Origin: an uncultured Smithella sp.
GTDB lineage: Bacteria; Desulfobacterota; Syntrophia; Syntrophales; Smithellaceae
Length of the DNA stretch: 64,000 nucleotides
Direction of reading: 5' to 3'
NCBI GenBank assembly: GCA_964608995.1
Contig: CAZSQS010000001.1
Location: forward strand, 130,659-194,658
Shown: positions 1 through 64,000 of the stretch, one piece after another
Numbering within the stretch: the first letter of the stretch is position 1
How the letters are laid out: the number at the start of each line of letters is the position of its first letter
Notes under the pieces: generated by a model
The model's database searches: none
What the model was told of the DNA's origin: nothing
Seen by the model: only the letters and a program-made list of their open reading frames with translations
Translations under genes and position numbers: made by a program

Positions 1-831
1 CGTCATTGTTGAAAGCGAGGCTAAAATCTTCTCCAGTGTGTTTCGCTTCATGTTCGGGCAGATGGCCCGCTCCGAGACGGGATAAAACCGCTTGGAGGGA
101 TTTTCCTTTTGCATCCGGTGAATGATGCCCAGCTCGGTTCCAATGATGAATTCGTCGGCACTGTCCTCGCGGACGAAGTTGCACATCTTTTCCGTGGAGC
201 CCACCAGATCGGCAAGCTCGGTCAAAGACGGAGGACATTCCGGATGCACCAGGACTTTGGCCTGCGGATGCAGCTTTCGAGCGCGCACAATTTCTTTGGG
301 CTGAATGCGGGCGTGCGTCGGACAGAAGCCCTCCCAGACGATGAAGCGCTTTCCCAATTGATCCGACACGTAGCGCGCCAGATACTGATCGGGCACGAAA
401 ATGATTTCCGAATGTTTCTCCAGGATATGCCGCGCCATGTTGAGCGCGTTGCCGGAGGTGCAGCAATAGTCGCAAAGCGCCTTAACCTCGGCGGTGGTAT
501 TGACATAGCAGACCGATACCGCCCCGGGATGTTTGGCCTGAAGCGCGCGAAGGCCGGGGGCGTCAATCATATCCGCCATCGGGCAACCGGCTTTGGCATC
601 CGGCAGTAAAACGGTTTTGTCCGGTGAGAGGATCTTGGCGGTTTCCGCCATGAAATGTACGCCGCAAAATACGATCACGTCCGCATCGGTTTTGGCGGCC
701 TGTATGCTCAACCCCAGCGAGTCGCCCACAAAATCAGCAATGTCCTGAACTTCGGGCCGCTGGTAGTTATGCGCTAAAATGACGGCATTTTTTTCCTTTT
801 TAAGCTTTGATATTTCGTTTCGAATGTCCAT
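1..831 (-). CDS. nadA: Quinolinate synthase NadA (3' end runs off the window; absent from the ORF track)
   Basis: Manual minus-strand translation from ATG at 831: MDIRNEISKLKKEKNAVILAHNYQRPEVQDIADFVGDSLGLS...IVFCGVHFMAETAKIL...EFIIGTELGIIHR...AICPNMKRNTLEKI. These are classic NadA motifs; no stop before base 1. Confidence 0.95.
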   Translation of the reverse strand, partial: MDIRNEISKLKKEKNAVILAHNYQRPEVQDIADFVGDSLGLSIQAAKTDADVIVFCGVHFMAETAKILSPDKTVLLPDAKAGCPMADMIDAPGLRALQAKHPGAVSVCYVNTTAEVKALCDYCCTSGNALNMARHILEKHSEIIFVPDQYLARYVSDQLGKRFIVWEGFCPTHARIQPKEIVRARKLHPQAKVLVHPECPPSLTELADLVGSTEKMCNFVREDSADEFIIGTELGIIHRMQKENPSKRFYPVSERAICPNMKRNTLEKILASLSTMT

Positions 832-1276
832 GAGGTGACCTCTTTCTGGGTTGGATAGACGCTGTTTCAGGGATTTTACCACCGGCCAGGTCGTGCAGGG
901 TGACGGCTGCCAATGCATTGCGGAGGCCTGTGCTCAGGGCCTGCCAGACATGTCGTGTCGGGCAGCCGGGCACGCGGTCGCAGATCTCGGGATGGGTAGC
1001 GCAATCCACCAGGGAAATTTCCCCATCCACCGCTTCCACAATATCACAAAGCGAGATGTCTTGCGGCTCGTGCGCCAGCAGATAGCCGCCCTTTGCGCCC
1101 CGGACGGATCGGACGAGGCCTGCGCCTCTGAGTGGAAGCACGATCAGACTCAGATACTTTTCCGACAGGGCTTCGCTTGCGGCAATGTCCCGGAGGAAAA
1201 CGGGTTTTTCTCCGGCGTGTCTGGCCAGTTCAATCATCATGCGCACGCCGTAGCGTGAACGCGTGGATAGCTTCAT
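800..1276 (-). CDS. Rrf2-family transcriptional regulator with three-Cys (Fe-S-type) motif
   Basis: MKLSTRSRYGVRMMIELA...VRSVRGAKGGYLLA wHTH; C-terminal CATHPEICDRVPGCPTRHVW; overlaps the nadA start by 32 bp. Confidence 0.92.
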   Translation of the reverse strand: MKLSTRSRYGVRMMIELARHAGEKPVFLRDIAASEALSEKYLSLIVLPLRGAGLVRSVRGAKGGYLLAHEPQDISLCDIVEAVDGEISLVDCATHPEICDRVPGCPTRHVWQALSTGLRNALAAVTLHDLAGGKIPETASIQPRKRSPHGHSKRNIKA

Positions 1277-1454
1277 GGCAAAAAGGCTCCTCGAGTATTT
1301 GATTGGTCCGACCGTGCCGGCAGGCGGCCGCGCGGGGCTGTCTATACTCTATTTCACGGCTAGGAATTAGGATACAACCGTTTGTTTGTCAAGGATAATG
1401 CTTGGGCGCTTGGGGCGGACGGATAAAATTTTCACGGGGTGGAGGCGATGAGCC

Positions 1455-2015
1455 TTATCGCGGCTGGCGCATGAATTGATCGATGTGTCGCGCCACGGCA
1501 ATGCCCAGCTCTCTGGAGGATCGCTTGATGGATTTTTTACCCGGATCGGGGGCGAACAGGGTTGTTTCATTCACCGGTTTTCCGGTGGAGGCATCAATGA
1601 GCCTCACTTGCGCCGCAAGCTTTGTCCGCCGCTTGGCGGTGCTGCCGCGCGGTTTAAGCGTACTGTGCGTCATGACCAGGCGCACCCGGACCAGAAGCGT
1701 GTCGTCTTGTTTTTTAAGTGTCTTTGACGAGGATTTGATAATCATTGGGGTGGCGCCGATGTCCAGAAGCTCACGCAGGGCGGCATTTTCGCAATAGGTG
1801 CTCGCGCTGGGGTAAGAGCGGGCAACGTGGCCATCCGTTTCAAAAGTGTTGAGAATAAGCTTGAAGTAGGCGACGGGCGCCGCTTCGGGAACGGGTGGTG
1901 GTTCGGGAGTTTTCCGAGTGACGATGCCCTTTAGCGGCGCGCAGGCGGCCATCATCAGCACAACGGCAAACACCGCAAAAAAAACAGAATATGGAATGCG
2001 TTGGCGGGGTTTCAT
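1455..2015 (-). CDS. Hypothetical lipoprotein
   Basis: Basic N-terminus, hydrophobic stretch, lipobox-like MMAAC, Pro-rich linker; no family recognised. Confidence 0.7.
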   Translation of the reverse strand: MKPRQRIPYSVFFAVFAVVLMMAACAPLKGIVTRKTPEPPPVPEAAPVAYFKLILNTFETDGHVARSYPSASTYCENAALRELLDIGATPMIIKSSSKTLKKQDDTLLVRVRLVMTHSTLKPRGSTAKRRTKLAAQVRLIDASTGKPVNETTLFAPDPGKKSIKRSSRELGIAVARHIDQFMRQPR

Positions 2016-2109
2016 GAGCTCATTTTTCTCCCGATGCCTTGTTTCATTTTACGAAAGTTTACCTCAGTATTTTTTAAATTGACAGGTAATAGTTTGCAAA
2101 TCAGTTTCA

Positions 2110-3300
2110 TCAGTAAGGCGCCTCGATGAGGGTCTCGCCGATGGGCGCATCCGGGGATGCCGCTTGCGGATAAATATACAGCCGGTCGCCGGGTGAAATT
2201 TTTCCGCCGTTGGCGAGGTTGTTCCAGAGGTAGATCGCCCGCAGCGGGACGTTAAAGCGCGAGGCGATCGCCGTCAGGGTATCACCCCTTTTAACCGTGT
2301 AGGCGTTTTGTTCCTTTTGAGCCGCCCATTGACGCACGAGGTTGTCGTAGCGATTGGTAAATCCCGCCGATGACCCGTAAGGAACGCTCACATCATGGCG
2401 GCCCGGCGGCAGGAAATAACTGCGCAGCTGGGGATTGAGGTCGCGGATCTCTTTAAAATAGGTATTGGCCGCCTCGGCGATGATCTGCAGGGGAACCGCC
2501 TCCTGGGCGTCAACTGAAATCACCTCGAACCGGCGGGCCTCGTAAAGATCTTCCTTGGCCAGGATATAGCCGAAGCGGGACGGGTTGGACATAATAATCT
2601 TGGCCGCCAGAATGCGGAAAATGTATCGCTGGGTCTCCGGATAGAGGTGGAGTTTATAATAGTCGTTGACTTTTTGCACCAGCATTTCACCCCGCAGGCC
2701 ATCCTCACCCATGTTGTACGCTGCGGCGGCCAGTGTCCAGGAGCCGAAAAGGGTATAGAGTTCTTTTAAATACCGGGCGGCGGCCTCAGTGGCGGTGAAG
2801 ATGTTGCGGCGCTCGTCGATATGCGAATTGATGGTCAGTCCGTATTTTGCGCCCGTCGATTCAATAAACTGCCAGTAGCCCACCGCGCCCTTGCCGGAGG
2901 CCGCGTGGGTCAGTAGCGCGCTTTCTGCGATGGCGATGTATTTCAAATCATCTGGCAGGCCGTGCGCTTTGAAGACTTTTTCAATGTGCGGGAAATAGCG
3001 GTTGGCGCGTTTGAGCCACAAAATGATGCTGTCCGTGTTATCCAGAGATATCAGGAACTCGCGCTCCAGCCGCTCGCGCACGTCAGGGTTTTCAACCGGC
3101 ACCGGTTCTGCACAAAAGGTGATCTTGTCTTTGAGCTGGAGCCGCTCGATAATGACCGTGGCGGGGTGATGAAGCGTCAGAGAAGCGGCCCCGGCAGTCT
3201 GCGCACCGTCAAAGGCCGTCAGGCTGAACGAAGCGGCAACGAGCAATAGGAGGCTCTTCGTATGCAAAGCGCTCAATAGGCGAAACTTTTGCCATTTCAT
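2110..3300 (-). CDS. Lytic murein transglycosylase (MltD-like SLT domain + LysM)
   Basis: IAIAESAL...SGKGAVGYWQFIESTG...AAAAYNMGE SLT motifs; C-terminal YTVKRGDTLTAIASRFNV LysM. Confidence 0.92.
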   Translation of the reverse strand: MKWQKFRLLSALHTKSLLLLVAASFSLTAFDGAQTAGAASLTLHHPATVIIERLQLKDKITFCAEPVPVENPDVRERLEREFLISLDNTDSIILWLKRANRYFPHIEKVFKAHGLPDDLKYIAIAESALLTHAASGKGAVGYWQFIESTGAKYGLTINSHIDERRNIFTATEAAARYLKELYTLFGSWTLAAAAYNMGEDGLRGEMLVQKVNDYYKLHLYPETQRYIFRILAAKIIMSNPSRFGYILAKEDLYEARRFEVISVDAQEAVPLQIIAEAANTYFKEIRDLNPQLRSYFLPPGRHDVSVPYGSSAGFTNRYDNLVRQWAAQKEQNAYTVKRGDTLTAIASRFNVPLRAIYLWNNLANGGKISPGDRLYIYPQAASPDAPIGETLIEAPY

Positions 3301-3647
3301 TGGGCGTCTTTTCCCGACTTGAAGGGCTTGGTCAGTCCGTCCCCGATCTCCCTGGCTTCCTGCTTGGCGCCCTCCCCGGCGGTTTTAAGGGTTTTCAAGG
3401 ACTCGTCCCGTGCCTCTTTCAGGCTTGCGGGAATGTCTTCCTTCATCGATTTGGCGTCGCGAACGACGGCGTCTTTACTTTCCTGATACACGTCAACCGC
3501 CTTGCCTTTCACGTTTTTGCCCGCCTCCGTAGCGGATTCGACGACGGTTTTGTCCGATTTCGGTTTGTCGGCATCAGCCGGTTTCGCACTTTCGGCGCCG
3601 GCCAGAAAAACGACCAGGAATAAACAGCAAATAACGAATTTATTCAT
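3297..3647 (-). CDS. Small exported helical hypothetical protein
   Basis: Likely start MNKFVICCLFLVVFLAGAESA (signal peptide); charged Ala/Lys/Glu-rich body; stop overlaps the transglycosylase start (ATGA). Confidence 0.7.
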   Translation of the reverse strand: MNKFVICCLFLVVFLAGAESAKPADADKPKSDKTVVESATEAGKNVKGKAVDVYQESKDAVVRDAKSMKEDIPASLKEARDESLKTLKTAGEGAKQEAREIGDGLTKPFKSGKDAQ

Positions 3648-3914
3648 GTCTTTACTCCTTTTGAACAGTTTTTGAGATGCGGTTATTGGTAATTTTGTCC
3701 GGATTATAGGCAAAAATAAAAACAAATGTCAATCAGGACAAGGATCGGGCAAAAATCAGAAGAGGACGCGTCTTTTTGCCCGAAAGTTCAAATGTTTCCG
3801 AGGTTCATGGGGGTAACGCCGATGCGGGAGGCGCTTTGGTGCGTCGGCGGGTCTGGGACGAAATTCATTAAAGAATCTGATCAGAAAGACCGACTATGTA
3901 TCTATGCTTTCCGG

Positions 3915-4007
3915 TTGTTTGCCACCGGCACGGACGTGGAGCTTTCCACGCCGCTTGAAAACCTCGCGGCCCTGCGACGGGCCGTCGAAGACGACACATC
4001 GGGTTGA
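3915..4007 (+). pseudogene. Probable C-terminal remnant of a uroporphyrinogen decarboxylase/MtaA-CmuA-family methyltransferase gene
   Basis: LFATGTDVELSTPLENLAALRRAVEDDTSG* resembles the URO-D/MtaA C-terminal motif (ILSxGCxxPxxTPxENLxAhxxA), recalled from memory. It ends 3 bp before the DUF1638 gene; upstream codons lack similarity. Confidence 0.5.
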
Positions 4008-4010
4008 ATC

Positions 4011-7000
4011 ATGATCGATACACCCATTACCGTCATCGCCTGTTCCGTCTTGAAACCCGAATTGACCGCCTTGCGCAAAAAAGGGACGATTTCGTTTCCC
4101 GTGCGATTTGTGAGCTCAAAATATCACCTCCAGCCGGAAAAGCTTGCCCGGCGGCTTACAGCGCTGGTGCAAAAGGAACGCGCCTCAGGCGCCCGCGTCA
4201 TCCTGATGTTTGAAGACTGTTTTGCAGGCATGAGCGATCTGACAACCGGCGCGGACGTGGTTCGGGTAGCGGGTGTCAACGCCGCCGAGATGCTTCTGGG
4301 GAAAGAGCGCTACCTGTCGTTTGTCCGGGGCGGCGCCTTTTTTCTGTTTCCTGAATGGGTGACGCACTGGGAAGGAATTCTCTCGGTGTTTCCCGGAATG
4401 GACGCGGAAAGCCAAAAGGCGCTGATGCGCTCAAACCATACCCGCTTTGTGTATCTCGATACCGGTGTGATTGCCGTGCCCTTCGGCAAGCTTCAGGCTT
4501 GCAGTGATTTTTTCGGCCTTCCTTTTGAAGTGGTTGAAACGGGACTGGAGACGCTCGCGGGCGCGCTTCGCGAGGCTCTGGCGCGCCTGAGAACTTCCGG
4601 CGCTCCCCAAAGGCCCGCCTCCGGCGATTCCGGCGCGGCGGCTTTGATGATGCTCGATGTTCTGGCCACCGTCCTTAAAAATCCCGGAAGCCTCTCCGAA
4701 ACAGTGGCCAGGCTCTCCCGGAAAATTCGCGAGTTGACGGGCTCGCGCATGGTGATTCTGGCCCTGAAAAATGAATCCAAAAGCCCCTCCTCCGCCATTC
4801 GCCTGTTATCGGTGTATCCCGAGCGCCACGCCGCCGTGGGCCAGACGCAGGCGGTGCGGCAGATTCTCGAGGCCTCGTTTGGGATGGATTCGGCGACGGT
4901 GTTGCCGGGCTGTCCGGACCCGGAAGAAAAGACGCCGGCACGGGGCAAGCCCTGTCTGGTTCTTCCGATTAAAAGCCCAACGGAGCGCATCGGCACTATT
5001 GTTTCGATCGGTCTTTTGGACGAAAGCTTTGTCGCGCCGATTTTGAACATTTCAGATATTCTTTCAAGCGCAGTGGCCGTTGTTCTGACCAATGCGCTCC
5101 TGCTGGAGGCGCAATCGAAAAACCAGCGAAGGCTGGAAAACGAGATTGAGGAACACCGGCTGCTTTTTGAGCATGCCGTCTCCGCCATTGCCGTTCATGA
5201 AATTGTGCTCGACGAGGCAGGACGTCCGGTGGATTACGTTTTTCTTTCCGCCAATCCCGCGTTTGAGGCGCATACGGGATTGAAGGTGGCCGACGTGATC
5301 GGGCGACGCGCAAGTGACATTTTGCCCGGCATTGAAAAAACGCCGTTTATCGATCTTTACGGCCGGGTGGCGCTGTCGGGGAAACCCATCTCGTTTGAGC
5401 AGTATTCCGATGTATTGAAACGTCATTATTTCATCAGTGCCTACCGGGTGGGGCCTGGCCGGTTTGCGACGGCGTTTACCGACATGACTGCGCGTAAAAA
5501 GGCGGAGGCGGAACTGACCGACGCGCTGGAGGCGCTCAAAGACCGGGAAGAACGCATCAATCTGATGATGGAAGCCACCGACGAGGGGTTCTGGTTTTGG
5601 AACCGGCTGACCCACGAGCTCAAATTCAGCGCGAGCATGCTTCGCCATCTGGGGTTTGATGACGATGGCGCCGGATTCAGTTATCAGTGGTTTGCCGACT
5701 CTATCCATAAAAACAGCGTGTCCGTTTTTGACACGGCGCTCAACGACTATCTGACGGGGAAAAGCAAGTATTACGAGTTTCAATATCTGATCAAGGCAAA
5801 AAACGGCCAGTGGCGCTGGTTCTGGGCGCGCGGCGCCTGCACGGCCTATGGGCCCGACGGCAGCCCGCAGAAATTCATGGGCACACACCGGGACATCACC
5901 GAGCAAAAAAAACTCGGGAAGGAAAGGGAGGCCGCCCAGGAGGCCCTCAGGCAAAAAAGTGAGGAGCTGGAGCGATATTTTACCTCCAGTCTCGATCTGC
6001 TTTGCATTGCGGATACGGAAGGTCATTTTCTTCGTGTAAACCCCGAATGGGGAAACGTGCTGGGCTACAGCGCAGGCGAACTTCACGGGCGGCGATTTCT
6101 GGATTTTGTGCACCCTGACGATCTGGCCGCCACGCTTTCGGTCATCTCGGATCTTGAGGCACAAAACGACGTCTTGAGCTTTGAAAACCGCTATCTGGGC
6201 AAGGACGGCGCGTATCGCTGGATCGAGTGGCGCTCAAAGCCGCAGGGCAATCTGATCTACGCCGCCGCGCGCGACATTACTGCTCGTAAAAATGCGGAAC
6301 TGAATCTGCTGGAGATCAATCAGCGCCTCGAGAAAGCCATGGGGCGCGCCAAAGAGATGGCCCGACAGGCCGGCAAGGCCAACCGGGCGAAAAGCGAATT
6401 TCTGGCGAACATGAGCCACGAAATACGCACGCCGATGAATGCCGTCATCAGCTTAAGCCGGCTGCTTCTGGAAACGCCGCTCGATGATGATCAGCGAGAC
6501 TGCCTCAACAACATCAACGCCTCGTCGCGAATGCTGATGGGGATCATCAACGACATTCTGGATTATTCCAAAATCGAAGCGGGGAAGCTTGAGCTCGATC
6601 ATTCCGAGTTTCGGATCAATGATCTTCTGGAGCAGATGAAAAGTTTGTTTGCCTCGGCCGCCGCCGACAAGCGCCTTCAACTCGTTTTTGAGGCAGCTCA
6701 GGATCTTCCGTCCGTGGTGGTGGGCGATTTCCTGCGCCTGGCCCAGGTGCTGAGCAATCTGATGGGAAACGCCGTCAAGTTTACGAGGCAGGGGTTTGTG
6801 ACCCTGCGGATTTCGCGCACCGGCGGCGATGATACACAGGCGTTGCTATGCTTCGAGGTGAGTGATTCCGGCATTGGTCTGACCCAAGCGCAAATTCGCC
6901 GCTTGTTTAAAGCGTTTTCGCAGGGGGATTCCTCCACGACCCGCGAGTTCGGCGGCACCGGTCTGGGATTGTCCATCAGCCAAAAGCTCGTGGAGCGCAT

Positions 7001-8897
7001 GGGGGGCGCGCTTCAGGTGGAGTCCCTTCCCCAAAAGGGCAGCGTTTTCTTTTTTGAGCTGGAGATGCCGGTATCGGCGCTTCCGGCGGACGCGGGCATA
7101 TCCTCTGACGTCAAGGATTCAAAGGGCGGCTCTGCCGAGTCTGCGCGGGCAGGCAAAACGAAGATTCCTGATTTTTCCGGCTATTCCATTTTGCTGGTGG
7201 AAGACAATATCTTGAATCAGGAAGTGGCCAAACGCTGGCTGGAAAAAACCGGCGTGACCGTCACCGTGGCTGCAAATGGCGCGGAGGCGGTGTCGCTCGT
7301 CGATCAAAGGCGATTTGACCTGGTCCTGATGGATTTGCAGATGCCGGTGATGGACGGCTTTGAGGCCACCCGGCGGATTCGCAAACGGCATCGGGAGCTG
7401 CCGGTGATCGCCCTGTCGGCGGCCGTTTTGGAGGCCGACCGGCAAAAGGCGCGCCGCGCGGGGATGAACGCGCACCTGGCCAAGCCGATTGATAAAAACG
7501 AATTGTACCGGAAATTATCCGGATGGCTAAGACCGATGGATGCGGCTTCGGGTGATGCGGCCCAAATTCCATGGCTTGAGGGGCTTGAAGGGTTTGATGT
7601 GGTCAGCGGGCTTGGGTTGGCCGATGGTGATCCGGCGTTTTATCTCACGCTTTTGCATCACTTTAACGATCAGCTGGCAGACGAATTTGCGGGCCTGGTC
7701 AAACCGCCGGAGGGAATGGATCGTTCTCAAGCGGCTAAAAAGGCTCATGCGCTCAAGGGGGAGGCCGGCGCCGTCGGTCACACACGTCTGGCTGACATGG
7801 CCGCCGAGATGGACCGCGCTTTCAAAGCGGGAGAGTCGATTTCCGAAACACGGCTAGGCGAGTTGCGTGCCACCATGGAAGATGCGCGTCAGCGGCTGGC
7901 CGAGCTGCCTGTATCTCCCGGCGTCAATGCGCATCGTAACGCCGATACCGCAGCGCAGGACGCAAACCGCAGGGGCGCAGGCGAGGGGGAGGCGGCTAAA
8001 CCCGTTGTGCTGATCGTTGACGATCAACCCGCCAATCGCATGGTTTTATCCAAGCTGCTCAAAGACGACTATGCCATTGTGACGGCCGAAAGCGGCGCCG
8101 AGGCGCTACAGATCGCGGCGGGCGAACGTCCGCCTTCGCTCATGCTGCTGGACATTGAAATGCCGGACATGGATGGTTACGAAGTCTGCCGCAGGGTGAA
8201 GGCCAGTGTAAAAACCAGCGGCATCGCCGTGATTTTTGTGACCGGCCGGGATTCCGCACAGGATGAAGAGATGGGGTTTTCCCTGGGGGCGGTGGACTAT
8301 ATCTCCAAGCCCTTCCAGCCCGGCATTGTCCGCGCGCGTGTGCGCAATCACATCAACCTGAAAATTCGAACAGACCTGTTCGAATTGCTCTCCAGCCTCG
8401 ACGCGCTGACCAATATTCCCAACCGGCGCAGCTTCGAGGAGCATCTGGCCCGGGAATGGGCGCGCGCTGCGCGCAAAGGACAGCCCCTGTCGGTGGCGAT
8501 GATGGATATCGATCATTTCAAACTCTACAACGATCACTACGGCCACGGGGCGGGCGATGATTGCCTGCGCCTGGTTGCAAGGACGTTGAAGAAAACGCTC
8601 ACGCGTCCCACAGACATCATCGCCCGCTATGGGGGCGAGGAGTTTGTGGCACTGCTGCCGGATACGGATGCTAAGGGCGCTCGGCATATCGGTGAGCAGA
8701 TGCGCTCCGCCGTTGAGGCGGCGGCCATTGCCCATGACCATTCTCCCACGGCGCGCGTGGTGACCTTAAGCGTTGGCATGGCCACGCAGGTCCGGAAAGG
8801 TTCAAAAGACGCTGCCCGGCCATTGATCGATGCCGCCGATGCGGCCCTGTACCGGGCCAAAAGCTCCGGGCGAAACCAGACCTGCACAGCGGACTGA
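4011..8897 (+). CDS. Multidomain hybrid sensor: DUF1638-like, GAF-like, 3x PAS, HisKA/HATPase, REC, HPt, REC, GGDEF
   Basis: N-terminal VIACSVLKPEL...YHLQPEKL...FEDC...FVYLDTG (DUF1638-like); H-box FLANMSHEIRTPMN; GGTGLGL G2 box; LVLMDLQMPVMDG; HPt AHALKG; LMLLDIEMP; RPTDIIARYGGEEF. Confidence 0.93.
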   Translation: MIDTPITVIACSVLKPELTALRKKGTISFPVRFVSSKYHLQPEKLARRLTALVQKERASGARVILMFEDCFAGMSDLTTGADVVRVAGVNAAEMLLGKERYLSFVRGGAFFLFPEWVTHWEGILSVFPGMDAESQKALMRSNHTRFVYLDTGVIAVPFGKLQACSDFFGLPFEVVETGLETLAGALREALARLRTSGAPQRPASGDSGAAALMMLDVLATVLKNPGSLSETVARLSRKIRELTGSRMVILALKNESKSPSSAIRLLSVYPERHAAVGQTQAVRQILEASFGMDSATVLPGCPDPEEKTPARGKPCLVLPIKSPTERIGTIVSIGLLDESFVAPILNISDILSSAVAVVLTNALLLEAQSKNQRRLENEIEEHRLLFEHAVSAIAVHEIVLDEAGRPVDYVFLSANPAFEAHTGLKVADVIGRRASDILPGIEKTPFIDLYGRVALSGKPISFEQYSDVLKRHYFISAYRVGPGRFATAFTDMTARKKAEAELTDALEALKDREERINLMMEATDEGFWFWNRLTHELKFSASMLRHLGFDDDGAGFSYQWFADSIHKNSVSVFDTALNDYLTGKSKYYEFQYLIKAKNGQWRWFWARGACTAYGPDGSPQKFMGTHRDITEQKKLGKEREAAQEALRQKSEELERYFTSSLDLLCIADTEGHFLRVNPEWGNVLGYSAGELHGRRFLDFVHPDDLAATLSVISDLEAQNDVLSFENRYLGKDGAYRWIEWRSKPQGNLIYAAARDITARKNAELNLLEINQRLEKAMGRAKEMARQAGKANRAKSEFLANMSHEIRTPMNAVISLSRLLLETPLDDDQRDCLNNINASSRMLMGIINDILDYSKIEAGKLELDHSEFRINDLLEQMKSLFASAAADKRLQLVFEAAQDLPSVVVGDFLRLAQVLSNLMGNAVKFTRQGFVTLRISRTGGDDTQALLCFEVSDSGIGLTQAQIRRLFKAFSQGDSSTTREFGGTGLGLSISQKLVERMGGALQVESLPQKGSVFFFELEMPVSALPADAGISSDVKDSKGGSAESARAGKTKIPDFSGYSILLVEDNILNQEVAKRWLEKTGVTVTVAANGAEAVSLVDQRRFDLVLMDLQMPVMDGFEATRRIRKRHRELPVIALSAAVLEADRQKARRAGMNAHLAKPIDKNELYRKLSGWLRPMDAASGDAAQIPWLEGLEGFDVVSGLGLADGDPAFYLTLLHHFNDQLADEFAGLVKPPEGMDRSQAAKKAHALKGEAGAVGHTRLADMAAEMDRAFKAGESISETRLGELRATMEDARQRLAELPVSPGVNAHRNADTAAQDANRRGAGEGEAAKPVVLIVDDQPANRMVLSKLLKDDYAIVTAESGAEALQIAAGERPPSLMLLDIEMPDMDGYEVCRRVKASVKTSGIAVIFVTGRDSAQDEEMGFSLGAVDYISKPFQPGIVRARVRNHINLKIRTDLFELLSSLDALTNIPNRRSFEEHLAREWARAARKGQPLSVAMMDIDHFKLYNDHYGHGAGDDCLRLVARTLKKTLTRPTDIIARYGGEEFVALLPDTDAKGARHIGEQMRSAVEAAAIAHDHSPTARVVTLSVGMATQVRKGSKDAARPLIDAADAALYRAKSSGRNQTCTAD

Positions 8898-9072
8898 TCA
8901 GCCCCGCCAGGAACTCGATTTGAAATTATCCGATTTTACATTACGCGCTTTTCGTATTGTTTTCACCGCTGTCAACGATAATCATGTTGACAAAATATTT
9001 TCTAACAGATAGCGTCTATAAAATTCCCGAGATTACAGTAAATTGCATAAAAATGTTTAAGGAGGCGCGTCA

Positions 9073-9414
9073 ATGGGTACTTTCAGACCGGACATAACAA
9101 ACGTCGTTTTGGAAAGTTGCTGCAAAAAAACATTAACTCTCATCCGTGAAAAAATTGATCTGAGCAATTTAGCGCAAAACTTATTTTTCCCTGCTGTTTT
9201 TGCATCACTTTTTATTAGCCCGTCAGGGAGAGGGGCTGCAATGTCAACAATTATAGGCATTAACCAGACTGATTGGACGGGACTTGCAAATGCCGTTAAA
9301 GACATTGCAGCAGGGACAAAATATGCGGTCAGAAGAGAGGCTTCATATGAAGCCTCAATGCATTCAGGTCAACTCAGCGATTTCTGGGAAGGAATCGCTG
9401 ATGCTTTTAAATAG
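9073..9414 (+). CDS. Orphan 113-aa hypothetical protein (possible internal start at 9241)
   Basis: Strong AGGAGG RBS before ATG 9073; TTGACA at about 8987; AT-rich segment; second purine-rich RBS-like run before ATG 9241. Confidence 0.65.
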   Translation: MGTFRPDITNVVLESCCKKTLTLIREKIDLSNLAQNLFFPAVFASLFISPSGRGAAMSTIIGINQTDWTGLANAVKDIAAGTKYAVRREASYEASMHSGQLSDFWEGIADAFK

Positions 9415-9462
9415 AATAAATCCATCAAACATATGGGATCGTAAAGCATTATAACTAATGCC

Positions 9463-10287
9463 GTGAAACGAACGGACATCAAACGAAAAGGCGGGGTCAT
9501 GATGTTATTGAATACCACTCATCTGAAATCATTAATTCGAACTGTCATTTTTTTTATACTTTTTATTTCGACAACATCTGCTTATGTCAAGGCACAAGAC
9601 GCACATGAGATTCAAAACGATATTAAAAAGACATTGCGAGCCTTTAATTATTCAGAAAGCGAATCGGCCATCTTCGAGAAACTTGATGCTTTTCTGCTCA
9701 AAGATTATGGATACACAAACAGGGAATATCTGGACTCCCTGACGGAGCTGGGTATGGATTTATCCGAAGCGGTAAAGGCGATGAATTCCTGTATTGAGGA
9801 AGCGACCGATTACGAGAACCAATTCTCGCGAGAGTGGATCAATGATCTTTTAAGACAGTTTGACAAAGAATATATCCATAAAAATGAGTCTTCCATCCAG
9901 ATTATCCTATATGCGCTATGGGTCAGGGCGTATTACGCTTCCTGTAAAGAAATTGAAAAAGAAGTCATCCACAAGGAAATGCTTTATATGGAGATACGAG
10001 CAAACTACGTTAAATATTTTCTTGAATTTGCGGAAACGCTTGATGATAAGGAAAAAGATATATTTAAAAACAGAATCGCCTATGCTCAATATGTCAATAC
10101 CTTGCCGGATAAAAGTTTAAAGCAACTTCTTGCGGGCAATGGCATCCGGGTTGCCTTATCCTCAAGAGCCGTGAAGACACGAAAAGACGTTGATCCCAAA
10201 CTGGCAGCGTTTTTTTCTCATCATCCGTTCTTCTCCAAGCCGTTTGATCGATTACGTGCGATAAAGGAAATCCGGAAGATTAAATAG
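9463..10287 (+). CDS. Orphan exported, predominantly helical hypothetical protein (start may be 9499)
   Basis: 274-aa ORF with a hydrophobic N-terminal signal (TVIFFILFISTTSAYVKA-Q); AT-rich codon usage. Confidence 0.75.
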   Translation: MKRTDIKRKGGVMMLLNTTHLKSLIRTVIFFILFISTTSAYVKAQDAHEIQNDIKKTLRAFNYSESESAIFEKLDAFLLKDYGYTNREYLDSLTELGMDLSEAVKAMNSCIEEATDYENQFSREWINDLLRQFDKEYIHKNESSIQIILYALWVRAYYASCKEIEKEVIHKEMLYMEIRANYVKYFLEFAETLDDKEKDIFKNRIAYAQYVNTLPDKSLKQLLAGNGIRVALSSRAVKTRKDVDPKLAAFFSHHPFFSKPFDRLRAIKEIRKIK

Positions 10288-10406
10288 CTCGCTTTCGAAC
10301 CTTCTGTTTTTGTCGAGGCGCATGACTTTTGGACTAGCTTAAGACCAAAATACGCTGCTTAGTCCAATCCTTGAAAAACCCACTTCAAAGGGTTACTATC
10401 CTCTTC

Positions 10407-10446
10407 CCACAATACGGGCGTTATGATGCCCGTATTGTGGTCTTTG
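10407..10446 (+). terminator. 13-bp perfect hairpin, probable intrinsic terminator
   Basis: CCACAATACGGGC-GTTATGAT-GCCCGTATTGTGG followed by TCTTTG. Confidence 0.6.
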
Positions 10447-10505
10447 CGTTGGCCTTGCCGACACCTAGGATCCACAAAAAACAGATTGACTTTAGACGCG
10501 ATATG

Positions 10506-10536
10506 TTTAACTATGCGGTTAAACCGAATGGTTAAA
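10506..10536. promoter_or_regulatory. Putative TetR operator (tandem inverted repeats) in the efflux operon promoter
   Basis: TTTAAC-TATGCG-GTTAAA overlapping AACC-GAAT-GGTT, just downstream of TTGACT (10486) and about 40 bp upstream of the TolC start; a TetR gene lies within the operon. Confidence 0.45.
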
Positions 10537-10571
10537 TCTGAATGGGCCACAATTTATTTGAGAGTAGCGAT

Positions 10572-11906
10572 ATGAAAAAAAACAAGATCAGCCTCGCCGC
10601 TTTATTGGTATGCGTTTTCCTGTTTCCGGTTTCGAGTGTTTTTGGACAGACGCCTTTGAGCCTTGAGGACTGCATTATGCTTGGCCTCCAAAACAGCCCG
10701 GCGATGCGCAGCGCCGCCTCCGGCGTCAGGGCAGGCGACGCGCAAAAAAAAGAAGCCCTGACCGGTTTTTTCCCGGAGCTTCGCACATCCTACAGCTATA
10801 CCCGGCTCAATGAAGCACCCGAGTTGAAATTTCCGGGCATACCGCCATCCATTCCCGCCATGAATATTCCGGCAGGCGACCAAAATACGTATTTGTGGGC
10901 GCTCGAGGCCAGACAGCCGCTGTTTGCCGGTGGAAAAATTCTGGCCGGCTATCAGATAAGCGCGATTGTCCATGAGGCCTCACGCGTCAGCGCGAAAGCT
11001 CAGCGTCAGGAGGTGGTCTATGAAGTCAAGGCGGCCTATTTTGATGTCCTTCGCGCCAACAGGATACTGGAGACGGCCAGGCAGTCCGTAGAAATGCTGA
11101 CCCGGCACCAGGATGTGGCGGCCCATTTTTTTCAAGCGGGGCTCATTCCCAAAAATGATTTTCTGCGCGCCGATGTCGCGCTGGCCTTGGGCCAGCAGCG
11201 ACTGATCCGGGCCCAAAATGCGCTCGCGCTGGCCGGAGCGCGCCTCAACACGCTTCTGAAGCGCGATCCGTCCGAGCCGGTTTTGCTTGACGACATTCTT
11301 GACTATTCCCCCATGACGCAATCGTTTGATTCATCCCTGGCTGAGGCTCGCCAGAGGCGGCCGGAGCTTCTCCATGCAAAACTCCGCGCACAGATGGCCG
11401 CCAAACAGGTGGTGGCGGCCCGAAGCGAGTATTGGCCCAAGCTTCAACTGATTGCCAACTATTCCCGCTACGGCGATACGCCGTCGGTGTCCGGCAGTGA
11501 TTTGAGGGACGCCGAAAGCTGGTCGGTGATGGGAATGGCCAGCTGGACGTTTTGGGAATGGGGAAAAACCAAATTCCGCGTCGATGCCTCCCTGGCCGCT
11601 GAAAATCAGGCGATCGACGCCGTCGAGCAACTGGAGGATCACCTGCGGCTGGAGATCCTCAACGCCTATCTGCTGATCAGAGAGGCAGAAAGTCAGATTC
11701 GCGTTTCGGAAAAAGTCATTTTACAGGCCGACGAGAACTTCCGCATTTCCGAGGAGCGATACAAGCAGCGGGTGGCTGCGTCAACCGATGTGCTCGATGC
11801 GCAGACGATCCTGACCCGGGCAAAATTCGACTATGCCAACGCGCTGGCGGACTATGGTATTCAACAGGCCAGGCTTGAGCGGGCGATGGGAACCCTTGGG
11901 TTGTAA
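10572..11906 (+). CDS. TolC-family outer membrane efflux protein
   Basis: Signal peptide MKKNKISLAALLVC...; LSLEDCIMLGLQNSP, FPELRTSYSY, YWPKLQL, two OEP repeats. Confidence 0.93.
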   Translation: MKKNKISLAALLVCVFLFPVSSVFGQTPLSLEDCIMLGLQNSPAMRSAASGVRAGDAQKKEALTGFFPELRTSYSYTRLNEAPELKFPGIPPSIPAMNIPAGDQNTYLWALEARQPLFAGGKILAGYQISAIVHEASRVSAKAQRQEVVYEVKAAYFDVLRANRILETARQSVEMLTRHQDVAAHFFQAGLIPKNDFLRADVALALGQQRLIRAQNALALAGARLNTLLKRDPSEPVLLDDILDYSPMTQSFDSSLAEARQRRPELLHAKLRAQMAAKQVVAARSEYWPKLQLIANYSRYGDTPSVSGSDLRDAESWSVMGMASWTFWEWGKTKFRVDASLAAENQAIDAVEQLEDHLRLEILNAYLLIREAESQIRVSEKVILQADENFRISEERYKQRVAASTDVLDAQTILTRAKFDYANALADYGIQQARLERAMGTLGL

Positions 11907-11920
11907 AGGGGAGGTGCGGT

Positions 11921-12577
11921 TTGAACAGAAATGAAATGGATGCCCAGAAACGGACCCGGACGGCCGACAAGATCTTAACCGCGGCGCGCCAAACCTTTGC
12001 CGAATTCGGTTACAGCGGCACGTCTATGGACGAAATTGCCCGGCGCGCAGGCGTCAACAAGGCCACGCTTTACTACCAGATCGGCGACAAGGATACGCTC
12101 TATGGCGCCGTCATCCATTCAGTGATGGGCCATATCGCTAAAGGTGTCTCCGAGGTGGTGGCGCGGGCGCATGCGCCGGAAGAAAAACTTCGCGCCTATA
12201 TCGCCTTTATGGCCGACGCCATGGATCAAAATCCGGACTTGCCGCCCATCATGATCCGCGAGGTCGCCTCCGGCGGCGCGCATCTGCCGCGCCTGGCCGC
12301 CGAAGACATCGCCTCTGTTTTGACGGTGCTTATGGGGATTCTCGATGAGGGGAAAAAAAGAGGGGTCTTTGCCGACGTCGTTCCCTTTTTGCTTCACGCC
12401 ATGATTATGGGAACGACGCTGCTTTACAAACTGGGGACGCCGATCAAGGATCGGCAAATGTGGGTGCCGCGCGATCTCAAGGCGCGGGATAAAAAGATTA
12501 CGGGATCGCTGGGCGACGAAGTGGCGCGCCTGGTGCTTAAGGCGGTGAAAATAGAAACCGCATCGAAAACAGGTTGA
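11921..12577 (+). CDS. TetR/AcrR-family regulator (CecR-like position)
   Basis: ILTAARQTFAEFGYSGTSMDEIARRAGVNKATLYYQIGDKDTLY HTH; TTG start with GGAGG RBS. Confidence 0.93.
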   Translation: MNRNEMDAQKRTRTADKILTAARQTFAEFGYSGTSMDEIARRAGVNKATLYYQIGDKDTLYGAVIHSVMGHIAKGVSEVVARAHAPEEKLRAYIAFMADAMDQNPDLPPIMIREVASGGAHLPRLAAEDIASVLTVLMGILDEGKKRGVFADVVPFLLHAMIMGTTLLYKLGTPIKDRQMWVPRDLKARDKKITGSLGDEVARLVLKAVKIETASKTG

Positions 12578-12599
12578 TGATTCAACAAGGACAAACGCC

Positions 12600-13613
12600 G
12601 TGAAAAAAATAGTGGGAATAATCGTTCTGGGGCTCCTTTTGGTCAGCGTGGGGGCAGGGGTGTATTTTGGCCAGAAAAATAACCGGGCAGGCGAGCTTCT
12701 GTATTCCGGCACGATTGAGGCCACGGAGGTCACTCTGTCTTTCCAGGCGCCGGGCCGTGTGGCTGAGGTCTATGTCCAGGAGGGCCGTCGCGTGAAAAAA
12801 GGCGAGCTCCTGGCCGAGCTGGATCGCGCCGATTATGAAGCGCGCCACGCGCAGGCCCGGGCCAATCTGACCCGCGCTGAAAAAGCAAAACAACAGGCGC
12901 GCACAGCCCTGAATATCTATGAAAAAACACTTCCCGCCGAGGTCGCCCGCGCCGAAGCCGCGCTTGCCAGCGCAACGGATACGCTGGAAAACGCCAAAAA
13001 GAACTATCTGCGTTTTGAAGAATTATTTCAAAAAGGCGTCGTGTCGGAAAAAGAGCGCGACACGATGAAGCTAAGTTATGACCTCGCCGAGGCTCGCCTC
13101 GCCGAAGCGCAATCCCTTTTGCATTTAGCTAAGGGGAATCTGCCGCGCGCATTGGCGGCCAGGCAGGAGATTGAAGTTGCCGCCTCGCAAATTGAGGCGG
13201 CCCGGGCCGCCTTGCAGCAGGCGGCGGTTCATCTGGACTATACGCGGCTTTTATCGCCGCTTGATGGCGTGGTGACGAGCCGCGCCATTGAGCCTGGCGA
13301 AACCGTCGCTGTGGGGCGCGAAGTGATGACCCTTTCAGATCTTTCGCGGGTGGAGTTGAATATCTTTGTGGAAGAGACGCAAATCGGCCGAATTTCACCG
13401 GGGGCGAAAGCGCAGGTGACCATCGATACCTTCCCAGGGAAAGTTTATGAAGGCGTGGTGTCTTTCGTTTCACCCGAAGGCGAATTTACGCCGAAAATCA
13501 TACAGACGAAAAAGGAACGGGTGCGGCTGGTCTATCGCGTCAAGATCGCCATCGACAATCCGTCTTTGGAGCTTAAAACCGGAATGCCCGCCGACGCTGA
13601 GCTTAAACCCTGA
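12600..13613 (+). CDS. HlyD-family efflux adaptor (YbhG-like)
   Basis: N-terminal TM; SGTIEATEVTLSFQAPGRV, lipoyl halves, EGEFTPKIIQTKKERVRLVYRVK motif. Confidence 0.93.
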   Translation: MKKIVGIIVLGLLLVSVGAGVYFGQKNNRAGELLYSGTIEATEVTLSFQAPGRVAEVYVQEGRRVKKGELLAELDRADYEARHAQARANLTRAEKAKQQARTALNIYEKTLPAEVARAEAALASATDTLENAKKNYLRFEELFQKGVVSEKERDTMKLSYDLAEARLAEAQSLLHLAKGNLPRALAARQEIEVAASQIEAARAALQQAAVHLDYTRLLSPLDGVVTSRAIEPGETVAVGREVMTLSDLSRVELNIFVEETQIGRISPGAKAQVTIDTFPGKVYEGVVSFVSPEGEFTPKIIQTKKERVRLVYRVKIAIDNPSLELKTGMPADAELKP

Positions 13614-13626
13614 AAAAGAGGTGTCC

Positions 13627-14400
13627 ATGACCGCCTTGCCCGAACGACCCGCGTCGATGGTCAGCGTGCGCCACGTCTCCTGGCGCTACAAAGATGTTGA
13701 GGCCCTTGACGATATTTCTCTGGATGTGCCCAAAGGCAGTCTTTTTGGATTTGTTGGCTCCGACGGCGCGGGCAAATCCACCCTCTTGCGTTTGATTGCC
13801 ACACTGATGAAGCCCCGGCAGGGCAAAATCGTAGTGGATGGCCGCAACGTCGCCACCGAGGCGCGTTCGATCAAAAACATTCTCGGTTACATGCCCCAGC
13901 GATTCGGCCTGTATGCGGATTTGACCGTCGCAGAAAATTTTAATTTTTTTCTGGATGTCTTCGGTGTGGCCACCGCCTCCCGAAAAGCCATTCAAGAAAA
14001 GTATCTGGGGTTTTCCAATTTGCTGCCATTTGTTAACAGGCCCGCGGGGCAGCTTTCCGGCGGCATGAAGCAAAAACTGGGGCTGGCCTGCGTTTTGGCG
14101 CATGAGCCCCGGGTGCTGATTCTCGATGAGCCGACCAATGGTGTGGACCCCGTCTCGCGGCGCGAATTCTGGGATATCCTGCTTGGCATGAAAAAAGAAG
14201 GCATGACCCTCCTGGTGTCCACCGCGTATCTGGATGAGGCCAGGCTTTGCGACCAAATTGCGCTGATGCACCGGTCGGTCCTGCTCGATGTGGCGTCGCC
14301 CGACGTGCTGAGCGCGGGTTTTAAAACGTTGGAGGAAGCCGTTATTGCGCGTATTGTCGATGTAGATCAGGAGATTGAACATGACGCCTTCCTGTTCTGA
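13627..14400 (+). CDS. ABC transporter ATPase (YbhF N-half-like)
   Basis: Walker A GSDGAGKST, LSGGMKQ, LILDEPT; ATG 13627 preferred over the overlapping 13447 start. Confidence 0.92.
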   Translation: MTALPERPASMVSVRHVSWRYKDVEALDDISLDVPKGSLFGFVGSDGAGKSTLLRLIATLMKPRQGKIVVDGRNVATEARSIKNILGYMPQRFGLYADLTVAENFNFFLDVFGVATASRKAIQEKYLGFSNLLPFVNRPAGQLSGGMKQKLGLACVLAHEPRVLILDEPTNGVDPVSRREFWDILLGMKKEGMTLLVSTAYLDEARLCDQIALMHRSVLLDVASPDVLSAGFKTLEEAVIARIVDVDQEIEHDAFLF

Positions 14401-15136
14401 CGCCATCTGCGTCGAAAATCTGGAGAAACGTTTCGGAAATTTTATCGCGGTGAACAAAATCAGCTTTCAGGTGAAGCAAGGTGAAATCTTCGGCTTTCTG
14501 GGCGCCAACGGTTCCGGTAAATCCACGACGATCCGGATGCTGTGCGGTATTATGACGCCCACGTCGGGCGCGGGCCGGGTGGCCGGATTCGACATCGTCC
14601 GGCAGCCGGAAAGTGTCAAACAGGCCATCGGCTATATGTCGCAGAAATTTTCTTTGTATGAAGATTTAACGCCGTTTGAAAATCTGCGCTTTTACCTGGG
14701 CGTTTACAGTGTTTCTCCATCCTTGTGGACCGAGCGCATCGCGGGGGTGTTAAAGATGACACGGCTCGAGGAGGCGCGCCATCGGTTGACGCGGGAGCTG
14801 CCGCAAGGCCTGCGCCAGCGGCTGGCTCTGGGCTGCTCGCTTCTGCACCAGCCGAAAGTGTTGTTTCTCGATGAACCGACCTCCGGCGTCGATCCGGTCA
14901 CACGCCGGCGCTTCTGGGCCTTTATCGCGCAAATCGCCGGCAGCGGCACAACCGTTTTCGTAACCACGCATTACATGGATGAAGCGCAGTTTTGCGGGCG
15001 CATCGTCATGATTAACGCAGGCGACATTGTGGCTTCCGGAACGCCGCAGGAAATTATTGCATCCGCCTGCCCCGGCCGTCCCGAGGCCGATTTGAATGAC
15101 GCGTTTATCGCGCTGATGACGAGGTGCCCGTCTTGA
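14381..15136 (+). CDS. ABC transporter ATPase (YbhF C-half-like)
   Basis: GANGSGKST, LPQGLRQR signature variant, LFLDEPTSGVDP, TTHYMDEA; AGGAG RBS before ATG 14381. Confidence 0.92.
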   Translation: MTPSCSDAICVENLEKRFGNFIAVNKISFQVKQGEIFGFLGANGSGKSTTIRMLCGIMTPTSGAGRVAGFDIVRQPESVKQAIGYMSQKFSLYEDLTPFENLRFYLGVYSVSPSLWTERIAGVLKMTRLEEARHRLTRELPQGLRQRLALGCSLLHQPKVLFLDEPTSGVDPVTRRRFWAFIAQIAGSGTTVFVTTHYMDEAQFCGRIVMINAGDIVASGTPQEIIASACPGRPEADLNDAFIALMTRCPS

Positions 15137-16266
15137 ACCCGACGCGACTAAAAGCCATTCTCCGCAAGGAAGTCTTTCATCTTCTTCGAGACACCCAGAG
15201 TCTTTCTCTGGCTTTTGCCGTGCCGCTCGTTTTGATTGTCCTTTTCGGCTATGCGCTTTCCCTGGATGTGGATCAGGTGAAAACAGTTGTCGTGGATTCC
15301 GATCGCTCTTCGGCAAGCCGCGATTTCATCCGCCGCTTCGAGGCGTCAACATATTTTTCTGTTGATGGGTATCTGAGCCGGTCGAAAGATGCTATTGGCG
15401 TACTCGACCGCGACGAGGCGAAGGTCGTCCTCATCATTGGCCCGGATTTTGGAAAAAATCTTCAGGCGGATCGCGAAGCGCGCGTGCAGGTTCTCCTGGA
15501 AGGCAGCGACCCCAATTACGCAGGCATCGTCCGCGGCTACCTCACTGCGCTCGTCGAACAGTATAATCAGAAATTATTGGTCGAGTATTTAAACCGCCGG
15601 GGAATGGAACCCATTTCGCCGCCGGTGGAGGGCCGCATCCGCATCTGGTTTAACGAGGATCTCCAAAGCCGCAACTTCATCGTTCCGGGCATCATCGCCA
15701 TCATCATCATGATTGTGGGCGCGCTTTTGACGTCGCTCATCATCGCGCGCGAGTATGAGCAAGGCACGATGGAGACGCTCAAGTCCCTGCCGCTTAGCGC
15801 AGGCGAGCTTCTGCTGGGAAAGGCGCTGCCCTATTTTGGAATCGGTTTTGCCGATGTGTTGATCGCCATGCTGGGCGGGCAGATTCTTTTTGGCGTGGTG
15901 ATGAAAGGTTCTTTTGGGATCATGATGCTGGCCACCACGCTGTATTTGTGCGTGGCGCTGGCGTTGGGCCTCACCATCTCCACGCTGACGAAGTCGCAGC
16001 TTGTCGCCAATCAGGCGGCCATTTTAATCACCTACCTGCCGTCGGTGCTGCTTTCCAATTTTGTTTTCCCGATTGCCAACATGCCGAAGTTTCTGCAGGC
16101 CATCACGTATATCGTTCCGGCAAGATACTACATTGACATTCTGGGCGGCCTGTATCTGCGCAACACGAACTTAGCCTACCTGTGGCCGAGTCTGGCGGTG
16201 CTGGCCCTGATGGCCGCGGGGTTGACCGCCATCAGTTATCTGCTTTTGAAGAGGGAAGGGCTATGA
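15124..16266 (+). CDS. ABC-2 permease (YbhS-like)
   Basis: LRKE...LFGYALSLDV, IWFNEDLQSRNFIVPG, AREYEQGTMETL, C-terminal TMs. Confidence 0.92.
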   Translation: MPVLNPTRLKAILRKEVFHLLRDTQSLSLAFAVPLVLIVLFGYALSLDVDQVKTVVVDSDRSSASRDFIRRFEASTYFSVDGYLSRSKDAIGVLDRDEAKVVLIIGPDFGKNLQADREARVQVLLEGSDPNYAGIVRGYLTALVEQYNQKLLVEYLNRRGMEPISPPVEGRIRIWFNEDLQSRNFIVPGIIAIIIMIVGALLTSLIIAREYEQGTMETLKSLPLSAGELLLGKALPYFGIGFADVLIAMLGGQILFGVVMKGSFGIMMLATTLYLCVALALGLTISTLTKSQLVANQAAILITYLPSVLLSNFVFPIANMPKFLQAITYIVPARYYIDILGGLYLRNTNLAYLWPSLAVLALMAAGLTAISYLLLKREGL

Positions 16267-17384
16267 GCGCTCTGAGAATTCGGGAACTGGTGCGCAAGGA
16301 ATTTCTTCAGCTTTTTCGTGACAAGCGAATCCGGATGGTGCTTTTTGTGGCCCCCTTTCTGCAGATGCTGGTTTTCGGCTATGTGGTCAATTACGACATC
16401 CGCAACATTTCGATGGCGTTTCTGGACTATTCGCACACGGCTGAAAGCCGCCGTCTGGCCGAGGCTTTCACGGGCGGCCGCATTTTTGCGATCAAGCAGT
16501 ATTTAAAGGATGAGCGCGAGCTCGAAGAGGCGCTCCTGCGGGGAAAGGTGGATATGGCGGTGGTGGTGGGCCCCGATTTTGCAAATCGTATCCGCAAAGG
16601 CCAAAGCGCCGCCGTGCAGATTCTCGCCGATGGCTCGATGAGCAATATGGCCTCGATGCGCATGGCCTACACGATGAGCGTTCTGGAAAAATACAACCGC
16701 GAGATGCTCAGGGAGCTCTATCCGATGTCCATGTCGTATGGCCGAGTGGATGCGCGCCTTCGCGCCTGGTACAACCCGAACCTCGACAGCCGGCACTTTT
16801 TTGTTCCGGGAATTGTCGCCTTCCTGGTCATGCTGTTGTCGCTCCTTTTGACGTCAATTGCGATCATCCGGGAAAAAGAAGCGGGCACGATGGAGCAGTT
16901 GATCGTGACCCCGATAACGGCGGTTGAACTGATCATCGGCAAGACCATCCCCTATATTATTGTGTCTCTGGGGCAAATGATGGCGGTCATTGTGGTGGCG
17001 ATCCTCTGGTTTGATATTCCGCTTCGGGGCAGCATTCCCTTGCTGCTTTTCGCCTCGTGTCTGTTTTTACTGAGCACACTGGGCATCGGGCTTTTTATTT
17101 CGACCGTCTCCACGACGCAGCAGCAGGCGATGATGGCCACCTTCATGATCATCCTGCCCTTTTTTATGCTGAGCGGTTTTGTTTTCCCTATCGCCAATAT
17201 GCCCGAGGGAATCCAGTGGCTGACGCTTTTAAACCCGCTTCGCTATTTTCTGGTGATTATCCGCGGAATCTTTCTCAAGGGGGTGTCGCTGGAGGTGCTC
17301 TGGCCGCAGTTTCTGGCGCTGGCCATTTTGGGCATCATCGTTTTTTCCGGCGCGATGCTGCGCTTTAAAAAGCGTTTGGATTAA
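16263..17384 (+). CDS. ABC-2 permease (YbhR-like)
   Basis: ATGA overlap with the previous stop; WYNPNLDSRHFFVPG, IIREKEAGTMEQLIVTP. Confidence 0.92.
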   Translation: MSALRIRELVRKEFLQLFRDKRIRMVLFVAPFLQMLVFGYVVNYDIRNISMAFLDYSHTAESRRLAEAFTGGRIFAIKQYLKDERELEEALLRGKVDMAVVVGPDFANRIRKGQSAAVQILADGSMSNMASMRMAYTMSVLEKYNREMLRELYPMSMSYGRVDARLRAWYNPNLDSRHFFVPGIVAFLVMLLSLLLTSIAIIREKEAGTMEQLIVTPITAVELIIGKTIPYIIVSLGQMMAVIVVAILWFDIPLRGSIPLLLFASCLFLLSTLGIGLFISTVSTTQQQAMMATFMIILPFFMLSGFVFPIANMPEGIQWLTLLNPLRYFLVIIRGIFLKGVSLEVLWPQFLALAILGIIVFSGAMLRFKKRLD

Positions 17385-17390
17385 AGAACA

Positions 17391-17430
17391 GGCTGCGTCT
17401 CGCTTTTGAGAATTCGGGCGAAACGCAGCC
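17391..17430. terminator. Hairpin between convergent genes (probably bidirectional terminator)
   Basis: GGCTGCGTCTCGC...GCGAAACGCAGCC. Confidence 0.55.
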
Positions 17431-17457
17431 GTTTAGATAAAGAGTTGCGGGCGTCAA

Positions 17458-18180
17458 TTATTCCTTTACTTCTGGTGGCGCCTCGGAGACGTCCAGAAGC
17501 TCCACTTCATAGATCAGCAGGCTTCCGCCCGGAATGACGGGCGGATTTCCCATGTCGCCATAGGCGGTCTCCGGCGGGCAGTAAAATTTTGCCTTGCCGC
17601 CGACTTTCATGAGTTCCACACCTTCCGAAAAACACTGCAGGATTTGTCCCACAATATACTCCGAGGGCTTCTCGCGTTTGTAAGTGCTGTCAAATTCCTT
17701 TCCATTGATAAACGTGGCCGTGTAGTGAACCTTAATTTGCTTGCCTTCGGTGGGTTTGGCTCCGGCGCCCGCCGATATTTCCTGAAAAACAACACCCGAG
17801 GCGGTTTTTTTTGCGCCTTTTTCCGAGGCGGCTTTTTTGAGATACTCAAGCGCGGCCGCTTTGCGCTTTTCACGGCGCTCATCGATAATTTTGCGAAGTT
17901 GCGGCATGCTGGCGTCCGGTTCCGTGGCCAGTTTGTTGCCCGCCACCGCATCGGCCAGCCCCATTTGAACATATTTCCCCTCTTCGGGTGTCAGTTCCAG
18001 CTGGTAGGCGTCTCGATGCATAAACACTCCCAGCGAATAAAAGGCCTTCTCGTCGTCGTTTTTCAGAACGATCTCTGAGGCCTTGTCCTTTGCCTCCTTC
18101 GCAGAAGGCGCAGGAGATTGAGAGCAGGCGCACAAAACCGAGAGGGCGACTACAATCATCATCATGTTCCGGATCATCAT
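17458..18180 (-). CDS. FKBP-type peptidyl-prolyl isomerase (FkpA/Mip-like), lipoprotein signal
   Basis: LSVLCAC lipobox; VKVHY-like IKVHYTATFINGKEFDSTYKR; MKVGGKAKFYCPPETAYG...IPGGSLLIYEVELL. Confidence 0.93.
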   Translation of the reverse strand: MMIRNMMMIVVALSVLCACSQSPAPSAKEAKDKASEIVLKNDDEKAFYSLGVFMHRDAYQLELTPEEGKYVQMGLADAVAGNKLATEPDASMPQLRKIIDERREKRKAAALEYLKKAASEKGAKKTASGVVFQEISAGAGAKPTEGKQIKVHYTATFINGKEFDSTYKREKPSEYIVGQILQCFSEGVELMKVGGKAKFYCPPETAYGDMGNPPVIPGGSLLIYEVELLDVSEAPPEVKE

Positions 18181-18332
18181 TTTTTTTCATCCTCCTTAAG
18201 ATCAATAGGGTATTTTTATCTAAAATAAAAACGCGTTCAAGTCATCATAAATTTCAAGTTCCTGCAACAGATTCCTGTCCCCGCGGGGCGTTGACCCTCC
18301 TGGAAAATATCCGACGGCTTTTTATGGAGGGT

Positions 18333-18365
18333 AAAAAAATCCGGGTGGATTTTCATCCACCCGGA
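18333..18365 (-). terminator. Intrinsic terminator of hydrolase copy 1
   Basis: Minus strand CCGGGTGGAT-GAAA-ATCCACCCGG followed by ATTTTTTT. Confidence 0.85.
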
Positions 18366-18421
18366 AAGGGTTTCTTCCTCTGAAAGTTCAACCAGAGGAT
18401 AGGGTTCAAGGTTAACCGGGG

Positions 18422-19438
18422 CTAGATGCCGGAGGTTCTCCACGTCAAAGCGTCGCTCGGTCTCTTGATGTAAGTCTTCCAGCGGGTGTCGCCATCGAGA
18501 TACGTCTTCTGGAAGGCCAGGGCCAGAGCGCCTGCGTTCGGTGCGAAAACCGTATCCGGCCCGCCCCAATCAAAGTGACCGGCAATCGAGATGACATAAA
18601 GCGCTTTTGGAATACCGCGCGGAATCGCGTTGTAAACGCTTTCCGACTGATACATGCCGCCCAGAACCGTCAAATCCGTTGCGCCGTTCATGAGCAGCAT
18701 CGGGCACTTGGTGTAGCGGCCGCTTTTGTAAATACTGGTTGCGGACAGGTTGTGGCCCGCCAGAGACATGGCCGTTTTCGGACCGGTTTTGGCTGCGTTA
18801 ATCCAGGTGGCGCCGCCGCCCATCGACCAACCCAACAACCCGATTCTGCTGGTGTCGAGTTTGCCCTTAAGCGCATGGCCGTTGCGGGTGTTGAGTTTCT
18901 TGAGCGCATTGTAGGCGCTCCACTGCAGGGAGGCTCTCAGATCCACGGTATCCATCGTGGTGGCCGAATCGCAGTTCACATAAACGATGCCGTGCGAGGC
19001 AAAGAAGGGGCCCCAGTCGGAGTTCGCCGCCTGTGTTCCCATGAAGGGCTGCATGAAGATGAGGGCGGAGAAAGGCGGCGTGGCGTTTTGCGGAATGTAG
19101 ATGGACGCGCTGGCTGTAAATCCGGGGAAGTCACTGGTTCTGCTGGAGCCGTAAGGGCCGCTTTTGCTTGTCGATTTTGGTGTATCATCGCGGCAGATCG
19201 CGCCTGCGGGGCATCCGGGAATCGATCCGGACGAGCTCGATGAACTGGACGAACTCGATGAGCTCGTGGAGTACCACCACGACGAACCTGACGACGAACT
19301 GGACGAACTCGATGAACTGGAGGAACTGGTGGAGAACCACCACTGGGCATCACAGGTTGACGCGGTTGCGCCCGCTAAAAACAGGCACACAAACGACAGA
19401 ATTAAAAAACTCGTAACTGACTTTCTTTTCATAACCAT
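18422..19438 (-). CDS. Secreted PETase/cutinase-like (polyesterase-lipase-cutinase family) alpha/beta hydrolase, copy 1, with WW-polySer N-terminal tether (homologous start 19432)
   Basis: Signal peptide; WGPFFASHG, GKLDTSRIGLLGWSMGGG nucleophile elbow, NGATD (Asp), AGHF (His), LDGDTRW. The motifs are collinear with Ideonella PETase (WGPRLASHG, GKVDTARMGVMGWSMGGG, MDNDTRY), recalled from memory. Confidence 0.88.
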   Translation of the reverse strand: MVMKRKSVTSFLILSFVCLFLAGATASTCDAQWWFSTSSSSSSSSSSSSSGSSWWYSTSSSSSSSSSSSSGSIPGCPAGAICRDDTPKSTSKSGPYGSSRTSDFPGFTASASIYIPQNATPPFSALIFMQPFMGTQAANSDWGPFFASHGIVYVNCDSATTMDTVDLRASLQWSAYNALKKLNTRNGHALKGKLDTSRIGLLGWSMGGGATWINAAKTGPKTAMSLAGHNLSATSIYKSGRYTKCPMLLMNGATDLTVLGGMYQSESVYNAIPRGIPKALYVISIAGHFDWGGPDTVFAPNAGALALAFQKTYLDGDTRWKTYIKRPSDALTWRTSGI

Positions 19439-19648
19439 TTCCCTTCCGTTGAATGATAAGAGTTTTTTTGTTTTCGCGGCCCTTGCACTCTAATCCTCAG
19501 ATGGCAAAGTTCGCCCCTTTACGCGTTGTCTGTTTTCGGCCTTGGCTGACCCCCTGTTTCCAATAGTCCCTTTATCTCAAATAATAAAGTGGTAACGCTG
19601 TTTCGTTTTTACTATTTCCTGCAAATATTTAAATATATTTTATAAAAT

Positions 19649-19664
19649 TGCATGAAGTGTGCCA
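19649..19664 (-). promoter_or_regulatory. Sigma-54 (-24/-12) promoter of hydrolase copy 1
   Basis: Minus strand TGGCACACTTCATGCA = GG-N10-GC with TGGCAC; about 210 nt upstream of the start. Confidence 0.8.
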
Positions 19665-19760
19665 TGTTTGCTATAGTCATGTTATGTATCTGTATCTTTT
19701 AACGTATTTAATTATACGATGAACGGACGTTCATTTTTGCTTTTCAAAACCGTCTCAAAA

Positions 19761-19813
19761 GTGTTTCGTAAAAATTAAAAATGGGACACAAAATGGGACA
19801 CATTGTGGGGCGT
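19761..19813. promoter_or_regulatory. Candidate enhancer (UAS) array for a sigma-54 activator, copy 1
   Basis: GTGTTTC at 19761; ATGGGACAC at 19781 and 19793 (12-bp period); degenerate third unit at 19805. Confidence 0.6.
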
Positions 19814-19880
19814 TTTATCCGGACGCAGGCATTTCCCGACCTTTCAGTGAGGCTTGTCACGCAAAAAATTGTCACAAAGT

Positions 19881-19915
19881 AAAAAAATCCGGGTGGATGT
19901 GAAATCCACCCGGAT
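19881..19915 (-). terminator. Intrinsic terminator of hydrolase copy 2
   Basis: Minus strand ATCCGGGTGGAT-TTCAC-ATCCACCCGGAT followed by TTTTTTT; homologous to 18333-18365. Confidence 0.85.
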
Positions 19916-19965
19916 GGGGTTTATACCTCTATATGAAAGCAGAGGGGTTGTAAGGTTGACCGGGT

Positions 19966-20958
19966 CTAGATGTCGGAGCTTCTCCACGTCAAGGAATCGA
20001 GCGGTCTCTTGATGTAAGTCTTCCAGCGGGTGTCGCCATCGAGATACGTCTTCTGGAAGGCCAGGGCCAGAGCGCCTGCGTTCGGTGCGAAAACCGTATC
20101 CGGCCCGCCCCAATCAAAGTGACCGGCAATCGAGATGACATAAAGCGCTTTTGGAATACCGCGCGGAATCGCGTTGTAAACGCTTTCCGACTGATACATG
20201 CCGCCCAGAACCGTCAAATCCGTTGCGCCGTTCATGAGCAGCATCGGGCACTTGGTGTAGCGGCCGCTTTTGTAAATACTGGTTGCGGACAGGTTGTGGC
20301 CCGCCAGAGACATGGCCGTTTTCGGACCGGTTTTGGCTGCGTTAATCCAGGTGGCGCCGCCGCCCATCGACCAACCCAACAACCCGATTCTGCTGGTGTC
20401 GAGTTTGCCCTTAAGCGCATGGCCGTTGCGGGTGTTGAGTTTCTTGAGCGCATTGTAGGCGCTCCACTGCAGGGAGGCTCTCAGATCCACGGTATCCATC
20501 GTGGTGGCCGAATCGCAGTTCACATAAACGATGCCGTGCGAGGCAAAGAAGGGGCCCCAGTCGGAGTTCGCCGCCTGTGTTCCCATGAAGGGCTGCATGA
20601 AGATGAGGGCGGAGAAAGGCGGCGTGGCGTTTTGCGGAATGTAGATGGACGCGCTGGCTGTAAATCCGGGGAAGTCACTGGTTCTGCTGGAGCCGTAAGG
20701 ACCACTCTTGCTTGTTGATTTTGGTGTATCCTCGCGGCAGATCGCGCCTGAGGGACATCCGGGAATCGATCCCGACGAACTCGATGAGCTCGATGAACTG
20801 GTGGAATACCACCACGTTGAACCTGATGATGAGCTCGATGAGCTGGAGGAACTGGTGGAGAACCACCACTGGGCTTCACAGGTTGACGCGGTTGCGCCTG
20901 CTAAAAACAGGCACACAAACGACAGAATCAAAAGGTTTTTAACTGACTTTCTTTTCAT
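19966..20958 (-). CDS. Secreted PETase/cutinase-like alpha/beta hydrolase, copy 2
   Basis: Same motifs as copy 1; catalytic core identical; shorter Ser runs; different C-terminal tail (RPLDSLTWRSSDI versus RPSDALTWRTSGI). Confidence 0.88.
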   Translation of the reverse strand: MKRKSVKNLLILSFVCLFLAGATASTCEAQWWFSTSSSSSSSSSSGSTWWYSTSSSSSSSSSGSIPGCPSGAICREDTPKSTSKSGPYGSSRTSDFPGFTASASIYIPQNATPPFSALIFMQPFMGTQAANSDWGPFFASHGIVYVNCDSATTMDTVDLRASLQWSAYNALKKLNTRNGHALKGKLDTSRIGLLGWSMGGGATWINAAKTGPKTAMSLAGHNLSATSIYKSGRYTKCPMLLMNGATDLTVLGGMYQSESVYNAIPRGIPKALYVISIAGHFDWGGPDTVFAPNAGALALAFQKTYLDGDTRWKTYIKRPLDSLTWRSSDI

Positions 20959-21188
20959 AAATTTTTCCTTCCATCTGAAATAATAAATGATGAATTTCCC
21001 CTTTGCGCAGGCCTCGCTCTCTCATCCTTCAGATCGCCGGGGCTGCCCCTTCTACGCGTTGCCCTCTCAGGTTCCAGGCAATATCAATCGCTATTTTGAC
21101 TGATCTTACCAATAAACAATCTCAAACAATCCGCATGCAGAATTGTTGTGATTGCTCACTGGCCTATCTTATTATTGTCAATATTGTA

Positions 21189-21204
21189 GGCACGATGTAT
21201 GCCA
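21189..21204 (-). promoter_or_regulatory. Sigma-54 (-24/-12) promoter of hydrolase copy 2
   Basis: Minus strand TGGCATACATCGTGCC = GG-N10-GC; same offset to the upstream repeat array as in copy 1. Confidence 0.7.
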
Positions 21205-21300
21205 AAACGTCATGAATTGTTCTATGTATTTGTAATAATTGCATTTATTAAATAAAGCCCTGAAAGAGCCTTCGCGGGTGAACCTGAAGCTGTTTTAAAT

Positions 21301-21353
21301 GTGTTTCATGAATGTCTAAAATGGGACACTTCGTGGGACACAATTTGAGACAT
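21301..21353. promoter_or_regulatory. Candidate enhancer (UAS) array, copy 2
   Basis: GTGTTTC at 21301; ATGGGACAC 21321, GTGGGACAC 21333, TTGAGACAT 21345 (12-bp period). Confidence 0.62.
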
Positions 21354-21560
21354 TTTATTGCGGGTCTTGCAGATTAGACTGTTGATTTGAACGAGATGTT
21401 GCGATTCCATTAAAACTGAAAAAGCGGCCATTGAAAAATTTCAACTGGCAAATGAGTCTCAAATATGTTTCAGTTTGTTGCACTTAAAAATATTAGAAAA
21501 CATAACGAAGGCCGAACGAAAACCCTCTTTTCAGGCGGTAAAAAGGAGAATTCAAAGAAC

Positions 21561-23723
21561 ATGGCCATCAATGTCAAGGAAGAAGCGCCATTATTACAGA
21601 TTGACAGTTTTTCCCTGAAAGATAATACGGAAAACATATCATCCGGATGGGATAAAATGCTGGTGGATGCCATCGACCCCTCTTCGGTCAGCATTCAGGA
21701 TCTCGTCAGCATTGTGCTTTGGTTTCTGGAAAAAACACAGGACGAATGGACGCGGTTCGTCAACGGGGCCGATGATCTGGAGAGTTCCGTCATTCCCGAT
21801 CATATTGCCGAGGCCTGGGGGCGGTGCCGCAGCCGCCGGATGGACCCTTTCATAACGGAGGCGCAAAATCAGGTTTTAACCGGGCAGGCGCTCGAGGCGC
21901 TTCTGACGCAAAACAGGACCCTGATTGAAATCAGCAGGCCCTTCATCACCAAACTTTTCCAATGCACCAATACCACAAGCTTTGGCGTGGCGCTTTTCGA
22001 CCGCGAGGGCTATCTTCTGGACGTTCAGTCGGATGAGCGGTTTGTCTCGGACAACGACAAAACCCGATGGATCTGCGGGGCGCGCTGGGCGGAGCAGGAC
22101 GCCGGGAATAATTCCATCGATTACGTGCTGCGTTATGGAAAGCCGATCCAGGTCCTGTGCACGCAGCATTACCTTCAGCGCCTCAAGGAGGTCACGGCGT
22201 CAAGCGCGCCCATTCATGATCCCGAAGGCGTTTTAATCGGCGGCGTGGCGCTGACCACCTTTTATTTCGGTACGCATCCCCACACACTGGGCATGGCGGT
22301 GGCCGCCGCCCAGGCCATTGAAAATGAGTTGCGCATCACGAAGGCCTTTGCCGAATGCCGGCGGGCTTTTTTTCAGGCGGATATGGCCTACGGCCTGCAA
22401 AAGGCGATTACCGACGCCATGACGGATGCGATTGTCGCCGTAAATACCGAAGGGCGGATCACGGCGATCAATCCCCGCGCCGAACATCTTTTTGGCCTGG
22501 ATTGTGAGGATGTGAAGGGAAAACATCTTCTGGATATCTATCCCGGCGCGGATAACCGCTATTTCTGGGATATTCTGCGCTCCGGCCAGGCCGTAAGCGA
22601 TGCGGAAGTGCAAATCCGCACCCTTTCGGGGAGGGGGGATTATACGCTGACGTGCAATCGCATCCTGTCTTCCGATGGCGCCGCTATCGGCAAAGTGCTG
22701 ATCTTTTCGGAAATTCGGAAAATCAAGTCTCTGGTCAACCGGTTTTCCGGCGCCAGAGCCAATTTCAAGTTTTCCGACATTCAGGGGAAAAACGAGAAGT
22801 TTCGGGCTCTGATCGATCAGGCGGGGATGATTTCAAAAAGCGCCTCCAATGTTTTGCTCCTTGGAGAAAGCGGCTCCGGCAAGGACATTCTGGCGCAGGC
22901 CATTCATAACGAAAGCCCCCGTGCAGACGGGCCCTATATCGCCATCAACTGCGCGGCCATTCCCCGCGATCTCATTGCCAGTGAGCTGTTCGGTTATGAT
23001 GAGGGCGCGTTTACCGGTTCGCGGCGCGGCGGCAATCAGGGAAAATTCGAACTGGCCGACGGGGGCACGATTTTTCTCGATGAAATCGCGGAAACCCCAC
23101 TGGAGCTTCAAGCGGCGCTTCTGCGCGTCATTGAAGACAAGTGCGTGGTCCGCATCGGCGGCAATTCCAACCGGGTGGTGGATGTCCGGATTATCGCCGC
23201 CACCAATAAGGACCTCTTCGAGGAGGTTTCCCGGGGCAATTTCCGCAAGGATTTGTATTTCCGGCTCAACGTGTTCAATCTTCATTTGCCGCCGCTTCGC
23301 GAGCGGACGGACGATATTGCGCTTTTAGTGGAGATATTCATGAAGAAGTATGCGTCCAAAATGGGGAAGTCCCTTCGCGGGGTGGATGATCGGGTGTGGG
23401 AGGTTTTTTTGCAGCATGCCTGGCCGGGCAATATCCGCGAGCTTCAAAATGTCGTGGAGCGCATGGTCAACTTTGCCACATCGGAGCGGTTAACGTATGA
23501 CCTTATTCCGCCCGAGATTACGGGGGTGGCTCGAAAATCCTACGGCAAACTCGATCTGGAATCGCCCGTGGAAACGGAAAAAAGGATGATCCGGCACATG
23601 CTGACGCTTCGCTACAGCCGCCAGAAAATTGCAAAACAGCTTAACGTGTCGCGCGCGACGCTGTTTCGGCGAATGCGCAAATACGGCCTGCTGGAAAAAG
23701 ACTTTCCACAAGATGCGCCCTGA
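21561..23723 (+). CDS. Sigma-54-dependent enhancer-binding protein, GAF-PAS-AAA+-Fis HTH (AcoR/DhaR-like)
   Basis: IAEAWGRCRSRRMDP GAF start, LLLGESGSGKD, ASELFGYDEGAFTGS, LADGGTIFLDEI, RKDLYFRLNV, WPGNIRELQN, IAKQLNVSRATLFRRMRKYG; AAGGAG RBS before ATG 21561. Confidence 0.95.
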   Translation: MAINVKEEAPLLQIDSFSLKDNTENISSGWDKMLVDAIDPSSVSIQDLVSIVLWFLEKTQDEWTRFVNGADDLESSVIPDHIAEAWGRCRSRRMDPFITEAQNQVLTGQALEALLTQNRTLIEISRPFITKLFQCTNTTSFGVALFDREGYLLDVQSDERFVSDNDKTRWICGARWAEQDAGNNSIDYVLRYGKPIQVLCTQHYLQRLKEVTASSAPIHDPEGVLIGGVALTTFYFGTHPHTLGMAVAAAQAIENELRITKAFAECRRAFFQADMAYGLQKAITDAMTDAIVAVNTEGRITAINPRAEHLFGLDCEDVKGKHLLDIYPGADNRYFWDILRSGQAVSDAEVQIRTLSGRGDYTLTCNRILSSDGAAIGKVLIFSEIRKIKSLVNRFSGARANFKFSDIQGKNEKFRALIDQAGMISKSASNVLLLGESGSGKDILAQAIHNESPRADGPYIAINCAAIPRDLIASELFGYDEGAFTGSRRGGNQGKFELADGGTIFLDEIAETPLELQAALLRVIEDKCVVRIGGNSNRVVDVRIIAATNKDLFEEVSRGNFRKDLYFRLNVFNLHLPPLRERTDDIALLVEIFMKKYASKMGKSLRGVDDRVWEVFLQHAWPGNIRELQNVVERMVNFATSERLTYDLIPPEITGVARKSYGKLDLESPVETEKRMIRHMLTLRYSRQKIAKQLNVSRATLFRRMRKYGLLEKDFPQDAP

Positions 23724-23778
23724 CGGGGCGCGCGGCGGCTTTGAAGGCGCCGAAGGCAAGGCGGCCGGGGGGAGTGGC

Positions 23779-26373
23779 TCAGTTTGCCGCCATGGCTTGG
23801 TTCACCTTGCAAACCAGATTTCGGAGGCTGAAGGGTTTTTGCAGAAACTGCACGCCCTCTTCGAGGATGCCGTGACGGGCGATGGCGTCGGCGGTATAGC
23901 CCGACATGAACAGCACCTTGATGTCCGGCCGGATTTCAACCAGTTTGTCTCTTAATTCCCGGCCGCTCATCACCGGCATGACCACGTCGGTGATCACCAG
24001 ATCAATGCAGGTGGCTCTGTCTTGACACAGTGTGATGGCCTCTTGGGGCGTCTGGGGAACCGTGACGGCGTAACCGATGGATTCCAGCATATTTTTCGTG
24101 GCTTCCAAAACCATTCCATCATCTTCCACCAGCACAATGTTTCCCGTTGCCGAAAAGACCGGTTCTTCCGGAATCGCCTGATCGGCAATTTTTATTTCGG
24201 TGGTGCGCGGGAAGTAGATCGTGAAGGTGGTTCCCTGCCCCGGTTCGCTGTAAACGGAAATAAACCCGTCATTTTGCTTGACGATGCCGTAAACGGTGGC
24301 CAGTCCCAGCCCTGTGCCCTTGCCCGCTTCCTTCGTCGTAAAGAAGGGCTCAAAAATATTTTGCTGCATGTCCTTATTCATGCCGACGCCGTTGTCGCTG
24401 ACGCACAGCTGAACGTAGTAGCCGGGTTTCGCGCCGATATGCGCGCGGCAATAGGCCGCGTCCAGCACACAGTTGGCCGTTTCAAGCGTCAGCTTGCCGC
24501 CTGCGGGCATCGCATCCCGGGCGTTGACGGCGAGGTTCATGAGGATCTGTTCAACCTGTGACGGATCGAGTTTGATGGCCCAGAGGTCCTTGCCGGGCGC
24601 ATACTTGAACTGAACATCCTCCCCGATGAGGCGCACCAGCGCCTTTTGCGTATGTGAAACCAGATCGTTGAGATTGATAATTTTCGGGGCGATGATCTGC
24701 TTTCGGGAAAAGGCCAGAAGCTGGGCGGTAATATCGCGGGAACGGATGGCGGCTTTTTCAATTTCCGTGATATCTCTGAGCACGGGATGCTGCTGGGGCA
24801 GGCGCATCTTGGCCAGATCCACATAGCCCAGAATGACGCTCAACATGTTATTGAAGTCATGCGCCACGCCGCCGGCCAGCCGTCCGACGGTTTCCATCTT
24901 TTGCGCCTGGAGCAGTTGGCGCGCCAGTTTTTCTTTTTCTTCAACGGCCCGTCTGCGGGCGGTGATGTCCCGGCCCGCAAGCAATATGCCTGTGGGCCGT
25001 CCTGTATCGCTGCGGGAGAAGGTGGCCGAAACCTCCAGCCAGAGCGTATCGCCGTTTTTATGGTTCAGTTCCATTTCAACGGTTCTGATGCGGTGCGAAT
25101 CCAGGGAGGGGCCGCCCGCTTCACGGGCCAGCGCCGACGCCAGCGCGCTTTTGGCCGATGCGAAGGACTCCGGCGTTAAAAGCCGGTCCATCGGGATGTT
25201 CTCCATGTCTGCGGGCGTATAGCCGGTCAGCCATTTGCACGACGGACTGACGTATGTGCAGTTCAGATCAAGATCCGTCGTCAGGATGATCTCGTGGATG
25301 TTTTCAACGATCATCCGGTAGCGCTGTTCGCTTTCGCGCAGGGCCATCTCCATGGCCTTTTGTTCCGTGATTTTTCGGCCGACCAGGACGATTTCAAAGG
25401 GCCGGCCATGCGCATCGCGGTGAAAATAGGCTGTGAGCTCCTGCCAGAAAGTATGGCCGTCCTTGTGATACATCTCCAGTTCCACACTGACGGACGGCTG
25501 GGGCGCACGCGACGCGCCTTCGCCGAATTCCCGGTCGAAGGCGTCCGCCAGCATTCTTTCCGCCAGCGCATAAGAGGCGGGCGTCATCATTTGATTGAAA
25601 GGCAGGGCGATGGCTTCATCGGGGGTGAAGCCGCTGAAACGGATTTCCGACGGGCTGACGTAAGTCAGGTTGAGCTCGAGATCCATCGTGGAGATCGAAT
25701 CATGCATGTTTTCGATAATCAAGCGGTAGCGCTTTTCGTTGGCCTTGATCATTTCTTCCGTCTGTTTTTGGCGGGTAATGTCCCGCGCGACACCGACGAT
25801 CTCCAGGGGCGCGCCGTTTTCATCCAGGTGAAGCTCGGCGCTGACTTCCGCCCAGAAGCGCTCTTTGTTTTTCTTGGTGATCTGTGTTTTGAAAACGACT
25901 TTTGCGGGGTGTTGACTGCCGCTATGGGCGCAGGCCAGCTCCGAATCCAGGAGCGCCTGCGCTTTGGACCGGGCATCTGGCGGCAGGATATCTTGAATGG
26001 ACTCTCCCAGAAGATCATCGGGACGGACCCCCGCGATGGGCAGGACCGACGGACTGACATACGTTAACCGCCAGTTCAAATCCGCGGTCCAGATGATGTC
26101 AAGCGTGTGATCGGCAATCAGCCCGAGCTGCTTGTCGCGCTCCTGGACGGAACGCTCCGCCCAGGCTTTTTGAGCGGCGTCCTCTTTCAGGCGGGTGCTT
26201 TCAGCGTTATTTTGCGCTGCGGCCGCAAGGCAGGCATTGACGGCCCCGGCGATGGCCCCGAGTTCGTTATCGCCTGCCGTAAAGGACAGCCGGCCTGCGT
26301 AGTCGCCTTTTGCCGCTTTTTCAAGGGATTCAATGATTTGCTTCGCCAGATCCGTCTTGCGTGATGATGTCAT
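23779..26373 (-). CDS. Cytoplasmic hybrid histidine kinase (HAMP-like, 3x PAS, HisKA/HATPase, REC)
   Basis: GGVAHDFNNML H-box, [33 protein letters not shown]; no TM helix evident. Confidence 0.93.
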   Translation of the reverse strand: MTSSRKTDLAKQIIESLEKAAKGDYAGRLSFTAGDNELGAIAGAVNACLAAAAQNNAESTRLKEDAAQKAWAERSVQERDKQLGLIADHTLDIIWTADLNWRLTYVSPSVLPIAGVRPDDLLGESIQDILPPDARSKAQALLDSELACAHSGSQHPAKVVFKTQITKKNKERFWAEVSAELHLDENGAPLEIVGVARDITRQKQTEEMIKANEKRYRLIIENMHDSISTMDLELNLTYVSPSEIRFSGFTPDEAIALPFNQMMTPASYALAERMLADAFDREFGEGASRAPQPSVSVELEMYHKDGHTFWQELTAYFHRDAHGRPFEIVLVGRKITEQKAMEMALRESEQRYRMIVENIHEIILTTDLDLNCTYVSPSCKWLTGYTPADMENIPMDRLLTPESFASAKSALASALAREAGGPSLDSHRIRTVEMELNHKNGDTLWLEVSATFSRSDTGRPTGILLAGRDITARRRAVEEKEKLARQLLQAQKMETVGRLAGGVAHDFNNMLSVILGYVDLAKMRLPQQHPVLRDITEIEKAAIRSRDITAQLLAFSRKQIIAPKIINLNDLVSHTQKALVRLIGEDVQFKYAPGKDLWAIKLDPSQVEQILMNLAVNARDAMPAGGKLTLETANCVLDAAYCRAHIGAKPGYYVQLCVSDNGVGMNKDMQQNIFEPFFTTKEAGKGTGLGLATVYGIVKQNDGFISVYSEPGQGTTFTIYFPRTTEIKIADQAIPEEPVFSATGNIVLVEDDGMVLEATKNMLESIGYAVTVPQTPQEAITLCQDRATCIDLVITDVVMPVMSGRELRDKLVEIRPDIKVLFMSGYTADAIARHGILEEGVQFLQKPFSLRNLVCKVNQAMAAN

Positions 26374-26512
26374 GCGACCAGTACCCGTTTTTATTAAGTT
26401 ATCGGATGCAGGCGCGCTGAACTTAAGTAACGTATGAAAAAAATGGCGGATTGCTTACCCGGATTGACTGTGATAATGCCTCGAATCATTACATTCGGGG
26501 CATGAACATAAA

Positions 26513-27790
26513 ATGACGTTTGCCAGATATCGCTATGTCCTCTTCGCCGTTTTGGGCTCGGCCTATATACTGGTGTTCTTCCACCGGCTGGCGCCGGCGG
26601 TGGTTGCGGTCGATATGATGGCTGATTTGAAAACCGGCGGCGCGCTCATGGGTATTCTGGCTTCGGCCTACTTTTACCCCTATGGGCTGATGCAGATTCC
26701 CGCCGGACTGCTGTCGGACACGTGGGGGCCGCGACGCGCCATCGTTTTGTTTTTTATTCTCGGCGCGGCCGGCGCTTTTTTATTGGGGCTTTCGCAGGGG
26801 GTGGGGCTGGCCATCACCGCCCGGATCCTCGTGGGGCTGGGCGCATCGATGGTCTTTATCCCGACACTGAAAATTCTGACCCACTGGTTTGAATCGGAAA
26901 AGTTTTCCCGCATGAGCGGCATGCTGATGTCGCTGGGCGGCATTGGCGCCTTTTCCGCATCAACGCCGCTGGCGCTGCTAAGCGACGCCATCACCTGGCG
27001 CGGCGCCATGATGGTCATTGGCGCGTTGACGCTTTTGGTCACGGGGCTGGTCTGGTTTTGGGTGCGTGATCTGCCCGAGCAGGCGGGGTTTGCGCCGCTT
27101 GAGCACTGTGCAGCCGTTGATCGGGAGGGCAGACGAAAAATCGGCGCGCTCGAGGGCATTTTTTCCGTGGCCCGAAGCTGGCTTTTCTGGCCGACGGCGA
27201 TTTGCAGTTTTTTTGGCACGGCCGTGGTGTTGAGCCTAAGCGGCCTGTGGGGCGGCCCCTTCCTGATGCATGTCTATGGCCTGACCCGCACGCAGGCGGG
27301 CGGCGTGCTTTCGATGATGGCGCTGGGGATGATCTTCGGCGCGCCGTTTATGAGCTGGCTTTCCCACCGCGTGTTCTATTCCCGTAAAAAAGTATTGATG
27401 CTCAGCCACGGCAGCGCCTTTTGCGTGTTTGTTCCGCTGGCTTTTTTTACGGGGGATTTTTCGATGACGCAACTTTACGTGTGGTGTTTTGCCTTTAACT
27501 TCTGTCTGGCGAGCCTGGTCGTCGTCGGTTATGCGGCCATCAAGGATTCTTTCCCGATTCAAATTTCCGGCACGGCCACGGGGATGCTCAATATTTTCCC
27601 CTTCGCGGGCGTGGCGCTGGGGCAGCCGCTCATCGGCTGGGCGCTTGACCGGATCGGTCCTGTAGGCGGGCCCTATGATGTCGCGGCGTATTCCCTGGTG
27701 TTTAAATTCTGCCTGCTGTCTTTGCTTGCGGCATTTCTCGCAAGTCTGTTTGCCAAGGAAACTTTTCCGAAAAACCAAAGGGCCGGATAA
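26513..27790 (+). CDS. MFS transporter
   Basis: About 12 hydrophobic segments; MQIPAGLLSDTWGPRR motif-A variant. Confidence 0.9.
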   Translation: MTFARYRYVLFAVLGSAYILVFFHRLAPAVVAVDMMADLKTGGALMGILASAYFYPYGLMQIPAGLLSDTWGPRRAIVLFFILGAAGAFLLGLSQGVGLAITARILVGLGASMVFIPTLKILTHWFESEKFSRMSGMLMSLGGIGAFSASTPLALLSDAITWRGAMMVIGALTLLVTGLVWFWVRDLPEQAGFAPLEHCAAVDREGRRKIGALEGIFSVARSWLFWPTAICSFFGTAVVLSLSGLWGGPFLMHVYGLTRTQAGGVLSMMALGMIFGAPFMSWLSHRVFYSRKKVLMLSHGSAFCVFVPLAFFTGDFSMTQLYVWCFAFNFCLASLVVVGYAAIKDSFPIQISGTATGMLNIFPFAGVALGQPLIGWALDRIGPVGGPYDVAAYSLVFKFCLLSLLAAFLASLFAKETFPKNQRAG

Positions 27791-27822
27791 CGTCGAGCCA
27801 AACGCTCCTTTTTCAGACCGGC

Positions 27823-29742
27823 TTAAGCCATGGTGCAGTTGCGGCCGCTTTCTTTGGCGCGGTAAAGCGCATTGTCGGCCGCTTGAATCAGCCGGTTAAT
27901 CTCTTCGTCCTGCTTGGGTGTCCAGCCCGCCACGCCGATGCTGGCGCGCAGAAAAATCCGCTGGCCGCCATGGATGAAATGAAGGCTTTCGATGGCGACA
28001 CGCGCGCGGTCGGCCACCATCAGGGCGTTTTCCGGATAGGTGGAAGGCAGCACGATGGCAAATTCATCTCCGCCGAAGCGGGCAATGAAATCGCCGGTTC
28101 TGCGCAACTGTTGCTTGAGCGTATGCGAGACCAGGCGCAGGCATTCGTCGCCCACCAGATGCCCATGATTATCATTGATGTATTTGAAGTTGTCCAGATC
28201 CACGATGGCCAGCGACAGCGGCTGATGGATGCGTGATGCGCGTTTGAGCTCTTCGGTCAGAATCCGGTCGAAATAGCGGCGGTTGTAGGTATGCGTCAGC
28301 GGATCGGTGATGCTCAGATTGGAAAGCTCCGTGTTGGCCTCCTCCAGATTTTTCAGGGCCTCACGCAATTCCTGCGTGCGCTCGCTGACGCGCTTTTCAA
28401 GCTCGTCGTTGGATTTTTGCTGCGTCTCCATGATCTGCGCCTGCATGGACAGCTTCTCGAGCTGCGACTGATTGACTTGCCGGGTGAGCTCCAGCGACTC
28501 TTTCTGAGCGATTTCACGGGCGGCGCGTTCGCGGTTGATCTGGTCGGCCAGCGCCAGCGACAGAAGCGTAAGCTCAATGACAAAGCCCCCCATCTGGCCG
28601 TAATCCGTAAAGAGGTTGCGCGGGATGACCCCTGAAAAGCCCAGAAGCATAACCGTTGTTCCCACGGCCAGAAAAGCGTAGGCGATCGTATAGTATTTGG
28701 CCTGAACGTTGCCTTTGAACCACAGATAAACAGAGGTGATCATGCCGGCAGCCGGACACAGCAGGGCCAATAACGTAACGATGGAAATATAGGCCGAATA
28801 CGATTGCAACGGACTGAGCAAGACGGCAATAATCCACAAAGCGACAAAGACATTGTTGAGATGCAAAAGCCAGCCGCCATAGCTTTTCAGGGACAGAAAA
28901 TAGCGCAGAAACAGCGTGGCCGACAAAAAGCTCAGCGAGGCAAAAAGCACATACGCGTGCTCGCGAAGCCACAGCGACGATTCCCACAGATAGCGCGCGC
29001 CCAGGCCGCCGGCCGACGCGATATAAAAAATGACGGTGAAGACATAGGCGGAATAAAACAGATAGTTGGTGTCGCGGGTCAAGACGTAAAGCGACAGGTT
29101 GTATAGCACCATGATGATGAGGATGCCGAAAAAAAGCCCTACAATGAGCGCGCGTTGATAATCATGCTGCCCGAAGGCGTCGGCGCGCCAGAGGTCGAGT
29201 CGGATAAACAGGCCCAGGCGTGATTCAACGCGCACATAAACGCTGTAGCGATCGCCGGGCGCAAGCGGCAGGGGAAACACAAAGTTTGCCTGTTTCAGGG
29301 GCCACTGGCCCAACCGGACCAGGTTGCCAGCTGTCTGCGGCCCAAGCCAGCGCCGTGTTTTATGGCTGTAAATATGGACGTCGATGCGGTCGAGCAGCTC
29401 CTGGCCGATCTCCATCCGCCAGTCCTGCTTTGTTCCGGAGCGATCCGTCAGGTCAAAGCGCAGCCACACCGGCGCATGGAAGTTGCCAAAATGGAAATTA
29501 GGGCCCGAGAGACGCTGCCACTGGGTCTCGTACTTCTTCCCGGAGACGGCAAGAGGCGTCAGCGGCTCAGGTTCCGCCAGGTATTCGACGGCGTCAACTT
29601 GCAGCCGCTGGGTGTCGGCCGACAAAGCAAAGTCCACGGCCCGGGCGTGCGTCGGCGCAAAGGCGAGAAAGAAAAAAAGCGCGATCAGTGCGCCGGCAAC
29701 ACGAATGCCGGCGCACCATAAAAGAGACGGTGTCTTTCCCAT
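27823..29742 (-). CDS. Membrane diguanylate cyclase, 7TMR-DISMED2 + 7TM-DISM + GGDEF (start uncertain; ORF open to 29856)
   Basis: NFHFGNFHAPVWLRFDL...LDRIDVHI DISMED2; GLFFGILIIMVLYNLSLY 7TM; TDPLTHTYNRR, RTGDFIARFGGDEF. Confidence 0.9.
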   Translation of the reverse strand: MGKTPSLLWCAGIRVAGALIALFFFLAFAPTHARAVDFALSADTQRLQVDAVEYLAEPEPLTPLAVSGKKYETQWQRLSGPNFHFGNFHAPVWLRFDLTDRSGTKQDWRMEIGQELLDRIDVHIYSHKTRRWLGPQTAGNLVRLGQWPLKQANFVFPLPLAPGDRYSVYVRVESRLGLFIRLDLWRADAFGQHDYQRALIVGLFFGILIIMVLYNLSLYVLTRDTNYLFYSAYVFTVIFYIASAGGLGARYLWESSLWLREHAYVLFASLSFLSATLFLRYFLSLKSYGGWLLHLNNVFVALWIIAVLLSPLQSYSAYISIVTLLALLCPAAGMITSVYLWFKGNVQAKYYTIAYAFLAVGTTVMLLGFSGVIPRNLFTDYGQMGGFVIELTLLSLALADQINRERAAREIAQKESLELTRQVNQSQLEKLSMQAQIMETQQKSNDELEKRVSERTQELREALKNLEEANTELSNLSITDPLTHTYNRRYFDRILTEELKRASRIHQPLSLAIVDLDNFKYINDNHGHLVGDECLRLVSHTLKQQLRRTGDFIARFGGDEFAIVLPSTYPENALMVADRARVAIESLHFIHGGQRIFLRASIGVAGWTPKQDEEINRLIQAADNALYRAKESGRNCTMA

Positions 29743-30170
29743 GCCGGTTCTTTTGCGCCTGAGCCGTGGAGGATGGGCGGGTGCATTTTTTAATAATGAC
29801 CGGCCTGTCCGGCCGCGATGGGGCGCTGTCACGCAGAGCATGGGCGTATCCTTCAAAACATTGAGCTACCGTCAGGGGGCAATCATCCTCTGTCCGGGGA
29901 TGGTTCGCGCTTTGGCGCAAGGCATTCCTTTTATCCATTCGGCTCAATCGCGATGAAACTTGAATCCAAAGGCATCCTGACCGGCACAAGTCGCGCTTAA
30001 GGGCCTGTCAACGCATACGTCTTGAGGCTATCGCTGGCCGCCTCGAAGATGCGCAATAAATGATTTTCCATGGAAAAGCAAAAGAATCCTTGGAATGACG
30101 CGGGAAATATGTATATTAAGACAACAGAAATTTGGAAAGAGGATTTGGGAATTTTCTATGGAGGTCATCA

Positions 30171-31241
30171 GTGCCGGTTGAGATAGCGCCAAAAAAAATC
30201 CCGGTCGTTTTATTGTATAATCTTGATCCCCAATGGACACAGGCGGAAAAACAAGAAGTCCTTTCTTTATCAGCTAAGCTTAGTCAATCCTTAAGTGATA
30301 TCGGATTTTCCACGGTCATGGTTCCCGTAAGTGACGACAATCTCGCCTTGCATCTTGCATCATTTGATCCTGAAGACTATATCATCTTTAACTGGTGTGA
30401 AGAATTACCCGGCATCCATCACAGCGAGTGGCTTGTCGCCAGGCGCCTCGAGATGCTGGGCTATACCTTTACCGGCGCCGACTCGGAGGCGCTCGCGCTG
30501 GCGCAGGACAAGTTTCGCGTCAAGACGCTTCTGGATCAGGCCGCCATTCCAACGCCCGCCTGGCATGTGTATTCCCGGGGCGAAACGATTGCCTGGGACC
30601 GCTTTCCCGCCATTGTCAAACCCATGAACGAGCATTGCTCCTCGGGCATCACGCGTGATGCCGTCGTGCTCGATTCCGCAGAGCTTGCGCGCCGCCTGCC
30701 CTTTATCTGGGATCATTACCATCAACCGGCGCTGGTGGAGGACTTCATTGACGGGCGTGAATTTCACGTCTCCGTCTGGGGCAACGACACGCTTACGGTA
30801 TTGCCGGTGGCGGAAATGGATTTTTCATCTTTCCCCAATGTCAAAGACCGGCTTTGCACCTACGATGCCAAGTTTCTTCCCGGCTCCGACCCGTATGAAA
30901 ACATTTCGACGCTTCTGCCCGCGCCGCTTTCCGCCTTAGAGCTTGCGGCGCTCGAAGGGGTCTCCCGCGCCGCCTACCGGGCGCTTGGCTGCCGCGATTA
31001 CGCCCGCCTGGATATTCGTCTGCGCGACAACACCTTTTATGTGCTTGATGTCAATCCCAATGCGGATATCAGCATCGACGCCAGCATGGCCTGTGCCGCC
31101 GAGGTTGCGGGGATGAACTATGGACAGATGGGTTCCGTTATCGTGCGGATGGCCGCAGCGAGGCATCCGGTTTTGAGCCGTCTGGCTGCAAGGCGCCCGG
31201 TCTCTGGAAAGGTTTTAAAGGCGCGAAGGCCGCGCCCCTGA
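30171..31241 (+). CDS. D-Ala-D-Ala-ligase-like ATP-grasp protein of unknown substrate
   Basis: YTFTGADS...LAQDK, AIVKPMNEHCSSGI, LVEDFIDGREFHV, CRDYARLDIR, YVLDVNPN; GTG start after GGAGG. Confidence 0.85.
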   Translation: MPVEIAPKKIPVVLLYNLDPQWTQAEKQEVLSLSAKLSQSLSDIGFSTVMVPVSDDNLALHLASFDPEDYIIFNWCEELPGIHHSEWLVARRLEMLGYTFTGADSEALALAQDKFRVKTLLDQAAIPTPAWHVYSRGETIAWDRFPAIVKPMNEHCSSGITRDAVVLDSAELARRLPFIWDHYHQPALVEDFIDGREFHVSVWGNDTLTVLPVAEMDFSSFPNVKDRLCTYDAKFLPGSDPYENISTLLPAPLSALELAALEGVSRAAYRALGCRDYARLDIRLRDNTFYVLDVNPNADISIDASMACAAEVAGMNYGQMGSVIVRMAAARHPVLSRLAARRPVSGKVLKARRPRP

Positions 31242-31446
31242 AAAGCCTTTATACCCAAAGAGGCCCTCGCCATGGCGTTGGATTCCCCGTCGGGCCGCTT
31301 TTGGCCTGATCTTTTCTGAAAAATGGATGGCGCATCCATAATCCGCCGCTAAAAAAACTTCCACTTCCCCGATCAAAGATGATATAAAACCCCGCACTGA
31401 AAGTGACATCGGCCATTGCGATTTCATCATCCAGGAGGGGGATAAC

Positions 31447-33852
31447 GTGAGGAAAAAAGAAAAAATTAAAGCGCTGCTTCGGGATTCGATCGTAATTCTG
31501 GATGGCGCCACCGGCACGGAGTTGCAAAAGGCGGGGCTGCCGGCGGGCGTTTGTCCGGAAAACTGGTGCCTGGATCATCCGGATGTGATCTGCGGCATTC
31601 ATCGCGCCTATGTTCAGGCCGGTGCGCGCATCGTCTATAGCTGCACCTTCGGCGCCAACCGCTTCAAGCTTCAGCAATACGGCGTCAATAAGGATGCGTA
31701 TGCGGTCAACATGGCGCTGGCGGGGCTGGCGCGGCAGACCTGCGGCAAAAAAGCGCTGGTGGCAGGCGATATCGGGCCCACCGGCCTGTTTATCGAACCC
31801 TTCGGGCCGCTGGCCTTTGAAGATGCGGTGGATGCCTTCCGTGAACAGGTGCGGGGCCTGATCGACGGAGGCTGCGATCTGATCGTCATCGAAACCATGA
31901 TTGACATTCAGGAGGCGCGTGCGGCGCTTCTGGCCGTCAAGGAGTTTGCGGATATCTTCACCATCGTTTCTCTGACCTTTGAAAAAGACGCGCACACGCT
32001 GGGTGGCACGCCGCCTGCGGCCGCGCTCGTCACGCTGCAGAGCCTCGGCGCGGACGCGGTGGGCTGCAACTGTTCGGCGGGCCCCGAGCAGATGGTTGAA
32101 TTTATCGCTGCCATGAAACCCTGGGCCACCGTGCCGCTTCTGGCCAAACCCAACGCGGGCATGCCGCGCCTGGCCGGGAAAAATACAGTTTTTGATATGG
32201 ATGCCCAAACCTTTGCCGCCTTCGGACGCAATCTGGTGAGCGCGGGCGCGAATCTGATCGGCGGCTGCTGCGGCACGACGCCGGAGCACATCACGGAGCT
32301 TAACCGGACGGTGGGCAAGCGAAGACCTGTGTTGCCGAAGCGCAAGTCCATAAGCGCGCTGAGCTCGTCTCGGCGCTTTCTGTCCATTGACCCGGATGAG
32401 CCGCTCTATATTGTGGGCGAGCGCATCAATCCCACCGGGAAAAAAGCGCTCCAGCAGGAACTGATGGAGGGCAAGCTCTCGATCATCCGCCAGATGGCCA
32501 AAGAGCAGGAGGCGCAAGGCGCATCGCTGCTGGATGTCAATATCGGTCAGCCCGGCATTGATGAGGTGCAGACGATCAAAAACGTCATCGGGCTTTTAGC
32601 CACGTCCAGCTCGCTGCCGCTGGTCGTCGATTCGTCACGCGTCGAAACCATTGAAGCGGCGCTTAGGCTGTATCCGGGCCGCATGCTGATCAACTCCATC
32701 TCCGGCGAAAAGGAAAAACTCGAGCGGTTGTTGCCGCTGGCGGCCAAATACGGTGCGATGTTCATTTTGCTGCCGCTGACGGACGGTGAGCTTCCGGCTA
32801 CGGCGAAAAAGCGCCGTAAAGTCATCGAAGACATTTTCCGCCGGGCGCAAAAGCACGGATTCACCAAGGACGATTTTATCGTGGACGGTCTGACGATGGC
32901 GGTGGCCTCCGATGGCCAGGCGGCCAGGGAAACGCTGGCGACGCTGTTGTGGTGCAAGAGAACCTTTCGGGCCAAAACGATTCTGGGACTTTCCAACGTG
33001 TCGTTCGGCATGCCGGGGCGCCCCTGGTTAAACGCCGCTTTCGTGGCGATGGCCCAGTTGTGCGGCCTGACGATGGCCATTGCCAATCCGGCGGGTACGG
33101 AATTCATGCAGATTAAAAAAGCGGGCGATGTGCTGACGGCGCGTGAAAAGGCGTCAACCCTCTACATAAACCATTTTGCCCAGCCGCAGGAAACGCCGAC
33201 AGAGCCGGCCAAACCCGCCGCCGCGATGCGGCCTGAAGAAAAAGTGGCCGCGGCTGTGCAGGAAGGGGATCGGGACCGAATTCTTGCCCTGATTGAAGAG
33301 GCGCTCCTGTCGGGTACGACCGCCTCCGGGCTGGTCGATGGGTTCATGATTCCGGCCATTGTGCGCGTGGGCGAGCTCTACGAGAAGAAAATCTATTTCC
33401 TGCCGCAGCTTATGGCGTCGGCGGAAGCCATGAAAAAAGGGCTTGCGCATCTGGAGCCCCTGCTCAAGCAGCGCGCCTCACAGGAAAAGGGAAAGGTGCT
33501 GATGGCGACGGTTCGCGGCGACATCCACGATATCGGCAAAAATATCGTGGCGCTGCTTTTGAAAAACTACGGCTATTGTGTTATTGACCTGGGCAAGGAT
33601 GTCTCCGAGGCCACCATTATCGAGGCGGCCCGCAAGGAAAAACCCGATGTGATCGGTCTTTCCGCACTGATGACGACCACGATGGTCAATATGAAAGAGG
33701 TGATCACGCTGGCGCGCGCAGAGGGGATTTCAACGGATTTTCTCGTTGGTGGCGCGGTGGTGACCCGCGAATACGCCCGCTCCATCGGCGCGCATTTTGC
33801 CGCCGATGGCGTCGAAGCGGTGAAAGTGGTTGAAAAGATTGTCGGCAAATAA
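31447..33852 (+). CDS. metH: Cobalamin-dependent methionine synthase, short form without reactivation domain
   Basis: ILDGATGTEL, GCNC and GGCCGT Zn ligands, IVGERINPTGKK pterin domain, GDIHDIGKNIV B12 motif; the ORF ends after the B12 domain. Confidence 0.9.
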   Translation: MRKKEKIKALLRDSIVILDGATGTELQKAGLPAGVCPENWCLDHPDVICGIHRAYVQAGARIVYSCTFGANRFKLQQYGVNKDAYAVNMALAGLARQTCGKKALVAGDIGPTGLFIEPFGPLAFEDAVDAFREQVRGLIDGGCDLIVIETMIDIQEARAALLAVKEFADIFTIVSLTFEKDAHTLGGTPPAAALVTLQSLGADAVGCNCSAGPEQMVEFIAAMKPWATVPLLAKPNAGMPRLAGKNTVFDMDAQTFAAFGRNLVSAGANLIGGCCGTTPEHITELNRTVGKRRPVLPKRKSISALSSSRRFLSIDPDEPLYIVGERINPTGKKALQQELMEGKLSIIRQMAKEQEAQGASLLDVNIGQPGIDEVQTIKNVIGLLATSSSLPLVVDSSRVETIEAALRLYPGRMLINSISGEKEKLERLLPLAAKYGAMFILLPLTDGELPATAKKRRKVIEDIFRRAQKHGFTKDDFIVDGLTMAVASDGQAARETLATLLWCKRTFRAKTILGLSNVSFGMPGRPWLNAAFVAMAQLCGLTMAIANPAGTEFMQIKKAGDVLTAREKASTLYINHFAQPQETPTEPAKPAAAMRPEEKVAAAVQEGDRDRILALIEEALLSGTTASGLVDGFMIPAIVRVGELYEKKIYFLPQLMASAEAMKKGLAHLEPLLKQRASQEKGKVLMATVRGDIHDIGKNIVALLLKNYGYCVIDLGKDVSEATIIEAARKEKPDVIGLSALMTTTMVNMKEVITLARAEGISTDFLVGGAVVTREYARSIGAHFAADGVEAVKVVEKIVGK

Positions 33853-34593
33853 ATGCTCATGAGTGAAACCCGAATAAATACATGGTTCTGGGTCTCGGTC
33901 TCCGTCGGGCTCCATGCCCTTTTGGCGGCCGTATTGCTCTTTGGTGCCCCCGGCGCCGGGGTTTTTTCGCAAAAACCGGACAGTTTCCATTTTACATGGG
34001 TGATGCTTCCCGGTGCGCACAGCCCCGCTGTGCACAAGGCTGCGCCTTCCGGCGAGCGTCCGGCGGCAAAGGGGTTAAGCGAGGCGTCCGTGCCGGTTTC
34101 GGACAGGCCCGAAATCGAGCGTTCCGTCCAGCCGCCGAATCAGATGCTTGCTGCTTCATCGGACAACCGCATCGAGATTTCGCGGGCGGCTTACACACCG
34201 GCTGGTTTCGATGACGAACCGGTGTCGTCTTACGCTGCCCGCGACGCCTCAACCGAAGGGGAGGGCGAACCTTCCGGGATGGGCCGCGGCGGAGCGGCCA
34301 TCACCCGTGCGCTTCCCCTGTATCGCGAGAATCCGCCGCCCGGCTACCCCGCCATCGCCCGCCTGCGCGGGTATCAGGGTGTCGTTTTAGTGGAGGCAGA
34401 AATTTTACCGGACGGCCAGGTGGGCCAGGTCAATCTCCGCAAATCATCCGGCTACGCCATTCTGGATCGGGCCGCGCTTTCCGCCGTCAAGTCCTGGAAG
34501 TTTGAGCCGGCCAGAAAATCCGGCATCCCTTACACAACGCGGGCTGAACTGCCGATCAAGTTTGTCTTGAACGATTCGAGCCTGTCATCTTAA
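33853..34593 (+). CDS. TonB-family energy transducer (N-terminal TM + TonB_C)
   Basis: SVGLHALLAAVLLF TM with SxxxH; NPPPGYPAIARLRGYQGVVLV...SSGYAILDRAALSAVKSWKFEPA. Confidence 0.88.
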   Translation: MLMSETRINTWFWVSVSVGLHALLAAVLLFGAPGAGVFSQKPDSFHFTWVMLPGAHSPAVHKAAPSGERPAAKGLSEASVPVSDRPEIERSVQPPNQMLAASSDNRIEISRAAYTPAGFDDEPVSSYAARDASTEGEGEPSGMGRGGAAITRALPLYRENPPPGYPAIARLRGYQGVVLVEAEILPDGQVGQVNLRKSSGYAILDRAALSAVKSWKFEPARKSGIPYTTRAELPIKFVLNDSSLSS

Positions 34594-34618
34594 ACCCGAA
34601 ACCTGGAGGAAATGAATC

Positions 34619-35215
34619 ATGTCGATGGATAAAAATATCGCCCGGGAGCGTCTGGGCGAAATGCTTCTGGAGCGCTCTTTTAAATACAGCGACAATCCGC
34701 CTTTTACGCTGGCGTCCGGAAAAAAGAGCAACTTCTACTTCAACTGCAAGCCGACCACACTCGATCCCGAAGGGATGAATCTGATCGGCGAGGTTCTGTT
34801 TGACATGCTGGCGGCCACGCCCGTGACGGCCGCGGGGGGACTGACGCTGGGGGCCGATCCCCTCGCCAATGCGCTTTCGGTTATCTCCTTTCAGAAAGGC
34901 AGACCCGTCAAGTCGCTTATCGTCCGCAAGGACGCCAAGGCGCACGGAACGAAAAGCGCTGTTGAGGGCAATGTGAAGCCCGGCGACACGGTGGCGATTC
35001 TCGACGACGTCATCACCACCGGCGGCTCGACGATCACGGCAATTGAACAGGCCAAACAAGCCGGGCTGATCGTCGATCGCGTCATTGCGCTCATTGACCG
35101 CGAAGAAGGCGGACGGGAAAATATTTTAAAGCACGTGAATGTCGTGCAATCCGTCTTTACCCGCAGCGAGCTGATGGCCCTGCGTGAAGAGCTTCTCTCG
35201 GACAAAAAAAATTAA
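34619..35215 (+). CDS. pyrE: Orotate phosphoribosyltransferase
   Basis: FTLASGKKSNFYFNCK, VRKDAKAHG, VAILDDVITTGGS PRPP motif. Confidence 0.95.
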   Translation: MSMDKNIARERLGEMLLERSFKYSDNPPFTLASGKKSNFYFNCKPTTLDPEGMNLIGEVLFDMLAATPVTAAGGLTLGADPLANALSVISFQKGRPVKSLIVRKDAKAHGTKSAVEGNVKPGDTVAILDDVITTGGSTITAIEQAKQAGLIVDRVIALIDREEGGRENILKHVNVVQSVFTRSELMALREELLSDKKN

Positions 35216-35269
35216 GAAGCGTTCGGGCTGAGCACGCAGTGTTTTCCGCAAACTCGAGAAAGGATTCCC

Positions 35270-38251
35270 ATGTCTTCAAAAAACTTGACGCCCCCGCCCG
35301 CCCTGGCCGCAGGGGATGTATTGCACGGATTTAAAGTCCTGCGCGTAACACCCATTTCGTCCATACGGCTCACCGCTTATGAAATGGAGCATCTGCGCAC
35401 CGGCGCACAGGCGCTGCACCTGCATGCCTTTGAGCGCGAAAATCTCTTTGCCGTGGGCTTTCGCACGCCGCCTGCCGATTCCACGGGCCTGCCGCACATC
35501 CTGGAGCATTCGGTTTTAGCGGGGTCCGAAAAATATCCGCTCAAGGACGCCTTCAAGGAACTGATGCGCTCCTCCATGCAGACCTTTATCAACGCCTTTA
35601 CGTATCCCGACAAAACCGTTTATCCGGTGGCCAGTTCGATCGAGGCGGATTTTTTCAATCTGGCGCGGGTCTATATGGATCTGGTGTTGCACCCGCGCCT
35701 GCTGCCGGAGACGTTTTTGCAGGAAGGCCACCATCTGGAGCTTGAAGATCCGGAAAATCTCCAAAGTGATCTGATTGTTTCCGGCATTGTCTTTAACGAG
35801 ATGAAAGGCGCGTATTCCTCGCCCGATTCACTGATGTTTAAGCTTATTCAGGAGCAGCTCTTTCCCGATACCGTCTATGCGCTCGATTCCGGCGGCGATC
35901 CGGAGGTGATACCGTCTTTGACCTACGAGCAGTTTTGCCTGTTCCATCGCGCCTACTACTCGCCCACCAACGCACGTTTTTTTCTTTACGGCGATATTCC
36001 CACTGTCCGCCACCTGGCGTTTCTCGAAGAGATGCTGACGGGGTTTGAACGCGTGGAGGTTCACTCCGACATCGCCAGCCAGCCCGTGTTTTCAATGCCC
36101 CGGCGCATAACGGGAACCTACCCGGTGGATCCGGATGAAGGCGCTCAGGGTAAAACCATGGTGAATCTGGCTTGGGTGCTGGCGGAAAATAAGGAGTTCG
36201 ACACGGCGCTCGCGCTGGAAATTCTTGCGGGCCTCCTGGTGGGCTCGCCGGCCTCGCCGCTTCGCAAGGCGCTCATTGATTCGAACCTGGGTGAAGACAT
36301 GACGCCGGTGACCGGCATGGAGTCGGACCTGAGGCAGCTGCTGTTTTGCGCGGGGCTTCGCCATGTTCAGGACGCAAACGTCGAAAAAGTCGAACGCCTG
36401 ATTTTGGCAACGCTTGAGGACATTGCCCAGAAAGGGTTTGAAAACGATTTGATCGAGGGTATTTTGCATTCGATCGAATTTTCCGGCAAGGAAATCTCGC
36501 GCGGGTCCTACCCCTACGGCATCACGCTCATGGGCCATGTGTTTCAGACCTGGCTCTATGACGGTGATCCGCTGGTCGGGCTCGATTTCGCCCGCGCCAT
36601 CGAAGACATCCGCCGCTCATTTGCCGCCGATCCGGCCTTTTTCCAGAAACTGATTCAACGGTGGCTTCTGGAGAATCCCCATCGGCTTCTGGCCGTGATG
36701 ACGCCGGATCCCCGGTTTAACGATCATAATGAAAAAAAATGGAAAGAAAAAATGGCTGCGCTCAAGGCCGGACTTTCCGAAGATGAGCTTCGCGACATCA
36801 ACGAGCAGGCGGCAAGGCTCAAAGCCTTCCAATCCGAGGAGGATTCACCAGAAGTCGCGACCTGTCTTCCCACCTTGAATCTCTCGGACATTCCGCGCGC
36901 CGTGGAAACGATTCCAACCGCGCACGGATCGATTCTTTCCGTCGAGACGCTGCGGCATGACCTCTTTACCAACGGCATCGCCTACATCGATCTGGCCTTT
37001 GATCTTTCGCACATTCCCGAGGAGCTCCAGCCCTATCTGCCGCTTCTGGGGAAGATGACGCTGGGCATGGGCGCGGCAGGGCTCACCTACGATGAGATGG
37101 CCAAACGCATGTCGCTTTACACCGGCGGCGTGGGCTATGATCTTTCCACCGGTTTTACGGCGGATGCCTCAGGCGACTGGCAGAAAGTCATTCTTTCCTT
37201 TCGGGCGTTTTACCGCAACCTTCCCGAAGCGGTCCGGATCGTCCGCGATCTTCTTTGCGAGGGAGACCTCGACGATGAGGCGCGCATGAAGGATTTGCTG
37301 GCCGAGCGCAAAAACAATCTGCAATCCGCCATTGTGCCCTCCGGCCATGTCTTTGCCAAACGTGCGGCCGGGGCAGCGCTCACCGTGCCTGCCTATCGTG
37401 ACGAACAGTGGCATGGGCGCACGCAACTGCGCTTTGTGCAAAGCCAGACCGCTCAGTTTTCGCGCTCGGGCCAGTCCCTGCGCGAAACGCTTCGCCTCCT
37501 CAAGAGCCTGATCTTTACCCGAAGCGCTTTGACCATCAACCTGACGGCCGAAGACGATGGCTTGCGACTTGCCGAAGAGGCGCTCCCCGCGCTTTTAGAG
37601 CGCCTGCCTGAGGGCCGGAGGATGGAACGTCTCGCGCCGCCTGAGCTTTCGCCCGTGCGCGCAGGTGTGGCCGTCCCCACACAGGTCTCGTATGTCGCGC
37701 GCGCCTTCCGCGCGCCCGCCTACACCGATCCGGCATCGGCCCATTTGATGCTGGCTTCGAAAGATCTGTCCAACAGCTATCTGTACAAACACATCCGCGT
37801 GCGGGGCGGGGCCTACGGCGGCATGTCGTCTTTCGATCCGAGCCTGGGGATATTTTCGTTTCTGTCCTACCGCGATCCGCACATCGTTGAGACGCTTTCG
37901 GTCTTTGACGAGGCAAAGGCTCTGTATTCCCGCCAGGCGCTGGGCGCAGACGATATGGAAAAGGCGCTCATCAGCACGCTTGGCGCGCTGGACAAGCCGC
38001 TCGATCCGGCGGGGCGAGGCTATGTGTCACTGATCCGGCACTTTGCCTGCGCCACCGACGAGATGCGACAGACGTTTCGCGACCGGCTGTTTGCCACAAC
38101 ACCGGGGCAGATTCGAGAGACGCTGGCCCACTATTTTGAGAAAACCGCATCCGATCAGGCCGTGGCCGTCTATTCCGCACAGGAAAAACTCGAAGAGGCC
38201 AACCGGCAACTGGCGGATAAGCTGAAGCTGGAAAAATTGTCCGAATCTTAG
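35270..38251 (+). CDS. M16C metallopeptidase (presequence protease/PreP-like)
   Basis: TGLPHILEHSVLAGSEKYP (HXXEH), FINAFTYPDKTVYP, VFNEMKG, IRVRGGAYG, SYRDP. Confidence 0.95.
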   Translation: MSSKNLTPPPALAAGDVLHGFKVLRVTPISSIRLTAYEMEHLRTGAQALHLHAFERENLFAVGFRTPPADSTGLPHILEHSVLAGSEKYPLKDAFKELMRSSMQTFINAFTYPDKTVYPVASSIEADFFNLARVYMDLVLHPRLLPETFLQEGHHLELEDPENLQSDLIVSGIVFNEMKGAYSSPDSLMFKLIQEQLFPDTVYALDSGGDPEVIPSLTYEQFCLFHRAYYSPTNARFFLYGDIPTVRHLAFLEEMLTGFERVEVHSDIASQPVFSMPRRITGTYPVDPDEGAQGKTMVNLAWVLAENKEFDTALALEILAGLLVGSPASPLRKALIDSNLGEDMTPVTGMESDLRQLLFCAGLRHVQDANVEKVERLILATLEDIAQKGFENDLIEGILHSIEFSGKEISRGSYPYGITLMGHVFQTWLYDGDPLVGLDFARAIEDIRRSFAADPAFFQKLIQRWLLENPHRLLAVMTPDPRFNDHNEKKWKEKMAALKAGLSEDELRDINEQAARLKAFQSEEDSPEVATCLPTLNLSDIPRAVETIPTAHGSILSVETLRHDLFTNGIAYIDLAFDLSHIPEELQPYLPLLGKMTLGMGAAGLTYDEMAKRMSLYTGGVGYDLSTGFTADASGDWQKVILSFRAFYRNLPEAVRIVRDLLCEGDLDDEARMKDLLAERKNNLQSAIVPSGHVFAKRAAGAALTVPAYRDEQWHGRTQLRFVQSQTAQFSRSGQSLRETLRLLKSLIFTRSALTINLTAEDDGLRLAEEALPALLERLPEGRRMERLAPPELSPVRAGVAVPTQVSYVARAFRAPAYTDPASAHLMLASKDLSNSYLYKHIRVRGGAYGGMSSFDPSLGIFSFLSYRDPHIVETLSVFDEAKALYSRQALGADDMEKALISTLGALDKPLDPAGRGYVSLIRHFACATDEMRQTFRDRLFATTPGQIRETLAHYFEKTASDQAVAVYSAQEKLEEANRQLADKLKLEKLSES

Positions 38252-38278
38252 GGGGGACTTTAAGAAATACCCGTTGCG

Positions 38279-38303
38279 GTCATTCCCGCGAAAGCGGGAA
38301 TCC
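38279..38303. repeat. REP-like palindromic element
   Basis: GTCATTCCCGC-GAAA-GCGGGAATCC; the antisense strand reads DSRFRGND, typical of this widespread extragenic palindrome class. Confidence 0.75.
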
Positions 38304-38393
38304 GGTTTGGGGGTTGATGCAAGGCTCCCCAAGCAGCACAGAAACTAACCGTCTGCCAAAACGGATAGGATTTAAAAAATTGGCTGGTCGCAG

Positions 38394-38606
38394 ATGACAA
38401 AAGAAAATCAACATCCAGGCACGCTCATTAATTGCTTTTTCTGTGAGCAATTTTACATCACCTACGACGTCAAATTTCCTTACGGCTGCCGCACCATGGG
38501 CTTCAAGTCGGCGCGGATGCCGTCCGTCGATGTCTTCCAAAGCTCCGGCGTGGACTGCGCGCTCTTTGTCCGCAAAAAAGTCAAACCGCATAAGCATCAT
38601 GATTGA
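38394..38606 (+). CDS. Small four-Cys protein (family often labelled 'uracil-DNA glycosylase', function unproven)
   Basis: INCFFCEQFYITYDVKFPYGCRTMGFKSARMPS...SSGVDC. Confidence 0.75.
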   Translation: MTKENQHPGTLINCFFCEQFYITYDVKFPYGCRTMGFKSARMPSVDVFQSSGVDCALFVRKKVKPHKHHD

Positions 38607-38707
38607 TCGGGAATCAGGAAAAAGTGTGCCACGACATTAAGGTGATGGTCGTGACCTATAATGCCGGATATGCGAGACCACCCCATTCATCACAGATAGT
38701 TTTTCGA

Positions 38708-39097
38708 TTAAGCGGCATTTTTTCCGTGTCCGTCGGCATACAGCCCGAACTGGACAGAAAAATCCGTTGCCTCGACGATGGGTTTAAGGTTTCGATTGAC
38801 CTTTTCGATCTTCACGATGCCATAGCGGGCCATCGTCTTGAGCGTTCGGGAGAGATTGCTGCTGCTTCGCCCCGTCGCCGCTTCCAGTTCCTTGAGGGAC
38901 TCAGGCTTGCGTTCCAGAATGATTTTCAGCAGCAGTTGGTTTTCATTGCTCAGAACCTGCGCCATGGATTGCAGCGATTCAAACCAGATTTTGGGTTCAT
39001 CGGATTTCGGGCGGTATTTTCCCCGGGCGATAGCCATGGATCGCTTTTTGTAATCCGGATAAGAAATAATGCCAATGTTCAGTACTTTCTGTTTCAT
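38708..39097 (-). CDS. HTH antitoxin/regulator (HVO_A0114-like wHTH)
   Basis: IWFESLQSMAQVLSNEN...PESLKELEAATGRSSSNLSRTLKTMARYGIV; ATGA overlap with the upstream gene. Confidence 0.8.
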   Translation of the reverse strand: MKQKVLNIGIISYPDYKKRSMAIARGKYRPKSDEPKIWFESLQSMAQVLSNENQLLLKIILERKPESLKELEAATGRSSSNLSRTLKTMARYGIVKIEKVNRNLKPIVEATDFSVQFGLYADGHGKNAA

Positions 39098-39492
39098 TTT
39101 ATTGCCTCTCCTTCCTGCCCCAGGAATTTTTCGACTTCGCGCCAGAAATCATCCAGCAATTGACTGGCTGATTCGTATTCATAGGGTAATATCTTGTCGC
39201 AGTTGTGTTTATGGTCCCAGGTGACCTTTCTTGCGCCATAGCCCTTTTTAGCCGTCCGTACGGCGTGGGCGTTGTCAAATCCGAGCACCCGCCGGTTGTA
39301 GCGGTCATGAAGCGTCAGGGAATAGCGGATGCCATGGGGAATATGCGGCTCAGGAGATATACGACGAACCTCGAACTTGGTCCAAAAGCCGCTATCCATG
39401 GGAAAGATTTCACCGTCCAGATGCAGAAGCGTGGCGAGGGGTTGATCCTCGATTTCAACAAGAGGGGGCTTGGCCTTAATCTTCATGGTCAT
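39094..39492 (-). CDS. Probable toxin, DUF6516/TumE-like
   Basis: PHGIRYSLTLHD...RVLGFDNAH...WDHKH...LLDDFWREV; two-gene module with the HTH partner downstream. Confidence 0.7.
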   Translation of the reverse strand: MTMKIKAKPPLVEIEDQPLATLLHLDGEIFPMDSGFWTKFEVRRISPEPHIPHGIRYSLTLHDRYNRRVLGFDNAHAVRTAKKGYGARKVTWDHKHNCDKILPYEYESASQLLDDFWREVEKFLGQEGEAIK

Positions 39493-39495
39493 AAG

Positions 39496-39514
39496 ATTAT
39501 CATCTGGTGATAAT
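39496..39514. promoter_or_regulatory. Perfect inverted repeat (operator) inside the TA promoter
   Basis: ATTATCA-TCTGG-TGATAAT; minus strand TTGCAT-N17-TAATCT promoter spans it. Confidence 0.7.
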
Positions 39515-39674
39515 TAATGCAAGCATCTTAGGGAGAGCAATAACGATAGGCTCGCGCCAATTTTACGATCACCGGGGGGGATCCATTCCGCGGGAGTCCA
39601 CTACCGGAAACAGCGCTGCCTGTTTATACGTCTTCACTAACTGAAAATGCGCCTGTTCAATATGGCCCATCAGT

Positions 39675-40178
39675 TTACGCACGGTGACGGTCGCCGCTGC
39701 CTGTGGCATTGCCCTGCAGCCGTGTTTCAATCAGGTTGAGGATTTCTTCATTTTGCGGAATGTCCGCCATGGAATGGCCGTAGTGGACGAATCGCACCCG
39801 TCCCTCTTTGTCGATGAGCATTTGCGCCGGCAGGCGTCCCAGCTTGAAAAGCTTGACCTCCTGTCCGTAGAGTTTCAAAACGCGATGCTCGGGGTCGGGC
39901 AGTCCGATGAAAGGCAGGTCTTCTTTCTGCCAGTACTCCCGAAACGCCTGCGCGGTTTCCGGTCCCGCCACAAGGATTTCTGTATCCAGCGCTGCATATT
40001 TTTCATAATCGCGGCGCAACTGCGCCATGTGCGCACGGCAGAAGGGTCAGAAAAATCCCCGGTTGAAGACAAACAGGAGATGCTTTTTGCCGGTAAAATC
40101 GGACAGGGAGACGCTTTTACCGGTGTAATCGTCAAGCGTAAAATCCGGCGCCCGGGTGCTGAGTTCAACTTTCGGCAT
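39675..40178 (-). CDS. Peroxiredoxin-like (AhpC/TSA) selenoprotein, 167 aa, in-frame UGA at codon 44 (UPFC)
   Basis: GGAGG RBS; MPKVELSTRAPDFTLDDYTGKSVSLSDFTGKKHLLFVFNRGFF-TGA(40049-40047)-PFCRAHMAQL continues in frame into ORF 39675..40028. Confidence 0.88.
40021..40035 (-). other. Candidate bacterial SECIS hairpin
   Basis: UGCGC-ACAUG-GCGCA stem-loop beginning 11 nt after the UGA. Confidence 0.55.
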
Positions 40179-40340
40179 GAATTTTATTCCTCCTTCGGTT
40201 TTCCGGCGTTTCCATTTTTCTCTTGTTGATACGATAAAGGGAGGCTATGCAGGAGTCAATGGGAAAAATGGGCAATGCCTTGCGGAGCCATGAGGCCTCC
40301 GATGATGCCCCGTCGGCAAGCGCAAAAGGATCTTAGAGAG

Positions 40341-40967
40341 TTGGAAACGTATTCGCTGTTGCAAAACATTCTGCTGGGACTGACGCTTGCCGCGCCGATC
40401 GGCCCGGTCAATGTGGAGATCATTCAGCGCGGCCTCAAGGACGGCTTTCGTCAGGCGCTCTTCACCGGCGCGGGTGCGATGTGCGCCGATGCCACGTATC
40501 TCACGCTGATATTTTTCGGCATGACGGCATTTTTGAACAACGCCCTTTTGTCCAGCTTTCTGGGCTATGCGGGAAGTTTTGTTCTGATGTACCTCGGGTC
40601 TGTCAGCCTCCGGGAGGTTTTTCAAAAGGAAAACCGGCAGGCCCGGCCACCGCGGCGCATTTTCAAATATGCGTTTGTCGCAGGTTACGCTCTGGCGATT
40701 TCGAGCCCGATGACCATCGTGTGGTGGACGGGGATTTTCGGCGCCTTGATGGCCTCGCAGGGGCCTGTAAAAACCAGTCTCTCCGCGTTTGTCTCCTGCC
40801 TGTCGATCCTTCTGGGGTGTTTTTTGTGGGTGTTGTTTCTGGCCGTCAGTCTCCACTGGGGAAAGAAAATGCTTAACGCATCAATGATCCGCATGGTTAA
40901 TCTGGCCGCAGGCCTGTTCCTGATCGGGTTTGGCATCTATTTTTTCTGGCGAACGCTTGGCGCTTGA
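40341..40967 (+). CDS. LysE/RhtB-family exporter (start uncertain; ORF open to 40275)
   Basis: LLGLTLAAPIGPVNVEII...G...ADATY; AISSPMTIVWW. Confidence 0.88.
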   Translation: METYSLLQNILLGLTLAAPIGPVNVEIIQRGLKDGFRQALFTGAGAMCADATYLTLIFFGMTAFLNNALLSSFLGYAGSFVLMYLGSVSLREVFQKENRQARPPRRIFKYAFVAGYALAISSPMTIVWWTGIFGALMASQGPVKTSLSAFVSCLSILLGCFLWVLFLAVSLHWGKKMLNASMIRMVNLAAGLFLIGFGIYFFWRTLGA

Positions 40968-41003
40968 ATTTTCTACGATATCAATCAAGCAAAAAATAAT
41001 CGA

Positions 41004-41846
41004 TCATGCCTTTTGCCAGGTTGCCATATATTCCAGCGATCCCGCGCCGGGCGGCGTATCCTGCCTTTGCCAGTGTCCCGCAATCCCCGCCTCTTGAGTG
41101 GTCAGATCAAAGTGGCACTTGGCGATGCCCATGTCGATCTCCTGAAGGGACATCTCCCGGATGTGCCGGTATCCGGTAGAGCGGGAGAGGTAAAAGTGAA
41201 AGGCCTGACGCTCCGGATCCCGGATAATCCGCCACGGCTGCTTATTGGAGGCGGACGGTGCGAGACGCACATTTTCCAGTGCCTGGGCAAAAGGGCCTGC
41301 CTCTTCGGAGGAAAGCGGGATTGCGCAATTGCGGTCGAAAAAAAGCTCCCGCCACGGTTTGCGGGAATCGGAGCCGGCAAAGCCGCGAAACAGGCGATCT
41401 GTCAGGCTGGGTTTGGCGGCCGCATATCCAACCGGGGTTACGGTGGGGAGGATCTCGCCTGCCTGGAGACCCGCCGCGTTGGCAAAAGCGCTGATCGAAA
41501 ATGTGCCGCCCAGCCAGCAGGTGCCCAGTCCCAGTTCGGTGGCCTTCAGAATGAGTCTTTCCTTGCAGTAGCCGTAATCGCAGGCGGCCCCGGGCGCGGG
41601 ACGGATGAGGCCCGCCAGATACAGATGCGCGTTTTTAATGACGCCGTAGGTGCCGAGTTTCTTCCAGCGCTCATGCGATAAGGTTTCCAGAGTGAGAAGG
41701 ACGAATTGGGGCGTGTTGCCAAACGGTCCGGCTTGAGGTGCGCTGATCGCCTCATCCAGTGCCTTTAGCGTTGAAGGTTCAATGATTTGATCTGAGTATG
41801 ACCGGCATGAACACCGCATTCGAATGATGTCTGAAATGGACGGCAT
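41004..41846 (-). CDS. Nitroreductase-family protein (two-lobed form)
   Basis: IIRMRCSCRSY, ATELGLGTCWLGG, VRLAPSASNKQPWR, IDMGIAKCHF. Confidence 0.88.
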   Translation of the reverse strand: MPSISDIIRMRCSCRSYSDQIIEPSTLKALDEAISAPQAGPFGNTPQFVLLTLETLSHERWKKLGTYGVIKNAHLYLAGLIRPAPGAACDYGYCKERLILKATELGLGTCWLGGTFSISAFANAAGLQAGEILPTVTPVGYAAAKPSLTDRLFRGFAGSDSRKPWRELFFDRNCAIPLSSEEAGPFAQALENVRLAPSASNKQPWRIIRDPERQAFHFYLSRSTGYRHIREMSLQEIDMGIAKCHFDLTTQEAGIAGHWQRQDTPPGAGSLEYMATWQKA

Positions 41847-41952
41847 AAGGCCCCCTGTTTTTCAAAATTGCGCTTGGCAAATCGCAGGGGCTTATTCTAT
41901 ACTATCTATGTTTTATTTCATAATGAATCATACGTGAATTGAGGAGAACATC

Positions 41953-43521
41953 ATGAAACTGGCCACGGTCAAACAAATGCGGGAGATGGATCGCTTTGCC
42001 ATCGAGACGCTGGGCATCGCCGAAGATATTTTAATGGAGAATGCAGCGCATGCCTCCACGGTGCTGCTTGAGCGCAAGATCGGCATTCGGGGCAGGAAGT
42101 TCGTGATCTTCTGCGGCGCGGGAAACAATGGCGGCGATGGTCTGGCCGTGGCGCGCCTGATTATCTCCGCGGGCGGCATCGCCAAAGTGTTTCTGGTGGC
42201 GTCGCCTAAAAAATACACCGGCGCGGCCAAAAACAATTATGACATTCTATGCAATCTGGCAGGCGATGTGCAGCTTATCGCCCGGGCCGAGGAAGCCCGC
42301 TTCGACGCGTTTCATTGCGACGCGATGGTCGATGCGATTTTCGGCACGGGTTTGGACCGCGAGGTGAAGGGGCTGGCCGCAGAGGTGATTGCGCTTATGA
42401 ACGCAAGCCCCAAGCCTGTTCTGAGTCTCGACATTCCCTCCGGCGTCTCGGGCGATACGGGCGCCGTGATGGGAACCGCAGTGAGCGCCGACTGGACGGT
42501 GACGTTTGGCCTGCCGAAGCTCGGCAATCTGCTGTATCCTGGCGCGGCCAAATGCGGAGAGCTTTTTGTGACGCATATTTCGTTTCCGCCGTCTCTGTAT
42601 GAGCGCGAAGCACTGATGTGTCGGACCAATGATGCTGTTTCGCTTCCCGTCCGGCCCGCCGAGGCTTATAAGGGCTCGATGGGCGAGGGCCTCTTTATCG
42701 CGGGTGGCGCCAATTATTTCGGCGCACCCTACTTTTCGGCCATGGCGTTTTTAAAGTCGGGCGGGGGCTACTCAAGGCTTGCCGCGCCCGCGTCGATTAT
42801 TCCCTTTGTCGCGCAGGCGGGCCCTGAAATCGTCTATCTGCCGCAACGCGAAACCGTTCAATTCAGCCTGTCGCTCAAGGCCAAGCCGGAACTGTTGTCG
42901 CTTTCGGAAAAGGCGGACGTCGTCGTTTTAGGTCCGGGGCTTTCGATTCATGAGGAGACAGGCAAACTGATCCGGGAGCTGACAGCGGGAATCGCCAGGC
43001 CGCTCGTCATTGATGGCGATGGGCTGACGGCGCTGGCCGAGCGGCCGGAAATTCTGCTCAAACGCAAGGCCCCAACCATCCTGACGCCGCACGCAGGCGA
43101 AATGGCGAGGCTTGCGCGCAAAACCGTCGGGGAGGTCAATGCCGACAAAATCGGCACTGTGCGCGAGATGGCCAGAAATTACAACGTGACGGTGGTTTTC
43201 AAGGGTGCGCATTCGCTCATCGGCACGCCGTCAGGTGAGGTCTTTGTCAATCTCAGTGGCAATCCGGGCATGGCGTCGGCCGGAAGCGGCGATGTACTGA
43301 CCGGCTGCATTGCCGCCATGATCGGCCTGGGGCTTGACCCGGTGGAGGCCGCGCGAAAAGGTGTCTTTTTGCATGGGTACGCAGGCGATCTGGCCGCGCG
43401 CCAGAAAGGCGAAGACGGCATGACGGCCTCCGACATTCTGGCGTGTCTGCCGGCCGCGCTGAAAGACGATCGCAGTGGCGCCATCGAACAAAAATATGAT
43501 GCGCCGCCGCTCATGGTGTAA
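41953..43521 (+). CDS. nnr: Bifunctional NAD(P)H-hydrate epimerase/dehydratase
   Basis: LMENAA, CGAGNNGGDG, VDAIFGTG, LDIPSG; YKGSMG, LGPGL, VIDGDG, LTPHAGEMARL, MASAGSGDVLTG. Confidence 0.95.
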   Translation: MKLATVKQMREMDRFAIETLGIAEDILMENAAHASTVLLERKIGIRGRKFVIFCGAGNNGGDGLAVARLIISAGGIAKVFLVASPKKYTGAAKNNYDILCNLAGDVQLIARAEEARFDAFHCDAMVDAIFGTGLDREVKGLAAEVIALMNASPKPVLSLDIPSGVSGDTGAVMGTAVSADWTVTFGLPKLGNLLYPGAAKCGELFVTHISFPPSLYEREALMCRTNDAVSLPVRPAEAYKGSMGEGLFIAGGANYFGAPYFSAMAFLKSGGGYSRLAAPASIIPFVAQAGPEIVYLPQRETVQFSLSLKAKPELLSLSEKADVVVLGPGLSIHEETGKLIRELTAGIARPLVIDGDGLTALAERPEILLKRKAPTILTPHAGEMARLARKTVGEVNADKIGTVREMARNYNVTVVFKGAHSLIGTPSGEVFVNLSGNPGMASAGSGDVLTGCIAAMIGLGLDPVEAARKGVFLHGYAGDLAARQKGEDGMTASDILACLPAALKDDRSGAIEQKYDAPPLMV

Positions 43522-43535
43522 TTCGACAACAGAGG

Positions 43536-44285
43536 TTGATCATGGACGATTCGGTGAAGGTCAAACAGTTCACGCTTCGCATCGAAACGCCGGACGGGGC
43601 GATGCCGCCCGCCCGCATTGAGGTGCCGGATGTGCCGCTTTGTCTGGTGGAGATTGTTTCTCCGCTTTATGAGCTGTGCGACGCGGGAGTGTCGCTGGCT
43701 GTGCGCAAAGCCGCAAGCGGCGGCGCACAGATTTCCTGTCAAAAAGGCTGCGGGGTGTGCTGCTGCCAGTTGGTTCCCGTGTCCATTCCCGAGGCGCTTT
43801 TGATAGCCGATCAGACGCTTGCCGCAAATACGGAGCGCTCCCGAAGGTTCCGGCGCGGATTTGACGCAGCGCAGAAAACATTAAGCACCGCCGGGCTCTG
43901 GGACGCGCTGCAAACGATCGATGCCGCCGAAGATCAGACGCCATTGGCCCGCGCCTACTGGGAGTTGGGCATCCCCTGCCCGTTTCTGGAGAATGAGGCC
44001 TGTGCCATTCATGCCATTCGTCCCTGCGCCTGCCGCGAGTATAATGTGAAAAGCGATCCGGTCTTTTGCCGCAATCCTTTTGGGGAAGGCCCGGAGCGCA
44101 TAGCGATTCCGCGCAAAACTACAACCGCTCTGGCCAATGTGGCGGCGCAATTGCTCGGTGAACCCCCGCAGCTGATTCCGCTGATTGCGCTTCCTTCGTG
44201 GTTTGAGGCGCACGCCGAAATCGCCACGCACACCTGGGGCGGCATCGAGCTATTCGATCTGGCGTTGCAAAAGGCGCTTTCTTAG
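43536..44285 (+). CDS. YkgJ/CxxCxxCC-family cysteine-cluster protein
   Basis: CQKGCGVCCCQ and CPFLENEACAIHAIRPCACR. Confidence 0.85.
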   Translation: MIMDDSVKVKQFTLRIETPDGAMPPARIEVPDVPLCLVEIVSPLYELCDAGVSLAVRKAASGGAQISCQKGCGVCCCQLVPVSIPEALLIADQTLAANTERSRRFRRGFDAAQKTLSTAGLWDALQTIDAAEDQTPLARAYWELGIPCPFLENEACAIHAIRPCACREYNVKSDPVFCRNPFGEGPERIAIPRKTTTALANVAAQLLGEPPQLIPLIALPSWFEAHAEIATHTWGGIELFDLALQKALS

Positions 44286-44309
44286 CCCACCTTTACAAGG
44301 AGTTCCCTC

Positions 44310-46031
44310 ATGATCCGAAATCGCGACCGCTTTTCAGCTCTTGGTCGGGTGGGCCTTTGCCTGCTGATCCTGCTTTGGGTCAGTTCGTGCGTCCGGCAGG
44401 AATACAGTTACACCTTGACGCTGGTTCATCTCAACGATACGCATTCGCATCTGGAAGCGCTGCCTGTGACCTTGACTGTGGACGGTGTTCGGACCACTGC
44501 GGTGGCAGGCGGTTTTCCCCGGTTGAAAACAGCGGTTGATGAGATGCGCGCGGTCAATCCCGGTATGCTCCTGTTGCACGGGGGGGATGCGGTGCAGGGG
44601 ACGCTTTACTTTACGCTCTTTAACGGAGAGGTGGAGTATGATTTTCTCAATTTGCTGGGGATTGATGCGATGACGTTCGGCAATCACGAATTTGACCGGG
44701 GCTGCACTCCGATCCCCGGCTGGATCGACCGTAGCGCCTTCCCCTGGATTTCCGCCAATATCGATTTTTCAGGCGAGCCTGACATTGCCGCGCGTGTGCG
44801 CCCCACCCTGATTAAGGACGTAGGCGGCGAGCGCGTGGCCGTCATCGGGCTGACCACCGAGACCACGCCCGAGATCACGCGGAATGTCGGACACGCCGTC
44901 TTCCTCGATGCCGTGGAAAGTACGAGGCGTCAGGTGAATTTACTGACCGCGCAGGGCATCAACAAGATTATTGTCCTGTCGCATCTCGGTTATGACCGGG
45001 ATCGGGATCTTGCCCGGAGCATTTCGGGTGTGGATATTGTCGTCGGTGGCCACAGCCACTCGCTTCTGGGACAGGAAGAAGGTCTTGCGCATATCGGCCT
45101 GGTTCCAGTCGGGGATTATCCCACGGCGCTGGTTGCGCCGGATGGCAAACGCGTGCTGGTGTTGCAGGCGTGGCGCTGGGGGCATGTTCTGGGCAGGATG
45201 CACGTGCGTTTCTCAAAAGACGGAGAGATTCTCGCCTATACCGCCCGCGCAACTGTTCCGGTGGGGGATGCGTTTGTCCAAAACGGCCAGCCTGTGGATC
45301 CGTCCAGCCCAGTCTATGCAAAGATTCTTGAGGCGCTGGCCGCAAGCGGCACGGCTAAAATATATGCCGAAGATCCGGCCGTGGTGGCGCGTCTGGCCCC
45401 CTATGCCGAAGCCGTCGAGCAGTTTCGGTCGGTCAAAGTGGCCACCGCCGTCAATCCGATTACGATCGGACTCAACAGCGGGCCCGGGCCGCTGGCCTGC
45501 GATTCGATGCTGGCTGCCTTTGCTCCTGCCCGTGCGGCGATTCTCAATTACGGCGGCGTCCGCCGCGATCTGACCCAGGGCGATATCACCGTGGGGGATG
45601 TGCTGGAGGTCATGCCGTTTGGCAATACGCTGGTGCTGGTGGATCTGACGGGCGCCGAGATCAAAGACGCACTGGAGGAGGACATTGACTATCTGCTTGC
45701 GCATTATCCGGGATATGATCCGCCGCTTGTGCCCTATGTCGGGGGGATGACGTTTTCCTTCCATCCGCAGGCCCAGGCCGGATCGAGGGTGTTGAACCTG
45801 AAAATCCGCGACGCCCAGGGCGACTATTGCCCGGCTGCCGACGCTGAGGTCTATAGTCTGGTGACCAACGCCTTTGTGGCAGGCGGCGGCGACGGGTTTG
45901 CCGCCATTAAAAATGCGACCGGCTTCCGCTCCGATACGGGGATGATTGACGGCGACGCCTTTCGGGAATACCTCAAGGCGCTAATCCATGTGGAAAATCC
46001 GACCGAGCAGCGGGTCGTCATTGTTCCGTAG
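44310..46031 (+). CDS. 5'-nucleotidase (UshA-like metallophosphatase + C-terminal domain), lipoprotein
   Basis: WVSSC lipobox; LVHLNDTHSHL, GGDAVQGT, FGNHEFD, VVGGHSH, NYGGVR, VMPFGN, NAFVAGGGDG. Confidence 0.93.
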   Translation: MIRNRDRFSALGRVGLCLLILLWVSSCVRQEYSYTLTLVHLNDTHSHLEALPVTLTVDGVRTTAVAGGFPRLKTAVDEMRAVNPGMLLLHGGDAVQGTLYFTLFNGEVEYDFLNLLGIDAMTFGNHEFDRGCTPIPGWIDRSAFPWISANIDFSGEPDIAARVRPTLIKDVGGERVAVIGLTTETTPEITRNVGHAVFLDAVESTRRQVNLLTAQGINKIIVLSHLGYDRDRDLARSISGVDIVVGGHSHSLLGQEEGLAHIGLVPVGDYPTALVAPDGKRVLVLQAWRWGHVLGRMHVRFSKDGEILAYTARATVPVGDAFVQNGQPVDPSSPVYAKILEALAASGTAKIYAEDPAVVARLAPYAEAVEQFRSVKVATAVNPITIGLNSGPGPLACDSMLAAFAPARAAILNYGGVRRDLTQGDITVGDVLEVMPFGNTLVLVDLTGAEIKDALEEDIDYLLAHYPGYDPPLVPYVGGMTFSFHPQAQAGSRVLNLKIRDAQGDYCPAADAEVYSLVTNAFVAGGGDGFAAIKNATGFRSDTGMIDGDAFREYLKALIHVENPTEQRVVIVP

Positions 46032-46039
46032 AGGGAGAG

Positions 46040-46387
46040 TTATTTCTTGATTTTAGCGATATAGTTTTCGCGTTTTTCAACCTCTTCGGCCTCGGTGGTG
46101 ATAAACTCAATCCCTGCCTCGAAGGATTCATCTCTGAAGAGGGATTTGATCCATTTGACCTGGCCGATGGCCGATATTTTCGCGTAGAGATCTTTGAGCG
46201 TGAAGTCGATCTGAATCAGGGAGTTTACCGGCACGAAATAATTCAGCTGTATTTTGGTTCCCAAAACGGAAATATCCTTGCTTTGAGAGCAGATGATTTT
46301 CTCCGGCGCCTGGGCGTCGCCCGGGACGGCAGTGATGGTCACTTCGCTTTCGTCTTTAAATCGTTTTGCCTTTCTTCTTTCCTGCAT
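46040..46387 (-). CDS. PilZ-domain protein
   Basis: MQERRKAKRF (RxxxR) and KDISVLG (D/NxSxxG); GGAGG-like RBS upstream. Confidence 0.8.
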   Translation of the reverse strand: MQERRKAKRFKDESEVTITAVPGDAQAPEKIICSQSKDISVLGTKIQLNYFVPVNSLIQIDFTLKDLYAKISAIGQVKWIKSLFRDESFEAGIEFITTEAEEVEKRENYIAKIKK

Positions 46388-47753
46388 ACGTCCGCCTTTC
46401 CTTATTTGCGATGTTCTTGCTAACGGGCTTCGCGAATAAATCATAGTGATCCGCACCTGTGATGACGCAGGGGAGAATGTCCCCGATTTTTCCCCGGCCG
46501 CTCTGGATGTACGTCACGCCGTCGATGTCCGGCGCCTGGCGGCGGCAGCGCCCGACAAAGGCGTAGCCTTCGCGATCGCTCTTTTCTTCGAGAATCACCT
46601 CCTGCACAGAGCCGATCAGCGTGGCGTTGATGGCGTGGGAGATGCCCGCCTGCTCGCTCATGATCGCTTCGCGTCGCCGTTCTTTTTCCTTTTCGGAAAT
46701 GTGTGAGCGCATCTGTGCGGCAGGCGTGTCCTCTTCGCGTGAATAGGTGAAAACGCCCAGATGGTCAAACCTGGCCTCCCGGACGAACTCCAGCAGCCGA
46801 TCAAAGCGCTTTGGCGTCTCGCCGGGAAATCCCGCGATGATGGAGGTTCGAATCGCGACATCGGGAATCATCTGCCGCGCTTCGGCAAGAATATCGGCAA
46901 TCCGCGCCGCGGTGACCTTGCGGCCCATCGCCTGAAGGATGGTATCGTCGATGTGCTGAATCGGCAGATCAAGATAGCGGCAAATTTTATTGTGTCGCGC
47001 CATGACCTCAAAGACGTCCGGGGTGATATGCGCCGGGTGCGTGTAAAGCAGGCGGATCCAGGAAAGCGGCTCGATGGCGGCGAGCCTTTCCATCAGATTC
47101 GCCAGCGTGGGCCTTTCCGGAAGATCGCGGCCGTACGCGGTGGTGTCCTGGGCGATTAAAATGATTTCTTTAACGCCTTGCGAGGCCAGACGGTGTGCTT
47201 CCTCGATGATGTCGTCGGGGAGGCGGCTGCGCGCCTTGCCGCGAATCGATGGAATGGCGCAATAGGCGCAGCGGTTGGAGCAGCCGTCGGCAATTTTCAA
47301 ATAGGCGGTAAAGGCGTTGCCGGATAAAATCCGCTCATGCCGGGCGGTCATTAAAAAATCCGGTTTTGTGATGACGGCCCGGCGCTTCGTTGCCGCGAGG
47401 TGCTCCACGATATTGCCCACTTCACCGGTGCCGATCCACAGATCGACTTCCGGAATGTCGTCAAGGAGCTTGCGGCCGTAGCGCTGGGCCAGGCAGCCCG
47501 CGACCATCAGGCGCAGAGGCGATGCGCCTTGCTTTTTCTTTTCGACCAGCGTCAGGATGACCTCAATCGCTTCTTCCTTGGCCGGGTTAATAAAGCCGCA
47601 GGTGTTGATGAGGACGGTATCGGCGGCTTCGACGGTATCGACGAGCTTCACGCCCGCAGCGGAAGCCAATCCGCCCATGACTTCCGAATCGACCAGGTTT
47701 TTGGAACAGCCCAGGGAGATGATGTGCAGTTTGCCGGTTGTTCTATTTTTCAT
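46356..47753 (-). CDS. rimO: Ribosomal protein S12 methylthiotransferase RimO
   Basis: SLGCSKNLVDSE, NTCGFINPAKEEAI, AGCLAQRY, KIADGCSNRCAYCAIP, QAPDIDG TRAM. Confidence 0.95.
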   Translation of the reverse strand: MKNRTTGKLHIISLGCSKNLVDSEVMGGLASAAGVKLVDTVEAADTVLINTCGFINPAKEEAIEVILTLVEKKKQGASPLRLMVAGCLAQRYGRKLLDDIPEVDLWIGTGEVGNIVEHLAATKRRAVITKPDFLMTARHERILSGNAFTAYLKIADGCSNRCAYCAIPSIRGKARSRLPDDIIEEAHRLASQGVKEIILIAQDTTAYGRDLPERPTLANLMERLAAIEPLSWIRLLYTHPAHITPDVFEVMARHNKICRYLDLPIQHIDDTILQAMGRKVTAARIADILAEARQMIPDVAIRTSIIAGFPGETPKRFDRLLEFVREARFDHLGVFTYSREEDTPAAQMRSHISEKEKERRREAIMSEQAGISHAINATLIGSVQEVILEEKSDREGYAFVGRCRRQAPDIDGVTYIQSGRGKIGDILPCVITGADHYDLFAKPVSKNIANKERRTYAGKKKGKTI

Positions 47754-49980
47754 GGGGGAGTTTCCGGATGAGAACTTTTCTGGGTTTTGCGCCATCGGAG
47801 GGGCCGACAATGCCTTCTCGCTCCATCTGCTCGATCATGCGCGCCGCGCGGTTATAGCCGATTTTCATATAGCGCTGCACCAGCGAGATGGATGCCTGAC
47901 CCAGTTCGCCCACCAGCGCCACGGCCTCGTCATATTTTGCATCAAGCCCGTCGTCTTCTGCCTGGGTCTGGGACGATTCGTATTCAAACCGCTCAATGGA
48001 GGTGTCATACGTCGGCTGAGCCTGGCGCTTGATGAATTCGACCACGCGGGAAATTTCCGGATCGGAGACATACGCGCCGTGAATGCGCACGAGCTTGGAG
48101 GTGCCCGGCGGGATGAAGAGCATGTCGCCTGAGCCCAGAAGCGCCTCCGCACCCGGCTGGTCGATAATCGTGCGCGAGTCGATTTTGGAGGACACCTTGA
48201 AGGAGATGCGCGTGGGAAAGTTGGCCTTGATCAATCCGGTGATGACATCCACCGAGGGGCGCTGCGTGGCGATGATCAAGTGAATGCCGGCCGCGCGCGC
48301 CATTTGCGCCAGACGGGTCAGCGAGTCTTCGACATCGCGTGAGGCGACCATCATGAGGTCGGCCAGCTCATCGATGATGACGATGATGTAGGGCAGCGCA
48401 ACATGCTCAAATGTCGCGGGGCGCTTCTGCGCCGGCTCGGCGGTGTTCTCATTGGTGGCGTCCGTCGATGGGCGGGCAGGTGCGGCTTTGCCTTTCGCGC
48501 CCGTCAGCAGGGCTTCATTGTAGGCGTCAATACTTTTGACGTTGAATTCGCTGATCACTCGATAGCGGCGCTCCATTTCCTCAACGGTCCAGCGCAGCAC
48601 CTGCGAGGCTTTTTTGGGATCGACCACAACCGGATGCATCAGATGCGGAATGCCTTCGTAGGAGGAAAGCTCCAGGCGCTTGGGATCGACCATCAGGAAC
48701 TTGACCTGGTCGGGCTGGGTCCGGAAAAGGAGGCTGCAAATCATGGCGTTGAGCGCCACGCTTTTGCCGGAACCGGTGGTGCCGGCAATGAGCAGGTGCG
48801 GCATTTTAGCCAGATCGGCGATGACCGGCGAGCCGATGAAATCCACGCCCAGCGCGATCGGCAGGCGGTGAGAGGATTTCAAAAAAGCATCGGCATTTAA
48901 AACGTCCTTGAGAAAAACGGAATCGCGCTTGAGATTGGGCAGCTCAATGCCGATGACGGATTTGCCGGGGATCGGCGCAATAATGCGGATGCTGGGCGCC
49001 ATGAGCGCCAGCGCCAGATCGTCAGAGAGGTTCGTAATGCGGTTGATTTTAACGCCCGCCGCCGGTTCCACTTCATACATGGTAATGACGGGTCCGGGCT
49101 GGACTTCCACCACGCGCGCCTCAACGCCAAAATCCGCAAGTTTCTTTTCGAGAATGCGCGAGTTGGCCAAAAGCAGATCCCGCTTGACGCGCGTGTCTTT
49201 TTGAGGCGCTTCTTCTAAAAGCGTGAAAGGCGGGAGCTCATACTGGCCGTCGGATTTCTTCCGGCCGAAGTCAAAATGCGTCTGTTCGACTTTCTTGGGC
49301 TTGAATTTTTTGGAGCGGGCATCGGTTTCCGGCATGACCGGATTTGCGTGTATCTCAACTTTCGGCCTCGATTTTAAACGCGCATAAAGGGTCTGGAAGC
49401 GATCCTTCAGATCGCCCGCGATTCCGCCCGTCCAGGCGGAGAGCCGGCCGGTGACGGAAACGAGTGAATAGTCGATAATGAAATACAGAGAAATCACAAG
49501 AATGGCGGTTAAAATGATGTAGGTTCCGGCGGCGTTGAAATAGGTCAGGAGCAACCCGGCAAATCCCCTGCCTATGAGACCTCCGGTTTTGAGCGGAACA
49601 CCCTGGACGGACACGCCCTGTTGAAACAGGTTGGCCAGGAGGCCGGACAGGGAGAGCGTAAAAAAAATGAAACCGAAAATCTGCGGGGGATTTAAAGAAA
49701 AAGACGGGCGCAAAAAGTAATGGAAGGCGCAGGCCAGAAGCGCAAGGGGGATCAGAAACGACGTCATGCCCAGGAGGCGAATGATGGAATCCGCCGTGTA
49801 GGCGCCAAACGTTCCCGTCAGGTTGTGCGTATCGGGCGCGTCAGCCACAAACCTGGTAAACGAGGGATCCTGCGGGGAGTAAGAAAAAAGGCACAACAAC
49901 AGAAAAACGGCCAGGGCCAGACAGATCACCCCTTGAATTTCACGGAATCGCTTTTTTTGATGAACGGGGGCTTCTTCCAT
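47743..49980 (-). CDS. ftsK: DNA translocase FtsK/SpoIIIE
   Basis: N-terminal 4TM, GPVITMYE, MPHLLIAGTTGSGKSV, IIDELADLMM, ATQRPSVDVITG, gamma domain QRYMKIGYNRAARMIE. Confidence 0.96.
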   Translation of the reverse strand: MEEAPVHQKKRFREIQGVICLALAVFLLLCLFSYSPQDPSFTRFVADAPDTHNLTGTFGAYTADSIIRLLGMTSFLIPLALLACAFHYFLRPSFSLNPPQIFGFIFFTLSLSGLLANLFQQGVSVQGVPLKTGGLIGRGFAGLLLTYFNAAGTYIILTAILVISLYFIIDYSLVSVTGRLSAWTGGIAGDLKDRFQTLYARLKSRPKVEIHANPVMPETDARSKKFKPKKVEQTHFDFGRKKSDGQYELPPFTLLEEAPQKDTRVKRDLLLANSRILEKKLADFGVEARVVEVQPGPVITMYEVEPAAGVKINRITNLSDDLALALMAPSIRIIAPIPGKSVIGIELPNLKRDSVFLKDVLNADAFLKSSHRLPIALGVDFIGSPVIADLAKMPHLLIAGTTGSGKSVALNAMICSLLFRTQPDQVKFLMVDPKRLELSSYEGIPHLMHPVVVDPKKASQVLRWTVEEMERRYRVISEFNVKSIDAYNEALLTGAKGKAAPARPSTDATNENTAEPAQKRPATFEHVALPYIIVIIDELADLMMVASRDVEDSLTRLAQMARAAGIHLIIATQRPSVDVITGLIKANFPTRISFKVSSKIDSRTIIDQPGAEALLGSGDMLFIPPGTSKLVRIHGAYVSDPEISRVVEFIKRQAQPTYDTSIERFEYESSQTQAEDDGLDAKYDEAVALVGELGQASISLVQRYMKIGYNRAARMIEQMEREGIVGPSDGAKPRKVLIRKLPHEK

Positions 49981-50741
49981 TATGGCGTCGCTTTGAACTC
50001 CGGCTGAATGTCTTTGATGCAGACCGTATCGGAATTACGATGCGCGTCGTAATTCCGGATGATGATACCTCGGACGGTATCGATGAGCGCCTGACGATTT
50101 TCGAGGGTATAACCTGTTGTGTCAATGGGCTTGTCGATCACCAGTTTGATTTTGCCCGGTCGGATCTGGAGAGAGCGTTTCGGCATGATTTCGCCGCTGC
50201 CGATGATGCTGATCGGGACAATCGGCGCGCCGGACTGAATGGCCAGATAAAACGTACCGGGCTTGAAAGGTTTGATTTCGCCGTTTCGGCTGCGCGTGCC
50301 TTCCGGAAAGGTCATTACGGATTTGCCCCGCCGGATATGCTGGGCGGCCACATCCAGGCTTTGCAGCGCCTTTTCATGATTTTGCCGGTCTATTTCGATA
50401 TATCCCGCGCTGCGCATCGCCTGTCCGAAAATCGGAATCGTGAATAATTCCTTTTTCGCGATCCAGCGAAACTGGCCGGGAACGTGCGCCAGCACAATGA
50501 GAATGTCAAAGTCGCTCTGATGATTGGCCATCAGCACCTGGGGCCGATGATGCAGAATGTTTTTGCCCCCGATGACCTCAACCTGGGTGGCGCAGATGAA
50601 CAGCAGAACCCGGCTCCAGATGTTGGCTACTTTGTGGATATTATTTTCGGCGTTGCGAAAAAAAGAAAAGACAACGGCCCAGAAGGAAAAAAATCCGGTG
50701 ATGGCTATGCCTAGTGCGACAAGGAGTCCCGAACGTATCAT
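49980..50741 (-). CDS. plsC: 1-acyl-sn-glycerol-3-phosphate acyltransferase
   Basis: ANHQSDFD, FIDR-like IEIDR, FPEGTRS. Confidence 0.92.
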   Translation of the reverse strand: MIRSGLLVALGIAITGFFSFWAVVFSFFRNAENNIHKVANIWSRVLLFICATQVEVIGGKNILHHRPQVLMANHQSDFDILIVLAHVPGQFRWIAKKELFTIPIFGQAMRSAGYIEIDRQNHEKALQSLDVAAQHIRRGKSVMTFPEGTRSRNGEIKPFKPGTFYLAIQSGAPIVPISIIGSGEIMPKRSLQIRPGKIKLVIDKPIDTTGYTLENRQALIDTVRGIIIRNYDAHRNSDTVCIKDIQPEFKATP

Positions 50742-51165
50742 GAATCATTTTTCCCAAATCAAGTCAGTTTGATGCTTTGTTTTCTACTTGATAAGCCCCC
50801 CGAAGTCAATAAAGAATAATGTGTGAAGCCCACGAAACCGCTGTCGTCTGTTCAATTTACCAACATCTCGCTCCAGCTACAAAGGCTGCGGTTTATGGCT
50901 CAACCCCGATGACTGTCAGTCACGTCAATGCCGCGCGGGGCTTGCGATTCAGGTGATTCGCGAACTTTGCTAAATTTGCTTTTTTTACCGTTTTTTTTCT
51001 TGACAAACCATTTTGGGTCAATTAAGAACGCACATTACGTCGGTGAACCTAAAACTTTGATGATAGACCGAAGCAAAAGCGCCGTCTAATCTCAAAATGA
51101 GGGATTATTTTAAAACAGGCAGCCCGGGCTGCGACGAAGCGCCCCTGAGGCGCGATGGAGTTTAA

Positions 51166-52035
51166 ATGGACCTTTTTCTACAGCAGATTTTTAATGGAAT
51201 AATGTTGGGCAGTACATATGCCATCGTCGCACTGGGGTTGACGCTGGTTTACGGTATTTTGCATGTGCCGAATTTCGCACACGGGCACATGTACATGCTG
51301 GGGGCATACGTCTGCTTCTTTTTAATCACGATTTTTGGTTTTGCCTACTGGCCCGCCGTGGCGATGGCGGCGATTCTTCTGGGGCTGGCCGGTGTCGTAC
51401 TCGAATTTCTGGTCTATAAACCCCTTCGTAACGTGGGGGGCATCACACCGTTTATCGCGGCGCTGGGCGCCCTGATTGTTCTGGAAAACGCAGTCATCGT
51501 TTTGTGTGGCCCCGAGGGGCACCGCATCCCCAATCCGTATCCCGGCAATATGGACGTATTCGGTATTACCATGTCCACGCAGCGCCTGCTCGTTATCGGG
51601 GTTGCGTTTCTCATGATCATTTTACTTCAGATCTTCATTAAAAAAACGACGCTGGGCAGCACGATCGAGGCGGTTGCCCAGAACAAGGAAGGCGCAACGC
51701 TGGTGGGCATCAATGTCAATTTCGTATCCGCCATGACCTTTGCCATTTCAACGGCCCTGGCTGCGATCGCTGCCTGCATGGTTGCACCCATCTTTATGAT
51801 TTCACCGAGCATGGGTTCCCTGGTCGGATTAAAATCTTTCGTTATTGTTATTCTCGGTGGATTGGGCAGCATTCCCGGAGCCATTGTCGGTGGCTTGATT
51901 CTGGGATTAATTGAAGCCATCGGGGGCGGCTACTTATCCGCTGCTTACAAGGATGTTTTTGGTTTCGGTGCGCTGGTGCTGATCCTGGCCATAAAGCCAA
52001 CCGGATTGTTCGGGAAGGAGATTAAGGGCAGATGA
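51166..52035 (+). CDS. livH: HAAT-family ABC permease (LivH-like)
   Basis: NGIMLGSTYAIVALGLTLVYG...NFAHG; VILGGLGSIPGA. Confidence 0.88.
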   Translation: MDLFLQQIFNGIMLGSTYAIVALGLTLVYGILHVPNFAHGHMYMLGAYVCFFLITIFGFAYWPAVAMAAILLGLAGVVLEFLVYKPLRNVGGITPFIAALGALIVLENAVIVLCGPEGHRIPNPYPGNMDVFGITMSTQRLLVIGVAFLMIILLQIFIKKTTLGSTIEAVAQNKEGATLVGINVNFVSAMTFAISTALAAIAACMVAPIFMISPSMGSLVGLKSFVIVILGGLGSIPGAIVGGLILGLIEAIGGGYLSAAYKDVFGFGALVLILAIKPTGLFGKEIKGR

Positions 52036-53012
52036 TGAAGTGGTTGAAGGAAAATTGGTTTTATCTGGTTGTTTTGGTTGTAGCCCTGGTCATACCGCTC
52101 GTGATCACCACGAATCGTTACTATTCGCAGGTCATTACCATGAGCCTGCTGTTTGCCATTGCCGCGCTCAGTCTGAACCTGATTCTGGGATACACGGGCC
52201 AGGCGACGCTGGCGCATGGCGGATTTTTCGCTCTGGGTGCTTACGGCGTTGCGATTATGACCTACACGTTGGGTTGGAATTTCTGGATTGCGCTCCCGCT
52301 GGCGGCGCTTTTTGCAGCGTCCGTCGGTTTGATTGTCGGCATACCGACTTTGCGAACAACGGGATCATACTTCGCCATTGCCACGCTGTGTCTGGGCGAG
52401 ATCATTTACCTGGTCGCCGGCAACTGGATCGAATTGACGGGTGGACATAATGGGATCGTTGGCGTTCCTCTGCCGAGTCCAATCACTATTCCCGGTGTCG
52501 GTTCTCTGACGTTTGAAAGTCCGATTCCACAATATTACCTGGTCTTATTCTTTTTGCTTTTAACGCTGTTTGTCATGTACCGCATTCGCGAGTCGCTTCG
52601 GGGCAGAACGTTCATGGCGGTGCTGACGAACCCTGATCTGGCGGAGGCGGTTGGCATCAACACCTTTCGCACGAAGCTGCTTTCTTTTATTGTAGCCAAT
52701 TTCTTCGCAGCGCTTGCTGGCGGTCTTTACGCGAGTCTGATCGGAAGTATTTCTCCGAGTGTAGCCAACATCGGTATGACGTTTAATTTCCTGATGTATG
52801 TGCTCTTGGGCGGTGTGGGCACGCTGGCCGGGCCGATCATCGGCGCTTTCGCGATTCCCATTCTGCTCGAATATCTGCAATTCATGCAGGATTATCAGAT
52901 GATTTTCTTCGGCGTTTTACTGATCGTGGTGATTATTTACTTCCCGTCAGGGTGCATGGGATTGTATGCAAAAGTGCGTGACAAGATTAAGAAAACGAAG
53001 GTGGGGGCGTAA
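52032..53012 (+). CDS. livM: HAAT-family ABC permease (LivM-like)
   Basis: LNLILGYTGQATLAHGGFF, YFAIATL, AEAVGIN, LLGGVGTLAGP. Confidence 0.88.
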   Translation: MMKWLKENWFYLVVLVVALVIPLVITTNRYYSQVITMSLLFAIAALSLNLILGYTGQATLAHGGFFALGAYGVAIMTYTLGWNFWIALPLAALFAASVGLIVGIPTLRTTGSYFAIATLCLGEIIYLVAGNWIELTGGHNGIVGVPLPSPITIPGVGSLTFESPIPQYYLVLFFLLLTLFVMYRIRESLRGRTFMAVLTNPDLAEAVGINTFRTKLLSFIVANFFAALAGGLYASLIGSISPSVANIGMTFNFLMYVLLGGVGTLAGPIIGAFAIPILLEYLQFMQDYQMIFFGVLLIVVIIYFPSGCMGLYAKVRDKIKKTKVGA

Positions 53013-53013
53013 C

Positions 53014-53778
53014 GTGCTGCTTAAAGGTGAAAATCTGGTCAAAAGTTTTGGCGGCACGATCGCTGTCAATGATGTGACCTTCGATGTCAATGAGGGAGAA
53101 ATTCTTTCCATTATCGGTCCGAATGGCGCTGGTAAATCCGTTTTGTTTAGTTTGATTAGCGGTGTGAACAAGCCAACGTCCGGAAGCGTAAAATTTATGG
53201 GGGAAGAAATCGGCAATTTGAGCGCAAACCAGGTTTCCCGAAAGGGGATTGCGCGCACCTTCCAGCTGACGGCTCTTTTTGATCGTCTGCCTGTGACGCT
53301 CAATTTGGCGCTGGGGTATTACAAATGCACTAAATCCGGTTTCTGGGGAGGGCTGTTTCATACCCCGCAGTGGAAACGCGATAAGGAGAAAGTGACTGAA
53401 AAAGTCATCGAAATGCTGGGATTTATCGGATTGGGCGATAAGGCATTCGATGTGGCTTCCACATTGTCGCAGGGCGAACAGCGATTGCTGTCCATCGGAA
53501 TTGCACTCATCAGTGAGCCGAAGCTCATTCTTTTTGACGAACCGACAGGCGGATTGATTCAGGAAGATACGGAGATGATTACGGAACTCATCAGGAAGAT
53601 CAACAAAAAAGGGATTACCGTTTGTCTGATCGAACATAAAATGCGGATGATCATGGATCTGGCCGACAGAATTGTTGTGTTAAACTATGGTAAGAAAATT
53701 GCTGAAGGGAAGCCGGCGGATGTTGCCGCGGATCCGCAAGTAATCGAAGCCTACTTAGGAAGAAAAAAGGATGCTTAA
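53014..53778 (+). CDS. livG: HAAT-family ABC ATPase (LivG-like)
   Basis: GPNGAGKS, GIARTFQ, LSQGEQR, LFDEPTGG, IEHKM, VIEAYLG; GTG start. Confidence 0.9.
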   Translation: MLLKGENLVKSFGGTIAVNDVTFDVNEGEILSIIGPNGAGKSVLFSLISGVNKPTSGSVKFMGEEIGNLSANQVSRKGIARTFQLTALFDRLPVTLNLALGYYKCTKSGFWGGLFHTPQWKRDKEKVTEKVIEMLGFIGLGDKAFDVASTLSQGEQRLLSIGIALISEPKLILFDEPTGGLIQEDTEMITELIRKINKKGITVCLIEHKMRMIMDLADRIVVLNYGKKIAEGKPADVAADPQVIEAYLGRKKDA

Positions 53779-54475
53779 ATTAACAAATGTAACCACGATG
53801 ATTGGCGAGCATCAGGTGATTCATGATGTTTCGTTGCATATTGCTCACGGAGACTTTGTCGCTCTTCTGGGTGGAAACGGCGCCGGAAAGACAACCTTGT
53901 TTAAAACCATTGTTGGCTTGCATAAACCGAAAAAGGGAACGATTGAATTCAAGGGAGAAGAAATCAGTCACATGCCAGCGCACAAAGTTGTTGGAAAAGG
54001 ACTGGCGCTTTGTCCCGAGGGAAGACAGTTGTTTCCTCAGCTTCCGGTGTATAAAAATCTGATGCTTGGCGCCTATCACCGAAGTGATAAAAAGGGTATT
54101 GAAGAGAGCCTGGAGCAGGTTTATACCCTTTTTCCGCGATTGAAGGAACGCTATAAGCAAGTGGCGGGAACCTTCAGCGGCGGTGAACAGCAGATGCTGG
54201 CGATCGGTCGGGCATTGATGTCTAAACCTGAAATGCTGCTGTTGGATGAGCCGTCGATGGGGCTTGCGCCACTGGTGGTTGAAGGGATTGCCGAAGCGGT
54301 GACCCATCTGAATAACTTGGGAATTACCGTGTTTCTCTCTGAGCAAAATGCGCAGATTGCACTGATGATCACCCGACATGGCTATGTTCTGGAAAACGGT
54401 CATCTGGTTCTGGAAGGTCCAAGCAAGGAACTGATCAGTAATGATAAGGTGAAAAAGGCGTATCTGGGAACATGA
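53771..54475 (+). CDS. livF: HAAT-family ABC ATPase (LivF-like)
   Basis: GGNGAGKTT, CPEGRQLFP, FSGGEQQMLAIGRALM, LLDEPSMGLAP. Confidence 0.92.
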   Translation: MLKLTNVTTMIGEHQVIHDVSLHIAHGDFVALLGGNGAGKTTLFKTIVGLHKPKKGTIEFKGEEISHMPAHKVVGKGLALCPEGRQLFPQLPVYKNLMLGAYHRSDKKGIEESLEQVYTLFPRLKERYKQVAGTFSGGEQQMLAIGRALMSKPEMLLLDEPSMGLAPLVVEGIAEAVTHLNNLGITVFLSEQNAQIALMITRHGYVLENGHLVLEGPSKELISNDKVKKAYLGT

Positions 54476-54512
54476 TGATCGGCGCAGCCTTTCATTAAAA
54501 CCATTTCACAAT

Positions 54513-54550
54513 AAAGAGCTCGGACCTTTAAGGGAAAGAGCTCTTTTTTT
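54513..54550. terminator. Hairpin between convergent livF and kinase genes
   Basis: AAAGAGCTC...GAGCTCTTTTTTT. Confidence 0.6.
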
Positions 54551-54578
54551 ATGTCTTTTTATGGATGAGTTTCTAGGG

Positions 54579-56819
54579 TTATCCCTGCCGTTGGGCGCGA
54601 CAGCCGGAATGTGCCGTCTTCGTGTCGAGAACTTTTCTGATTGCGCCCGCCAGAATTTCACGGGAAAAGGGTTTGAGGATGAAATCCTTGATACCCATGG
54701 TCGCCGCTTTTTCAGGATCGATAAAATCACTGTAACCTGTGCATAGAATAATAGGCTGATCGGGACGAACATTCGTGACCTGCCGGCTCAGATCGCTTCC
54801 GGATATTTTCGGCATCGTCATGTCGGTGATGATCAGATCAAATTTATCCGGATCGGCCTGAAAGAGTCTGAGCGCTTCCCGGCTGTCACAGCAGGCGGTG
54901 ACCGTGTAGCCCAGCGCTGAAAGGTTTCTCTGTGCCAAATCAACCAGGGGCCTCTCGTCATCGACGAAAAGGATATGCTCCGTTCCTCCGGGAATCATGG
55001 TTTTAGCTGAGGTGGCTGCTATCCGGGACGCTGAAGCGCATTGAAGATGCGGAAGATAAATACTGAAGGTCGTTCCCTCATGAAGCGTGCTGGATGCGCG
55101 GATGCATCCGTCATGCTGTTTGACGATGCCATAGACGACAGATAATCCCAGGCCTGTGCCTTTCCCGATTTGCTTTGTGGTGAAAAACGGATCAAATATT
55201 TTATCCATAATGGATGGATCGATTCCGCAGCCGGTGTCTGAAATGCTGAGTTTGACATAAGCGCCGGGTATCAATTGCAAATCGCCTGCCGCGGGCAGCG
55301 TCAGCTCCTCGGTGCAAAGACGAACGGTCAGCACGCCACCTGCTTCGCCCATGGCGTGCGCCGCGTTGGCGCAAACGTTCATCAGGACTTGATGCATGTG
55401 TGTGGGATCGCCGGAAATGGTAAAAGGGATATTTTCAAAACAGGTGTGTATTTCAACGTTTGTCGGGATGATGGAGCGAATCATTTTCAGGGTCTCCTTG
55501 ACAATAATCCGCAGATCCATCGGTTTTCTGTTGTGTTCGGAATGACGGCTGATGGTTAAGATTTGCGCCACCAGATCCTTTGCCCGCAGGCCGGCCGCCA
55601 GAATCTGATCCGTGTAGCGTCGAATTTTTTGGGGATCTCGCTGACAGGCGGCTATTTCCGCATAGCCGATGACAGCGCCGAGAATATTGTTGAAATCATG
55701 GGCAATACCGCCGGCCAGCGTTCCTATCGCTTCCAATTTCTGCGATTCATAGAGTTGTTTTTCGAGCAGCCGTCTGTCTTCTTCGGCCTTTTGAGTTTGT
55801 GTCTCATCCACGATGATCGACAGCAGACAGGATTCGGTGGCCAGTTGGACGGACTCAGCAAAATAGCGGGTTGACAGGATTTTCCCGTCCCTGGTTTTCA
55901 GGCGAACCTCCCGTCCTGCCACGGTTGGACAGGTTTTAAGGATTTCGAGAATGGCGATCCTGGAGGGTTCGTCAATCAGTTGTCCAAGATTGGTGATGCT
56001 CGAATCGATGAGCTCTTCGCGCCGGTAGCCTGTCAATGTTTCAAAAGCCGGATTGATATCCACGATGCGGCCGGTGAGGTGTCGCGTAATGGCCATAGCG
56101 GCGGGATTGGCTTTAAAGACCTTGGCAAAGGTTTCCTCGGATCGTTTAAGCGACTCTTCCGCACGCCGGTTTTCACTGATATCGTTGAAGATCACAACGA
56201 TTTCGCATGTGGGCAGCCGATAGACCGAGTTTTGTTTCCAGCTGCGTCGTCGATCCTCCCGGTAATACCGGGCCGGCTGATATTCGGCAACGCCCGTTCG
56301 CCACACCCGATACAGTAAATCAAACAGGCCAAACTCCCGAATGCCCCGGAAAACGTCGCAGACAGACTTTCCGATGACATCGCGTCGGTCCAGATTTTCT
56401 GAACTGAGCGCCGCTGAATTTATTTCTCGAATCGTGAAGTCTTGTCCATTTGCCCTTGCTTCAAGGATTATGGCGCCGCTGTTCATATGGTTGAAAAGCG
56501 AATTCAGCCGCTGCTCACTTTGTCTGCATTTTTGTTCGGCACGCAGGCGTTTTTGCGTCTGTTGTGAAACAAAGGCTTTCTGAAGATAGAGGGTTGAAAT
56601 GCCCAGAAAAGCGAAGATCAGAAGAACCAAGGCTGCGTTGTGGTTGAGATATTCCCAGGCGAGGATGGCGCAAAGCGGAAGCGCCAAGACCAAAACGGCC
56701 ATCCCCAGCGATTGGTTTAGCGCAGACCTTCCGGCAATCCATGCGCCATAAGCCGCAAGGTTTGGGCCTCGCTCTTGACCGGATGAACAAAAATTGCTCT
56801 TTCGTGGCGGCTGATCCAC
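54579..56819 (-). CDS. Hybrid histidine kinase (2 TM, 2x PAS, HisKA/HATPase, REC); start may be about 56702
   Basis: [32 protein letters not shown]...LIITDMTMP. Confidence 0.9.
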   Translation of the reverse strand: MDQPPRKSNFCSSGQERGPNLAAYGAWIAGRSALNQSLGMAVLVLALPLCAILAWEYLNHNAALVLLIFAFLGISTLYLQKAFVSQQTQKRLRAEQKCRQSEQRLNSLFNHMNSGAIILEARANGQDFTIREINSAALSSENLDRRDVIGKSVCDVFRGIREFGLFDLLYRVWRTGVAEYQPARYYREDRRRSWKQNSVYRLPTCEIVVIFNDISENRRAEESLKRSEETFAKVFKANPAAMAITRHLTGRIVDINPAFETLTGYRREELIDSSITNLGQLIDEPSRIAILEILKTCPTVAGREVRLKTRDGKILSTRYFAESVQLATESCLLSIIVDETQTQKAEEDRRLLEKQLYESQKLEAIGTLAGGIAHDFNNILGAVIGYAEIAACQRDPQKIRRYTDQILAAGLRAKDLVAQILTISRHSEHNRKPMDLRIIVKETLKMIRSIIPTNVEIHTCFENIPFTISGDPTHMHQVLMNVCANAAHAMGEAGGVLTVRLCTEELTLPAAGDLQLIPGAYVKLSISDTGCGIDPSIMDKIFDPFFTTKQIGKGTGLGLSVVYGIVKQHDGCIRASSTLHEGTTFSIYLPHLQCASASRIAATSAKTMIPGGTEHILFVDDERPLVDLAQRNLSALGYTVTACCDSREALRLFQADPDKFDLIITDMTMPKISGSDLSRQVTNVRPDQPIILCTGYSDFIDPEKAATMGIKDFILKPFSREILAGAIRKVLDTKTAHSGCRAQRQG

Positions 56820-57052
56820 AGTTCTTCCTCCCCTCAGAAAGACTCTGTTTCACACAGGTGTAACCGCTTACAACGAACTGGCCAATATCAATAGCTGGAT
56901 AATGAATTTGAAGGAATCATAAAAGGATCGTTCGGCGATGTCAAGCTGAAATAAAAGAACGATGATGCAATGGGGAAACACGGCTGATTGAACAAAACTT
57001 GCATTTGCGGACGTGTCCAGCATAGGAAGATCAAGATAGCGCAAGCAGGCGC

Positions 57053-59794
57053 TTATGCGAATCCGTCTATGATTTCAGTTGGTTGGCTTTCGTCAAGGAT
57101 TTGCCGGATGGCCCGGGCCAGTTCGCTGCGGGAGGCGGGTTTCATGATGAAGGACTTAATGCCCAGCCGGGCAGCTTTTTCCTCATCCATATAGGAGCTA
57201 AAGCCGGTGCAAAGCATAATGCGCTGCTGTGGCCGTACCCGCAGAATCGCTTGGGCGAGATCGCTTCCCGAAAGATGCGGCATGGTCATGTCTGTAATAA
57301 TCAGATCATAATTTTCCGGATCTGCTTTGAAACGCTCCAGCGCCTCGCGGCTGTCTGTAAACGCTGTGACCGAATACCCCAGCGCGCTCAAGTGTGTATA
57401 AGCCAGTTCGGTCAGATCGGCTTCATCGTCAACAAAAAGGAGGCGCTCGGTGCCGCCCGGAATGTTTTCATCCGTCCGGAGGCGCGGTTCGATGGTGGCC
57501 TGTTCGATGAGAGGCAGAAAGATGTGAAATGTTGCACCCTTGCCCGGGCGGCTTTCCACCTGGACCGCGCCGCTATGGTTTTTCACGATGCCGTAAACAA
57601 CGGACAGGCCCAGCCCGGTGCCTTTGCCGATGTCTTTGGTGGTGAAGAACGGGTCGAATATACGGGGAAGAATTGTCTCGTCAATGCCGGGGCCCGAGTC
57701 GGCTACCGTCAGGCGAACGTATTGACCGGGGCGCAAGGAATGTTCTTCCGTCAAAGGGGCGGCATCTATTGATTCCGTGGACAGCGAGATTGTCAGCTGT
57801 CCGCCCTTTTCCCCCATGGCCTGAGCGGCATTGGTGCACAGGTTCATGACGACCTGATGCATCTGGGTGATGTCCGCTAAAACTGTATAGGCCTGGTTGG
57901 CGATTTTTTGCCGGATGTCAATCGTTTTGGGCATGGTGGCCCGCAGAAGCTTGATTTCTTCCTTGACAATCAGTTTCAGATCAATCGGTCTTTTGTCTTG
58001 TTCGACGTGACGGCCAAACGCCAGAATCTGATTGACGAGATTTTTGGCGCGCTCCGCCGCCACTAAAAGTCTTTTGATATTTTCATGTTGCATAGGCTGA
58101 TCGTGGCTGTCGCGGATGAGTTCCGCATATCCCATGATGGCGGCGAGGATATTATTAAAGTCATGCGCGATGCCCCCGGCCAGCGTTCCCACAGCTTCCA
58201 TCTTCTGGGCCTGAAACAGTTGCTTTTCGAGTTTGAGCCGCTCCTCTTCCGCTTTTTTGCGCTCGGTGATGTCCCGCGCGACAAACAAAATACCCGAGGG
58301 TTGTCCGTTTTCTGTTAAAAGCTGAGAGCGGACATCCACAATAAAGGGCTGGCCGGAGAGATTTTTCATCTCCCACTCGAAACTGAACGCATCGGCTACG
58401 CCATTGCGCCGTTTTTCCATCAGGGCTTCCTGCACTGGGCGGTATTGGTCCGGTGTAAAGTCTGTAATGCTCACGCCCACCGGGTCGAGCCCCTGCAAGA
58501 GGTCATAGACAGCTTTGTTGGCGAAGGTAATGCAGAGGTTCAAATCCGTTGTTATAATAAAGTCATAGGCGCATTCCGACACCATCTGATACCGTTGATT
58601 GCTCTCTTGCAGCGCCCGCTGCGCTTTTCTCTGATCTGTAATATCACGGATAACATGCGCGATACCGATTACTTCTCCCTCGGTGTTGACGGCCGGATCT
58701 GCAACGATATATAAGACGCGGCCATCTGTCTCTTCAAGCTCCGTCACTTCTCGCGTTTTACTTTTCAGGCAGCGCACAAGCGGGCAATGGTCGATGGGAC
58801 ACGTGGCGTCGTGCACCAGTGCATGGCATTTTTGACCTTTAATCGTTTTGATATCCCGATGAACAAACTCCGCGAAGGCCCGGTTTGATTTTTCAATGCA
58901 ACCCTCCGGTGTCAGAAAGACCATGGGGTCGAGCATGGCGTCAAACGTACTTCGCCACTTCTGGCTGGCTTCACGGATTTCTGTTTCAGCCTTTTTGCTT
59001 AACGTAATATCGCGAATATTGCCGATGACCCGGACGACCCGTCCTTCAGAGCGCTCAGTCTTTCCGATCGTGCGAATCCATTTTTTATGTCCTTGCGGCG
59101 TTTGAAGTTGCACTTCAAAGTCAAAGTCGAGGCCGTGGTGGATGGCGTCAGAAAAGGCATTTTTGAGAAGATCGCGTGTTTTTGCATCATAGAACAGGCT
59201 GCTCCAGTTTGCCTCATTCGGATTAAAGCTCTGGGGCACCTCGTAGATGCGATAGGTTTCAAGGCTCCAGGTCAATTGATCTGATAAAACATCATATTCC
59301 CACCCGCCTGTATGGGACAGAGCCTGAATGTCGTTGAGCATTTTTTCATTTCGGCGCAACAGGGCTTCAGTGGCTTTTTGTTCGGCCATCTGATCGTGCA
59401 GGCGCGCTGTGCGCTGAGCCACCATCTTTTCCAGACGGGCCGAATACGCTTGATTGAGGCTGCGCTGCACCCGTTCTTCCAGAATGACGGCCAGCATAAA
59501 ACAGAAATTGTTGAGATAATCCCGGTAGGGGGCAAAAGCCGCCTCATCAGAAATTTGCAGGATCAATTCCCCTTGGCAGGCGTTTCCAACCATCAGGGGA
59601 AAATGATCGGTGTTTTCGTCGGGGCTGTCCTCCCGACAGGGGCTGTGCCGGACGGAGACAATGCCCGGAATATCCGAAAGTCCCCGGCAGACAAAACTAA
59701 AAATAGTCTTTTCATCGGGCAGTCCGGCGAGGATGCTCTGCATCAGGAGCAATTGGCCAAGAATTTCTGCCTTCAGGACGGTCTGTTGCTTCAT
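57053..59794 (-). CDS. Hybrid histidine kinase (GAF-like N-terminus, 3x PAS, HisKA/HATPase, REC)
   Basis: [32 protein letters not shown]...LIITDMTMP; cytoplasmic. Confidence 0.93.
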
Positions 59795-59806
59795 AGACTT
59801 TCATGC

Positions 59807-60472
59807 CTAATGATATTTCAGGAATTCTTCCGGCTCAATGTAGAACGGGTTATGCACGACAACACTTCGAACCACCATCAGGGGATGCACTTTCAAAACA
59901 TCCATGATCGTGGCCCCGTCAAATACACGGGCGTCATACTGACACACGGTCGTTACCGGATATTGACGCTGCAACTGACTGACACGCGCCTCATACTCCA
60001 AAAGCCGCTCTCCGCCCGGAATAGCCTGCACTTGAGGCACCATCTCTCCGATGACACGCGCCGCTGAAAATCCCAACTGTATGGATTGTTCGTAATATTC
60101 ACGAAGCAGACTGATCATGTCTTCAGGGTCAAAGCATTGATTCCGGAAATAGACATCTTCGGTTGGGGACAGGGCCAATGCTCTGGCATCACGCGCCTGC
60201 ATATAAGACACACCATGTTTTCTCAGGAAGACTTCGATTTTTCGTTCGCTGATTTTACTGGAAAAACAACTGGTTCGCTCTTTCGACACGACGCCGCTTA
60301 AGACAAATCGCAAAAGAGAATCGTCCCGTTCGCCGTCTGTGCTGAAGATCTGGCAGATATGAACGCCAGGCGTAAACTTTTGTGATGTAAAACCAAGTGA
60401 TATGTTTCCTGTGCCGTTTTGCATCATGACGCACCCCCATGACGAATGAATGATACGTTGTTGCGGGTTCAA
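59807..60472 (-). CDS. Stand-alone MEDS (DcmR-like sensory) domain protein
   Basis: GVHICQIFSTDGERDDSLLRFVLSG...ARVIGEM...LLEYEARV...VCQYDARVFDGATIMDVLKVHP. Confidence 0.85.
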   Translation of the reverse strand: MNPQQRIIHSSWGCVMMQNGTGNISLGFTSQKFTPGVHICQIFSTDGERDDSLLRFVLSGVVSKERTSCFSSKISERKIEVFLRKHGVSYMQARDARALALSPTEDVYFRNQCFDPEDMISLLREYYEQSIQLGFSAARVIGEMVPQVQAIPGGERLLEYEARVSQLQRQYPVTTVCQYDARVFDGATIMDVLKVHPLMVVRSVVVHNPFYIEPEEFLKYH

Positions 60473-60670
60473 AATGGTTTACGCGGCAAAATACAATTCA
60501 CGAGATAACATCGACAGAACTGCGAAAAAACTTGAAAAAAGAAATTTATGGGGCCGGCCGGAGGATCATTAAGCGTAAGGCCGGTAAAATCCATAGATCG
60601 CTTCCTGCATCAGGGCCGGGCGGTGGGGGATTGTTGTTAATACGCTGATAATAAAAGTATTTATAGAAAC

Positions 60671-60697
60671 GCAGGGAGCGCTTTAGCGGCTCCCTGC
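60671..60697 (-). terminator. Hairpin downstream of the Fn3 lipoprotein gene
   Basis: GCAGGGAGC-N9-GCTCCCTGC. Confidence 0.6.
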
Positions 60698-60713
60698 TTG
60701 TGCGGTTTATCGA

Positions 60714-61109
60714 TCATTTGGAGTGTGTGACTTGGGAGGTAAAAAGGCTTTCGTTGCCGGAGTCGTCATAGGCCGTCACAGCAAAGTAATAGGTTCCGGA
60801 GGCCAGGTTTAACACATGCGACGTCGCGCCCGCGTTCGGGATATTGACTTTTTGCGTATAGCCGCACATGCCGCACATTTTGGGGTCGTCGCCCGTTCTC
60901 GGAGATGTCCCGTAATACACATTATAACCGGACAGGCCGGTTAAGGCGCCGCCTCCCTCGTCCGTGGCCGGGGCATTCCAGCTCAACGTAAAAGCGACGG
61001 TTGGCGTTGATCCGCCACCTGAATCGCCGCTTCCCCCGCCGCAGGCAAAAAAAAGGATGGAAAGCGAAATTAGTGCAACACTTTTTGCTACTCTGAGTTT
61101 CCAGCGCAT
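60714..61109 (-). CDS. Fibronectin type III-like lipoprotein
   Basis: LFFAC lipobox, Gly/Ser linker, TLSWNAP...LSGYNVYYG...GTYYFAVTAYD..GNES. Confidence 0.85.
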   Translation of the reverse strand: MRWKLRVAKSVALISLSILFFACGGGSGDSGGGSTPTVAFTLSWNAPATDEGGGALTGLSGYNVYYGTSPRTGDDPKMCGMCGYTQKVNIPNAGATSHVLNLASGTYYFAVTAYDDSGNESLFTSQVTHSK

Positions 61110-61417
61110 AGCGTTCCTCCGTTTTTGACTTCTTTATGGATATGTTGTTTAAGTGATGTTTCAATACCGTTAAAAATATTGTCCGACATTAAGCCAATTT
61201 CAAACGGATGTCAATCATCGAATCGGTGGATCGAACAGCTGAGCAAGATTACCCGGCGAAGAAAGGGAAGGTTCATCTGCCTGCATGGCTCATGTAAGGC
61301 AATATATTGAAAAAATTGATCGATTGGCCAAAATTCATCTTGACATCGTGATGGGTCTTTGCAAGATTACGATCCCTGATTTTTTTTCATACATCATAGC
61401 ATTCAAGGAGGCAAGAG

Positions 61418-62224
61418 ATGATCGGCAAGCAGATTAGGATGGAGCGTATTATGAACCGTGAAAATGGAAGGACATTGATCGTTCCCATGGATCACGGCGT
61501 GTCGTCGGGGCCCATAGCCGGCCTGGTGGATATGAAAGACGCCATCGGCAAAGTGGTGGACGGCGGGGCCAACGCGATTGTCATTCACAAAGGCGTTGTC
61601 CGGCAGGGACATCGCGGACGCGGCCACGACGTCGGCTTGATTATTCATCTGTCTGCCAGCACGTCGCTCAGCCCCGATCCCAATTCCAAAGTTCTGGTCT
61701 GCTCGGTCGAAGAAGCCATTAAACTCGGTGCGGATGGTGTCTCCATCCATGTTAATATCGGCGCGGATGACGAAAAAGACATGCTCAGGGATTTTGGAGA
61801 AGTGGCCAAGCAGTGTCAGACCTGGGGCATACCGCTTCTGGCGATGATGTACACGCGCGGCAAGAAAATCAAAACGGAAAGCGATGTCGAAGTTGTCAAG
61901 CACGCGGCGCGCGTGGCCGCCGAACTGGGTGCGGACCTGGTCAAGGTCAATTATACCGGCGATGCGGAAAGTTTCCGTTCTGTTGTGGATGGCTGCGGTG
62001 TTCCCGTGTTGATCGCCGGGGGTGAAAAGGCCAAAAGTGATGTGGATGTGTTGAAAAACATCAAAAATGCGATTTCGGCCGGGGGCGGTGGCGTGTCCAT
62101 TGGCCGCAATGTCTTTCAGCATGAAAATCCCACCCGGATGATTAAGGCGACCAAAGCGATCATTCATGAGAATGCCAGTGTCGAGGCCGCCCGAGCCATT
62201 CTGGAAGGGAAGGCGAAAAAATGA
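61418..62224 (+). CDS. aroA': 2-amino-3,7-dideoxy-D-threo-hept-6-ulosonate synthase (AroA', class I aldolase/DhnA family)
   Basis: [60 protein letters not shown]; coupled to AroB'. Confidence 0.88.
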
Positions 62225-63216
62225 AAACCGTGTGGCTGGATTGCCGAAACTGGCAGAAGGATCTCGTGACCACGGCCATTGAAAGCGGTGTGGATGCGGT
62301 GGTGGTCGCGCCCGGCGATGTGGAAAAGGTCAAAGCGCTGGGGCTCATTTCCGTGATTGCCGGGGCGGAAAACGCCGATCTGAAACTGGGTCAGGATGTT
62401 GTTGAAATTATCATTAAGAATAAGAAGGATGAAGAGCGCGTCGCTTCATTGACGCGGGAAATGGCGATTGTGGAGGGGCAGGACTGGACCATTATTCCCT
62501 TGGAGAATATCATCGCGCAGGGCGCTAAAGTGGTGTTCCCGGTGACCTCCCTTGAGGAGGCCAAAGTGGCGCTCACCATTCTGGAAAAGGGCGTCTGGGG
62601 AATACTCATCCGGGCGGAGCGGCCCGCCGTGGTCAAAGAGATTGTTCAATACGCCAAGGGCCTCGGGTCGGAACTGGCGCTTTCGGAGTTCATCATCAAG
62701 GATGTCCGGAAAGTCTCGATGGGCGACCGGGTGTGTATCGATACGATCACGGATATGAAGCAGGGCGAAGGCATGCTCATTGGAAACTACAGCCATGCGT
62801 TTTTCCTGGTGCACGCCGAAAGCGTTGAAAACCCCTATGTCGAGCCCCGGCCCTTCCGTGTCAATGCGGGCGCCGTGCATGCCTATATCCTGATGCCGGG
62901 AGGTAAAACCAAATATCTCGACGAGCTCAAGACTGGCGATGATGTTTTGATCGTCAATCAAAAAGGCGAAAGCTTTGCCTCGAGTGTCGGGCGGCTCAAA
63001 ATCGAGAAACGCCCCATGCTCAATATCGTGGCGGATGCGGGGGGAAAAGACGTCTCCCTCATTTTGCAAAATGCAGAGACCATCCGTCTCACCCGGCCTT
63101 CAGGCGAGCCCATCTCCGTGGTCAAACTGGCCAAGGGGGACAAGGTTTTAGGTTATGCCGAGGAGGGGGGCAGGCACTTCGGTTTTAAAATTAAAGAAAC
63201 GATCAACGAGAAATAG
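62221..63216 (+). CDS. aroB': 3-dehydroquinate synthase type II (AroB')
   Basis: [71 protein letters not shown]. Confidence 0.95.
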
Positions 63217-63224
63217 TCTTTTGC

Positions 63225-63279
63225 AAAAAACCGGGAGTTGCGGCGTCTTCCCAACGAGACGCGGCAACTCCCGGTTTTT
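63225..63279. terminator. Bidirectional intrinsic terminator between aroB' and asd
   Basis: AAAAAACCGGGAGTTGC...GCAACTCCCGGTTTTT. Confidence 0.8.
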
Positions 63280-63281
63280 AT

Positions 63282-64000
63282 TTACACCAGTTTCAGATAA
63301 TGCTTCACCAGATACTCGGCCGTTTGCAGTGCGCCTTTGGCCGCGCCCAGCTTGGTGTTGTGCGCCAGGCAGACGTACTTGATGCCGTTTTCCAGAATCG
63401 GGTCTTTGCGGACACGCCCCACGGTGACGGTCATGCCGCCGCCCTTGTCGCGATCCACGCGCGGCTGCGGACGAAACGGATCTTCCGTGACGTCGATGAG
63501 GTGCTCGGGCGAGCTCGGCAGGTGCAGCTCGGCGAAATCCTTGCCGTAGTCCGTCATGACTCTTTTTACGTCTTCGGGCGTGCAGGGTTTTTCGGTTTGC
63601 ACAAACGCGCACACCAGATGGCCGTCGATGACCGGCACGCGGTTGCAGGCGGCGGTGATGCCAAAGGGCGCATTGGCAATCCGATCGCCCATCAGTTTTC
63701 CAAGGATCTTCAAGGGCTCCGTTTCCACCTTGGGTTCTTCGCCGGAAATGTAGGGAACGACGTTTTCCGTCATATCCATGGCTGAGAGCCCCGGCGTGCG
63801 GCCCGCGCCCGACATGGCCTGCATGGAGGTTGCGATGACCTGTTTGACACCGAAGTTGTCCAGAATCGGTTTGAGCGAGATGACCAGTCCCGCGATGGTG
63901 CAGTTGGACTTGGGCGAAATGAATCCCTTCCATCCGCGGTTTTTCTGCTGAATGGCCAAAAGGGCCGCATGCTCCATATTGACGCCACCGACCAGAATCG
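63282..64000 (-). CDS. asd: Aspartate-semialdehyde dehydrogenase, archaeal/fungal-like subtype (5' end outside the window)
   Basis: Frame open to the window edge (ILVGGVNMEH); QQKNRGWKGFISPKSNCT, TSMQAMSGAG, YISGEEPKVETE, CNRVPVIDGH, LAHNTKLGAAKGA. Confidence 0.92.
   Translation of the reverse strand, partial: ILVGGVNMEHAALLAIQQKNRGWKGFISPKSNCTIAGLVISLKPILDNFGVKQVIATSMQAMSGAGRTPGLSAMDMTENVVPYISGEEPKVETEPLKILGKLMGDRIANAPFGITAACNRVPVIDGHLVCAFVQTEKPCTPEDVKRVMTDYGKDFAELHLPSSPEHLIDVTEDPFRPQPRVDRDKGGGMTVTVGRVRKDPILENGIKYVCLAHNTKLGAAKGALQTAEYLVKHYLKLV

What the first reader, a model, noticed from the sequence alone, without database searches (positions are those of the whole stretch)
19649..21353. 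Promoter architecture conserved to the base between the two copies despite diverged intergenic DNA
Seen: each copy has GG-N10-GC (TGGCACACTTCATGCA; TGGCATACATCGTGCC). Exactly 117 bp further upstream an array of (A/G)TGGGACAC-like units starts with 12-bp periodicity (19781/19793/19805 versus 21321/21333/21345), with GTGTTTC 20 bp before the first unit in both. The surrounding AT-rich spacer has otherwise diverged. Established: sigma-54 activators bind enhancers about 80-150 bp upstream and contact the polymerase by looping. Inference: these are the binding sites of the neighbouring activator, and the conserved spacing indicates selection on both copies. The motif could be used to find the rest of the regulon.
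Basis: partly seen in the sequence, partly recalled or inferred. Interest (0 to 1): 0.7.

Follow-up and report, generated by a model that had tools for sequence, protein, structure and literature searches.

The report
Sigma-54 promoters with enhancers before polyesterase genes
Two tandem genes for secreted PETase-like esterases each carry a sigma-54 promoter and, at the same distance upstream, a cluster of TGTCCCA sites that are most likely bound by the activator encoded next door; this is an ordinary kind of bacterial switch, seen here on unusual target genes.

Summary
Both copies have a GG-N10-GC promoter on the minus strand (19649-19664 and 21189-21204). ATGGGACAC units begin exactly 117 bp further upstream, and GTGTTTC lies 20 bp before the first unit. 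The DNA between enhancer and promoter is only 36-40% identical, about what unrelated loci show.

The array is larger than described. Three direct TGTCYCA half-sites sit at -148, -136 and -124 from the T of TGGCA. Two inverted half-sites sit at -104 and -93, and GTGTTTC is the -104 one.

- Nine of 13 related promoters place half-sites at -124±1 and -104±1.
- Exact TGTCCCA/TGGGACA occurs 13 times in 810 bp of related enhancer windows, against 0.17 expected.
- Among 28 metagenome loci with PETase homologues, only the two that encode the activator have the sites and the promoter.
- Other activators of the same clade carry TGTTTCA-type clusters beside their own sigma-54 promoters.

The target genes are PETase-like secreted hydrolases (PF12740). 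The organism comes from anaerobic wastewater or bioreactor metagenomes. I found no RNA data, so the start site, sigma-54 dependence and binding remain inferred.

Verdict: a new member of a known kind, of moderate interest.

The parts
19649..19664 (-). Sigma-54 -24/-12 promoter of copy 1, TGGCACACTTCATGCA. The predicted start site is near 19638, giving a leader of about 200 nt.
   Evidence: (best consensus match in the window, 10 of 11). The start site is inferred, not measured.
19751..19812 (-). Enhancer (UAS) of copy 1. Half-sites in gene orientation are CGCCCCA(-148, degenerate) > TGTCCCA(-136) > TGTCCCA(-124) | < CGAAACA(-104) < TGAGACG(-93). Their + strand coordinates are 19806-12, 19794-800, 19782-88, 19762-68 and 19751-57.
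19665..19750 (-). AT-rich spacer of copy 1 (about 30% GC). It contains a conserved block, TACAGATACATA, at 19683-19694.
   Evidence: No match to the E. coli IHF consensus.
18422..19438 (-). Copy 1, a PETase-like secreted alpha/beta hydrolase of 338 aa, with a signal peptide, a WW/Ser-rich linker and the GWSMGGG motif.
   Evidence: (PF12740, 98.6 bits)
18340..18365 (-). Intrinsic terminator after copy 1.
21189..21204 (-). Sigma-54 -24/-12 promoter of copy 2, TGGCATACATCGTGCC. The predicted start site is near 21178, giving a leader of about 220 nt.
   Evidence: The start site is inferred.
21291..21352 (-). Enhancer (UAS) of copy 2, in the intergenic region it shares with the divergent activator gene. 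Half-sites are TGTCTCA(-148) > TGTCCCA(-136) > TGTCCCA(-124) | < TGAAACA(-104) < TAAAACA(-93).
21205..21290 (-). AT-rich spacer of copy 2. It contains the conserved block TACAAATACATA at 21223-21234.
19966..20958 (-). Copy 2, a PETase-like secreted hydrolase of 330 aa.
19887..19915 (-). Intrinsic terminator after copy 2. It separates the two transcription units.
21465..23723 (+). One-component sigma-54 enhancer-binding protein, with an N-terminal sensor region, PAS, AAA+ (GESGSGK, GAFTGS) and a C-terminal HTH. The real start is probably the ATG at 21561.
   Evidence: (homologues align from residue ~53 onward)
19462..19528 (-). Conserved purine-rich leader segment of copy 1 (CAACGCGTAAAGGGGC...GCGAAAACAAAAAAAC). 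Its role is unknown.
   Evidence: No Rfam hit and no consensus structure.
20995..21061 (-). Conserved purine-rich leader segment of copy 2.

Best explanation
Each PETase-like gene is its own transcription unit, driven by a sigma-54 promoter and closed by its own terminator.

About 100-150 bp upstream of the -24 element lies a composite enhancer of five TGTCYCA-type half-sites spaced 11-12 bp apart. That spacing puts them on roughly one face of the helix. The inner two form an inverted pair, TGTCCCA-N13-TGRRACA.

The one-component activator encoded divergently at 21465-23723 binds these sites through its C-terminal HTH. When its N-terminal sensor and PAS domains receive an unknown signal, it assembles into an ATPase ring. 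It then reaches the sigma-54 holoenzyme by looping the AT-rich spacer and opens the promoter.

Both paralogues are therefore switched on together.

Shown by sequence and comparison: the motifs, their register, their co-occurrence with the activator, and the domain content of the activator.

Inferred: binding, looping, the start site, sigma-54 dependence and the nature of the signal.
For: Promoters:
- GG-N10-GC is present in both copies, and 19664 is the best match in 64 kb.
- The same element (TGGCAY-N5-NTGY) occurs in 11 related promoters.

Enhancer:
- The heptamer clusters are unique to these two sites in the window.
- Nine of 13 promoters have a forward unit at -124±1 and a reverse unit at -104±1.
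- Exact TGTCCCA/TGGGACA occurs 13 times in 810 bp of non-window enhancer windows against 0.17 expected, Poisson P 1.6e-20. The loci are partly orthologous, so they are not fully independent.

Link to the activator:
- A homologous activator is divergent from PETase-like arrays in L001-L006, L008, L089 and L091-L094.
- In the 26 metagenome loci with PETase homologues but no activator there is no sigma-54 promoter, and none has a heptamer cluster upstream of the PETase-like gene. The one pair found (L098) lies downstream of the gene.
- In 758 kb around 80 other activators, the only four clusters of 3 or more heptamers lie within 250 bp of the activator gene. Three of them have a sigma-54 promoter about 100-145 bp away.

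Activator domains: Sigma54_activat 1.8e-64, AAA lid and HTH_8/HTH_50, plus GAFTGS and Walker A.

Separate units: terminators follow each copy.

Selection: the spacer is randomised (0.36 identity) while the register is kept.

The architecture matches published EBP regulons. These show divergent EBP genes, TGT...ACA half-sites and multiple UAS sites roughly 100-250 bp upstream of the promoter (PMC4641369, PMC6615313).
Against: - There is no expression or start-site data. No RNA run holds the locus.
- rpoN is not known for this genome, since only a 64-kb window is available.
- Copy 2's promoter is a weaker consensus match, 8 of 11 by my count from the sequence, with a -12 element of GTGCC.
- The GAFTGA loop reads GAFTGS.
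- The inner inverted pair is 20 bp centre to centre. That is wider than a classical HTH-dimer site, so the binding geometry is unclear.
- The spacers have no IHF-consensus site.
- The right-hand half-sites in the window are degenerate (CGAAACA, TGAGACG, TAAAACA).
Confidence: 0.8

Rival explanations
1. The equal spacing is only inheritance from the duplication. No indel happened to occur, and the repeats are relics with no present function in one or both copies.
For: The two units descend from one duplication. At the indel density of the 5' leader, which has at least 5 events in about 210 nt and lengths of about 200 against 220 nt, about 2.3 events are expected in a 97-bp spacer. That gives a chance of about 0.1 for none (my estimate).
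Against: Substitutions have randomised the spacer to 0.36 identity, while the enhancer stays at 0.68 and the promoter at 0.75. The same -124/-104 register is found in lineages with unalignable spacers.
Confidence: 0.07
2. The TGTCCCA units are bound by a regulator other than the neighbouring activator. This could be a repressor, or a response regulator partnered with the hybrid kinase at 23779-26373.
For: No binding data exist. A hybrid PAS kinase/receiver gene lies next to the activator. Relatives such as L089 encode several paralogous activators close by.
Against: Only the activator is consistently adjacent in related loci. The kinase is absent there. The hybrid kinase has no DNA-binding domain. 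Sites and activator appear and disappear together. Related half-sites sit beside other activators of the clade.
Confidence: 0.08
3. The genes are transcribed from sigma-70 promoters, and the GG-N10-GC matches are chance.
For: A 9-of-12 sigma-70-like match (ATGGCA-17-TAAAAT) overlaps the copy 1 element. The loose pattern TGGCAY-N6-TGCW is expected 0.62 times per window by chance.
Against: The sigma-70 match is absent from copy 2. TGGCA sits at a fixed distance from the enhancer in 13 promoters across several lineages. A sigma-54 activator is encoded alongside.
Confidence: 0.05

Closest known systems
AcoR / PacoX of Pseudomonas putida KT2440 (PMC10107126)
   Same: A one-component sigma-54 activator with a non-receiver N-terminal sensor. 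Per the paper, PacoX needs RpoN and AcoR and is helped by IHF, and one of the two acoR promoters also responds to RpoN and AcoR.
   Different: The targets there are acetoin catabolic genes, whereas here they are secreted PETase-like hydrolases. No IHF consensus site was found here. The AcoR binding motif is not given in the passages I read, so the motifs could not be compared. Sequence relationship is at clade level only.
One-component EBP regulons of Desulfovibrio vulgaris and Clostridiales, reconstructed by comparative genomics (PMC4641369, PMC6615313)
   Same: EBP genes divergent from sigma-54 promoters, motifs built from TGT...ACA half-sites (9-12 bp apart in three motif groups), several UAS sites per promoter, and the UAS typically around 100-250 bp upstream.
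   Different: The TGTCCCA half-site and the mixed arrangement of three direct and two inverted units are not, to my knowledge, among the described motifs. The figures could not be read. The target genes are of a different kind.
NtrC at glnAp2 of E. coli (from my own knowledge, not checked here)
   Same: Multiple activator sites about 100-140 bp upstream nucleate an oligomer that contacts sigma-54 holoenzyme by DNA looping.
   Different: NtrC is a phosphorylated response regulator that binds classical 17-bp dyads. Here there is no receiver domain, and the half-sites are 11-12 bp direct repeats plus a wide inverted pair.
DhaR of E. coli (NCBIfam NF008485, the best full-length match)
   Same: The same domain order, aligned over residues 74-714 of the activator read from the ATG at 21561.
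   Different: The score of 369 bits is below the 551-bit cut-off, so this is not an equivalog. From my own knowledge, DhaR acts at a sigma-70 promoter. The protein here keeps a GAFTGS loop and sits beside -24/-12 promoters.

Membership tests
Sigma-54 (-24/-12) promoter | GG and GC dinucleotides exactly 10 nt apart within a TGGCAC-N5-TTGCW-like context, upstream of the gene and in its orientation | tested here: met
   TGGCACACTTCATGCA matches 10 of 11 consensus positions. TGGCATACATCGTGCC matches 8 of 11 by my count from the sequence. Both lie 200-220 nt before the ATG on the gene strand.
Sigma-54 (-24/-12) promoter | Transcription starts about 12 nt after the GC and depends on RpoN | not testable with these tools
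   No RNA run holds the locus or a relative. rpoN was not looked for beyond the window.
Sigma-54 (-24/-12) promoter | Conservation of the element in orthologous and paralogous promoters | tested here: met
   TGGCAY-N5-NTG(C/T) is present in all 13 promoters compared. In the group with 674-aa activators the -12 element reads TTGT rather than TTGC.
bEBP upstream activating sequence (enhancer) | A repeated motif, usually with dyad symmetry, about 80-250 bp upstream of the -24/-12 element | tested here: met
   Five half-sites lie at -148 to -93, with an inverted inner pair. Clusters of this kind are expected 0.01-0.33 times per window.
bEBP upstream activating sequence (enhancer) | The motif co-occurs with the cognate activator across genomes | tested here: met
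   The motif is present in every locus that has the activator. Among the 26 loci without it, none has a cluster upstream of the PETase-like gene and none has the promoter. Searches show related half-sites beside other activators of the clade.
bEBP upstream activating sequence (enhancer) | Physical binding by the activator, and loss of activation when the sites are mutated | not testable with these tools
   Needs EMSA or footprinting and reporter assays.
Bacterial enhancer-binding protein (sigma-54 activator) | An AAA+ sigma-54 interaction domain with Walker A and a GAFTGA loop, plus a C-terminal HTH | tested here: met
   PF00158 at 1.8e-64, AAA_lid_14 and HTH_8/HTH_50. GESGSGK and GAFTGS are present, the last residue of the loop being S rather than A.
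DhaR / PrdR / AcoR equivalogs (NCBIfam) | Score above the curated equivalog cut-off | tested here: not met
   DhaR scores 369 against a cut-off of 551, and PrdR 380 against 795. The protein belongs to the clade but not to a named equivalog. MimR_N is recorded for its homologues but was not detected with the local Pfam copy.
PETase-like hydrolase (Pfam PF12740) | Score above the gathering threshold, and a GxSxG nucleophile motif | tested here: met
   98 bits against a threshold of 28. GWSMGGG is present. The best solved relative is the PE-H polyester hydrolase 6sbn, at 92 bits. The BHET hydrolase BdeA equivalog is not met, at 68 against 520. Activity on polyester was not tested.

The most novel reading that the evidence does not exclude
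The activator and its TGTCCCA enhancers form a dedicated regulon for several secreted PETase-like polyesterases in uncultured anaerobic bacteria of wastewater and bioreactor communities. These are probably Desulfobacterota. The activator's sensor and PAS domains would respond to a product of ester or polyester breakdown, making this a natural inducible polyester-sensing switch in anaerobes. The evidence supports the regulatory link. It says nothing about the signal or the true substrate.
Probability: 0.25. Interest if true: 0.6.

Novelty: new member of a known kind. Interest (0 to 1): 0.4.

Why it matters
The mechanism itself is textbook: a sigma-54 promoter, an enhancer and a divergently encoded activator. 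Three points give it some value.

1. It links a defined sensor protein and a defined DNA motif to PETase-like genes in anaerobes. The natural role and induction of such enzymes are essentially unknown. Finding the inducer would reveal the enzymes' natural substrate and could yield a biosensor.

2. The half-site register at -124/-104 is kept to within a base in lineages whose spacers are randomised. That makes this a clean natural case for studying face-of-helix constraints in enhancer-dependent transcription.

3. The TGTYYCA half-site appears to be shared by a wide AcoR/DhaR-like activator clade. This can seed regulon prediction in many uncultured genomes.

Tried and rejected
- **Rfam** scan of 17000-24000 at E ≤ 1 gave nothing.
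- **Leader RNA structure:** RNAalifold on nine leaders gave -0.58 kcal/mol and no convincing covariation. I dropped the idea of a structured leader.
- **IHF:** a scan with the E. coli consensus, allowing one mismatch, found no site in the window spacers.
- **RNA evidence:** no RNA run holds the window locus. The three RNA runs listed for L094 laid no reads.
- **Source organism:**
Its best hit was a Desulfomonilia MAG at 48% identity, which has no site cluster.
  - The look-up of the window's own gene call, P0001, was not on record.
  - The organism therefore remains unnamed.
- **Other sites in the window:** the isolated TGGGACAC at 58795 and the sigma-54-like match at 30870(-) both lie inside ORFs, so I treat them as chance.
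- **Sigma-70 alternative:** rejected, because it is not conserved between the copies.
- **Literature:** searches for PETase with sigma-54, for MimR and for anaerobic polyester hydrolases found nothing relevant.
- **MimR_N** was not detectable in the window's activator with the local Pfam copy.

Full report
**Observation**

Two paralogous genes lie in tandem on the minus strand: copy 1 at 18422-19438 and copy 2 at 19966-20958.
- The promoters are TGGCACACTTCATGCA at 19649-19664 and TGGCATACATCGTGCC at 21189-21204.
- ATGGGACAC units begin at 19781 and 19793, and at 21321 and 21333. In both copies that is exactly 117 bp beyond the promoter.
- GTGTTTC lies 20 bp before the first unit in both copies.

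The two upstream regions sit at a constant offset of 1540 bp from the enhancer through the promoter.

**Comparison with chance**
- The window holds 30 TGTYYCA/TGRRACA heptamers against 31 expected, so the heptamer is not generally enriched.
- The only clusters are the two in question. Clusters of 2 or more are expected 0.33 times, and clusters of 3 or more 0.01 times.
- Exact TGGGACAC occurs five times in 64 kb, four of them here. The fifth lies inside a kinase ORF.
- The copy 1 promoter is the best sigma-54 consensus match in the window.

**Anatomy**

In gene orientation, counting from the T of TGGCA, copy 2 reads:
- TGTCTCA at -148
- TGTCCCA at -136
- TGTCCCA at -124
- inverted TGAAACA at -104
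- inverted TAAAACA at -93

Copy 1 reads CGCCCCA (degenerate), TGTCCCA, TGTCCCA, inverted CGAAACA and inverted TGAGACG at the same positions.

The enhancer as a whole is a composite of about 62 bp, with units 11-12 bp apart.

Each gene ends in its own intrinsic terminator, at 19887-19915 and 18340-18365. These are two separate transcription units. The predicted leaders are about 200 and 220 nt.

**Divergence between the two copies**

The catalytic-domain DNA is 100% identical over about 660 bp in this assembly. The spacer between enhancer and promoter is far more diverged.
- It is 38/96 identical ungapped, against 28% expected at random.
- Its proximal 85 bp are 0.36 identical, no more than between unrelated loci (0.25-0.42).
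- The enhancer block is 0.68 identical and the promoter 0.75.

Contigs from three independent metagenomes span 19319-20031 without a single difference, so the tandem arrangement is real. Contigs over the catalytic domain carry 6-21 variants. The perfect identity of the two copies may therefore be specific to this strain or to this assembly.

**The genes**

Both products are PETase-like hydrolases.
- They match PF12740 at 98 bits against a threshold of 28.
- They carry GWSMGGG, a signal peptide and a WW/Ser-rich linker.
- The best solved relative is the polyester hydrolase PE-H, 6sbn.

The divergent gene at 21465-23723 encodes a one-component sigma-54 activator.
- It has PAS, Sigma54_activat (1.8e-64), an AAA lid and HTH_8/HTH_50.
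- It carries GESGSGK and GAFTGS.
- Its best full-length family match is DhaR, below the cut-off.
- Homologues align only from about residue 53 onward, so the true start is probably the ATG at 21561.

**Comparative evidence**

The closest homologues of the hydrolase come from anaerobic reactor and wastewater metagenomes.

In L001-L006, L008, L089 and L091-L094, a homologous activator is transcribed divergently from one to three PETase-like genes. Pfam MimR_N is on record for these activators. The intergenic DNA in these loci carries the same half-sites and a sigma-54 promoter.

When the loci are aligned on the promoter, nine of 13 have a forward unit at -124±1 and a reverse unit at -104±1. Their spacers cannot be aligned with the window's.

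Exact TGTCCCA/TGGGACA occurs 13 times in the 810 bp of non-window enhancer windows, against 0.17 expected. The orthologous loci among them are not fully independent.

Two PETase paralogues that are not adjacent to the activator have their own TGTCCCA-N4-TGTYCCA pair. It lies 120-122 bp before a sigma-54 promoter (L001 16993 and L091 7077).

**Controls**
- Of 28 metagenome loci with PETase homologues, only the two that encode the activator have the promoter and a site cluster upstream of the gene.
- In 758 kb around 80 more distant activators there is no PETase gene and no TGTCCCA cluster.
- The only four clusters of 3 or more heptamers in those 758 kb are of the TGTTTCA/TGTTCCA type. All four lie within 250 bp of the activator gene, and three have a sigma-54 promoter about 100-145 bp away.
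- The half-site therefore looks like a trait of this activator clade, and the window uses a CCC variant of it.

**Mechanism**

The best reading is the standard enhancer-dependent one. The activator binds the half-site array, oligomerises when its sensor is triggered, loops the AT-rich spacer (29-37% GC) and remodels the sigma-54 closed complex.

Published regulon reconstructions describe the same layout (PMC4641369, PMC6615313). The AcoR/PacoX system of Pseudomonas putida is a worked experimental example (PMC10107126).

Binding, looping, start sites, RpoN dependence and the signal are all inferred. No transcript data could be found.

On their own, the two window copies give only modest evidence for selection on spacing, about P = 0.1 by my estimate from the leader's indel density. 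The register shared across lineages is the strong argument.

**Verdict**

This is a new member of a known kind. The unusual part is the target: duplicated PETase-like secreted hydrolases in an uncultured anaerobe.

Noticed in passing
window 18480-19135 versus 20024-20679: The catalytic-domain DNA of the two copies is 100% identical over about 660 bp, while the flanks and promoters are diverged. This points to gene conversion. Contigs from other metagenomes carry 6-21 variants in this stretch, so the perfect identity may be specific to this strain or an effect of assembly.
   Followed up: partly
window 19462-19528 and 20995-21061; also L007 ~5895-5960, L090 ~5905-5985, L091 ~5895-5960: A purine-rich leader segment is conserved in sequence 50-110 nt before the ATG of many of the PETase-like genes compared. 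It reads AACGCG(T/G)A..GGGC...GAAG...AGGG.TGCGCAAA.CAAAAA and carries many GGA motifs. It has no Rfam hit and no consensus structure. It may be a protein-binding site on the mRNA.
   Followed up: partly
L089 4985-5130 and 5284-5440; similar hairpins at L007 ~5690-5735 and L090 ~5713-5747: In the closest relative, two sigma-54 promoters are each followed by a duplicated segment of about 140 nt. Each segment ends in a GCTGCCGGGAG...CTCCCGGCAGC-Tn terminator hairpin, well before the PETase gene. This could be a small RNA or an attenuator. The window has nothing like it.
   Followed up: no
L001 ~11036, L002 ~11997, L006 ~7020, L091 ~5578: An element of about 120 nt is strongly conserved and has no -24/-12 motif. 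It begins ATGTGTCCCACAATTGTTTCACC, which is a direct pair of half-sites, and ends in the hairpin GGAGCAGGGGGTGGATGCCCCCTGCTC. It lies upstream of a PETase paralogue.
   Followed up: no
L001 8554, L002 9627, L006 5446, L091 5294 and 7199, L093 1027, L094 2278: Promoters of the group with 674-aa activators read TGGCAC-N5-TTGTA. Their -12 element is GT rather than the canonical GC, and this is conserved across the loci.
   Followed up: no
window 21455-21472 (+): AGTCTCA-N4-TGTTTCA is a direct pair of half-site-like units. It lies about 90 bp before the activator's probable start at 21561 and covers the ORF's first ATG at 21465. It may be an autoregulatory site. A weak sigma-70-like match at 21294-21322 (+) also abuts the copy 2 enhancer.
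   Followed up: no
window 19240-19350 and 20790-20880: The N-terminal linker consists of repeated QWW(F/Y)S-poly-Ser modules, whose length differs by 9-nt indels between the copies. The collection's gene call for the window's hydrolase (P0001) is 210 aa, covering only 64% of the 330-aa ORF. L089 has an in-frame TAG in its linker.
   Followed up: no
L090 ~5380-5440 before the promoter at 5504: A different, shorter PAS-type sigma-54 activator sits next to a PETase-like gene. Its enhancer has the same layout but uses TGTCTA/TAGACA half-sites (TGTCTAaaaatTGTCTA...TAGACAtaaacTAGACA).
   Followed up: no
window 17458-18180 (-): An FKBP-type peptidyl-prolyl isomerase with a signal-like N-terminus lies directly downstream of the PETase-like gene. 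The same arrangement is seen in L007 and L089, so the synteny is conserved and the protein may be a folding helper.
   Followed up: no
L010 4775-4815, L011 3468-3570, L028 6407-6453, L060 6324-6374: Distant activators of the same clade, from Syntrophomonadaceae, Acidaminobacteraceae, Caldithrix and Nitrospiraceae MAGs, carry TGTTTCA/TGTTCCA half-site clusters next to their genes. Three of the four have a sigma-54 promoter nearby. This suggests a half-site shared across the clade.
   Followed up: partly

What the first reader, a model, noticed from the sequence alone, without database searches (positions are those of the whole stretch)
39675..40178. Hidden selenoprotein: peroxiredoxin-like protein with UxxC split by an in-frame UGA
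Seen: strong RBS and ATG at 40178, 43 codons of AhpC/TSA-type N-terminus (APDFTL...VSLSDF...), then TGA at the position of the first redox Cys (RGFF-U-PFC) and an uninterrupted frame to 39675. A 5-bp GC stem-loop starts 11 nt after the UGA. Established: bacterial Sec insertion uses a hairpin just 3' of the UGA, and Prx-like selenoproteins occur in anaerobic deltaproteobacteria. The ORF caller truncates the gene to 117 aa and loses the active site.
Basis: partly seen in the sequence, partly recalled or inferred. Interest (0 to 1): 0.68.

Follow-up and report, generated by a model that had tools for sequence, protein, structure and literature searches.

The report
Mis-annotated peroxiredoxin-like selenoprotein gene
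This is a real gene for a small redox enzyme whose catalytic residue is selenocysteine, encoded by a UGA "stop" codon. It belongs to a selenoprotein family predicted about twenty years ago that gene callers still cut in half.

Summary
The finding holds. On the minus strand, ATG 40178 opens a 167-codon frame with one in-frame TGA (40049..40047) and a TAA stop at 39677..39675. The read-through product is one AhpC/TSA (Redoxin) domain spanning the TGA. All 80 species-representative genomes fetched, from Smithellaceae, Desulfobacterales, Spirochaetota, Anaerolineales and Acidobacteriota, have TGA at this column. Rare homologues have TGC or TGT (Cys). The 36 codons upstream evolve like coding sequence in this frame. 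A 6-bp hairpin with an AGUU loop lies 20-35 nt after the UGA (window 40027..40012). It shows zero synonymous variation, compensatory changes across subfamilies, and passes shuffle and slide controls, so it is the bacterial SECIS element. In two Spirochaetales genomes the gene lies next to tRNA-Sec, with selA (and, in the longer contig, selB) beside it. Four independent assemblies reproduce the TGA. The U-P-F-C motif sits at the Trx-fold redox position on a BCP-like peroxiredoxin scaffold. That matches the published "Prx-like thiol:disulfide oxidoreductase" selenoprotein family (PF00578, UxxC). So this is a new member of a known kind, still mis-annotated in databases. Sec genes of this particular genome were not seen, because the window holds none.

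The parts
39675..40178 (-). Full selenoprotein coding sequence: 167 codons including Sec44, ending at TAA 39677..39675. It is a Prx-like thiol:disulfide oxidoreductase with the redox motif U44-P-F-C47.
   Evidence: Translation. Pfam AhpC-TSA over residues 8-130, E = 1.1e-22. Homologues are 75-81% identical over residues 1-154 in Smithella/Smithellaceae genomes.
40189..40193 (-). Shine-Dalgarno sequence GGAGG, 10 nt upstream of the ATG.
   Evidence: Read directly from the sequence. In 53 of 80 relatives the first in-frame start after the upstream stop is an ATG exactly 43 codons before the Sec codon.
40050..40178 (-). N-terminal 43 codons, lost by the ORF caller. They encode the first strands of the Trx fold up to the active site.
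   Evidence: Across 81 sequences, identity is 0.78 at codon positions 1+2 and 0.46 at position 3. This matches the downstream part (0.83 / 0.49) and indicates coding selection in this frame.
40047..40049 (-). In-frame TGA = selenocysteine codon (Sec44).
   Evidence: TGA at this column in 80/80 genome loci and in 42 further loci (41 metagenome contigs and L081). Rare homologues have TGC or TGT. Four independent assemblies reproduce it.
40038..40040 (-). TGC codon of Cys47, the second residue of the UxxC motif.
   Evidence: TGC in 80/80 sequences, with zero synonymous variation. It aligns with the C-terminal Cys of ResA's CxxC and with the peroxidatic-Cys position of Bcp.
40012..40027 (-). SECIS hairpin: stem U·G, G-C, G-C, C-G, G-C, C-G with apical loop AGUU (loop 40021..40018). 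It overlaps codons M-A-Q-L-R-R.
   Evidence: Synonymous entropy is 0 at GCG, CAG and TTG. RNAalifold recovers this helix. 84.7% of cells pair, against 16-57% with slid partners. The covariation score is reached by 0/500 shuffles, and G-C/C-G/A-U exchanges occur. Energy is -9.9 kcal/mol.
40030..40040 (-). Possible small second helix (UGC...GCA) between the UGA and the SECIS. Its role is uncertain.
   Evidence: Invariant in subfamily 1. This includes the synonymous C of TGC and the third position (always G) of a codon whose amino acid varies. It shows no covariation, so it is unproven.
39675..40028 (-). The 117-aa ORF that gene callers report (MAQLRR...). It is a truncation artefact, not a gene of its own.
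   Evidence: P0008. In subfamily 2 the corresponding codon is CTC/CTT (Leu), so that start cannot be the conserved one.

Best explanation
The locus encodes one 167-residue cytoplasmic selenoprotein. It has a peroxiredoxin (BCP-like) scaffold carrying a thioredoxin-type U44-P-F-C47 redox centre.

Decoding (inferred from the established bacterial Sec pathway): when the ribosome reaches UGA 40049..40047, the mRNA hairpin at 40027..40012 is bound by SelB·GTP·Sec-tRNA(Sec). The hairpin starts 19 nt after the UGA and has a G in its AGUU loop. SelB delivers selenocysteine in place of release factor 2.

Catalysis (inferred): the selenolate of Sec44 sits at the N-cap of the first Trx-fold helix. It attacks a disulfide or peroxide substrate. 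Cys47 resolves the intermediate into a selenenylsulfide, and a thioredoxin-type reductant regenerates the enzyme.

Shown here: the conserved TGA, coding selection on both sides, the conserved and covarying hairpin, Cys homologues, the fold, and linkage to selC-selA(-selB) in two relatives. Inferred, not shown: actual Sec insertion, the substrate and the reductant.
For: - One AhpC/TSA domain spans the TGA.
- TGA is at the same column in 80/80 species-representative genomes from at least five phyla and in 42 more loci (41 metagenome contigs and L081).
- Database 'Trp' forms are TGA mis-called under genetic code 4.
- True Cys forms exist. P0004 is TGC in two independent metagenomes. P0061 is TGC. 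L116 is TGT and has lost the hairpin.
- Upstream codons show the coding pattern, identity 0.78 at positions 1+2 versus 0.46 at position 3.
- Synonymous entropy is 0 only at codons +3 and +8 to +10; codon +11 uses only CGC/CGT of six Arg codons. Other conserved codons show 0.4-2.2 bits.
- RNAalifold finds the hairpin. It passes the shuffle and slide controls, with both-sided changes at four of the seven pairs tested.
- Subfamily 2 has a different hairpin sequence in the same register, plus a lower stem.
- tRNA-Sec lies about 100 nt from the gene in L050 and L064. In L050 it is followed by SelA (497 bits, cutoff 268) and SelB (310 bits, cutoff 242); in L064 only a partial SelA at the contig edge is seen.
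- TGA is an ordinary stop for 14 of 40 long ORFs in the window.
- The TGA is identical in four assemblies from two studies.
- In the AF2 model of the natural Cys form (pLDDT 90), residue 44 sits at the N-cap of helix 45-56. Best fold matches are Bcp1 (TM 0.86-0.89) and ResA (TM about 0.75).
- U44 aligns with the nucleophilic Cys of ResA's CxxC.
- The literature describes exactly this type: a Prx-like protein with a UXXC motif in place of TXXU (PMC1088965), present in Syntrophus aciditrophicus, Geobacter and Desulfotalea (PMC1794560).
Against: - No selA, selB, selC or selD and no second selenoprotein gene were found in the 64-kb window. The Sec trait of this particular organism therefore rests on its relatives.
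- No Rfam family matches the hairpin.
- The single-sequence fold of the 63 nt from 3 nt before the UGA is no better than shuffles (z = +0.78).
- No protein-level evidence (75Se labelling or mass spectrometry) exists here.
- The biochemical function is inferred from motif and fold only. The gene neighbourhood is not conserved, so it gives no functional hint.
Confidence: 0.93

Rival explanations
1. Pseudogene or sequencing/assembly error. On this view the TGA is a nonsense mutation or a misread TGC/TGT, and the gene is dead or really encodes Cys.
For: A single in-frame stop in one sequence would normally suggest this. The ORF caller treats it as a stop.
Against: The TGA is identical in four independent assemblies from two studies. 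It is at the same column in 80/80 genomes and in 42 further loci (41 metagenome contigs and L081). Purifying selection acts on both sides.
Confidence: 0.01
2. UGA terminates translation here. The functional products would be a 43-aa peptide and/or a separate 117-aa protein started at ATG 40028.
For: An ATG lies 7 codons after the TGA. Databases hold dozens of such 104-117-aa 'proteins'.
Against: The Pfam domain and the predicted fold need both halves, and the active site lies at the junction. In subfamily 2 the 'start' position is a Leu codon, CTC/CTT. The ATG is part of the nucleotide-invariant region next to the hairpin. No Shine-Dalgarno sequence precedes it in the sequence.
Confidence: 0.03
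3. UGA is read as a standard amino acid (Trp, Gly or Cys). This would happen through genetic-code reassignment or SECIS-independent near-cognate read-through, not as selenocysteine.
For: Many database entries show Trp at this column.
Against: Those Trp residues are TGA codons called under code 4 on short contigs. TGA ends 14 of 40 long ORFs in the window. Natural replacements at the column are Cys, not Trp or Gly. A conserved, covarying hairpin follows the codon. selC and selA, and in L050 also selB, lie beside the gene in two genomes.
Confidence: 0.02
4. The gene is a genuine family member, but this particular organism has lost the Sec machinery. In that case the gene would be silent or truncated here.
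For: No sel genes or tRNA-Sec lie in the 64-kb window.
Against: The window's hairpin, RBS, start codon and frame are all intact, and the sequence fits the constrained family consensus. Sec genes are usually unlinked to their client genes. Related Syntrophales are selenoprotein-rich: Syntrophus aciditrophicus has 19 selenoproteins including SelD (PMC1794560).
Confidence: 0.03

Closest known systems
Prx-like thiol:disulfide oxidoreductase selenoprotein family. Described by Kryukov & Gladyshev 2004; called 'Prx-like protein' in the Sargasso Sea and 'Prx-like 1' in GOS. Defined as PF00578 with UxxC/UxxU; representative WP_010940744.1 per PMC13188914.
   Same: It has a PF00578 domain. A Trx-type UxxC motif replaces the TxxC/TxxU of true peroxiredoxins. 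A bacterial SECIS lies directly after the UGA. It occurs in anaerobic Deltaproteobacteria, including the Syntrophus lineage (PMC1088965, PMC1794560, PMC2398784).
   Different: Direct sequence comparison with the published representative could not be done here. This clade has its own conserved C-terminal motif, HYGHSMxDIP. It is almost entirely Sec: Cys forms are rare (L082/L083, L084/L085 and L116 among about 125 loci), whereas GOS Prx-like 1 had 225 Sec forms against 2,740 Cys homologues. A sister subfamily has UxxA with no resolving Cys.
BCP/PrxQ-type peroxiredoxins (for example Sulfolobus Bcp1, PDB 3drn) and the Sec-peroxiredoxin PrxU.
   Same: These are the best structural matches (TM 0.86-0.89). 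They share the Pfam family. An Arg (R115) lies before the strand carrying LID, as in peroxiredoxins.
   Different: The PxxxTxxC motif is absent: the sequence reads N-R-G-F-F-U-P-F-C. Sec occupies the Thr position, and Cys47 occupies the peroxidatic-Cys position. NCBIfam scores are far below the cutoffs: BCP 45 against 140, PrxU 27.5 against 270.
ResA/TlpA/CcmG-type thiol-disulfide oxidoreductases.
   Same: ResA is the closest solved structure by sequence (4nmu, E = 3.6e-9). The CxxC register is the same, with U44 at the nucleophilic Cys. The cis-Pro loop is conserved (GR-x-P117).
   Different: Those proteins are membrane-anchored and extracytoplasmic, and they use Cys. This protein starts 8 residues before the domain, with no signal peptide or membrane anchor, and it uses Sec. 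The NCBIfam ResA score is 52.7 against a cutoff of 170.
SelL-related redox proteins (NCBIfam NF040769).
   Same: This is the best NCBIfam match (85 bits, E = 4e-24), another Prx-like redox family with Sec/Cys motifs at this position.
   Different: The score is below the curated cutoff of 120. The best-scoring stretch covers residues 9-105 of the protein and positions 2-99 of the 173-position profile.
Bacterial SECIS elements (for example E. coli fdhF, and the bSECIS consensus).
   Same: It is a stem-loop inside the coding region just 3' of the UGA, with a small apical loop containing G (PMC1088965). It is conserved at synonymous sites.
   Different: No Rfam model matches it. The minimal conserved helix is short, at 6 bp. 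Subfamily 2 adds a lower stem, which subfamily 1 lacks.

Membership tests
Prx-like thiol:disulfide oxidoreductase selenoproteins | AhpC/TSA (PF00578) domain | tested here: met
   Pfam PF00578, 80.8 bits (cutoff 26), residues 8-130.
Prx-like thiol:disulfide oxidoreductase selenoproteins | Thioredoxin-like UxxC motif in place of the Prx TxxC/TxxU | tested here: met
   The motif is U44-P-F-C47. U aligns with Thr of Bcp and with the first Cys of ResA's CxxC.
Prx-like thiol:disulfide oxidoreductase selenoproteins | In-frame TGA conserved among homologues, with Cys in some homologues (Sec/Cys pair) | tested here: met
   80/80 genome loci have TGA. TGC occurs in L082-L085 and TGT in L116.
Prx-like thiol:disulfide oxidoreductase selenoproteins | Sequence relatedness to the published representative (WP_010940744.1, Geobacter sulfurreducens) | not testable with these tools
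   The reference sequence could not be retrieved. The GOS supplement held as text (cut when stored) contains no HYGHS motif.
Prx-like thiol:disulfide oxidoreductase selenoproteins | Selenium actually incorporated into the protein | not testable with these tools
   This needs 75Se labelling or mass spectrometry. The 2026 review itself lists the family only as 'predicted with high confidence' (PMC13188914).
Bacterial SECIS element | Stem-loop in the coding region immediately 3' of the UGA | tested here: met
   The helix spans columns 23-28/33-38 counted from the U of UGA, which is window 40027..40012.
Bacterial SECIS element | Small apical loop containing a G | tested here: met
   Loop AGUU is invariant in subfamily 1. 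Subfamily 2 has GCCU, GGUU or GUUU.
Bacterial SECIS element | Structure conserved beyond coding constraint (synonymous suppression, covariation) | tested here: met
   Synonymous entropy is 0 bits at GCG, CAG and TTG. The covariation score is reached by 0/500 shuffles. Pair 24-37 is GC 85 / CG 10, and pair 25-36 is GC 73 / GU 20 / AU 3.
Bacterial SECIS element | Binding by SelB | not testable with these tools
   This needs a binding or read-through assay.
Bacterial SECIS element | Match to a curated RNA family | tested here: not met
   There is no Rfam hit at gathering score over the window, and none relevant at E <= 10 over 39900-40200. This may only mean that no curated model covers this element.
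Sec-decoding organism | selA, selB, selC, selD present in the same genome | tested here: inconclusive
   None is present in the 64-kb window. tRNA-Sec lies next to the orthologue in L050 and L064, followed by SelA and SelB in L050 and by a partial SelA at the contig edge in L064.
Typical peroxiredoxin (BCP/PrxQ, PrxU) | PxxxT/SxxC(U) active-site motif and equivalog-level score | tested here: not met
   The sequence reads NRGFF-U-PF-C, with neither the Pro nor the Thr. Scores are BCP 45.1 against 140 and PrxU 27.5 against 270.
Typical peroxiredoxin (BCP/PrxQ, PrxU) | Prx fold | tested here: met
   Foldseek matches 3drn at TM 0.86-0.88 and 3hjp at 0.88.
SelL-related redox protein (NF040769) | Score at or above the curated cutoff | tested here: not met
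   85.1 bits against a cutoff of 120.
ResA/TlpA extracytoplasmic oxidoreductases | Signal peptide or membrane anchor, and equivalog-level score | tested here: not met
   The domain starts at residue 8, with no hydrophobic N-terminus. The score is 52.7 against 170.

The most novel reading that the evidence does not exclude
This clade (FNRGF-x-U-PFC ... HYGHSMxDIP) may be a distinct subfamily not yet curated. It would be almost obligately Sec-dependent and spread by horizontal transfer through hundreds of anaerobic species: 597 confirmed stretches in a collection of one genome per species, across at least five phyla.

Its SECIS is nucleotide-invariant. Sister subfamilies have swapped the hairpin sequence, and one has dropped the resolving Cys (UxxA). 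That last point implies that Sec alone is the catalytic residue, in a one-Sec, peroxidase-like mechanism. In some Spirochaetes the gene is physically linked to selC-selA-selB.
Probability: 0.35. Interest if true: 0.4.

Novelty: new member of a known kind. Interest (0 to 1): 0.3.

Why it matters
Biologically it is a routine member of a selenoprotein family predicted in 2004, so it changes no concept. Its value is practical.

- The family is still truncated or mis-called almost everywhere in public databases. Entries are 104-117-aa 'peroxiredoxin Q/BCP' fragments, or 'Trp' forms produced by code-4 gene calling.
- No curated NCBIfam model captures it.
- The alignment of about 120 Sec forms gives an unusually clean, covariation-supported bacterial SECIS.
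- It also gives a natural series that could be used to test what Sec contributes to a Prx-scaffold oxidoreductase: UxxC, a recent Cys form that keeps the hairpin, an older Cys form that has lost it, and a UxxA subfamily.

Tried and rejected
- **Single-sequence folding.** Folding of the 63 nt from 3 nt before the UGA is not better than shuffles (z = +0.78). It was uninformative and was superseded by the comparative analysis.
- **Rfam.** There were no hits at gathering score over the whole window, and none relevant with permissive thresholds over 39900-40200.
It is not conserved: 60% of cells pair, and 332/500 shuffles do as well. Rejected as the SECIS.
- **Other TGA-interrupted genes in the window.** Of 83 mechanical candidates, only this one is plausible.
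- **Sec genes in the window.** No tRNA. No SelA, SelB or SelD domains among 20 proteins scanned. No tblastn hit with the L050 SelA/SelB.
- **Conserved gene neighbourhood.** None was found. Only LysE recurs, 6-8 kb away in 4 loci, so context gives no functional inference.
- **Link to published sequences.** The GOS supplementary sequence file has no HYGHS motif, but the file was cut when stored. Inconclusive.
- **Code-4/25 reassignment.** Rejected, because TGA ends 14 of 40 ORFs in the window.
- **Pseudogene or sequencing error.** Rejected.

Full report
**Observation.** On the minus strand, GGAGG (40193..40189) lies 10 nt before ATG 40178. The frame runs for 43 codons (MPKVELSTRAPDFTLDDYTGKSVSLSDFTGKKHLLFVFNRGFF). 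It then meets TGA at 40049..40047 and continues without another stop (PFCRAHMAQLRRDYEKY...) to TAA 39677..39675. The mechanical ORF list splits this into a 43-aa ORF and a 117-aa ORF. The 117-aa fragment is what the protein database holds for this contig (P0008). With Cys substituted for the stop, Pfam AhpC-TSA matches residues 8-130 (E = 1.1e-22) and Redoxin matches residues 8-137. One domain therefore spans the TGA.

**Is the TGA real and conserved?** A homology search gave a telling pattern. The closest relatives (80-88% identity) are all 104-107 aa and start at the Met seven codons after the TGA. 'Full-length' relatives of about 155 aa mostly show Trp at the TGA column, and a few show Cys. 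At the DNA level, the 'Trp' of P0001 is a TGA that had been called under genetic code 4.

A scan of one genome per species confirmed 597 stretches encoding relatives. In the best 80 loci, the codon at this column is TGA in 80 of 80. These include Smithella/Smithellaceae/Syntrophaceae at 75-81% identity. They also include Desulfosarcina, Desulfobulbus alkaliphilus DSM 24258, Spirochaetota, Anaerolineales and Acidobacteriota.

Logan assemblies of four wastewater-metagenome runs from two studies reproduce the window's TGA with no differences. TGA is also the ordinary stop of 14 of 40 long ORFs in the window, so the code is not reassigned.

**Is the upstream part translated in the same frame?** Across 81 sequences, the 36 codons before the TGA are 0.78 identical at codon positions 1+2 and only 0.46 at position 3. 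The downstream part shows the same pattern (0.83 and 0.49). In 53 of 80 loci the first in-frame start after the upstream stop is an ATG exactly 43 codons before the TGA. Both halves are therefore under protein-coding selection in one frame.

**Sec/Cys pairs.** Genuine Cys forms exist but are rare.
- P0004 (73-74% identical to the window's protein) has TGC in two independent metagenomes. It still carries the hairpin sequence, so it is a recent Sec-to-Cys change.
- P0061 also has TGC.
- L116 has TGT, and the hairpin-forming codons have drifted to ATG TCT CAA CTG CGG.

**The SECIS element.** Folding the window's sequence alone was uninformative, and Rfam has no match. The comparative signal is strong.
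- Over 136 aligned codons, synonymous entropy is exactly 0 only at codon +3 (TGC) and at codons +8 (GCG), +9 (CAG) and +10 (TTG, a six-fold Leu).
- Codon +11 uses only CGC or CGT out of six Arg codons.
- Every other conserved Leu, Ala or Arg column shows 0.9-2.2 bits.
- These codons form UGGCGC-AGUU-GCGCCR. RNAalifold predicts this helix on its own.

Relatives of P0061 turned out to be a second Sec-containing subfamily (FLRGFM-U-PYCRAHLARLRDDY). They have a hairpin in the same register but with a different sequence: UCGCGC-GCCU-GCGCGA, UUGCGC-GGUU-GCGCAA or UCGCCC-GGCUGCA-GGGCGA. They also have a lower stem (GCCGCG/CGCGGC). One subfamily-1 member has GAUGC/GCAUC.

I counted pairs on 109 sequences of both subfamilies. 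The helix pairs in 84.7% of cells, against 16-57% when the partners are slid by 1-3 columns. Its covariation score is reached by 0 of 500 shuffles. Pair 24-37 is GC 85 / CG 10, and pair 25-36 is GC 73 / GU 20 / AU 3.

In the window the hairpin is 40027..40012, with its loop at 40021..40018 and an energy of -9.9 kcal/mol. It is not conserved: 60% of cells pair, and 332 of 500 shuffles do as well.

**Sec machinery.** The window contains no tRNA and no other credible TGA-interrupted gene. None of 20 scanned proteins has a SelA, SelB or SelD domain, and tblastn with SelA and SelB finds nothing. In two Spirochaetales loci, however, a tRNA-Sec gene (anticodon UCA) lies about 100 nt from the orthologous gene. 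In L050 it is followed by SelA (TIGR00474, 497 bits, cutoff 268) and SelB (TIGR00475, 310 bits, cutoff 242); in L064 only a partial SelA at the contig edge is seen. Related Syntrophales are known to be selenoprotein-rich. Syntrophus aciditrophicus has 19 selenoproteins, including SelD and a 'Prx-like thiol:disulfide oxidoreductase' (PMC1794560). For this particular genome the trait is inferred, not shown.

**What the protein is.** By sequence, the nearest solved structures are ResA thiol-disulfide oxidoreductases (4nmu, E = 3.6e-9), followed by a Bcp peroxiredoxin (3drn). U44 aligns with the nucleophilic first Cys of ResA's W-C-x-P-C. In Bcp, U44 aligns with the Thr of the TxxC motif, and C47 aligns with the peroxidatic-Cys position.

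An AlphaFold2 model of the natural Cys form P0004 has pLDDT 90.2 and pTM 0.86. It places residue 44 at the N-cap of helix 45-56. Its best structural matches are BCP-type peroxiredoxins (TM 0.86-0.89), with ResA at about 0.75.

G114-R115-x-P117 is invariant. It combines the Trx-fold cis-Pro loop with an Arg at the place where peroxiredoxins have their catalytic Arg. There is no signal peptide, so the protein is cytoplasmic. A third subfamily (L117-L126) reads U-P-Y-A and has no resolving Cys. This argues that Sec, not Cys47, is the primary catalytic residue.

The most likely mechanism has three steps: the selenolate attacks a disulfide or peroxide, Cys47 resolves the intermediate to a selenenylsulfide, and a thioredoxin-type reductant recycles the enzyme. 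The substrate is unknown, and the gene neighbourhood is not conserved, so it gives no clue.

**Comparison with what is known.** The literature describes a 'Prx-like protein family'. [quoted passage not shown] The family appears as:
- 'Prx-like thiol:disulfide oxidoreductase' in Syntrophus, Geobacter and Desulfotalea (PMC1794560);
- the same name in the Olavius symbionts (PMC1976440);
- 'Prx-like 1' (pfam00578, UxxC) in GOS (PMC2398784);
- still 'predicted with high confidence' in the 2026 review (PMC13188914).

The window's gene meets every defining feature I could test: domain, motif, conserved TGA with Cys homologues, and SECIS. I could not compare it directly with the published representative. 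Curated models do not capture it. The best NCBIfam match is 'SelL-related redox protein' at 85 bits against a cutoff of 120, and ResA, BCP and PrxU are far below their cutoffs.

**Verdict.** This is a genuine selenoprotein gene, correctly spotted. It is a new member of a known kind, and surprise to a specialist is low. The useful by-products are a covariation-supported SECIS, evidence that this clade is almost entirely Sec-dependent and systematically mis-annotated, a UxxA sister subfamily, and selC-selA(-selB) linkage in Spirochaetes.

Noticed in passing
L050:1899-5143 and L064:81-328: In two Spirochaetales genomes, a tRNA-Sec gene (anticodon UCA) lies about 100 nt from the orthologous Prx-like selenoprotein gene. 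In L050 it is followed by selA and selB, so a client gene is physically linked to the Sec machinery.
   Followed up: yes
L117-L126 (for example L124:3106-3165): A sister subfamily reads FLRGF[SGD]-U-PYA[RQ]KHLGQMKQDF. It has Sec but no resolving Cys (UxxA), and its own hairpin (CAUCUG-GRN-CAGAUG) lies slightly closer to the UGA.
   Followed up: partly
window 40008-40031: In three runs (X2-X4), Logan contigs break at the SECIS hairpin and k-mer depth rises several-fold to about 10-fold there. The likely cause is that many community members share identical 31-mers at this spot. Conserved RNA elements inside genes can therefore fragment metagenome assemblies.
   Followed up: partly
window 40030-40040: UGC (the Cys47 codon) and GCA seven nucleotides later are invariant in subfamily 1. 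This includes a synonymous site and the third position (always G) of a codon whose amino acid varies. It may be a 3-bp helix or a decoding-context constraint. There is no covariation, so it remains unexplained.
   Followed up: partly
window 18422-19438 and 19966-20958 (minus strand): Two tandem paralogous genes, 959 of 993 aligned nucleotides identical, encode PETase-like (PF12740) hydrolases.
   Followed up: partly
window 38708-39492 (minus strand): A toxin-antitoxin-like pair lies directly downstream of the selenoprotein gene. It consists of a TumE-family toxin (39094-39492) and an HVO_A0114/HTH protein (38708-39097), with overlapping stop and start codons.
   Followed up: no
L082:399-3471 and L083:373-3445: The recent Cys (TGC) form P0004 keeps the SECIS hairpin sequence. 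It lies next to a reverse-transcriptase (RVT_1) gene and a DsbA-family gene.
   Followed up: no
protein database hits P0001-P0063: Many 'full-length' entries of this family show Trp at the Sec position. P0001, the one checked at the DNA level, is a TGA called under genetic code 4 on a short contig, so this looks like a systematic artefact that hides selenoproteins. Two further forms show Arg (P0007) and Leu (P0014) at the column and were not checked at the DNA level.
   Followed up: partly
window 4011-8897 (plus strand): A very large ORF (1628 aa) was not examined.
   Followed up: no
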